A stretch of DNA of 43,876 nucleotides from a virus (lineage: Duplodnaviria > Heunggongvirae > Uroviricota > Caudoviricetes), in the IMG/VR virus record IMGVR_UViG_3300037510_000012, positions 85,267-129,142 of that record, one strand, 5' to 3'. The notes under the pieces are model-generated. The model saw only the letters and a list, made by a program, of their open reading frames with translations, did no database searches and was not told the DNA's origin. Made by a program: the position numbers and the translations under genes. Numbering within the stretch: the stretch's first letter is position 1; each line of letters opens with the position of its first letter. This document shows, in pieces, positions 1-43,876 of this stretch.

Positions 1-7619: not shown

Positions 7620-7883
7620 ATGTTCGGAAAGAAGCCTAAGGCAAACCTTAGTGGCTGGAAGTACGAAATTGAGCCTACCGGAATTGGCTCTGGTTCAATG
7701 AAGCAATGGCGGGCCAATATTACTGACCCTGATGGTGGAACGTACAACAACGACTGGCTCGGTATCCTTGACTACGTTCTTGTTTACGGTAAGGATATCA
7801 ATAAGGCAGAGAAGCGTGTTCTTGCAATCATGAACCGTCTTCAGCTTGACCGTGAGACTCGACTTTCCGTAACCATTCTCTGA
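7620..7883 (+). CDS. hypothetical protein
   Basis: RBS ACAGGGG, ATG 7620 in ORF 7548..7883. Confidence 0.7.
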   Translation: MFGKKPKANLSGWKYEIEPTGIGSGSMKQWRANITDPDGGTYNNDWLGILDYVLVYGKDINKAEKRVLAIMNRLQLDRETRLSVTIL

Positions 7884-7897
7884 GAGGACTAGCAACC

Positions 7898-8086
7898 ATG
7901 ATGATTCCCTTCCCCCGACTGCCTGAGACCGATGGCAACAAGTGCGCCGAGAGCGGCTGTGATGGCTTCTACCAGCCTTACAGCGATGGGTCCTTCTCCT
8001 GCTACCAGGGACACCGTTCTAGCGTCTCTATGGACGACGTAGAGATTGAGGGTTGGGTGCTTGTGCCTGACCGTGGTGAGTGCTAA
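7898..8086 (+). CDS. small Cys-rich (zinc-ribbon-like) protein
   Basis: RBS GAGGA; C-x4-C ... C-x3-H. Confidence 0.7.
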   Translation: MMIPFPRLPETDGNKCAESGCDGFYQPYSDGSFSCYQGHRSSVSMDDVEIEGWVLVPDRGEC

Positions 8087-8142
8087 GGTTGTTCCAACGG
8101 CGGGGGCCGAAAGGTCCCCGCAAGCTTCCCTAAGGAGGGGTT

Positions 8143-8376
8143 ATGCAGTACAACATCACTGAGCTTATGCCCAAGCAATACATGGAAGACCCGCAAGACC
8201 TTGAGTTTGTTGCTGAGATTGAGGATGATTTCATTCCTCGCATCGGTGATAACCTGGTCTATAACAAGGCAGAGTATCGTGTCGCTGATGTTGAGCGCAA
8301 CCTTGACACTCGAACCACCATCGTGTACGTTAAGACTACTCCGCAAGAGAATGACTTTCTGTACGAAGACTGCTGA
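8143..8376 (+). CDS. hypothetical protein
   Basis: RBS AAGGAGG; FIPRIGD motif seen in small phage beta-barrel proteins. Confidence 0.8.
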   Translation: MQYNITELMPKQYMEDPQDLEFVAEIEDDFIPRIGDNLVYNKAEYRVADVERNLDTRTTIVYVKTTPQENDFLYEDC

Positions 8377-8438
8377 AATTCCGGGGGGTTCGTAAATGAA
8401 CCCCCAAGCTTCCGACTATCTAACTAAGGAATAGAGAA

Positions 8439-8939
8439 ATGGTTGGTAATGAAGAGGAAGCTCGCATTGTAGCCGAGTGGAATTTCGAAGAGTGGGACGA
8501 TTACGAATACGTTCCGCCTAAGGGATTTGAGTATCTTGGTGAGGGTGCTAGCAGAGTTGCACTCCGTAGCATGAAAACGGGGATTGTTTACAAGCGACAC
8601 TACTACCCCGAAAGCAAGGAAAACGAATGGGAATACATCAATATTCAGAGAATTAAGAAGATTCCCATTAAGGGATGGAGAGTCCCTGATGCCAGTCTGT
8701 TCAAGGTTGGCAATGAACAGGTTATCGCAATGGAATTTGTTCAGGGCGGTATGGATGTTTATTGTCAGCGTTCATACAGGTCATGGGACAGACCTTGCAA
8801 TTGTGGTAAGCCTTCCGGTTGTTGTTCTGCTGAGGCATGGGAGCAGCCTGAAGGAATGTGGGGAATTGAGGATATTCACGTCGGCAATATCGTAATCGAT
8901 GATGAAGGAATCAGAGTCCTCATTGACATTGCCTCTTGA
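8439..8939 (+). CDS. protein-kinase-like (Ser/Thr kinase superfamily) protein with Cys-rich insert
   Basis: YLGEGASRVA Gly loop, IVYK lysine, NEWE, IAMEFV hinge, DIHVGNI catalytic loop, LIDIA. Confidence 0.8.
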   Translation: MVGNEEEARIVAEWNFEEWDDYEYVPPKGFEYLGEGASRVALRSMKTGIVYKRHYYPESKENEWEYINIQRIKKIPIKGWRVPDASLFKVGNEQVIAMEFVQGGMDVYCQRSYRSWDRPCNCGKPSGCCSAEAWEQPEGMWGIEDIHVGNIVIDDEGIRVLIDIAS

Positions 8940-9133
8940 CTCATCTGCTCAGTCATGATAGGCTGAGCAAGCTCGAACAAAGGAGAAACAAATTGTCTAA
9001 GCGTCAGATGCCCAAGCCTCGTAACCCCCGAATGAACAAGACGATGGAATATCGCAAGGGCTCTGGTGATTTCCCGACAATGAGTAAGCCCAAGTACAGC
9101 CGTAAGGCAAAGTACATTCGAAAGGAAATGTGA
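8936..9133 (+). CDS. small basic protein
   Basis: TTGA overlap; K/R-rich 65 aa; exact start uncertain. Confidence 0.6.
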   Translation: MTHLLSHDRLSKLEQRRNKLSKRQMPKPRNPRMNKTMEYRKGSGDFPTMSKPKYSRKAKYIRKEM

Positions 9134-9186
9134 TGGATAACGGACACTGCTGGTGTGGTGCTGAGTATCCTTGCCTCAAGCACTGA
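9133..9186 (+). CDS. possible 17 aa Cys/His micro-peptide
   Basis: TGATG coupling, AAGGAA 5' of start; MDNGHCWCGAEYPCLKH. Confidence 0.4.
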   Translation: MDNGHCWCGAEYPCLKH

Positions 9187-9189
9187 GGG

Positions 9190-9218
9190 TTGACACCACA
9201 GAGCAGCTAGGGTAAGGT
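9190..9218 (+). promoter_or_regulatory. sigma70/HrdB-type promoter
   Basis: TTGACA 9190-9195, 17 bp, TAAGGT 9213-9218. Confidence 0.75.
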
Positions 9219-9306
9219 TGTAGTCACAAGGGCGGGTGAGGAAAGCCAAACCCGCCAAGCTAGGAGGCACCAACGGGTCCTCCGAAATATTCTAGGGAGA
9301 ATAGAT

Positions 9307-9702
9307 ATGCGTAAGCTGCACTTCACTGACCCTGAGCTTAAGAACTTCGCTCTTCGTGGCAAGAATGCTGTGGTTGGCGGTATGGAGTTGCTTCACGTCC
9401 ACATCCGTACCAATTCCGCGCGGGTTGGCTCCTACGCTGAGCGTGTGGACAGTCTCACCAAGGTCTATGACCTTCCGTACAACGTTCTGTACCACATGAC
9501 CACTGGTGGACACACTGAGGACACTACCCCGAAGCCTGTATTCTTCTACAAGCGTGACTTTGACGGTAAGATTGTCCACCGACACCTTGCCGATTCCGGT
9601 GTGGTGCCTTACACTCATCGTAACGGCTCGTTCCTGAACGACAGCAACTTCCTTCTCGACCTGGTGGCTCTGAAGGATGCTGGGATTGAGGTTGACTACT
9701 GA
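9307..9702 (+). CDS. hypothetical protein
   Basis: RBS GGGAG; 131 aa; strongly biased codon usage. Confidence 0.85.
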   Translation: MRKLHFTDPELKNFALRGKNAVVGGMELLHVHIRTNSARVGSYAERVDSLTKVYDLPYNVLYHMTTGGHTEDTTPKPVFFYKRDFDGKIVHRHLADSGVVPYTHRNGSFLNDSNFLLDLVALKDAGIEVDY

Positions 9703-9772
9703 GCCTCACGCGGGTTATGATTAACCCGCAAGCTTGCAAGACCTAATCATAAACCAAACGAAGGGTATCGTA

Positions 9773-10186
9773 ATGAACAAGGGTCTGAAGGTCGCTGGTC
9801 TCGCTGTCGCTGGTGTTATCGCGCTTACCGCGTGTGACCCTGGCTCTGGCTCTACGGTCTACTACAAGAGTGGTCCGGCTGGTCAGGTGGTTGACCGTGA
9901 CATTGAGAACGGTCACTACGAGCTTGAGACTAAGGACACTAAGGGAAAGAAGCACGAATTCAATGTGACTTTCTCTGTCTACAACGACTGCCACAAGTAC
10001 AGCTACTACCCCTCTTGCGTCAAGCACCGGAATGACCACAAGAGCGTCACTCCGCAGTACAAGAAGAAGCAGGAGCAGAAGCGAAAGGCAGAGCAGCGCA
10101 AGAAGTCTCTGAACAAGAGCAAGACTTCCAAGAAGAGCGGTTTCTCTTTCGGTGGTGGCTCTAGCAGCTCGAAGCGTCGTCGGTAA
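9773..10186 (+). CDS. lipoprotein with basic C-terminal tail
   Basis: MNKGLKVAGLAVAGVIALTA-C lipobox; K/S-rich tail; RBS AAGGG. Confidence 0.85.
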   Translation: MNKGLKVAGLAVAGVIALTACDPGSGSTVYYKSGPAGQVVDRDIENGHYELETKDTKGKKHEFNVTFSVYNDCHKYSYYPSCVKHRNDHKSVTPQYKKKQEQKRKAEQRKKSLNKSKTSKKSGFSFGGGSSSSKRRR

Positions 10187-10189
10187 AAG

Positions 10190-10357
10190 TTCCGGCAAAA
10201 TAGTAGCTAATCGTAAAGGCTAAAAAGAAAAGAATTGAAATAAATCCCCCGGCTTCTGCCGGGGGATTTTTATTTTTCAAAAATAAATTTCAAATTCCGG
10301 CAGAATATATCGTAATCGTAAAGAGGAAATTCCGGCAAAATATGGTCTAATCGTAAA
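10190..10357 (+). repeat. three 28 bp direct repeats TTCCGGCA-R-AATA-N5-TAATCGTAAA
   Basis: copies at 10190-10217, 10295-10322, 10330-10357. Confidence 0.9.
10242..10277 (+). terminator. intrinsic (bidirectional-type) terminator
   Basis: AAATCCCCCGGC-TTCT-GCCGGGGGATTT then T-rich tract, after the last + strand early gene. Confidence 0.9.
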
Positions 10358-10373
10358 TGGGCCACTCCCCGGC

Positions 10374-10411
10374 CGAGGTCCGAAACGCCCGCTTCGCGGG
10401 CTTCGTCCTCG
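10374..10411. other. long GC-rich hairpin
   Basis: CGAGG..CGAA..GCCCG-CTTCG-CGGGC-TTCG.CCTCG nested pairing. Confidence 0.55.
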
Positions 10412-10694
10412 TTCGTCCCGATTTATGTAGGATTGTACCTAAATGTACTGGTATGCCATGGTATGTACCCAAATGTCCGAATTGACCGAATCCCTGCGCC
10501 GACTGGGATAGTACGGGATTCAACTGTTTCTGAGCTAAAGACTTTTCGGCTGTGTGACGATAAGGGAGCTGGGAGATTGTACCAACCTATGTAGCAATAC
10601 AATACATGGCACTAAAAGGTTGAAAGCTGAACAACTCTGGTCGGCCGGATTGGTTGAAACCCGAACAGTCAAAGCATGAAACCATGTATGTGCA

Positions 10695-10980
10695 TTATCC
10701 ACAGGCTGTGGATAAATCTGTGGATAACTCAGCTACTCAGCGCAATGTTACTTCACAGTATGTAGCAAAAGCTCTGTGCGCCGTTCTGAGAGCCTTTCAG
10801 CGGTAGGCACGTCCGGACACCCCAGGACACCCGCGAAAGGCTGTTAGACGCGAATTACACGGAGCGTGATAACTGACAGGGCATCAGAGAACCGGGATAA
10901 TTGCAGGTCACGGCACGTTTCCTCACATGACGACGTGTCAGGTTACTGACCAGTGGTCACGCTCTGCTGACTGTGGATAA
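10695..10980. promoter_or_regulatory. cluster of four perfect DnaA boxes (TTATCCACA)
   Basis: TTATCCACA 10695-10703; TGTGGATAA 10707-10715, 10719-10727, 10972-10980; first three spaced by 3 bp. Confidence 0.8.
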
Positions 10981-11342
10981 CTTTTCTTTACCAAGTTGTT
11001 GCCGAAAGGGTCTTGACAACGAAGCAAAAATCTGCTTTCAGGGGGTGGCCGGCCAATTAGGTAAATTTTTGGTAACGAAACTCAGAAACGCTTGACAAAC
11101 TAGCTACTGATGATGCATTTACGCGCGCACTCGCACTCGCCCCGGACGTGTGATTGGGGAGCGCCGAACGGGAAAACGGACATTCTAGCGTTTGTGCAGG
11201 TCAGACCGGGTTTTTCAAACGACTTCAGATTTTTTTAGGGCTCTGACCTGCGGTTTTGTATTCGTTACCATTCCGTGACCATTTCCAAGGTCAACTGCAC
11301 ACCCCCTCTGACCTGCGGTTTTCTACAAAAGCCCAGGTCAGA
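10903..11342. repeat. TGACCTG(C) repeats in both orientations
   Basis: GCAGGTCA 10903 and 11196; CTCTGACCTGCGGTTTT 11241-11257 and 11306-11322; CAGGTCAGA 11334-11342. Confidence 0.8.
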
Positions 11343-11847
11343 CCATGCCTTAGTGTTTTACATGTCAGCAGGAACGGGGGCCGGAAACGGCACCCGGACC
11401 GACTGGCACCGGCCCTAGCAACTGTGCTAGAGTCGGTAACGACGGAAAGCAAGGGAAAGGGGTACGGACATGAAAGTCACAGCGGGTCCGCGATAGGCGC
11501 GGGCAACGACAACATTATGCCTCCTAGTGCTACAACTAGGGTCGGATTAGTAGCTAAGCCAGTCGCTACGAATTCCGTTCTGAAAGCTCCCCGAAAGGGA
11601 AAGCACATTAAGGACGGGATACCCCAATACGATGGGGCGCGATGTACGGTGACCCGCTAAATCCGGCGCGGATGATGAAAGCAACTTCCGCAAAATATAC
11701 CGGCTCACTGATTCGGAATACTGCCTAAAGCTAATGCCGAATTGAGGGGGTGATAATTCCCGCAGCTCTGCGCTTTCGGGGGGTCGGTTGATGGATATGC
11801 GAAAGTCGTTGTTGCATATCCGGATTGGGAAGAAAGCTGAGGCAAAA

Positions 11848-12150
11848 ATGACCGCTTCCAAGACTGCCAAGCGTCCGGCCGCTCGCAAGGTTGCCGAGAC
11901 TGCCGAGAGTGACCCTCAGAACGTCGCAGGATGGACGTTCACGGCCCCCCGGAAGGTTCGGGGGTGGAAGAGTGCCGGTACCGTCTCTCTGGACCGTACA
12001 GAGACGTTTGAGCCGTCCGACGGATGGCACCGGACCATGCGCGCACTCTGGAACATGGGTGACGCTGCGGAGACTGCCACGGGTGGCAACGCGTACTATG
12101 CGCGTCGCCGTGACGCGATTCTCTCGCGTCTCATCCGTTTCGTTGGCTGA
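11848..12150 (+). CDS. hypothetical protein
   Basis: ATG 11848 in ORF 11788..12150; first gene of the GC-richer block. Confidence 0.7.
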   Translation: MTASKTAKRPAARKVAETAESDPQNVAGWTFTAPRKVRGWKSAGTVSLDRTETFEPSDGWHRTMRALWNMGDAAETATGGNAYYARRRDAILSRLIRFVG

Positions 12151-12224
12151 ATAGCCACTCAGTAAGACAAACCGAAAACACAATCTCCCAATCCGGTTAT
12201 GGAACAACGAAAGGAAAATCCATC

Positions 12225-12626
12225 ATGGATAAGCTCACTGGCCGAATCGCGCTGGAAATTCTCCGGAACCTGAAAAAGCGTGAGGCCGAATACCGCGCGG
12301 ACCGTGAGGAATGGTACCGGGCGGGTGACGGACGGCCCCGGAAGATGTGGCAAGGGCCGGATGATGACCGACCGTACAATTACGGCGGTAAGGGTTGGGC
12401 ATACCCGGAAGCGTGCGTTCACGGCTCTTCCGCATGGACCGACTATGACAACATCTGCGGTCCGTGTGAGGACGGATACAGCGTCTATCAGTTGGCTGTA
12501 TGGGAAGCGCAAGGGCGGGTGTCGGAATACAACAAGCGCTTTGAATGGCTGTTGTCCGCTCCCCGTTCGCTTCCCTACGAAATGCGCGACGATTTGCGCG
12601 ATTGGGTAATCGCTGCGCTCAAGTAA
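12225..12626 (+). CDS. hypothetical protein (C-x-H ... C-x2-C, possible Zn site)
   Basis: RBS AAAGGA; 133 aa. Confidence 0.8.
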   Translation: MDKLTGRIALEILRNLKKREAEYRADREEWYRAGDGRPRKMWQGPDDDRPYNYGGKGWAYPEACVHGSSAWTDYDNICGPCEDGYSVYQLAVWEAQGRVSEYNKRFEWLLSAPRSLPYEMRDDLRDWVIAALK

Positions 12627-12707
12627 TTCAGTCGGTCGGATTGGGGCCGGAAGCAATTCCGGCCACTCTCCCAATCAACTGAAATACAGTTGGTTAGAAA
12701 GGGAATT

Positions 12708-12905
12708 ATGGCTATCGTCGTTTCGCTCATTCTGGCACTCGCCCTTTGGGTCGGTGCTGCAATGGCATTCGCGGCCATTCCCGCATGGCTGGTCATGCTG
12801 ATTCTCGGCGCGGCCGGTTGTCATGTGGGGTACATCCCGTGCCTTTTGGTCGGAACCGTTTTCTCACTGTTTTTCTGTGAAGCGCGGGTTTCCGTCCGGT
12901 ACTAA
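12708..12905 (+). CDS. small membrane protein
   Basis: RBS AGAAAGGG; almost entirely hydrophobic 65 aa. Confidence 0.75.
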   Translation: MAIVVSLILALALWVGAAMAFAAIPAWLVMLILGAAGCHVGYIPCLLVGTVFSLFFCEARVSVRY

Positions 12906-12998
12906 CGGTTTGGGGGTCTGCCTTTTCTCCGAAAGGGGGAAAGGCATTCCACCCCAATCCGCTAGACGAAAAGCGGTGTCCTGAAAGGGAAAAAGAAA

Positions 12999-13667
12999 AT
13001 GTCGCTTGGTTCTCAGAGTGAGGCAAACGAGATTTTCGCGTACGTCCTCCGGTGGAATGCGTGGAAGGAATTCAACCGGAGCAACGAATACGCACGTTGG
13101 GAATTTGAAGACCACTTCCAGCGTGTGGCCAATCACAAGGCGGACCCGGAATGGTACCGGCACCCCGGAGAATTCCGGTGCCACTACGCCTACGGCCCGG
13201 AAATGCCGGAACCGACCGTGCCGGACGGCTGGAAGTTCCTTGCGGCCGGTGTGAGTCGTCGCGCCTACCTTTCCCCTACGGGAGTCGTTTACAAGGTCCA
13301 GCGGGACCCCGGAAGCGACTATCAGGGGAACAAGGGTGAGCACGAAACGGCCGAACGGGTGCGGAAGTCGGGTGAGGTGCGCGGCGCGTACATTCCCCGA
13401 ACCGCACTGTATGAGGTTCCGGGGTCATGGGTTATCGCCCTGGAATACATGCACGGTGTCCGGGGTGACTGGCATTGGGAAACCTATTGCAGCCCTTACA
13501 GCCGCTGTCAGTGCGCGTTTCCCGGTTACCGCCGTTGCGCTTCCGCCATTAAGCGGGAGTTGCAAACCAAGTTGGGACTTACGGACCTGCACAACGAAAA
13601 CGTTTTGTGGGTTCCGTCGCAGCGTGTTTGGGCGGTAGTCGATTTGGGACTGTCCAACAATTGGTAA
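12999..13667 (+). CDS. protein-kinase-like protein with Cys-rich insert, paralogue of 8439..8939
   Basis: FLAAGVSRRA, VVYKV, NKGEHE, IALEYM, DLHNENV, VVDLG. Confidence 0.8.
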   Translation: MSLGSQSEANEIFAYVLRWNAWKEFNRSNEYARWEFEDHFQRVANHKADPEWYRHPGEFRCHYAYGPEMPEPTVPDGWKFLAAGVSRRAYLSPTGVVYKVQRDPGSDYQGNKGEHETAERVRKSGEVRGAYIPRTALYEVPGSWVIALEYMHGVRGDWHWETYCSPYSRCQCAFPGYRRCASAIKRELQTKLGLTDLHNENVLWVPSQRVWAVVDLGLSNNW

Positions 13668-13739
13668 CCGTTCTGCCGGTTTGGGGGTGCTCATTCCGAA
13701 AGGGTGAGCATTCCCCATGTCTCGCAGAAAGGATGAGTT

Positions 13740-14198
13740 ATGCGTGACTACAACCCGACAAAGCCGGTAAGCGAATGGAATTACGCTGTTGAGGCCGAAT
13801 ACGGCTGGAATGGCGAAAACCTCATTCGGTCGGCTTTCTTCGGAACGGCAAAGGAATTTGCCGAATGGCTGGACCGTTTCGACTACGGTTCCGGCGACGT
13901 ATTCGGATGGAACGGTGATTCTGCCGTTTTGGAAGCGGTGGACTCATTCCGAAAGGAACCCATGTACGCACTTCCGGAATTCATTACGGAATACGACGTG
14001 AACAACGAAACCGACCCCGGAAAGGTAATCGGGGCGGATGAGTTCAACCGTCTGTTTCGCACTTTCCACCGAAAGGACGGTTACCGCGTACGTCGTTGGG
14101 CCGTTCCTGAGGGTCACGTCTACGCCGTTATGTTCAACGGTGAGTTGACCGGCCCTATGTGGCACATTCCTACTGACGCCGATTGCGTGTACGCCTAA
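13740..14198 (+). CDS. hypothetical protein
   Basis: RBS GAAAGGA; 152 aa. Confidence 0.8.
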   Translation: MRDYNPTKPVSEWNYAVEAEYGWNGENLIRSAFFGTAKEFAEWLDRFDYGSGDVFGWNGDSAVLEAVDSFRKEPMYALPEFITEYDVNNETDPGKVIGADEFNRLFRTFHRKDGYRVRRWAVPEGHVYAVMFNGELTGPMWHIPTDADCVYA

Positions 14199-14366
14199 GC
14201 GCAATTCGGCCCGGATATGAGGGGAGGTGGTTTCCTTGCGACGTAGGCGCAAGCGCAAATTACCCAACTGACTAAAGCTTGACGCTAGGGCGTCCGGGCA
14301 TTCGCAAGCCAATTTGGTTGTGAGTGTCCGAATGTCCTAAGGGTTAGGGCATTAGAAAGGCACATC

Positions 14367-14540
14367 ATGCGTACGGTTTCGGTTGACGGCATGTCCGGCA
14401 TCATTGCGGCGCGCGGTATGGGACCGAATGAGGGTCGGGTGTTCGTTCTGTTCGATGGGGACGGAACGGCGGAAGAGTCGGCCCGTTGGGTGTCTGTCGA
14501 GACTGTCACGGTGACCGGGGTCATTGCTGGCACGTTCTGA
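14367..14540 (+). CDS. small hypothetical protein (57 aa, beta-rich)
   Basis: RBS AGAAAGG; MRTVSVDGMSGIIAARG...GTF. Confidence 0.7.
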   Translation: MRTVSVDGMSGIIAARGMGPNEGRVFVLFDGDGTAEESARWVSVETVTVTGVIAGTF

Positions 14541-14643
14541 GTGATTGGGGGCCGTTCTGAGACGCTGTGAGCGGCCCCCCGGCCCGTTCGTCCACCCCGA
14601 CCCTGTAAGGCCGTTAGAACGGCACAGAGAGGATTTTTGTACC

Positions 14644-14868
14644 ATGGCACGTACCAAGTGGGAGATTCTGGAAGCGCGTGCGGAAAAGATGCGTGAGGAA
14701 TTGGCCGAATTGGAAAGCTACATGCGCGGAATGGAAAACACCCCGGATAACGCAAAGTGCACGGGGTGCGGCGAACAGTTCCGCGTCAATGCCGACTTTG
14801 CGCGGCATTTCAAGATTCCGAATGAGCAACTGTTGAACACGGGTTATTGCCCCAATAACCCGCGATAG
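14644..14868 (+). CDS. coiled-coil + zinc-finger protein
   Basis: RBS AGAGGA; heptad N-terminus, C-x2-C ... H ... C. Confidence 0.75.
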   Translation: MARTKWEILEARAEKMREELAELESYMRGMENTPDNAKCTGCGEQFRVNADFARHFKIPNEQLLNTGYCPNNPR

Positions 14869-14957
14869 CGCTTAGCTGTCTGGCGATTGCCATTCTCTTT
14901 CGGGGGAATGGCAATACGCCAAATGCCTAAGGGTTAGGCAGGAAAAGGGGAAAGCTA

Positions 14958-15392
14958 ATGGAGATTCGCAACGTTCCGAGTGCCGACATTGTCGGAACGG
15001 CCATTCTGCGGACTTCCGCAAAGTGGGGTGACAACATCACTTCCAAGAATGGCATTACCGTTTCGGCCAATCGTCGGAACGGAAACGTCAATGTCCGGGT
15101 GACGCTGCGGGGGCATTCCTCGCACGGTGACGGAATGCGGGAAAGCGCAAGCGGTAGGCGCGGCCCGTGGGTTTGCTGGCACGCGCACCGGGACTTTTTC
15201 CGTGCGCTGTTTGAGCTTGCGCCTATGGCGAGTGTCCGAACCGGTTTGGGTCGGGACGGTGTGACCTATACGGCGGACACGTTCGAAACGCTCTTCCCGC
15301 GCACGTACAACACAAATGCGGGTAGCGCATGGTATCCGCGTGAGTTCGGCACTCTGTGCGGCCACGGTGGACGTGAGGCCACGAACGGCTAA
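14958..15392 (+). CDS. hypothetical protein
   Basis: RBS AAGGGG; 144 aa. Confidence 0.8.
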   Translation: MEIRNVPSADIVGTAILRTSAKWGDNITSKNGITVSANRRNGNVNVRVTLRGHSSHGDGMRESASGRRGPWVCWHAHRDFFRALFELAPMASVRTGLGRDGVTYTADTFETLFPRTYNTNAGSAWYPREFGTLCGHGGREATNG

Positions 15393-15482
15393 ACGGTTCG
15401 GGTTGCGGTATTCCGGGCGGGTGTCTGGAATACCGTTTCCCAATCCGCTTACGGTGAGTGGATTAGAAAGGCAGTCAAAGCT

Positions 15483-15875
15483 ATGGGACACATTTTCGCT
15501 TTCATGACCGGTGAGGCCGTTTCGGTTGACGGTGGGGAGGACGAAAGGGAAGAGCGGCGCGGCTGGATTGACCGTGAATGGTCTATGACCGTTCTACACG
15601 AAAGCCGCAACGACGTTTCCCCGCTCGTTTCCCTTGACGAAAGCGACACCGAAAGTCTCGCGGACGAAATTCGAGACATTCTCGGTGACGGTTCGCTGTA
15701 TTTCGACAACGGCGACGGAACGTTTTACGGGCAGTCGGAAACCATGGAAGATGGTTTCTACTGGACTTACGCCGTTCACTTTGTCCGAAAGGGCGGCGCG
15801 AGTGAGGGTTTCCAGGAATCGCCCTGGCACCCGGAAAGCGACGGCGGTATTTCCCTTTCTGAGAATGGAGAGTGA
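15483..15875 (+). CDS. acidic hypothetical protein
   Basis: RBS AGAAAGG; 130 aa. Confidence 0.8.
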   Translation: MGHIFAFMTGEAVSVDGGEDEREERRGWIDREWSMTVLHESRNDVSPLVSLDESDTESLADEIRDILGDGSLYFDNGDGTFYGQSETMEDGFYWTYAVHFVRKGGASEGFQESPWHPESDGGISLSENGE

Positions 15876-16082
15876 ATGTACGACCGTAGCGAATACACCG
15901 TGACCGATTCGGGAATCAACGAATACGGTTCGGTATGGGTAAAGGCAATCGGGCCGGATTACACGATTGCCCGGCGATTGGTTGCGGCGCATTCCCGAAA
16001 GAACGGTTACGGCCGTTGGCTTTCTGCGGGTGCGACGCTTTCCCCGAACAGTGTTGAGGTTCGGGTGTGCTATCACCCCTAG
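15876..16082 (+). CDS. hypothetical protein
   Basis: abuts upstream stop; RBS GGAG. Confidence 0.7.
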   Translation: MYDRSEYTVTDSGINEYGSVWVKAIGPDYTIARRLVAAHSRKNGYGRWLSAGATLSPNSVEVRVCYHP

Positions 16083-16182
16083 TTGTTAGGTTGGTACATA
16101 GCCCGATACAAAAAGGGGCTGTGTGCCTTCCTACGGCCCCCGGAAACCGTTCCGGGTGTCTGTGTCTAGGGAGGTCCTAAGA

Positions 16183-16599
16183 ATGGCTCTGACGGGCGTA
16201 CACACGGACGGAAACGGCACCCGGCACCGGAACGGGGAGTGTGGTTACTCGCCCCTGTCTGTACGTGGGGTGACACGCTGTATGTGCAAGGGGTATCCGG
16301 CCACTACCGTGCAGGGTGATTGCACGGTATGCGGGGGCGGGTATTACGAAACGATGGGGGAATATGAAGCGGACATTCCCCCCGTCAATTCCGGGCGGGT
16401 TGTGGAAGAGTTCACCATTACCATCATTGCCTATAGGGGAAAGAACAAGGTAAAGGTAAACGGTATTCGGGAAGACTCGGTAAGTGCAAAGGTAGATACG
16501 GAAGGAAACGTCACCCTTTCCTTTGAGTTCTACGAATACCCGGACCGAATCGGTTATCTGCCGTGTGTGGATTGGTACGAAACCGAATGTGAGGTCTAG
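16183..16599 (+). CDS. Cys-rich hypothetical protein
   Basis: RBS GGGAGG, ATG 16183 in ORF 16123..16599; CxC and CxxC motifs. Confidence 0.75.
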   Translation: MALTGVHTDGNGTRHRNGECGYSPLSVRGVTRCMCKGYPATTVQGDCTVCGGGYYETMGEYEADIPPVNSGRVVEEFTITIIAYRGKNKVKVNGIREDSVSAKVDTEGNVTLSFEFYEYPDRIGYLPCVDWYETECEV

Positions 16600-16798
16600 A
16601 AAAGCGCTACTCAGCGAATAGAAAGGAATACGCATAGAGAGTAGACCTAGAGAGAGGGTAATTGTGGGGCATTCATTCGCGCCGAATATACGAGGCAAAT
16701 AGCCAAATAGCCCTGCAAATGCAAGCTAAATACAGGGAATAGGGGGGGTATATACGGTATCCCCCTATATACAAGGGCCTATAGGAAGGGGTCTATAT

Positions 16799-17062
16799 AT
16801 GGTATGTGCTATTCAGTGGGTACAAAGAAAGGAATGCGGCGGATATCTGGTCAATGATGGTACGCATACTGTCTTTGTAGATACCCATACTCAGGACAAT
16901 ACAACTCCCCTCTATATCTACCTAGGTATAGGGGATACACACAAGGGTAAGAGCGTGTATGAGAGTGCGCTTATCATGCCCTCTATGGTTATCAATGCTG
17001 CACAGTACAATGCATTGGTTTCCTCTATGCCTAATGACTCTCAAGAGGTATTCAAAGGGTGA
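16799..17062 (+). CDS. hypothetical protein
   Basis: RBS AAGGGG; 87 aa; lower GC than the upstream block. Confidence 0.55.
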   Translation: MVCAIQWVQRKECGGYLVNDGTHTVFVDTHTQDNTTPLYIYLGIGDTHKGKSVYESALIMPSMVINAAQYNALVSSMPNDSQEVFKG

Positions 17063-17468
17063 AATTCCCTCAGAAGAAAACCCGCGCGCAATTCTCAATC
17101 ATGCTGGCAATGTCTCTTCCTTTGTAGCTCGGAATACATTCCTCGGAATTGCTTTCGGTGCTGCGAGCGCCGGGGCAATTGCTGCCATTCTGACTTTTGG
17201 CGTGATTTTCTTCGGAATTGTTTGGTGCCTTTTCGCCGCCATTTAAAGAATTCTTCGGGGGGTCCTCCTATTGAATTGGGAATGGGTCCCCCGGAGAAAT
17301 TCTGGCGAATTCGAATTCCCTTTTATGGGCGCACTAATTGCGAATGCAAATTTTAATTGCCGGCCTATATCATACATCATAAAAAATTTGTGACATTTTG
17401 AATGTGGAAAATAGGTTACTCTAAGATGCTGCTACATTACTGTGTGTAATTCGCTGCAAACGCGAAAA

Positions 17469-17488
17469 GACCCTCTCCGAAGAGAGGG
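17469..17488 (-). terminator. intrinsic terminator of the leftward operon
   Basis: ACCCTCTC-CGAA-GAGAGGGT with AAAAG on its left (U-tract on - strand). Confidence 0.7.
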
Positions 17489-17571
17489 TTGCTTCTCATT
17501 TGTATAGGACTTCTATGGCGTGCCTTTTCACTACGATATAGACTCTGCCTTCTTTGCCGCACACGTAACAT

Positions 17572-17787
17572 CTACCCTGCATCTTCTTCAACAGAAAATG
17601 CTGGAGCTGGTGTGAATGTCAATCCTTGCTCGTGCATGAGTGCAAGTTGTTCTGCCTTTACTGGGTCATGTACTGACAACAAAGCGAGAAGAACATCGTA
17701 TGTTCTCATCATCTGAATCAGCAGGACAGTATTGAAGTTCTCTGGTGCAAATGCATCATTTGAACTTTCATAGTTCTCTTGGTTCAT
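17572..17787 (-). CDS. hypothetical protein
   Basis: 71 aa; overlaps upstream gene; last gene of leftward operon. Confidence 0.75.
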   Translation of the reverse strand: MNQENYESSNDAFAPENFNTVLLIQMMRTYDVLLALLSVHDPVKAEQLALMHEQGLTFTPAPAFSVEEDAG

Positions 17788-17956
17788 CTAGTCTTCTTTC
17801 TACTGATACGATTGTATCTTCTTCTAGGTTGATAGACCAGTCGTCCACATAATACCCGCCCGGAAATTCTTCAATCTCAATGTTGTTCTTCCTTGCCCAG
17901 TAAAGGATTTCCTCCTTGCTGTGCAACTTCTCTAGTGTTTCCTTCTGTGTAGCCAT
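17768..17956 (-). CDS. hypothetical protein
   Basis: 62 aa, operon context. Confidence 0.75.
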   Translation of the reverse strand: MATQKETLEKLHSKEEILYWARKNNIEIEEFPGGYYVDDWSINLEEDTIVSVERRLDEPREL

Positions 17957-17965
17957 ACTTACATT

Positions 17966-18124
17966 TTACTTGATATAGCTGAACTTGTCACCATTGAATA
18001 CGCAAGTCCATCCGCCCACCTGCATTTCGTTCCCCTTTGTTTTTGTGGGAAGTCCGTGCTTCTGAGCGAAAGCCTTAACCTCAGCCTTGGTCTTACACTT
18101 CAATAGGTCCCTCTGCTTAGCCAT
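17966..18124 (-). CDS. 52 aa hypothetical protein, apparent paralogue of 17768..17956
   Basis: MAKQRDLLKCKTKAEVKAFAQKHGL...VGGWTCVFNGDKFSYIK. Confidence 0.7.
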   Translation of the reverse strand: MAKQRDLLKCKTKAEVKAFAQKHGLPTKTKGNEMQVGGWTCVFNGDKFSYIK

Positions 18125-18341
18125 TATCAATCTCCTTTTCGTATTCGTCGGATAGTCTCATGATGAGTCCTGACAAAGCCTTGTTAGCAACACCCGCCGC
18201 AGAAGTCAGCGGCGAGTACATTACTCTATCAGACATATGAAGCTTTGCATTCGCTTCATTCTGAGTCTCAAGATAGTCAACCACATTGCCTAGCGTGTGG
18301 AAAATCTTCTCAAGCTCTCTAATCAAATCTGCCTTTTCCAT
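18117..18341 (-). CDS. helical hypothetical protein
   Basis: RBS AGGAGA; 74 aa. Confidence 0.75.
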   Translation of the reverse strand: MEKADLIRELEKIFHTLGNVVDYLETQNEANAKLHMSDRVMYSPLTSAAGVANKALSGLIMRLSDEYEKEIDNG

Positions 18342-18970
18342 TCTTCTCCTACATACTTTGTATAAGCAGGTGGAATGGCCTCGTTGATTTCCTTATGAAT
18401 CATCCAGTCAATACCCATCGCCTTTCTCTTCTCTGCGATTGTAGCATTTCCTCCACCTGTAACTTGGACAAACATGTCATCTGACATAGCCCGCCCGAAG
18501 TGATTCTTTCTTTTGTCGTAGGTGTAAACAAGCGCCTTATGCTTTGGGTGTTCTGGAGCCTCTAGGCTCCAATTCGTCTCGAACAGTCTATGTCTGTAGA
18601 CTCTCAAACCGTCGAACATCCCACCACATAGCATGACGGCATCCTTGAGCGGAGCCGTATCTACGTTCTCAATCACATACGGCAATCCTGAGTCCTCAAG
18701 CATTTCTCGTACCGGCCCAATTAGGTCTGGATACTCCTTGCCTGTCCTCTTTTGCAAGTCGCTGTATTTTTGACAGGGCGGACTGGCGTGCACAAAATCA
18801 AACCGTCCGCTCATCATCATACGCCAACCTACAGAAAGAGCGTCACCCAAGACGAAATTGAATGGATAACGCACCTGTGCTTTGTTGTCTACACCGACAA
18901 CTTCAAATCCAGCTTGGTGGTACCCCATTGAGGCACCACCCGCTCCGCAAAATAGGTCTAGTATTCTCAC
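18323..18970 (-). CDS. short C5-cytosine DNA methyltransferase
   Basis: motif I ILDLFCGAGG, motif IV SPPCQ, motif VI IENV, motif VIII-like RHRLFE; little or no target-recognition domain. Confidence 0.9.
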   Translation of the reverse strand: MRILDLFCGAGGASMGYHQAGFEVVGVDNKAQVRYPFNFVLGDALSVGWRMMMSGRFDFVHASPPCQKYSDLQKRTGKEYPDLIGPVREMLEDSGLPYVIENVDTAPLKDAVMLCGGMFDGLRVYRHRLFETNWSLEAPEHPKHKALVYTYDKRKNHFGRAMSDDMFVQVTGGGNATIAEKRKAMGIDWMIHKEINEAIPPAYTKYVGEEWKRQI

Positions 18971-18982
18971 AGACCTATTGTA

Positions 18983-19153
18983 TCAGGGAGTCCATCCAAT
19001 TGGAACTTCTCTTTGAAGAACTCCATCAATATAGTAATATGCCTTGCCGTCTCTAGTTTCCAGAATCTTTCTTCCCCCACCTAGACTTTTCAACTGTTTA
19101 TAATTGCCAGTCTTTGCGAGAATTTCCTCTGCCTTATCAAGCCTGTTATGCAT
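18983..19153 (-). CDS. 56 aa hypothetical protein
   Basis: MHNRLDKAEEILAKTG...PIGWTP fills the gap between thyX and the methylase. Confidence 0.65.
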   Translation of the reverse strand: MHNRLDKAEEILAKTGNYKQLKSLGGGRKILETRDGKAYYYIDGVLQREVPIGWTP

Positions 19154-19913
19154 TTCTAATCGTCTCCATACATACTGGGAAATGCTCGTGCGTCAATTCC
19201 CAAACAGCCTTGGCATAGTCCTGAATTTCCTTCTGTGCATCGTGCTCAAGTCGCTGGTGAAGGAAGTGAGTCAGAGCACCAAGAGAACAAGTCCAGCGCC
19301 AACGAACATAAAGTCCATAAGCCGGGAGAAATAGACGAGCCTGCTCAGCACAGACACCATTAGCCATGGCGGAATCATAAAGGTCAATGCTCTTGCGGGC
19401 CAGTTCTGTAAGCTCATCTGTCCAGAAATTTCCATACTCCTCAGCGAAATCGTCTCTAACATCAAGTGCGTAATCGTTATATCTCCAAGCACCCCACTCA
19501 ACATCATCAAGAGACTTTAGAGGTTCACCCGAACCCTGCTTCTTATTTTCTGGCGCTGAACGCCACTCATTCGGAGCGGGAACGTAAAACTCTGGAATTT
19601 CAGTTACATAACGACGAGAAGATTCATTCCATCCATTCTGGTCTTCAAGATGAGTTGATGCTACTGCATACTTCCACCACTGCCTTGCTACGAAGAGTGG
19701 TGCATAAACCTCAAAAGTGAGAGCGGAATGACGGAACACTGATGAGTGCTCTTCACGTTGAAGAAAGGCGAGAAGACGTGCTTCTCTATCTCCAAACTCT
19801 TCGGACTCCTTCATGAAAGAGACCTTTGCTGAATTAATAGGGTCAAGGTCATCACCCATGTCCTTTACTCGCCGCACATAACCCTTGTCAAGAACTTCAA
19901 TCTTATCTGTCAT
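19146..19913 (-). CDS. thyX: flavin-dependent thymidylate synthase ThyX
   Basis: H-S-x-F-x-H..TFEV..PLFVARQW, NESSRRY, EQARLFLP, AQKEIQ motifs. Confidence 0.93.
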   Translation of the reverse strand: MTDKIEVLDKGYVRRVKDMGDDLDPINSAKVSFMKESEEFGDREARLLAFLQREEHSSVFRHSALTFEVYAPLFVARQWWKYAVASTHLEDQNGWNESSRRYVTEIPEFYVPAPNEWRSAPENKKQGSGEPLKSLDDVEWGAWRYNDYALDVRDDFAEEYGNFWTDELTELARKSIDLYDSAMANGVCAEQARLFLPAYGLYVRWRWTCSLGALTHFLHQRLEHDAQKEIQDYAKAVWELTHEHFPVCMETIRNA

Positions 19914-20127
19914 ACGCATCTCCCAAAACGTGTCTCATCGTTGCCTCATGGGCATTTGTCATTTCGTACTTTCTACGGGCTTCATCATAACCCGCCATGA
20001 TTGCATTGGCAAACCAGCCAAGCATCATCTCTTCGTCCATAATATCGATTGGCTCATTCTGCCAAATCTCCATGAAATTCTTTGCCCAGTATCGGGCATC
20101 AGTGCTACTAGAATCAAACTTGGTCAT
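19903..20127 (-). CDS. hypothetical protein
   Basis: ATGA coupling; DARYWAKNF...WFANAIMAGYD. Confidence 0.8.
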   Translation of the reverse strand: MTKFDSSSTDARYWAKNFMEIWQNEPIDIMDEEMMLGWFANAIMAGYDEARRKYEMTNAHEATMRHVLGDAYDR

Positions 20128-20276
20128 CCCAGGTTATCCAATTCCTTCTGTAGTTGCTTAATCTTGCGTTCAGCGCGCTTAGCGCCTACTTCATTTCCTT
20201 CCTCTTCAAACTGAGCCTTAATTCTCTTCTGAGACTCAATCTGTCCAGATAGTCTAATCGCTCTTAGATGGTCCAT
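20124..20276 (-). CDS. 50 aa coiled-coil protein
   Basis: RBS GGAG; MDHLRAIRLSGQIESQKR...KELDNLG. Confidence 0.7.
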   Translation of the reverse strand: MDHLRAIRLSGQIESQKRIKAQFEEEGNEVGAKRAERKIKQLQKELDNLG

Positions 20277-20391
20277 TGATAATCTCCTCAAACTTCTTCG
20301 AGTCTTCAGCCTTCTTCTCTGTTACGTAGAAGGCTCCATCGTCGTCTTGCTCGATTGGAACGCCATCTGAGCCGATGTAGATATTTGCCAT
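20254..20391 (-). CDS. 45 aa acidic protein
   Basis: RBS AGGAGAG, ATG at 20391 (MANIYIGSDG...). Confidence 0.65.
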   Translation of the reverse strand: MANIYIGSDGVPIEQDDDGAFYVTEKKAEDSKKFEEIINGPSKSD

Positions 20392-20560
20392 TATCTCTCC
20401 TTTTGGTAACAATCCATCCACTCTCCTGGCATTGCCAGCAGGGTTGGAATACGTAATTTTCCATGTCCAGAACAGACTTTCTAGTCTGACAAACTGGACA
20501 TGCATGGTCATGTTGTGCAAATAGGCCATCAGTTAGAATCTTTGGCTTATGCATTTTCAC
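20306..20560 (-). CDS. zinc-ribbon protein
   Basis: GTGA coupling; CPVC ... CWQC; overlaps next gene by ~86 nt. Confidence 0.65.
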   Translation of the reverse strand: MKMHKPKILTDGLFAQHDHACPVCQTRKSVLDMENYVFQPCWQCQESGWIVTKRRDNGKYLHRLRWRSNRARRRWSLLRNREEG

Positions 20561-20715
20561 TTGTTTGGGTCCGTTCCATCAAACTTGTTATCAGTTAGCT
20601 GCAAAAGCTTGTTGAAAGCCTTTCTACGACCCACATCGTCTCCTCGCTCCTTCGCATCAAGATACTTTCGGAACCAGAGACGTCTTTCTTGATAATACTT
20701 CTTATCGTTAGACAT
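20557..20715 (-). CDS. 52 aa basic hypothetical protein
   Basis: RBS AAGGA; MSNDKKYYQERRLWFRKY... Confidence 0.7.
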   Translation of the reverse strand: MSNDKKYYQERRLWFRKYLDAKERGDDVGRRKAFNKLLQLTDNKFDGTDPNK

Positions 20716-20920
20716 TGTGTTCCTTTACTACCGCCCGAATTTGGTCATAAACGTCTAGACCCGGCTTAATAATCGTATCACAAATTCGACACCATAGAGC
20801 GGGTTCGTCGTTCTCTCCAAGAACTGTAGCAAGTCGTTCATCACAATTTGGACACGACAGAGGCTTCACCTTACCTTCACTGGCAAGGTGGTTGTACGCG
20901 TGAAAATAATACCATTCCAT
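20708..20920 (-). CDS. zinc-ribbon protein
   Basis: CPNC ... CRIC, PGL motif. Confidence 0.75.
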   Translation of the reverse strand: MEWYYFHAYNHLASEGKVKPLSCPNCDERLATVLGENDEPALWCRICDTIIKPGLDVYDQIRAVVKEHNV

Positions 20921-20928
20921 ATGCAAAA

Positions 20929-20946
20929 AGCCACCGAAAGGTGGCT
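20929..20946 (-). terminator. intrinsic terminator after the tRNA cluster
   Basis: AGCCACC-GAAA-GGTGGCT with an A-run on its left (U-tract on - strand). Confidence 0.7.
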
Positions 20947-20969
20947 GGTCTCCTTTTCTATTCTATAAG

Positions 20970-21042
20970 AGCCTGATGTGGGAATCGAACCCACGACCTT
21001 TCCCGTACCAAGGGAATGTTCTCCCACTGCAACTAATCAGGC
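20970..21042 (-). tRNA. tRNA-Thr(GGT)
   Basis: cloverleaf GCCTGAT...ATCAGGC; anticodon arm TTCCC-TTGGTAC-GGGAA; GTTCGATTC. Confidence 0.9.
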
Positions 21043-21097
21043 GCAGCCCCGAAGGGCGCAGGGCGACGAGACTTTGAACTAGTTTTAATCCCCTCGC

Positions 21098-21140
21098 AAG
21101 CTTACCGGTCCCCAAAAAGGAGAAGAAAAACGGGACCGGC
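21098..21140 (-). repeat. hairpin + TAAGCTT element on the - strand
   Basis: CCGGTCCC 21105-21112 / GGGACCGG 21132-21139, followed on the - strand by T-AAGCTT (21098-21103). Confidence 0.7.
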
Positions 21141-21144
21141 TAAG

Positions 21145-21216
21145 AGCCAGATATCGGAATCGAACCGATGATTCATCACTACGAAAGATGTGTGTTCCCA
21201 CTACAACTAATCTGGC
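21145..21216 (-). tRNA. tRNA-Thr(CGT)
   Basis: GCCAGAT...ATCTGGC; anticodon loop TTCGTAG; T.T mismatch at the loop-proximal pair of the anticodon stem. Confidence 0.85.
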
Positions 21217-21307
21217 GAAGGCCGTTCCCCTGCAACTAGGTACTAGACCGTCCTCGAACAACAGAGGCAAGTTCGGTTGCATTCTCCCCTGCGTACTTGC
21301 CCGATTG

Positions 21308-21381
21308 AGCCGGTTATCGGATTCGAACCGATGACCTATCGCTTACAAGGCGATTGCTCTGGCCAACTGAGCTAAACCGGC
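21308..21381 (-). tRNA. tRNA-Thr(TGT)
   Basis: GCCGGTT...AACCGGC; ATCGC-CTTGTAA-GCGAT; canonical D and T loops. Confidence 0.95.
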
Positions 21382-21382
21382 A

Positions 21383-21454
21383 GTGCACCCCCAAGGACTT
21401 GAACCTCAGATTACCACTGTATCAGAATGGCGTATTGCGTTATACTAGGGTGCA
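21383..21454 (-). tRNA. tRNA-Ile(GAT), somewhat degenerate
   Basis: TGCACCC...GGGTGCA; CCATT-CTGATAC-AGTGG; GTTCAAGTC; D-loop lacks GG. Confidence 0.75.
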
Positions 21455-21569
21455 TGATGACTGAAGTAGAATAGAGGGAAGAACTTCAGTCAAGCTTTAG
21501 GATAGTACGATGCCCCATCCCAAGGCCAATTAATTACATCTTAGCACGACTGGTTGTGCGTGTCAAGAA

Positions 21570-22238
21570 TCAGTAGCCGCAACGCGGGGCGGTAACCCAG
21601 TTGCTTGCTCCCTTTCCATTGTTCCACAACTTCCAGAATGCTGCATCCTGTTGTGCAGGAGAGTAATTCATGGCCTTTCCTGGAAGTCCAGTAATACTTT
21701 GCCATGTAGAATCCATAAACTGATAAGCACCAGAGGCTCCCGAACCTGAGTTGAGAGCACGATAGTTTCCACCTGACTCGTACTTCCGGATACACGCAGC
21801 AATTCCACCAGGGGCTACGTGATTTTGTGTTGGCTGAGTTACCCTAGGCTTATATACGCGTGGCTTAGAATTTGCTACGCGCTGCTTCCTGGCCTTCTCA
21901 GCCGCTGCCCTAAGAGCTGCCTGTCGTTCGGCTTCTCTCTGAGCTGCTTCACGGGCCTTCTTTTCCTTAGCCCGCTTTTCTGCTTCATCTAGTTCACGCT
22001 GTCTTTCTTCAGCCTGAATCTTCTGACTATATCTCTTCATATCTGCCATCTGTTCCATTTCTGAAACTAGTGGCTGCCTCGTGTCGCTTCTTGAAGCCCT
22101 AGTATGGTCTTCCTCACCACGGTCCGACTGGCTGTCGGCTGCTACGACAGGTCTTTCTGTATTACTCTCCACTACTACAAACGATGTAGTACCTGCTACT
22201 GCAAGCAAAGTGGCTAGTGTTGCGAATGTTCTCTTCAT
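21570..22238 (-). CDS. exported lytic transglycosylase (Rpf/lysozyme-like) with coiled-coil stalk
   Basis: signal/TM N-terminus, EK/RA-rich coil, CIRKYESGGNY...SGASGAYQFMDSTW catalytic domain; RBS AAGGAGG. Confidence 0.88.
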   Translation of the reverse strand: MKRTFATLATLLAVAGTTSFVVVESNTERPVVAADSQSDRGEEDHTRASRSDTRQPLVSEMEQMADMKRYSQKIQAEERQRELDEAEKRAKEKKAREAAQREAERQAALRAAAEKARKQRVANSKPRVYKPRVTQPTQNHVAPGGIAACIRKYESGGNYRALNSGSGASGAYQFMDSTWQSITGLPGKAMNYSPAQQDAAFWKLWNNGKGASNWVTAPRCGY

Positions 22239-22268
22239 GAGACCTCCTTTGTCAGCAACGATTCATCT

Positions 22269-22311
22269 AATGTACCAGAACCGTCACAACCTTGCAACTA
22301 TGATGTTGCAA
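22269..22311 (-). promoter_or_regulatory. leftward promoter with palindrome over the -35
   Basis: on - strand TTGCAA-17-TACATT; inverted repeat TTGCAAC-N6-GTTGCAA at 22292-22311. Confidence 0.55.
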
Positions 22312-22331
22312 AAATTGGCGGCAGTTTCTAC

Positions 22332-22361
22332 TTGACAGCAAAGAGAGACAGATGCTAGTGT
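22332..22361 (+). promoter_or_regulatory. rightward promoter of the divergent pair
   Basis: TTGACA 22332-22337, 18 bp, TAGTGT 22356-22361 with a TG extension. Confidence 0.55.
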
Positions 22362-22400
22362 ATAAATTACACTAGAAACAAAAGGAAGAAGAGTAAACAA

Positions 22401-23399
22401 TTGAGAGTAAGTTTCTATACAGTTAGAAGTAACTTGAAGACTGATAACGGATACGGCTATGCAGGCCACAATATCAGAAACAGTCTAGAGAAGCTAGGTC
22501 ATACTGTAGGATTTCATGATGAACAGGCTGAGGTGCAGCTTGATTTCTGTCAACCTCCACTTTATTCGCATTTTCCTAGCCAATACAAGATTGGCTACAC
22601 TCCTTGGGAGTCATCCTCCTTGCCAGAAGGGTGGAAAGAGGGATTTAATGCTGTGGATGAGGTTTGGACAACATCACAAAAGTGTAAAGAATGGTACGAA
22701 AATGCCGGTATTTCACGTCCAATTCACGTATTTGAGCACGGAATTGAGCCAATTTGGGCAAAAAAGCGAAGAAATCCGCAAAAAATCGTTAAATTCCTTC
22801 ATATTGGTGAGCCAGCACCACGAAAAGGTGGTCAAATGGCCCTGGAAGCCTTCAGATTTGCCTTTGGCAACCAAACTGACGTACACTTGACTATCAAAGC
22901 CAATGGTTCCAACAGTACCAGAGTCTACGCATCAACATTTCATCGTGGCGGACCACGAAGTATCCTTGGTTTGCCTCATCAGGTATATCAAAACGTTACC
23001 GTTCTTGAGGACAGCTTGTCGTTGAACGAATTGGTAGGACTCTATCACAGCCATCACACTCTTGTCTACCCTTCCTGGGGTGAGGGATTCGGTTTGATTC
23101 CCCTACAAGGTCTTGCAACCGGTATGCCGACCATTTGTACCGGTGCTTGGGCTCCATATGAGCGATTCCTGGGGGATTTGAACCTAAACTCTCGTATTGC
23201 TGACAGTAAGTGGTCAGACATTCACCCCGGCAAGATGTATGAGCCTAGCATGGACCATCTTGTTGAGCTTTACAGATATACATATGACAATTATGAAGAA
23301 TTGTCTAAGCAATTCTATGATAATTCAGATAGAGTGCATTCAGAATACAATTGGGACACTCTAACAAAAGACGCTTTCGAGCATTTGGAGAATAGATGA
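22401..23399 (+). CDS. GT-B (GT4-like) glycosyltransferase
   Basis: TTG start; IGYTPWES, FLHIGEPAPRKG, LVYPSWGEGFGLIPLQGLATGMP. Confidence 0.92.
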   Translation: MRVSFYTVRSNLKTDNGYGYAGHNIRNSLEKLGHTVGFHDEQAEVQLDFCQPPLYSHFPSQYKIGYTPWESSSLPEGWKEGFNAVDEVWTTSQKCKEWYENAGISRPIHVFEHGIEPIWAKKRRNPQKIVKFLHIGEPAPRKGGQMALEAFRFAFGNQTDVHLTIKANGSNSTRVYASTFHRGGPRSILGLPHQVYQNVTVLEDSLSLNELVGLYHSHHTLVYPSWGEGFGLIPLQGLATGMPTICTGAWAPYERFLGDLNLNSRIADSKWSDIHPGKMYEPSMDHLVELYRYTYDNYEELSKQFYDNSDRVHSEYNWDTLTKDAFEHLENR

Positions 23400-24376
23400 A
23401 GATTTCATTTCATACCGCGAAGGATAACCTAGATACAACTCGTGGATATGGAACCGCAGGATTCAGAATGGTTACCTCTTTGCAGGAGCTTGGCCATGAA
23501 GTTCCTTTTGATGATGCTAGTGCACCTGTTCAGATTTCTTGGAACCCGCCGCACTGGTACAAGTTCAACGAAGGTCAGTACCGTATCGGATACACCCCAT
23601 GGGAGTCAACTGAACTTCCTGACGGATGGCTCAAGGCGATGAACAACTGTGATGAGGTCTGGGCGACTTCAGAATGGGTTGCAAACGTCTACGAAATGGC
23701 CGGGGTCAACAAGCCCATCCACGTATATGAGCATGGTCTGGATAAAAGGTGGAAGCCTCAGAGGCGTATTGCTGGAGAGGTTACCAAGTTCCTTCATGTT
23801 GGTGAACCCGCTCTGAGAAAGGGTGGACAGATGACGGTTGATGCATTCCGGGCGGTTTTCGGAGACAGAGAAGACGTTCATTTGACAATCAAGGCTTATC
23901 ATCAGCACTTCCTAAGAGTATGGAAGGACGGAGAGCTTACAACTCCAGATAAGGCTTACAACAACGTAACCATCATCACTGAGCAGATGCACTTTGATGA
24001 GTTGCTAAACCTCTACTATGAGCATGATGTGCTTGTGTATCCATCATATGGAGAGGGATTTGGATTTATTCCTTTGCAGGCTCTTGGAAGTGGAATGCCA
24101 GTCATTTCAACTTGGGAATGGGCTCCATACAAGGATAGACTTCCTGAGTCACTTAAGTTGAATGGTGAATGGAATAGAAGCATTTGGGCTCTACATCCTG
24201 GAGACGTTCTGTACCCAGACTATGATGACCTAAAGATGCTTATGGACAGATTCATGATTTACAGAGAGCATTATCAGAATGATGCTTTCGAATCCGCCGA
24301 GTTTATTCATTTCGACTATGATTGGGTGAACAAGACGGAGCGAGCCTTTAGGCACATCGTGGACATGTTTACGTAA
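23396..24376 (+). CDS. GT-B (GT4-like) glycosyltransferase, paralogue of upstream gene
   Basis: ATGA coupling; IGYTPWES, FLHVGEPALRKG, LVYPSYGEGFGFIPLQALGSGMP. Confidence 0.92.
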   Translation: MKISFHTAKDNLDTTRGYGTAGFRMVTSLQELGHEVPFDDASAPVQISWNPPHWYKFNEGQYRIGYTPWESTELPDGWLKAMNNCDEVWATSEWVANVYEMAGVNKPIHVYEHGLDKRWKPQRRIAGEVTKFLHVGEPALRKGGQMTVDAFRAVFGDREDVHLTIKAYHQHFLRVWKDGELTTPDKAYNNVTIITEQMHFDELLNLYYEHDVLVYPSYGEGFGFIPLQALGSGMPVISTWEWAPYKDRLPESLKLNGEWNRSIWALHPGDVLYPDYDDLKMLMDRFMIYREHYQNDAFESAEFIHFDYDWVNKTERAFRHIVDMFT

Positions 24377-24440
24377 CTGTGACAAAAAAGTTCTGGTAAA
24401 CCCCTGCATACTAATTGCAGGGGTGTTACTATAGAAGAAC

Positions 24441-24454
24441 CACAACATATCGTA
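24441..24454 (+). promoter_or_regulatory. candidate NrdR box
   Basis: CACAACATATCGTA just downstream of a TACTAT -10 (24427-24432) and upstream of nrdJ. Confidence 0.4.
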
Positions 24455-24492
24455 TACAGGCCCGCAAGGGGTCAGAAGGAGTTTTGTATTTT

Positions 24493-26436
24493 ATGGATTT
24501 CATTGACGCCGAGGGCCGAATCACCGACCCTTACCGTAACTTTATTCACTTGTCTCGCTACTCAAGGTGGCTAGAAGATAAGGGACGCAGAGAAACTTGG
24601 GTTGAGACGGTTGACCGTTACATCGACTTCATGCTTGACCACCTAAAGAAGAATAACGGATATACTCCACCTGAGGACCACGTTCTTCTTGTTCGTAATT
24701 TTATTCTTGAGCATCGGGCACTTCCGTCCATGCGTGCTCTAATGACAGCAGGACCAGCTCTTGAGCGCAACAACATTGCTGGATATAACTGTTCATATGT
24801 CGTTGTTGACAATCCCGTCGCGTTTGATGAGATTCTTTACATTCTTATGAATGGAACAGGAGTCGGATTCTCGTGCGAAGAGCAGTATGTTTCACAGCTT
24901 CCAGTGATTCCTCAGCTTCACGAATCAGACAACGTTATTGTTGTTGAGGACTCAAAGGAGGGTTGGGCTCACGCTTTCCACGACCTTGTTGCAGGTCTTT
25001 ACAATGGAGTAATTCAGAAGTGGGATGTTAGCAAGGTTCGCCCTGCCGGTGCCCGACTAAAGACATTTGGTGGTCGTGCCTCTGGACCAGACCCACTTGT
25101 TGAGCTTTTTGAATTCACAGTTTCGACGTTCCTAAAGGCTCAGGGTCGTAAGTTGACTGACATTGAGGCTCACGACATTGTTTGTGAGATTGCTAGTGTT
25201 GTTGTCGTTGGTGGCGTACGTCGTTCTGCTCTTATTTCACTTGGAGACCTTAGTTCAGACGGACACCGTTCCGCTAAGTCAGGTGCTTGGTGGGAGAAGA
25301 ACGGTCAGCGTGCTTTGGCAAATAACTCAGCCGTGTTTGATTCAAAGCCTTCCCGTGAGGTCTTCAACAATGAGTGGCAGGCTCTAATTGATTCTGGCTC
25401 TGGTGAGCGTGGAATCTTCAACCGCGAGGCTTCTCGCAAGCAGGCTGCTAAGTTTGGTCGTCGCTCACACGATGTTGAATACGGAACCAACCCTTGTTCT
25501 GAGATTATTCTCCGTCCAAATCAGTTCTGTAATCTTTCAACTGTCGTAGTTGATGCTGATGACACATACATTATGCTTGCTGCAAAGGTTCGTGCTGCTA
25601 CGATTCTCGGTACATGGCAGTCTACAATGACTAATTTCAAGTACCTACGTCCATTGTGGAAGCAGAACACGGAGGAAGAGCGTCTTCTCGGAGTTTCAAT
25701 GACTGGCCCATTCGGAAATGCACTTCTTAACGGAACCATTTCATTCAACAAGACAGAAGATATTCTAGTTTCGCTTCGTTATGAGGCTATCAAGATGAAT
25801 CAGATTGTTGCAGATGAGATTGGAATTCCTCGCGCGGCAGCAATCACATGTGTTAAGCCTGAGGGAACAACTTCACAGCTTACACTAACTTCATCTGGAT
25901 TGCACGCGTGGCACAACGAGCAGTACATCAGAACAGTACGAGGTGACCGTAAGGACCCACTAAGTCAGTTCCTCATTGATTCTGGATTCCCATATGAGCC
26001 AGATGTAATGAACCCTGAGAATACCGTTGTATTCTCATTCCCAATCAAGGCTCCGGAGAACGCTATTGTTCGTCGTGAACTAGATGCAAAGCGTCATCTT
26101 GACCTATGGTTGCTTTACCAGCGTGCATGGTGTGAGCACAAGCCATCGGTTACGATTTACGTAAAGCCTGATGAGTGGGATGAGGTTGGAGATTGGGTAT
26201 ACGAGAACTTTGATGAGGTTTCTGGAATTTCATTCCTGCCTCACTCAGAGCATACATACCAGCAGGCTCCATACCAGGACATTACAATTGAGGAATATAA
26301 CGAATGGGTAAATAAGATTCCTCAGAATGTCGATTGGGATATGCTTTCCTCATATGAGCTTGAGGATACTACAACCGGAACACAGGAACTTGCTTGTTCA
26401 GCAGGTGGCTGTGACGTGGTTGATATCTCAAAGTAA
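24493..26436 (+). CDS. nrdJ: class II (B12-dependent, monomeric RTPR-type) ribonucleotide reductase
   Basis: YNCS, GTGVGFS, GGVRRSA, TNPCSE, CNL, CVKPEGT, C-terminal CSAGGC redox pair. Confidence 0.95.
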   Translation: MDFIDAEGRITDPYRNFIHLSRYSRWLEDKGRRETWVETVDRYIDFMLDHLKKNNGYTPPEDHVLLVRNFILEHRALPSMRALMTAGPALERNNIAGYNCSYVVVDNPVAFDEILYILMNGTGVGFSCEEQYVSQLPVIPQLHESDNVIVVEDSKEGWAHAFHDLVAGLYNGVIQKWDVSKVRPAGARLKTFGGRASGPDPLVELFEFTVSTFLKAQGRKLTDIEAHDIVCEIASVVVVGGVRRSALISLGDLSSDGHRSAKSGAWWEKNGQRALANNSAVFDSKPSREVFNNEWQALIDSGSGERGIFNREASRKQAAKFGRRSHDVEYGTNPCSEIILRPNQFCNLSTVVVDADDTYIMLAAKVRAATILGTWQSTMTNFKYLRPLWKQNTEEERLLGVSMTGPFGNALLNGTISFNKTEDILVSLRYEAIKMNQIVADEIGIPRAAAITCVKPEGTTSQLTLTSSGLHAWHNEQYIRTVRGDRKDPLSQFLIDSGFPYEPDVMNPENTVVFSFPIKAPENAIVRRELDAKRHLDLWLLYQRAWCEHKPSVTIYVKPDEWDEVGDWVYENFDEVSGISFLPHSEHTYQQAPYQDITIEEYNEWVNKIPQNVDWDMLSSYELEDTTTGTQELACSAGGCDVVDISK

Positions 26437-26447
26437 GAATTTGCTTA

Positions 26448-26476
26448 GAACCCCGCCAAATCGGCGGGGTTTCTTT
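26448..26476 (+). terminator. intrinsic terminator
   Basis: GAACCCCGCC-AAATC-GGCGGGGTTT then CTTT. Confidence 0.85.
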
Positions 26477-26503
26477 GCGTTTATGAAGCTTAACCACTAT
26501 ACT
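26475..26503 (+). promoter_or_regulatory. promoter
   Basis: TTGCGT-17-TATACT. Confidence 0.6.
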
Positions 26504-26528
26504 ATATGAAGGAGGTGAAAGATAAAAA

Positions 26529-27425
26529 ATGGCAACACCTATGACTGCCTCACAGATTGTAGCTCAGCTAAAGAAGTGGGGTATTACATATAAGGAAGTA
26601 AAGTCTTGGGAGACGCACAATCGTAATTCCAAGGGTGCTTGGGGTGGAATGAATGGTTTCATTTGGCATCACACAGGTGCCGACGTTTCACAGGCCAATG
26701 CAGCTTCATATGCCGGTTCAACGCTTTACGATGGACTCAGCACTTTGCCCGGACCACTCTGTCACTTTGGACTATCTCCAGACGGTACAGTTTATCTAGT
26801 TGGTTGGGGACGTGCAAACCACGCTGGTGGTGGAGACCCTGTAGTTCTTGACCATGTTATCAATGAGGATTACACTGGACAGCTTCACCCAACTAAGGGA
26901 AACCTTAACGGTACAGATGGTAACGCCCATTTCTACGGAATGGAGATTATGTACTCAGGAAGTCACAAGATGACTGATGCTCAGTATCAGGCAGCTCTAA
27001 AGCTTTCTGCTGCTATTCTCGATTTCCACGGATGGACGGAGAAGTCAGTTATTGGACATGGTGAGTGGTCAAACGATAAGTGGGACCCAGGCTATGCTTC
27101 TGGAAAGATTATGAATATGGTTGACGTTAGAGCAGATGTTTTGAAGACACTTAAGGCTGGACCTAAGGGTACGGCAACAAAGCCTTCAACACCATCAACT
27201 CCAACAACGCCAAGTACAGGAGGTGGAACTGTGGCAACAAAGGATGCAACATACAAGTCTGTTTGGGACAAGGATGCAGCAACCCCGCCAAAGGGACACG
27301 AGACAAAGGAGAACCCAACTTGGGCTCCAATGTCAATTCTAAGAGGTATTTACGAGAACCTTGACGCACTTTCAAAGAAGGTTGATGACCTTTCTAAGAA
27401 GGTTGACGCTCTTCAGTCTAAGTGA
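26529..27425 (+). CDS. endolysin, N-acetylmuramoyl-L-alanine amidase (amidase_2)
   Basis: WHHTG, GRANHAG, YGMEI, IGHGEW...KWDPG Zn-amidase motifs; P/T linker and C-terminal coil. Confidence 0.92.
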   Translation: MATPMTASQIVAQLKKWGITYKEVKSWETHNRNSKGAWGGMNGFIWHHTGADVSQANAASYAGSTLYDGLSTLPGPLCHFGLSPDGTVYLVGWGRANHAGGGDPVVLDHVINEDYTGQLHPTKGNLNGTDGNAHFYGMEIMYSGSHKMTDAQYQAALKLSAAILDFHGWTEKSVIGHGEWSNDKWDPGYASGKIMNMVDVRADVLKTLKAGPKGTATKPSTPSTPTTPSTGGGTVATKDATYKSVWDKDAATPPKGHETKENPTWAPMSILRGIYENLDALSKKVDDLSKKVDALQSK

Positions 27426-27431
27426 TACAAT
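27403..27431 (+). promoter_or_regulatory. promoter
   Basis: TTGACG-17-TACAAT. Confidence 0.55.
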
Positions 27432-27515
27432 CTAAGTACAGCCTATGGAAATGAGTCCGGGTTGTCTAGGGCGCTAAGTGCAGCGCTACTTAGGATGGAA
27501 TTATAATTACCGTCA

Positions 27516-27537
27516 TGGCCCCCTTTCGAGGGGGCTA
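27516..27537 (+). terminator. stem-loop, likely terminator
   Basis: TGGCCCCCT-TTCG-AGGGGGCTA. Confidence 0.55.
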
Positions 27538-27567
27538 TTGGCGTTTTCTAGGCTATTCCGGTATAAT
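27538..27567 (+). promoter_or_regulatory. promoter with near-leaderless start
   Basis: TTGGCG-18-TATAAT, ATG 9 nt downstream. Confidence 0.6.
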
Positions 27568-27576
27568 TCAATTACA

Positions 27577-29271
27577 ATGACTTATGTATATCAGGTTCTA
27601 AGAGATGGTCCAATCGGACTGTGGTCTTTCGACAGCCTCCCACTTAATGATGCGACTGGATATGGCAATAATGCCACTTACACAGGAACGCCATCCACTA
27701 CCCGCCCAATTGTGGCGGGCGGAGTTGCTGCTCAGTACCTAGATTCATCCGACACAGTAAATTATCCAATCAACTCTGTAATGATTCAGGGTAGAGAGAC
27801 CCGTTCATTTTCTCTAGAGGCGTGGATTAAGCCACAGAGCGGTACAACCGCAATCCTGGCTCGCAATAACAGCGGGCTCTTCCTTGATGGACTCAACCTT
27901 AGATTCTCTGTTGCCTTCAGCACAACTATCGATGCTATTTACACACATCTGGATGCTGGAGAGATTTACCATGTCGTTGGTGTGTACGATGGGCAGTCTA
28001 TCATTCTTTTCTTGAACGGACAAGTAGTTGCTACTGCCGATGTTGGTAAGTCTGTAACTGATACAGGTTTTGCAGACACAGCAGCTACTCTAAAGACGAC
28101 CACAAGCTCAACAATCGTTATCGATACCCCGGCAGTTTATAATTTCGCTCTGGATTCATCTACAATTAACAGGCATTACTACAATGGAATTGATTATCCA
28201 GAAATTGTCAATCTATCACTCACAAATGGTGGTAAGTATTACGAATTCTCAGACCAGGCAGCATCTGTTTATGAAACCGTTACATTTGGTGACACAGATT
28301 CATGGAGCCTAGGTCTAATGGATTCAACCCTAGCAGAGGTTGACGAAAAGCTTGTCAATCTATATGACGAAACATCTGATAGCTGGCTCGGTGGTACATG
28401 GACGTACCAATATTCCGTAGATTCCGAAATTGGAGCGGGTATTACACTGAATGGCTCAAGAATCACATGGGATTCTCTAGGTACAATCACTGTAGAAACA
28501 TCTACTGATGGAACTACCTGGACTCCAGTGACAAATGGAGCATCAATTGTTGGTACTCAAGACCTTAGCTCAGGATTCGGAATCTCTGTGAGAATCACAG
28601 TACCAACAACCACAGAACAGACATACGTTGACTCACTGAAGCTCGTATTTTATACGAACAAGAACATCGCCGGTAGCGATGAATCCCTTCTTGCCACATT
28701 TGTTAATCCACTAACAGTCACTCTATCAGATAGAGCATTTAAGCCATCTAGCTTCAACGATAACCTAGGAGTCTTGATTCCAGCAAACAACGGAGTTTCG
28801 ATTCCGGCAGATACTGATTTCGATACGTACAATGCCGTCGAAATGACAGTTAAGTTCGATACTAGCACAGCTAGCAAGACTGTACTGTCTGTTGGTTCAG
28901 CTTCCATTACAACAAATGGCACTGGACAGTGGACATTTACTGGATTGTCAGCTCTGTATATTGATGGAGTAGCAGTCACTTCTCCATTTACCATCACAGC
29001 CGGACAATGGCATCACGTATTGGCTGTATTCACAGGTACAACCTCAGCAGTGTACGTTGGAAACAATTCTGGCGGGTCTGCTGGATACCCAATGAGGCTC
29101 GGATACCTTGCTTTGTACTCAGGTGACATTACGGCAACAATGGCAGATGCAATCTATGATACATGGGTTGGTACTGCTGCTATCAGAGTCACAGAATCAT
29201 CTATTGGAAACGTTACGGAAGGTGGATACAAGGGCTATACATTCGATTGGTCAATTACTGGTGCAGGATGA
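27577..29271 (+). CDS. LamG/concanavalin-A-like domain virion protein
   Basis: FSLEAWIKP, YHVVGVYDG, FLNGQ and WHHV LamG motifs; Thr/Ser-rich. Confidence 0.85.
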   Translation: MTYVYQVLRDGPIGLWSFDSLPLNDATGYGNNATYTGTPSTTRPIVAGGVAAQYLDSSDTVNYPINSVMIQGRETRSFSLEAWIKPQSGTTAILARNNSGLFLDGLNLRFSVAFSTTIDAIYTHLDAGEIYHVVGVYDGQSIILFLNGQVVATADVGKSVTDTGFADTAATLKTTTSSTIVIDTPAVYNFALDSSTINRHYYNGIDYPEIVNLSLTNGGKYYEFSDQAASVYETVTFGDTDSWSLGLMDSTLAEVDEKLVNLYDETSDSWLGGTWTYQYSVDSEIGAGITLNGSRITWDSLGTITVETSTDGTTWTPVTNGASIVGTQDLSSGFGISVRITVPTTTEQTYVDSLKLVFYTNKNIAGSDESLLATFVNPLTVTLSDRAFKPSSFNDNLGVLIPANNGVSIPADTDFDTYNAVEMTVKFDTSTASKTVLSVGSASITTNGTGQWTFTGLSALYIDGVAVTSPFTITAGQWHHVLAVFTGTTSAVYVGNNSGGSAGYPMRLGYLALYSGDITATMADAIYDTWVGTAAIRVTESSIGNVTEGGYKGYTFDWSITGAG

Positions 29272-29321
29272 TGACAAAATTCGTTGCTAACTTCGAATTT
29301 TGACGCATTTGTTACCACAAT

Positions 29322-29350
29322 TTGCCCTTAAGCTCTGGTAAAGGTATAAT
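29322..29350 (+). promoter_or_regulatory. promoter, leaderless transcript likely
   Basis: TTGCCC-17-TATAAT, ATG 7 nt downstream, no RBS. Confidence 0.7.
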
Positions 29351-29357
29351 TCTAATC

Positions 29358-29675
29358 ATGAAGACTACACGAAAGCAAATTGTAGAAGAGGTTCCCTGGG
29401 GCGTATATGTCTGGGAAATGCCTGATGGTCGCTGGATTGGCGATGACGAAGGCAATTTCTTGAATATTGCGTCAATGAAGGGTGACAGAAAGCGCCTACA
29501 GCAGCTTAAGGATGCTGTGCGCTCTTATGGCATTACCGAAGGTAAGCCATTTTTCCTGTCTGGTCACAGGCAGGTTGATGATGAAGAATTTGAAAACCAG
29601 AAGCGTCGCATGGCATTCGGTCTAGTTCCGGATGAGCTTGATGTGGCCGCTTTCAGAGAGGGTCAGGCTAAGTAA
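29358..29675 (+). CDS. hypothetical protein upstream of portal
   Basis: ATG 29358 in ORF 29322..29675; TAATG coupling to portal. Confidence 0.85.
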   Translation: MKTTRKQIVEEVPWGVYVWEMPDGRWIGDDEGNFLNIASMKGDRKRLQQLKDAVRSYGITEGKPFFLSGHRQVDDEEFENQKRRMAFGLVPDELDVAAFREGQAK

Positions 29676-31258
29676 TGGCACATAAGGTTGTATCAGCAGA
29701 AGATGAGCCTCAGGAGATTGAGGTAAAGGTTGGCTCAATCGTTGAATATGCTGCATCTTCAAGAGAGATTGATGTTTTCTCAAAGCCAGCCGATGAAGTC
29801 CGAAAGATGGACGGAATTACTGCTGCCCTAAAGCGTAAGACTACAAGGGAGATTCAGAAGTTCCAGCGGGGAACTGGTGGCGCAAAGACAAAGCGTGAAG
29901 AGCGCGATGAAATCACCGGATACAACCTGTTCGAGGTGGTTATGCCACCTTACAATCTTGATTATCTCGCGGCTTTGTTTGAGAAGTCTAGTCCACACGC
30001 AGCAGCGGTAAAGGCTAAGGTAAAGAATATTGCTGGATTGGGATATCAGTTTGTAGAATCAGAGCTTACAAAGGAAATGCTTGACATTGCCGAGGGCGAT
30101 GAAGGAAAGCTTTCCCGTATTAGAAGGAAGTTGTCAAAGGGTCGTCGTGAGCTTAATGGATGGCTTGATTCATGTAACGAAGAAGACGAATTCGATGAGA
30201 CGCTTTCTAAGCTCTGGACAGACTATGAAACCACTGGAAATGCCTATCTAGAGATTGGTAGAAAGACTACCGGCGAAATTGGTTACATTGGACATATTCC
30301 ATCAACCACAATTCGCATCAGGAAGCAGCGCGACGGATTTATTCAGATTATCTCTAACCGTGCTGTCTTCTTCAGAAACTTTGGTGACACGGAAACTGTT
30401 GACCCAATCGGTCATGACCCGCGTCCAAACGAGATTATTCATTTCAAGAAGTATTCTCCAACACATGGATACTATGGTGTTCCTGACATTGTTGCCGCAA
30501 TGAATGCTGTCACTGGTAATGAATTCTCTGCACGCTTCAACCTTGACTATTTTGAGAACAAGGCTGTCCCTCGTTACGTTATCGTTATCAAGGGCGGTAA
30601 TCTCTCAGCAAGGTCAGAGCAGCAGATTCTAGAATTCTTCCAGGCATCACTCAAGGGTAAGAATCACAGGACACTCTATGTTCCACTTCCGGCAGATGAG
30701 GAAGGAAAGAAGGTCTCATTCGAGATGAAGCCTGTAGAAACAGGTACTCAGGACTCTTCCTTCAACAACTACCGTAAGGGCAATTTGAATGAGATTCTCA
30801 TGGCTCATGGAGTTCCTATTTCAAAGGTATCACTCGGTGAAGGTGTTTCTTTGGCGGCTGCTCGTGATGCAGATAAGACATTCAAGGAACAGGTATGTCG
30901 TCCAGACCAGCGAGTCCTTGAAAAGAAGTTGAATAAGATTGTCAAGGAACTTACCGATGTATTTGTCCTTAAGTTGAATGAGCTTTCATTGACTGACGAA
31001 GATACTCAGTCAAAGATTGATGAGCGTTACCTACGTCTCGGCACCTACTTGCCAAATGAGGTTCGTGCACGTCAGGGTCTTCCTGGCATCAAGGGCGGAG
31101 ACAAGCCTGTGGAACTTAAGCCTCAGCAGGCGGCAGAGCAAAAGACACAGGCTTCCGGTAATAGGAAGAGGGACCAGGAGCGTCAGGCAAATTCTACTGA
31201 TTCTGCGTCCTCAACAAATTCACGAAATCCTCAAGGAGAGGGGAGACAGTCCGCCTAA
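29675..31258 (+). CDS. portal protein (PBSX/HK97-like)
   Basis: 527 aa; GNAYLEI, IIHFKKY..YYGVPD, FENKAVP, LPNEVRARQGLP; position before protease and capsid. Confidence 0.92.
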   Translation: MAHKVVSAEDEPQEIEVKVGSIVEYAASSREIDVFSKPADEVRKMDGITAALKRKTTREIQKFQRGTGGAKTKREERDEITGYNLFEVVMPPYNLDYLAALFEKSSPHAAAVKAKVKNIAGLGYQFVESELTKEMLDIAEGDEGKLSRIRRKLSKGRRELNGWLDSCNEEDEFDETLSKLWTDYETTGNAYLEIGRKTTGEIGYIGHIPSTTIRIRKQRDGFIQIISNRAVFFRNFGDTETVDPIGHDPRPNEIIHFKKYSPTHGYYGVPDIVAAMNAVTGNEFSARFNLDYFENKAVPRYVIVIKGGNLSARSEQQILEFFQASLKGKNHRTLYVPLPADEEGKKVSFEMKPVETGTQDSSFNNYRKGNLNEILMAHGVPISKVSLGEGVSLAAARDADKTFKEQVCRPDQRVLEKKLNKIVKELTDVFVLKLNELSLTDEDTQSKIDERYLRLGTYLPNEVRARQGLPGIKGGDKPVELKPQQAAEQKTQASGNRKRDQERQANSTDSASSTNSRNPQGEGRQSA

Positions 31259-31263
31259 TCTAA

Positions 31264-31722
31264 ATGGTTAATTTCCTAAGAAGAGCTTGGGACAGTCTTG
31301 CATGTGCATTGGCAAGACCTATTAATAAAGTAGCCGCAACCACGTTGGCCGTATATACGTTTCTTTGGGGGCTGTGGCTTGTAAGCCCCTTCTGGGAAGT
31401 ATTTGGTGGAGCGAGGGTTTATTCGTGGCTAGATTCCGTTATGCCGGAATCAGCATGGGGTTCTTTGGCTATGGCTGTAGGTGCAGTTATGCTTTATGGC
31501 CTTAGCAAGACCTCAGAAAATTCACTTACGATTGGAGCATTTGTCGGATTCCTTCATTGGCTAATCATTGGTCTAGGATATTTTGCCGGGGATTGGAAGA
31601 ATACAGGTGGTATCACATCACTAGCTATGTCTATTTACTGTGCTGCTATCTATCTAAACCTTCGTTTCCAGCATTTCCATCACAATGATTTGGCTTTTGA
31701 AAAAGACTCTGATATTATCTAA
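31264..31722 (+). CDS. four-TM membrane protein (holin candidate)
   Basis: four hydrophobic helices in 152 aa. Confidence 0.7.
   Translation: MVNFLRRAWDSLACALARPINKVAATTLAVYTFLWGLWLVSPFWEVFGGARVYSWLDSVMPESAWGSLAMAVGAVMLYGLSKTSENSLTIGAFVGFLHWLIIGLGYFAGDWKNTGGITSLAMSIYCAAIYLNLRFQHFHHNDLAFEKDSDII
31690..31718 (+). promoter_or_regulatory. promoter, leaderless transcript likely
   Basis: TTGGCT-17-TATTAT, ATG 6 nt downstream. Confidence 0.6.
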
Positions 31723-31724
31723 AT

Positions 31725-33041
31725 ATGGAGATTAAGAAGGCTCAGTGGGCTTCTGATGGTGACAATGTTCGCTTGACGATGCCACTTTCTAAGGTTGATA
31801 AGGAGAACCGCCTGGTTTCAGGTTGGGCTTCTCTTGACAACGCTGATTCCCAGGGAGACGTTGTTCTCAAGGAAGCTAATCAGCGTGCATTCAGCCGTTT
31901 CCGTGGAAACATCCGAGAGATGCATCAGCCAATTGCTGTTGGTCGAATGGTTGATTTCAAGGAAGACTCCTACTTCGACCAGGAGACACAAAAGTTCTAT
32001 AACGGAATTTTCGTTACAGTTTATGTTTCCAAGGGTGCACAGGATACTTGGGAGAAGGTTCTAGACGGAACGCTCCAGGGATTTTCTATCGGTGGCGCTA
32101 TTATTGATGCCGAGACACAGTGGGTAAAGGACGCAGGTCGTGCAATCCGCTTTGTCAAGGATTATGAATTGGTAGAGCTAAGCTTGGTAGATTCTCCAGC
32201 AAACCAGCTTGCCAATGTGTTCTCCATCACCAAGGCTGCCGATGGCAGTCAGGTAATGAAGGGCATGGTAGCAGACACTCATTCAGAGAATGTTTTCTAC
32301 TGCGAGGCTGATGGAATTGCTAAGACTTCCACCGAGGAATCTGTTTCCTGCGGTAACTGTGGTTCCGCAATGCAGAACATCGGATGGTTTGAATACGAGA
32401 ACGATAATGAGAAGACTGAAAAGGTGTCTGCACTTATCGCAAATCGTAATTCTTCTAACACGAGCGGTTCAGAGGAACCAATCGCTAAGCAGGATACTGC
32501 ACATAATGAAGGAGGTGTAATCGTGGCAGAAGAGAACAAGACTACTGAGACTGAAGTTGAGGCTGGCTCAACAGCTACCGTCGTTGACGAGGTTGCTGAA
32601 GAGGGTAAGGCTGAGACAGAGGTTGAGTCAAGCACAGAGGAGGTAGCTTCTGAGGAGCAGGCTAACGAGGAAAAGCCTGAGACTGAGGAAGTTGCTAAGT
32701 CAGAGGACCCAGATATCTCTAAGATGTTTGGAGACCTACAGACTGCTATCGAATCTGGCCTTGAGAAGAATGCCAAGCAGGCTGACGAAGCTATTGCTAA
32801 GGCAACCGAGGTATTCGAGAACAGGGTAGAAGAGCTTGTAAAGAAGCACGACGAGCTTGTAACTAAGTTTGAGTCTCTAAAGACTGACATTGGTGGCGTT
32901 GAGAAGCGCCTTGAGACTGTCGAGTCTGAGACTGCTATTAAGAAGTCCGGCGACCTAGGCGGGTCAACGGAGGAAACCCTACAGAAGAGTAAGGGTTCTA
33001 CGTGGGGCGGGCGCTTCCTCGGCCTTTCCGACCTACACTAA
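31725..33041 (+). CDS. capsid maturation protease fused to acidic scaffold
   Basis: VSGWASLD..DSQGD, REMH, GFSIGG, ELSLVDSPANQ; central Cys cluster; Glu-rich coiled C-terminus. Confidence 0.9.
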   Translation: MEIKKAQWASDGDNVRLTMPLSKVDKENRLVSGWASLDNADSQGDVVLKEANQRAFSRFRGNIREMHQPIAVGRMVDFKEDSYFDQETQKFYNGIFVTVYVSKGAQDTWEKVLDGTLQGFSIGGAIIDAETQWVKDAGRAIRFVKDYELVELSLVDSPANQLANVFSITKAADGSQVMKGMVADTHSENVFYCEADGIAKTSTEESVSCGNCGSAMQNIGWFEYENDNEKTEKVSALIANRNSSNTSGSEEPIAKQDTAHNEGGVIVAEENKTTETEVEAGSTATVVDEVAEEGKAETEVESSTEEVASEEQANEEKPETEEVAKSEDPDISKMFGDLQTAIESGLEKNAKQADEAIAKATEVFENRVEELVKKHDELVTKFESLKTDIGGVEKRLETVESETAIKKSGDLGGSTEETLQKSKGSTWGGRFLGLSDLH

Positions 33042-33077
33042 TTAATTCCTAGGAAATATGGAGGTGACACAAACAGA

Positions 33078-34073
33078 ATGAGTAATGAATTGCTAGAGAA
33101 GGTTATCCGTACCACCGAAGTTGGTGCTGGTGGCGGTGGTCTTCTAAACGCTGAGCAGGCAGACCGCTTTATTGACTACATGTGGGATTCAACCGTACTT
33201 GGTTCACAGGTTCGTACAATCCGTATGCGTTCAACTGAGGTGGATATTGACAAGGTTGGTGTTGGTGAGCGTCTAATGCGTGTAGCTACCGAGGCAGTTG
33301 ACGATGGTGTCAACGCTGGAGCAGTCTTCACGAAGATTTCGCTAACCACGAAGAAGTTGCGTCTCGACTGGGAGCTTTCAACAGAGTCCCTAGAGGACAA
33401 CCTTGAGGGTGACGCTCTTGAGGACCACATTGCGCGCCTTATGGCAACGCAGGCTGGTAACGACATTGAGGACGTTGCTATTAATGGTAACACCGCGCTT
33501 ACTTCCGACCCGCTAATGAAGGCATTCGACGGTTGGCGTAAGCTGGCCCTTGCCGGTGGACACGTTGTTGACCACGCGGGACAGCCACTTAACCGTGCTG
33601 CTGCGAACAAGGCTCTTAAGGCAATGCCACGTAAGTACATGCAGCGCCGTAACGGTCTTAAGTTCTTCACAGGTTCAAACCTAATTCAGGATTACCTATA
33701 CGGTCTAACACAGACTGCATCAGGTCTAATCTCACTTGAGAACGTCGCAGAGGGAGTTACACGTAATGGTGTACGTACCGAGGGACCTGCTGGATTTACC
33801 AGCACCCCAATGTTCGGTATCCCAACTCAGGAGGTTCCACTATTCCTTGAGACAGTGGACGGTGACTATTCAGGTGCTACAGGTGACCACGGTGACCTAT
33901 GGCTCACATTCCCTCAGAACATGCTCTGGGGTGTAAAGCGTGAGATTCAGGTTTACCGCGAGTTCAAGCCAAAGAAGGACACCATCGAGTACACAATGTA
34001 CTGCCGTGTTGGTACACAGATTGAGAACGCTGACGCTTTTGTTGTTGTAAAGAACATCAAGGTTTCTGCATAA
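33078..34073 (+). CDS. major capsid protein (HK97 fold)
   Basis: 331 aa; GGLLNAEQADRFI, ELSTESLEDN, AINGN; RBS GGAGGT; strong terminator after. Confidence 0.92.
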   Translation: MSNELLEKVIRTTEVGAGGGGLLNAEQADRFIDYMWDSTVLGSQVRTIRMRSTEVDIDKVGVGERLMRVATEAVDDGVNAGAVFTKISLTTKKLRLDWELSTESLEDNLEGDALEDHIARLMATQAGNDIEDVAINGNTALTSDPLMKAFDGWRKLALAGGHVVDHAGQPLNRAAANKALKAMPRKYMQRRNGLKFFTGSNLIQDYLYGLTQTASGLISLENVAEGVTRNGVRTEGPAGFTSTPMFGIPTQEVPLFLETVDGDYSGATGDHGDLWLTFPQNMLWGVKREIQVYREFKPKKDTIEYTMYCRVGTQIENADAFVVVKNIKVSA

Positions 34074-34087
34074 GATTCTGTTTGACG

Positions 34088-34111
34088 AACCCCCGCTTCG
34101 GCGGGGGTTTT
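34088..34111 (+). terminator. intrinsic terminator
   Basis: AACCCCCGC-TTCG-GCGGGGGTT then TTG. Confidence 0.85.
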
Positions 34112-34138
34112 GTCGTTGGACAAAGCTTCTGCTATAAT
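34110..34138 (+). promoter_or_regulatory. promoter
   Basis: TTGTCG-17-TATAAT. Confidence 0.65.
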
Positions 34139-34168
34139 GAAAGCACAATAGGAGGAATATCAAATACT

Positions 34169-34570
34169 ATGAGTTTCGATACACTAAAGAAGGAAGACCT
34201 TCTTAAGATTGCCGATGATTACGGCGTAGACGTAAAGCCTAGTGACACTAAGGCTGTAATTATCGCTGCCTTCGCTGAGGATGGCGTCAGTTGGGATGAC
34301 GTTGCAAAGGTCGATAAGACTGTTGCAGCTATTGATGCTGAGCTTCAGGAAGAGAAGGCTGAAAAGGATGCTGCCGAGAAGGCAATGCAGCCAAAGGCTC
34401 TACTAAAGATGCTCCGTGCAAATGGAACATTTGAAATTCGCGGATATGTGTTCAAGCGTGAGCACCCATTCGCACTAGTTGCAGAGGATGACGCTGAGTT
34501 CATCGTAGAGAATGACCCTGAGGGATTCCGTTATGCAACGCCTAAGGAGGCACAGGCTTTCTATGGCTGA
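34169..34570 (+). CDS. virion-associated protein with N-terminal Rho-N/HeH-like helical domain
   Basis: RBS AGGAGG; LKKEDLLKIADDYGVDV...KAVII pattern. Confidence 0.8.
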   Translation: MSFDTLKKEDLLKIADDYGVDVKPSDTKAVIIAAFAEDGVSWDDVAKVDKTVAAIDAELQEEKAEKDAAEKAMQPKALLKMLRANGTFEIRGYVFKREHPFALVAEDDAEFIVENDPEGFRYATPKEAQAFYG

Positions 34571-34946
34571 TATCGTCTTCCCTGGCCAGTCAAGTGGAAT
34601 TCTGGGCCGGGAATCATTGCCGTCCAACTATGACCTTGAATTGTACCGGGGAGACTATTTCAGCACTTCCATCGTACTCAAGGACAGTACCGGAGTGGTA
34701 CTTAATCTAAGTGGGTACACGGCAAAGTGTAGCATTCGCACATCATTCAGTGCAACTGAATCATTTGATGCGACATGCACAATTACTGCCGCAGAGGGAA
34801 GAGTAGATATTCTCTTCCCAAGCTCTGTCACAGAGACAATCGCTGCGGGCGACTATATCTGGGATTTCCAGGTAACAAATCCAGACGGAAACGTAAGAAC
34901 ATACCTTGCAGGAGACGTAAAGGTGTGGGATGAGGTGACAAAGTGA
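34563..34946 (+). CDS. Ig-like (BppU N-terminal-like) structural protein
   Basis: LELYRGD, NLSGYTAK, GDYIWDFQV pattern. Confidence 0.75.
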   Translation: MADIVFPGQSSGILGRESLPSNYDLELYRGDYFSTSIVLKDSTGVVLNLSGYTAKCSIRTSFSATESFDATCTITAAEGRVDILFPSSVTETIAAGDYIWDFQVTNPDGNVRTYLAGDVKVWDEVTK

Positions 34947-36823
34947 CAATTGAAATTATTCAGAATCCTTCACCTGAGTTCTCTATTTCATTGGCTGGAC
35001 CGCAGGGTCCAGCCGGACCAGCAGGAACCAACGGTACCAATGGAACAAATGGTGCTGATGGAAGCGTCTGGTATAGCGGCTCTGGTGCCCCTTCCGGGGC
35101 TACTGGAAAGGTAGGCGACTTCTACCTCAACACAGTTAACAGCGACGTTTACAAAAAGACTGGTGCCTCTGCATGGACGTTCCAGCTCAACATCAAGGGT
35201 GCCGATGGAGTTGGGGTAACAAATCCGTGGGTATTTGATGTAACAGCTTATGGAGCGAAGGGCGATGGAAAGATGGTCGTTGATGGCTCCATTAGTTCAT
35301 CAACAAACACGACTACTCTAACATGTTCTACAAGCAGCCCGTTTGTTTCTGGAGATGTTGGAAAGAAGATTATGATTAAGGGTGCGGCAGCAACCGGAGT
35401 CACATCACTTGTTGCAACAATTACTGGATATACAAATGCATCTACAGTTAATATTTCTGTAGCAGCATCGAATACGGTAACAAATGCACTAGTAATGTGG
35501 GGAACCGATGACACTGCTGCAATTCAGGCTGCTGTAAATGCAGCACACTCATATGCAGTTGCCAACAATGGTTCAGCAGATATCTTCTTCCCAGGAACTA
35601 CAGGATTCTATGTCGTAGCAGGAGCACTTGTAACAGGAGGAACCACAAAGGGTAACTCTCAGATTACAATTCCAATTGTTTCTGATACATCAAGAAAGAT
35701 TCTTCTTACATTCAAGGGAATCTCAAATGGAAGTGCATTCGAGCATTGGAACCAGCAGTATCCACAGGTTGCAGGAACAACCATTGTTTCGTTCGGAGTA
35801 CACTCATCTACAAGTGCTCAGATTACTAGCATTAATAATGGTGGAAACTCTGCCGTTATTGGTGGCCCATCACAGCCGGGCGGATATGGTGTATCTCCTG
35901 GTGTATTCTCCAACATGCTTGTCACAGTAAAGGACATGTCAATCCTGACAGCACACAGCGCTTACGGTTTGACGTATTCTGCGATTGACTTCTCTGGAAT
36001 CGCTGAGGCCAATATCTTTGATTTCGCATACGGAACCACTGGTATTGTTCCATCTGGAGACTTTGGTAACCCTAACGTATTTGCGACGGGCCTTTCAATC
36101 GGTCTTCTTATGCCAGCATCAGGAAATAATGACAACTGTGAGGTAAAGAATCTTAGCTGTCACGGAGGATACACATACGCATTCTTTGCTACCGAGCATA
36201 CTGTGGCAAATGCAGTTCGTATTCTTTACTGCTGGAGTGCGCTTTGTCCTGTAGGAAGTTACTACGGTTCTGTTGGTTCAACTCATGGAATCAAGATTTC
36301 TCAGATTTCAATTGAGGCTTGTACGAACGTAGTCTACATCATCGGTTCTGGTGGTGGAGGAGTTGGCCCATGGGTTGACATTGACCAGCTAGACACTGAA
36401 TCTGGTGCTCCAAAGTTTGCTGATAACAACAATGGAACTGGACTCGGAAATGCACTTGGAACAATCAAGATGACTGGTTTGTATACGGCAGCGAATATTA
36501 CAACAACGTATCCAACAGGAATCAAGATTATTGATGGTCAGAAGGCATTCCCTGTAACTACAGTGTCGGCAAATTACACTGCTCATATTACAGACGAAGT
36601 GATTCTTGTTGATGCATCTTCTGGACCAGTGACAGTGACACTAATCAGTGCTTCAAGAACACCAAACAAGTATACCGTTAAGAAGATTGACAGTAGTAGC
36701 AATGCTGTAACAATTGCTGCTGCGAGTGGCCAGAACATTGACGGTTCATCAACAAAGGCTCTGGCTAGCCAGTGGGATAAGGCTACAGTAATCCCTTCTG
36801 GCAATAATTGGTTTACGGTATAA
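34943..36823 (+). CDS. fibre/spike protein with short collagen-like repeat and pectate-lyase-like beta-helix
   Basis: GPQGPAGPAGTNGTNGTNGADG; DVTAYGAKGDG...DDTAAIQAAVNAA; G/T/S-rich. Confidence 0.85.
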   Translation: MTIEIIQNPSPEFSISLAGPQGPAGPAGTNGTNGTNGADGSVWYSGSGAPSGATGKVGDFYLNTVNSDVYKKTGASAWTFQLNIKGADGVGVTNPWVFDVTAYGAKGDGKMVVDGSISSSTNTTTLTCSTSSPFVSGDVGKKIMIKGAAATGVTSLVATITGYTNASTVNISVAASNTVTNALVMWGTDDTAAIQAAVNAAHSYAVANNGSADIFFPGTTGFYVVAGALVTGGTTKGNSQITIPIVSDTSRKILLTFKGISNGSAFEHWNQQYPQVAGTTIVSFGVHSSTSAQITSINNGGNSAVIGGPSQPGGYGVSPGVFSNMLVTVKDMSILTAHSAYGLTYSAIDFSGIAEANIFDFAYGTTGIVPSGDFGNPNVFATGLSIGLLMPASGNNDNCEVKNLSCHGGYTYAFFATEHTVANAVRILYCWSALCPVGSYYGSVGSTHGIKISQISIEACTNVVYIIGSGGGGVGPWVDIDQLDTESGAPKFADNNNGTGLGNALGTIKMTGLYTAANITTTYPTGIKIIDGQKAFPVTTVSANYTAHITDEVILVDASSGPVTVTLISASRTPNKYTVKKIDSSSNAVTIAAASGQNIDGSSTKALASQWDKATVIPSGNNWFTV

Positions 36824-36840
36824 TTTAAAGGAGGTGCAAA

Positions 36841-37746
36841 ATGGAAATTTATAGAAACACACTAGCAGACGTTACAATTAAGGTTCCTGTAATGGCAATT
36901 AATGGAACATTTGATGTAACTGCATACGATGGGGACACACTACTATACACGTTCCCTACAGTAACCGCAATTTCTGGCGGGTATAAGGTAACGCTTCCAT
37001 TCAGTCTTGTAGATAATGACGGAAGCTTTACTGTGAAGTGGAAGTTCAATTACGTTGAATCTAACACGACAAAGACCTACCAGTACAGCACTACTGTTTC
37101 TGTTGTAACTCCATATGCCACCATTGACGAAATCAGAGAGGCAACTGGAATGTCAACTAGTGAAGTCTCTGATGCTGAGCTTGTCCGCCTTGAGAGAAGA
37201 ATTCGCGGGGTAATTGATAATTACACTGGACAGTCTTTTGGTAGATACAATGGAACTAAGCAGGTTATTGGTTCCGGAGATTTCGAGCTTAAGGTACAAG
37301 ACAGGCTGGTGAGACTGGACAACATTACTGGAGCGAATATCGTGTATTCGGAGCCAAATGTTGCATCACCAGGTCTTTACACAGTTAGAGGAGATGGTTG
37401 GTATGTTGGATTTTCTAATCCAACTCCATCAGGTGATTATGTATTCGAAAATGTCATCAGGGACCCGGACTCCGTTTACAAGCGGGGATTCCGAGATGAC
37501 TACGTATATAGCATCACAGGAGTCTGGGGATGGGAAGACGTTCCGGCAGAAGTCAAGGAGGCTGCGTTGCTTCTTTGCGAAGACGAGCTATGCCCACAGT
37601 CAGAATACAGAGACAGATATCTAAAGAGTATTTCTGGAGATGGCTGGAGATATGAGTATGTTCCAAATGCATACTACGGAACTGGAAGCGTAATTGCAGA
37701 CCAGATTCTAGCACCATTCAGATACAACACGATGACGGTGATTTAA
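36841..37746 (+). CDS. head-to-tail adaptor with N-terminal Ig-like domain
   Basis: YATIDEIRE, IDNYTGQSF, ITGVWGWEDVPAEVKEAALLL; position. Confidence 0.8.
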   Translation: MEIYRNTLADVTIKVPVMAINGTFDVTAYDGDTLLYTFPTVTAISGGYKVTLPFSLVDNDGSFTVKWKFNYVESNTTKTYQYSTTVSVVTPYATIDEIREATGMSTSEVSDAELVRLERRIRGVIDNYTGQSFGRYNGTKQVIGSGDFELKVQDRLVRLDNITGANIVYSEPNVASPGLYTVRGDGWYVGFSNPTPSGDYVFENVIRDPDSVYKRGFRDDYVYSITGVWGWEDVPAEVKEAALLLCEDELCPQSEYRDRYLKSISGDGWRYEYVPNAYYGTGSVIADQILAPFRYNTMTVI

Positions 37747-37747
37747 T

Positions 37748-38236
37748 ATGATGAGATGCCTAGCAAGTGCTAAGTTCAGTATGCTTGCCGATATCATTAA
37801 GCCTGAAGGTGCACCAGCAGATTCTTCATCAAATACAGGTCACTGGGAATGGGTTCAGGACCCTGACACAGGAGCCTTTACAGAAGTATGGGTAACTGAT
37901 GACCCTAACACTCCAGGAGTAGAAGGAGACGTTAGGACAGTTAAGTGCCGAGCAAAGGCAGCAATGACGGGAAGCATTAGAGCTGCTGAGCAGTTTGGTG
38001 CAGAGTACATTAATGAGGAATGGGTGAAGCTAGAGCTTCCATATAACGCTGATGTAACACTTAGAGATAGGGTGACAAATATCCGCACTCTAAAGGGTCA
38101 GGTTCTGTGGTCGGAAGAGGAGTCTAGCGGAAATCCAGCAACCGTATTTGATGTATTCCGTGTATCACCAGAAATCGACGGGTTTGGAAACCTAATCGGT
38201 AAGATTGCTCTTATCAAGAGGGGGGCAGTTCAGTAA
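37748..38236 (+). CDS. head-to-tail stopper/closure protein
   Basis: position after adaptor; DRVTNIR...VFDV pattern. Confidence 0.7.
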   Translation: MMRCLASAKFSMLADIIKPEGAPADSSSNTGHWEWVQDPDTGAFTEVWVTDDPNTPGVEGDVRTVKCRAKAAMTGSIRAAEQFGAEYINEEWVKLELPYNADVTLRDRVTNIRTLKGQVLWSEEESSGNPATVFDVFRVSPEIDGFGNLIGKIALIKRGAVQ

Positions 38237-39060
38237 TGGCAAAGCCATGGGTTGGATTCAACGTAGACTTTGCCGAAGCTTCTGCCCTCTCTGGGTTCCT
38301 TAAGACGCTATCGACAGAAATCAAGACTACCAGACATATTGGTCCCGTCTTGAAGTATGTCCACGCAGTAATGTCTCAGGAATTCACTGAATACATGTCT
38401 GTAATGGCAGCATCACAACCTGCTAGATTCCATCACGTTTACGAATGGGGAGAGGCTGGAAATCCGGGGGCTAAGCTCTGGGACGACAAGCTTGTCGGTG
38501 GTGGAAACAATAGAATTGCAACATTCCAGTGGAGAGCTTCAAAGCAGGTTGTTCCGGTAAGAAGTGATTTCCAGGAAGCTGGAGTAAAGCAGATTCATGT
38601 CTTTGTATGGAAAGCTCCAGTTATGGAATACGGAAGACCGCTCACCATTGAGCCAAAGCGTGGAAAGATTCTAGCATACTTTACTGGACCTACAACCCCA
38701 GAGGGAAAGTACAAGATGCAGTTCACAAGAAATCCTATCAGGGTAAATAATCCGGGCGGTAAGATGACCACTGGTTCATTTACAAGAGAGTACGTTTCCT
38801 GGTGGGGTGGGTCTGGAGCCGATGGAGTCTTTGAGTCTCGCGTACGTCGAGTGCTGGAAGAAGACCTTGGAAAGATGCCTATTGAAATGGCAACCAAGAA
38901 GTTCAGAAGAGCATCAACGAAGACTTTCAAGCTACAGACACTTGGCTCTGCTACAGAAGCCGAAGCATACGGTAGAGCAGCAGCTAAGAAGTATTTGGCT
39001 GGAAGGTCAAATAAATATATTGAGGCAGCTAAGGCCCGAGAAAGGATTATCTACGGATGA
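38236..39060 (+). CDS. tail completion/neck protein (function uncertain)
   Basis: 274 aa, coupled in the structural operon. Confidence 0.7.
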   Translation: MAKPWVGFNVDFAEASALSGFLKTLSTEIKTTRHIGPVLKYVHAVMSQEFTEYMSVMAASQPARFHHVYEWGEAGNPGAKLWDDKLVGGGNNRIATFQWRASKQVVPVRSDFQEAGVKQIHVFVWKAPVMEYGRPLTIEPKRGKILAYFTGPTTPEGKYKMQFTRNPIRVNNPGGKMTTGSFTREYVSWWGGSGADGVFESRVRRVLEEDLGKMPIEMATKKFRRASTKTFKLQTLGSATEAEAYGRAAAKKYLAGRSNKYIEAAKARERIIYG

Positions 39061-39602
39061 CAGATTACAAGCTCGTTGGAGCACACCAAATCAACAAGTG
39101 GCTTTGGTCTCAGCTTAAGAATTTCGAATATAAGCCGGGAGTAAAGGCATTCGCTGATTACAAGGATTCTGGAAATACGGCGGGATATGCCGTAGTGCCA
39201 ATTATCCCTGGTGTCCAGTCTGCTGCTTTTAACGATATGACTAAGGGCAGGAGTCCTTTCTTGGTCTATAACTACATCACAAGTGGGTATTCAAGTGAGT
39301 GGTGGCTTTGCAGAGAACAGTGTGCATACATCATTTACGACAGCAATGAAGAGAGATTGATTTCAATTCTTCATTATATGAGTGACCTAATGAAGAGAAT
39401 GGATTGGACTGCCCGAAATATCAATAGCAGTGGGACTACGGACCCAAGATTCGATATCAAGTTTGTTCAGCTAACGAGTTCTGCTGGACCTGACGACTAT
39501 CAGGTTACCACAGAGCTTAGCCTGAGAGGTGCCATGCTGGTAATCAACTACGAGTACACAGTAGATATGGACACTCTTGAAGGTAGTGGACTAAGAGTAT
39601 AA
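39057..39602 (+). CDS. tail terminator
   Basis: position immediately before the tail tube; PFLVYNY pattern. Confidence 0.7.
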   Translation: MTDYKLVGAHQINKWLWSQLKNFEYKPGVKAFADYKDSGNTAGYAVVPIIPGVQSAAFNDMTKGRSPFLVYNYITSGYSSEWWLCREQCAYIIYDSNEERLISILHYMSDLMKRMDWTARNINSSGTTDPRFDIKFVQLTSSAGPDDYQVTTELSLRGAMLVINYEYTVDMDTLEGSGLRV

Positions 39603-39706
39603 TCTGATAATTTGGCTTTAGAACCGAAATCACGATAATATACTTTTAGAGGAAGTGCCTAGCCAGCACAAAAACTTTTTAACCTAAATGGAGGTGACAT
39701 TCAAAA

Positions 39707-40336
39707 ATGGCATATCAGGTACGTAACATTATCATTGGTGCAGCAGCCCTTTACATTTCTGCAAAGGACAGCACTGATGCAGCGTGGAACGGTGGACCAG
39801 CGTTGCCAGCAGCTTCTTCAGGACAGTCTTTCACGACCGCTCTCGATGCTTCTGCTGACTTCCGTCACACCGGATTCACGACAGAAGGTCTAGAGGTTTC
39901 TTATGAGCCAGACTACGGAGACGTTGAAGTTGACCAGCTTCTTGACTCAGCTAAGCTATTCAAGCAGTCAATGCGTGTAACTATTAACACGACTCTCGCT
40001 GAGGCAGCCCTAGAGAATCTTCTAGTAGCCTGGGGTCAGCAGTCTGCAACCCTTACATCAACTTCAAGCACGACTGAGCTTGGAATCGCGGCAGGTGCTC
40101 TTGGTGATGAGCCTGTAGAGCGCGCTCTAGTCGCTGTTGGTCCAGGACCAAAGTCGGCTGCTGGTGTAAAGCGCGAGCGCCTATACCACGCACGTAGAGT
40201 TCTGTCTGTAGAGTCTTCTGCACACAGCGTTCGTCGTAACGAGGCTACGGTATTCCCAGTTGCATTCCGTCTTCTACCAGACCCTAACTTCGCTGGTTCT
40301 GAGTACGGTGTAATTCGTGACCGTAATCTAGCCTAA
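39707..40336 (+). CDS. major tail (tube) protein
   Basis: IIIGAAALY, GFTTEGLEVSYEP, VEVDQLLD, FRLLPD; RBS GGAGGT; terminator after. Confidence 0.88.
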   Translation: MAYQVRNIIIGAAALYISAKDSTDAAWNGGPALPAASSGQSFTTALDASADFRHTGFTTEGLEVSYEPDYGDVEVDQLLDSAKLFKQSMRVTINTTLAEAALENLLVAWGQQSATLTSTSSTTELGIAAGALGDEPVERALVAVGPGPKSAAGVKRERLYHARRVLSVESSAHSVRRNEATVFPVAFRLLPDPNFAGSEYGVIRDRNLA

Positions 40337-40353
40337 TAGATTTGTTGGAAGCT

Positions 40354-40385
40354 ACCCCGCATGAAAATGCGGGGTCTTTCATTTT
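40354..40385 (+). terminator. intrinsic terminator
   Basis: ACCCCGCAT-GAAA-ATGCGGGGT then CTTTCATTTT. Confidence 0.85.
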
Positions 40386-40438
40386 GTGTTCTTCGTAATT
40401 CATGGTAAACTAGAATCACTAATGGAAGGAAAGGTTTA

Positions 40439-40789
40439 ATGGCAACAACAGTATACACAACCGAAGAGGTCGAGCTTCAGGACGGCACTACGGTTACACT
40501 AAAGCCACTCACGATTAAGAATCTACGTAAGTTTATGAAGGTAATGGAGGGCTTTGCTGAGGCTGAGACTGAAGATGATGGCCTTGAGGTCATGCTTGAT
40601 TCAGCCGCGCTTTGTCTAAAGTTGCAGCGTCCCGAGTTCTGGGATGAAAAGACTTCCAAGCACGCAGAGGAATTTGAGGACGCGGTTGATATTCCAACAG
40701 TCTACAAGATTCTCGATGTTTGCGGGGGTATCAAGTTGAATGACCCAAATCTTCTAGCGGCGGCTCAGGAGGCACTTGGGAGGAGCTAG
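40439..40789 (+). CDS. tail assembly chaperone (gpG-like)
   Basis: between tail tube and tape measure; LKPLTIKNLRKF. Confidence 0.88.
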   Translation: MATTVYTTEEVELQDGTTVTLKPLTIKNLRKFMKVMEGFAEAETEDDGLEVMLDSAALCLKLQRPEFWDEKTSKHAEEFEDAVDIPTVYKILDVCGGIKLNDPNLLAAAQEALGRS

Positions 40790-41085
40790 ACCTAGCTTCA
40801 CTAGAGGCTGAGGTTTTTCTCCTAGGCCAGTGGAAAAACTTTGATGAGATTGAGGATGCCCTCACTCTAGAAGAGCTTCAGGCCATTTTGGAAGCCGCAC
40901 GAGAAAGAGAATACCGAGGACAGAAGTTCACAGCAGCACTCAAGGGTATTGACCTTGATGAAAAGACTGGAAACGCAGATGCTTCATTCGAAGATGTTAA
41001 GAGAAGAGCGGAAGCAAAACTTAATGGCGTATCTGAGGAACAGCTTGAATTCTCTGGAATTGGAATTGCAGTAATCGAAGAATAA
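40744..41085 (+). CDS. -1 frameshift extension of tail assembly chaperone (gpGT-like, fused product about 215 aa)
   Basis: in-phase slippery heptamer C CCA AAT at 40744-40750; -1 frame opens right after TGA 40741-40743 and reads ...WEELDLASLEAEVFLLGQW... to 41085. Confidence 0.8.
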   Translation, partial: PKSSSGGSGGTWEELDLASLEAEVFLLGQWKNFDEIEDALTLEELQAILEAAREREYRGQKFTAALKGIDLDEKTGNADASFEDVKRRAEAKLNGVSEEQLEFSGIGIAVIEE

Positions 41086-41100
41086 TAAGGACTGATTGAA

Positions 41101-43876: not shown

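What the first reader, a model, noticed from the sequence alone, without database searches (positions are those of the whole stretch)
10695..10980. Four perfect host-type DnaA boxes in the non-coding control region of a lytic phage
Seen: TTATCCACA (10695), TGTGGATAA (10707, 10719) and TGTGGATAA (10972). The first two are inverted with a 3 bp gap and the third follows after another 3 bp. Four exact 9-mers in ~290 bp are very unlikely by chance (about 0.002 expected in that span). Established: TT(A/G)TCCACA is the DnaA box, and closely spaced inverted box pairs occur in Streptomyces oriC. Inference: the phage either uses host DnaA at its own origin or carries a DnaA sink. A sink would multiply with phage DNA and block host replication initiation, like datA. 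Either would be notable for a large lytic phage with its own nucleotide metabolism genes.
Basis: partly seen in the sequence, partly recalled or inferred. Interest (0 to 1): 0.78.

Follow-up and report, generated by a model that had tools for sequence, protein, structure and literature searches.

The report
Phage DnaA boxes around gyrase-like site
A family of large lytic Streptomyces phages keeps perfect binding sites for the host's replication-starter protein DnaA at one fixed place near the genome end, and in this subfamily they flank what looks like a landing site for the host enzyme DNA gyrase; the job is unproven, most likely helping to start phage DNA synthesis or soaking up host DnaA.

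Summary
The four TTATCCACA boxes are real (chance about 1e-9 per genome). The window is a cluster BK Streptomyces phage (Loccivirinae). All 17 BK loci examined keep a box group plus a distal box, 248-256 bp away in 16. Four BE phages keep the inverted pair, ending 61-63 bp before the terminal repeat. The scan noted this element before (BillNye, e1-1829615), and T5 has a published, unexplained counterpart. Two things are new here. First, the spacer holds a fixed-geometry dyad centred at 10816. It fits the gyrase wrapping motif, matches a Mu strong-gyrase-site arm 17/24 in register, recurs at 14549, and occurs without boxes in tectiviruses and an Arthrobacter phage. It is not a structured RNA. 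Second, box type and two-group layout copy a conserved non-origin Streptomyces cluster (pheA-serS, probably D78), not oriC. There are no DnaA-trios, no adjacent AT-rich unwinding element and no skew flip. DnaA binding is very likely (about 0.9) and a gyrase site plausible (about 0.6). For function: host-assisted replication start 0.35, D78-like sink 0.25, promoter control 0.15, entry anchor 0.12. Nothing was tested experimentally.

The parts
10695..10727 (.). DnaA-box triplet at 12-bp pitch: box 1 (+), box 2 (-), box 3 (-). Family-wide core is the inverted pair box 1/box 3; box 2 flips, decays or is deleted in relatives; box 1 is often degenerate
10972..10980 (-). Distal DnaA box 4, perfect in all 17 BK loci, 253 bp from box 3 here
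10750..10883 (.). Predicted strong DNA gyrase site (133-bp footprint, dyad axis 10816-10817); inverted arms 10767-10794 and 10839-10855 at invariant spacing around a variable 44-bp centre
   Evidence: prediction from a crude model, not tested biochemically
10735..10925 (.). 190-bp conserved block that contains the dyad and is shared, without DnaA boxes, with tectiviruses RickRoss and WheeHeim and (core only) Arthrobacter phage Yeezus
11013..11018 (+). TTGACA (-35-like) 32 bp after box 4; the distance is 30-32 or 41-42 bp in relatives, one helical turn apart. No good -10 in this phage
11092..11135 (+). Second TTGACA with weak -10 and a CGCGCG tract; candidate promoter firing away from the boxes into the high-GC block
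   Evidence: consensus match only
10242..10269 (.). Bidirectional intrinsic terminator closing the long rightward core gene block
10187..10361 (+). Three 35-bp AT-rich repeats found only here in the genome; the least stable stretch of the gap; similar words lie next to the BE boxes but are not seen in most BK relatives
10903..11344 (.). Four to five copies of a TGACCTGC-type motif, direct and inverted; binding protein unknown
11848..16599 (+). High-GC (57% versus 46-49%) block of small genes with no Pfam hit among those scanned; inferred early genes
   Evidence: 'early' is inference
14549..14625 (.). Second copy of the arm dyad, no DnaA boxes; second-best gyrase-model site of the whole genome (centre 14607)
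16664..17370 (.). Inferred terminal repeat (mapped from Moab, 712 bp); the boxes lie 6.4-6.7 kb from the right virion end

Best explanation
The locus is a docking hub for two host enzymes that the phage does not encode. Host DnaA binds the high-affinity triplet and box 4 (shown: sites and conservation; inferred: binding, about 0.9). Host gyrase wraps the 133-bp dyad between them (predicted, about 0.6). Promoters just to the right transcribe away from it (consensus only). Gyrase and transcription would underwind the DNA and DnaA would bend or open it, so that the phage's own DnaB-like helicase, primase and DnaE polymerase can be loaded for the first rounds of replication, or for synthesis rightwards through the terminal block and repeat. 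Loading and initiation are inferred by analogy with pSC101 (gyrase site about 200 bp from a DnaA-box origin) and lambda (transcriptional activation).
For: One locus per genome at the same place, right after the last core gene, in both subfamilies. The phage has DnaB (Moab is also annotated with primase, SSB and DnaE) but no DnaA and no type II topoisomerase A subunit. Geometry is fixed: box 3 to dyad 93.5-96.5 bp, box 3 to box 4 252-256 bp in 15 of 17. In four BE phages the last box is followed by 60 bp of 67-73% AT ending exactly at the terminus. pSC101 par binds gyrase and raises origin supercoiling, and transcription can substitute for it (PMC5043065).
Against: No DnaA-trios and no AT-rich unwinding element beside the boxes in this phage (50-60% AT; the least stable stretch is about 400 bp to the left), whereas a host oriC shows a clear tandem-box-plus-trio module. 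No change of GC skew or GCGGGT polarity at the locus. In T5 the mapped origins are central and not at the DnaA boxes (10.1101/866236). The dyad also occurs without boxes, even in protein-primed tectiviruses, so it is not origin-specific. No read data were available.
Confidence: 0.35

Rival explanations
1. D78/datA-like sink. Each phage genome carries a mimic of the host's high-affinity regulatory DnaA cluster; as phage DNA multiplies it titrates or inactivates DnaA, stops host initiation and frees nucleotides and replisome parts.
For: In 24 Streptomyces genomes the pheA-serS gap, 82 kb from oriC in the one genome mapped, holds two groups of boxes about 260 bp apart, with TTATCCACA 60 times against TTGTCCACA 19. 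Its right group matches the phage triplet region at 88% over 33 nt. BillNye shows nearly the same + + - ... - order. D78 is a known negative regulator (PMC3479198); that extra copies slow growth is recalled from Smulczyk-Krawczyszyn 2006, which was not held. Like D78, the phage site lacks trios.
Against: A sink does not need a fixed 61-63-bp distance to the genome end (BE) or phasing to a promoter. Only 2-4 perfect boxes per cluster and no enrichment elsewhere (1 found, about 1 expected). It would act only after phage DNA has multiplied. Identity of the pheA-serS cluster with D78 is inferred from distance and box content. The spacers of host and phage are not homologous.
Confidence: 0.25
2. 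Transcription control. DnaA at box 4 (with the triplet as helper through a loop) activates or represses the promoters of the high-GC block, and gyrase keeps them supercoiled.
For: Box 4 to the -35-like hexamer is 30-32 or 41-42 bp, with two different one-turn insertions. In tectiviruses and Yeezus the dyad lies directly upstream of gene groups. T5-like SPC35 has three boxes in its divergent pre-early promoter region.
Against: In LukeCage and Mildred21 (BE) the boxes lie between converging genes, about 11 kb from the promoter end of the repeat. The hexamer next to box 4 has no good -10 in this phage. No RNA data.
Confidence: 0.15
3. Entry or end-processing signal, like the proposed T5 injection stop: membrane-associated DnaA catches the DNA once the terminal early block has entered, or marks the repeat boundary for packaging.
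For: In BK and BE the boxes mark the inner edge of the right-terminal high-GC block, as T5 boxes mark the inner edge of the first-step segment, again in pairs 3 bp apart. Fixed distance to the terminus in BE.
Against: In BK the shared terminus motif is 5.9 kb from the boxes, so they are not needed in cis at the cut. Which end enters first and whether entry is stepwise is unknown for these phages. The T5 model itself is untested.
Confidence: 0.12
4. DARS-like reactivation of ADP-DnaA, or sites for another protein, or a neutral relic.
For: In this window boxes 1/2 are opposed and 2/3 co-directional, as in DARS cores (PMC6868365).
Against: DARS boxes I and II are 5 bp apart and both essential; here the gap is 3 bp and box 2 flips or is lost in relatives. 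Perfect conservation amid diverged flanks excludes a relic.
Confidence: 0.08

Closest known systems
DnaA boxes in the first-step-transfer repeat regions of T5-like phages (Davison, bioRxiv 10.1101/866236; first noted 1987 per that paper)
   Same: Perfect boxes in pairs 3 bp apart, in non-coding DNA at the edge of a terminal early block of a lytic phage with its own replication genes; conserved; function unproven. SPC35 also has gyrase-like tracts near its boxes.
   Different: T5 has eight sites in two 131-bp inverted copies inside the repeat; here there is one triplet plus one box outside the repeat, with an inverted outer pair, in an actinobacterial host.
Streptomyces non-origin DnaA cluster between pheA and serS (probably D78 of S. 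coelicolor)
   Same: TTATCCACA-type boxes, two groups about 250-270 bp apart, inverted pair at 24-25-bp pitch with a degenerate middle site, no trios.
   Different: Chromosomal, 5-7 boxes, unrelated spacer without the arm dyad; single copy by design.
Strong gyrase sites of phage Mu (SGS) and pSC101 (par); Topo-Seq gyrase motif (PMC6379681)
   Same: About 130 bp, two 10.75-bp-phased arms around a short centre; 17/24 identity to one Mu arm at the same distance from the axis.
   Different: Not tested with gyrase; scores lower than pSC101 (6.5 here, 6.1-8.9 in BK, Mu 8.6, pSC101 10.4 in my crude model); no such site described for actinophages or tectiviruses in the papers searched.
pSC101 origin (par gyrase site, DnaA boxes, AT-rich tract, RepA iterons)
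   Same: DnaA boxes next to a gyrase site, with transcription able to assist.
   Different: No Rep gene or clear iterons identified, and no AT-rich tract adjoining the boxes.
E. coli datA and DARS1/2
   Same: Small clusters of high-affinity boxes outside oriC.
   Different: They need IHF or Fis sites or a fixed 5-bp head-to-head pair; not met or not tested here.

Membership tests
DnaA-dependent oriC-type origin | Cluster of DnaA boxes in non-coding DNA | tested here: met
DnaA-dependent oriC-type origin | Basal unwinding module: tandem boxes, GC stretch, DnaA-trios | tested here: not met
   none near the boxes; present in a Streptomyces oriC
DnaA-dependent oriC-type origin | AT-rich unwinding element next to the boxes | tested here: not met
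   50-60% AT here; 67-73% in the BE homologues
DnaA-dependent oriC-type origin | Strand-bias inversion at the site | tested here: inconclusive
   no flip; skew follows gene direction, so unidirectional or first-round use would be invisible
DnaA-dependent oriC-type origin | Autonomous, DnaA-dependent initiation | not testable with these tools
   needs experiment
D78/datA-type DnaA titration locus | High-affinity boxes in two groups outside the origin | tested here: met
D78/datA-type DnaA titration locus | IHF site between the boxes (datA) | not tested
   no sequence-specific equivalent known to me in Streptomyces
D78/datA-type DnaA titration locus | Extra copies lower host initiation | not testable with these tools
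   needs experiment
DARS core | Boxes I and II opposed, 5 bp apart, both kept | tested here: not met
   3-bp gap; box 2 flips or is lost
T5 injection-stop region | Box pairs 3 bp apart at the inner edge of a terminal early block | tested here: met
T5 injection-stop region | Two long inverted copies of the box array inside the terminal repeat | tested here: not met
   single array outside the repeat
T5 injection-stop region | Two-step injection, A1/A2 genes | not tested
   A1/A2 not searched; injection not testable here
Strong gyrase site (Mu SGS, pSC101 par) | Two arms with 10.75-bp phased G+C symmetric about a centre, about 130 bp | tested here: met
   crude model that ranks Mu 1/4369 and pSC101 1/9131; dyad scores in the top 0.01-2.4% of positions in 18 homologues; shuffle p 0.0007-0.027; optimum at the natural spacing
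Strong gyrase site (Mu SGS, pSC101 par) | Top score with the published position-weight matrix | not tested
   table DS10 was cut from the held supplement; the window copy is not among the genome's top 15 in my models
Strong gyrase site (Mu SGS, pSC101 par) | Preferred gyrase binding and cleavage at the axis | not testable with these tools
   needs experiment
Structured ncRNA or single-strand hairpin signal | Conserved fold with covariation | tested here: not met
   covariation term -0.05; no excess over shuffles; z between +0.4 and -0.8 in RickRoss and Kenrey; no Rfam hit on the element

The most novel reading that the evidence does not exclude
Large lytic actinophages have assembled a composite cis element from two host-enzyme docking sites: a mimic of the host's regulatory DnaA cluster wrapped around a portable strong gyrase site that is also traded with unrelated tectiviruses. 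It would start phage replication with host DnaA and gyrase while draining DnaA from the host origin, and would be a tractable model for the unexplained DnaA boxes of T5 and of many uncultured phages.
Probability: 0.25. Interest if true: 0.8.

Novelty: new variant of a known kind. Interest (0 to 1): 0.58.

Why it matters
Large lytic phages are usually taken to replicate without the host initiator, yet tandem perfect DnaA boxes are common in their non-coding DNA (at least 119 viral contigs against 23 for a reversed control) and their role has been open since they were seen in T5. These Streptomyces phages are cultured, come with natural variants (box flips, a 62-bp deletion, one-turn insertions, BE versus BK layout), and the host has a characterised DnaA and titration locus, so the rival roles can be separated directly. 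The gyrase prediction gives a base-pair position to test and suggests an undescribed family of strong gyrase sites shared across virus realms.

Tried and rejected
Rfam: only terminator-shaped hits below threshold at 10209-10330, nothing on the element. RNA or single-strand hairpin reading of the spacer: rejected. Plasmid collection and bacterial genomes: no copy of the spacer element, so no host or plasmid source was found. GC skew, fourfold-site skew and GCGGGT polarity: no origin signal. DnaA-trio and unwinding-element search: negative. DARS: geometry not kept. Link between DnaA pairs and gyrase-like sites in 119 unrelated viral loci: mean percentile 0.62 against 0.57 in 15 control loci, inconclusive; the actinophage arm dyad is not enriched there. 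My first gyrase model did not place the element in the genome's top 15; the models are crude, give scores of 7-9 every few kb, and the 24-nt Mu comparison window was chosen after looking. Pfam gave nothing for nine flanking genes. Primary papers on D78, T5 gyrase dependence and pSC101 par were not held. Literature searches found no paper on DnaA boxes, origins or gyrase sites in these phages. One search printed box 4-to-hexamer distances with an offset error; the values quoted are corrected by adding the box-4 coordinate and can be counted on the printed sequences.

Full report
Observation. The 129-kb genome has one other copy, about what chance gives, while four in 290 bp has p about 1e-12. 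They lie in a 1.66-kb gene-free gap (10187-11847) between the terminator that ends the long rightward core block and a 57%-GC block of small genes.

Identity. The gap matches 39 phage records, 38 of them large BK-type Streptomyces phages (Stanwilliamsviridae, Loccivirinae where classified; Moab 81%), and in most the shared part begins at the boxes. Mapping Moab's ends puts the terminal repeat at about 16664-17370, so the boxes are 6.4-6.7 kb from the right virion end. The genome encodes a DnaB helicase, no DnaA and no type II topoisomerase A subunit; Moab is annotated with primase, SSB, DnaE and RecA.

Conservation. In 17 BK loci from four genera, box 3 and box 4 are kept, with one mismatch in Comrade's box 3. 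Box 2 points either way or is lost, box 1 is often degenerate, and flanks upstream do not align. Box 3 to box 4 is 252-256 bp in 15 loci, 248 in Byblos and 191 in Comrade. The sister subfamily (BE) keeps the inverted outer pair at 22-24-bp pitch at the same place after the last core gene. In LukeCage, Yaboi, Mildred21 and Jay2Jay the last box ends 61-63 bp before the terminal repeat, with 67-73% AT in between. The terminus motif is shared by BE and Moab-type BK phages, but in BK it is 5.9 kb from the boxes. The distance from box 4 to the next TTGACA or TGGACA is 30-32 or 41-42 bp.

The spacer. About 190 bp between the boxes are shared, without any box, with the tectiviruses RickRoss and WheeHeim, and the core with Arthrobacter phage Yeezus. 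It has two inverted arms at an invariant spacing around a variable centre. It does not behave as a folded strand. Its words resemble known strong gyrase sites, so I fitted a 10.75-bp periodic model to the published Topo-Seq consensus (PMC6379681). The model ranks the Mu cut site first of 4369 positions and pSC101 par first of 9131. At the dyad axis defined by the arms (10816), all 18 homologues score in the top 0.01-2.4% of genome positions, the window itself at 0.52%; shuffle p values are 0.0007-0.027, and the mean score peaks at the natural arm spacing. The left arm matches one Mu arm at 17 of 24 nt, 31.5 versus 30.5 bp from the axis, tied best in the genome. A second dyad at 14549-14625, found later by profile search, had already ranked second genome-wide. 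Dyads not used for training pile up at the same arm gap in actinophage DNA (21 of 96 at 43-44 bp, 3 expected, 2 of 70 after shuffling; several are orthologues of each other), with side peaks one turn away. Mycobacterial gyrase shows the same periodic preference (PMC12324340). The model is crude and the homologues are not independent, so I put the gyrase site at about 0.6.

Comparison with the host. In a Streptomyces genome TTATCCACA occurs 26 times against 3 for the reversed control. Its oriC has mostly degenerate boxes and ends in a tandem pair followed by trios, a module the phage lacks. A cluster 82 kb away, between pheA and serS, has two groups about 260 bp apart, and 24 genomes keep this layout with TTATCCACA as the main box. 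By distance and content this is probably D78, a published negative regulator (PMC3479198). The phage array resembles it more than oriC, which supports real DnaA binding and raises the sink reading.

Wider context. T5-like phages carry box pairs 3 bp apart in their first-step region, with an untested membrane-anchor model (10.1101/866236; SPC35). A BK-like triplet word occurs in 39 contigs, many followed by about 70% AT.

Mechanism. Shown: selected DnaA-type sites at one locus with fixed geometry, a conserved double-stranded dyad, promoter-like hexamers in phase, and absence of the matching phage enzymes. Inferred: DnaA and gyrase bind. Most likely job (0.35): host-assisted opening for first-round or terminal-segment DNA synthesis, as in pSC101 where a gyrase site and transcription supercoil a DnaA-box origin (PMC5043065). 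In both subfamilies a fork leaving the boxes rightwards would cross the high-GC block to the repeat end. Against it are the missing trios and unwinding element and the flat skew. Rivals: D78-like sink 0.25, promoter control 0.15, entry or end signal 0.12, other 0.08-0.13. The roles are not exclusive.

Verdict. Real and conserved, a new variant of a known but unexplained kind of phage element, with a new and testable gyrase prediction. Interest 0.58.

Noticed in passing
window 14549-14625; L001:12552; L183:5458 and 5608; L185:6305 and 6474; L172:12093; L002:2010; L169:8484: Further copies of the fixed-gap arm dyad in gaps of the high-GC blocks of BK and BE phages, a tectivirus and an Arthrobacter phage, all without DnaA boxes; a candidate family of actinophage gyrase sites.
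   Followed up: partly
L173:2850-2985 (Mildred21 about 121981) and L175:5825-5960 (Jay2Jay about 122892): Top or second gyrase-model sites in these BE regions, with arms that look very like the Topo-Seq consensus, about 900 bp right of the DnaA boxes at the downstream end of the repeat genes.
   Followed up: partly
L021:4938-5030, L173, L174, L175: BE phages: DnaA pair, then 60 AT-rich bp, then a conserved GTGTAATG ending exactly at the genome terminus.
   Followed up: partly
window 16650-16670 and 17325-17420 versus L172:12240-12340: Both boundary motifs of the terminal repeat are shared between BK (712-bp repeat) and BE (12.3-kb repeat); BillNye (2262-bp repeat) has a different start.
   Followed up: partly
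L002:3496-3690, L024:1490-1684, L177:5229: A 190-bp non-coding element about 70% alike between tailed phages and tectiviruses of Streptomyces, implying DNA exchange across virus realms; it sits between the DNA polymerase gene and the next gene.
   Followed up: partly
L005:2192-2617 (TunaTartare); also Forrest and Jada: An HNH/endonuclease VII gene is inserted just left of the box cluster in some BK phages; LukeCage has one beside its dyad at the inner repeat edge, and T5 between its repeat regions 1 and 2.
   Followed up: no
L343 and L355-L378: Conserved two-group DnaA-box cluster in the pheA-serS gap of 24 Streptomyces genomes, dominated by TTATCCACA.
   Followed up: yes
L010 and L011, 130 bp upstream of box 1: Ankus, Byblos and DekoNeimoidia have phased A/T tracts (likely bent DNA) left of the boxes in place of the sequence seen here.
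   Followed up: no
whole genome, re-linearised at window 16664: GCGGGT is on the minus strand in the first 10 kb and on the plus strand elsewhere (76 versus 26 overall), following gene direction, with no flip at the boxes.
   Followed up: partly
G000:C1:80660-82299 (outside the window): Homologues of two BE terminal-repeat genes (Lsr2-like and DUF945) lie in a separate higher-GC patch of this genome, not in its terminal block.
   Followed up: no
window 7271-7342 and 20969-21453: A lone tRNA-His-like gene with anticodon ATG, and a minus-strand group of three tRNA-Thr and one tRNA-Ile.
   Followed up: no
L307-L342: A group of about 39%-GC uncultured phages carries the same triplet word preceded by an A-tract and a further partial box and followed by about 70% AT.
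   Followed up: no
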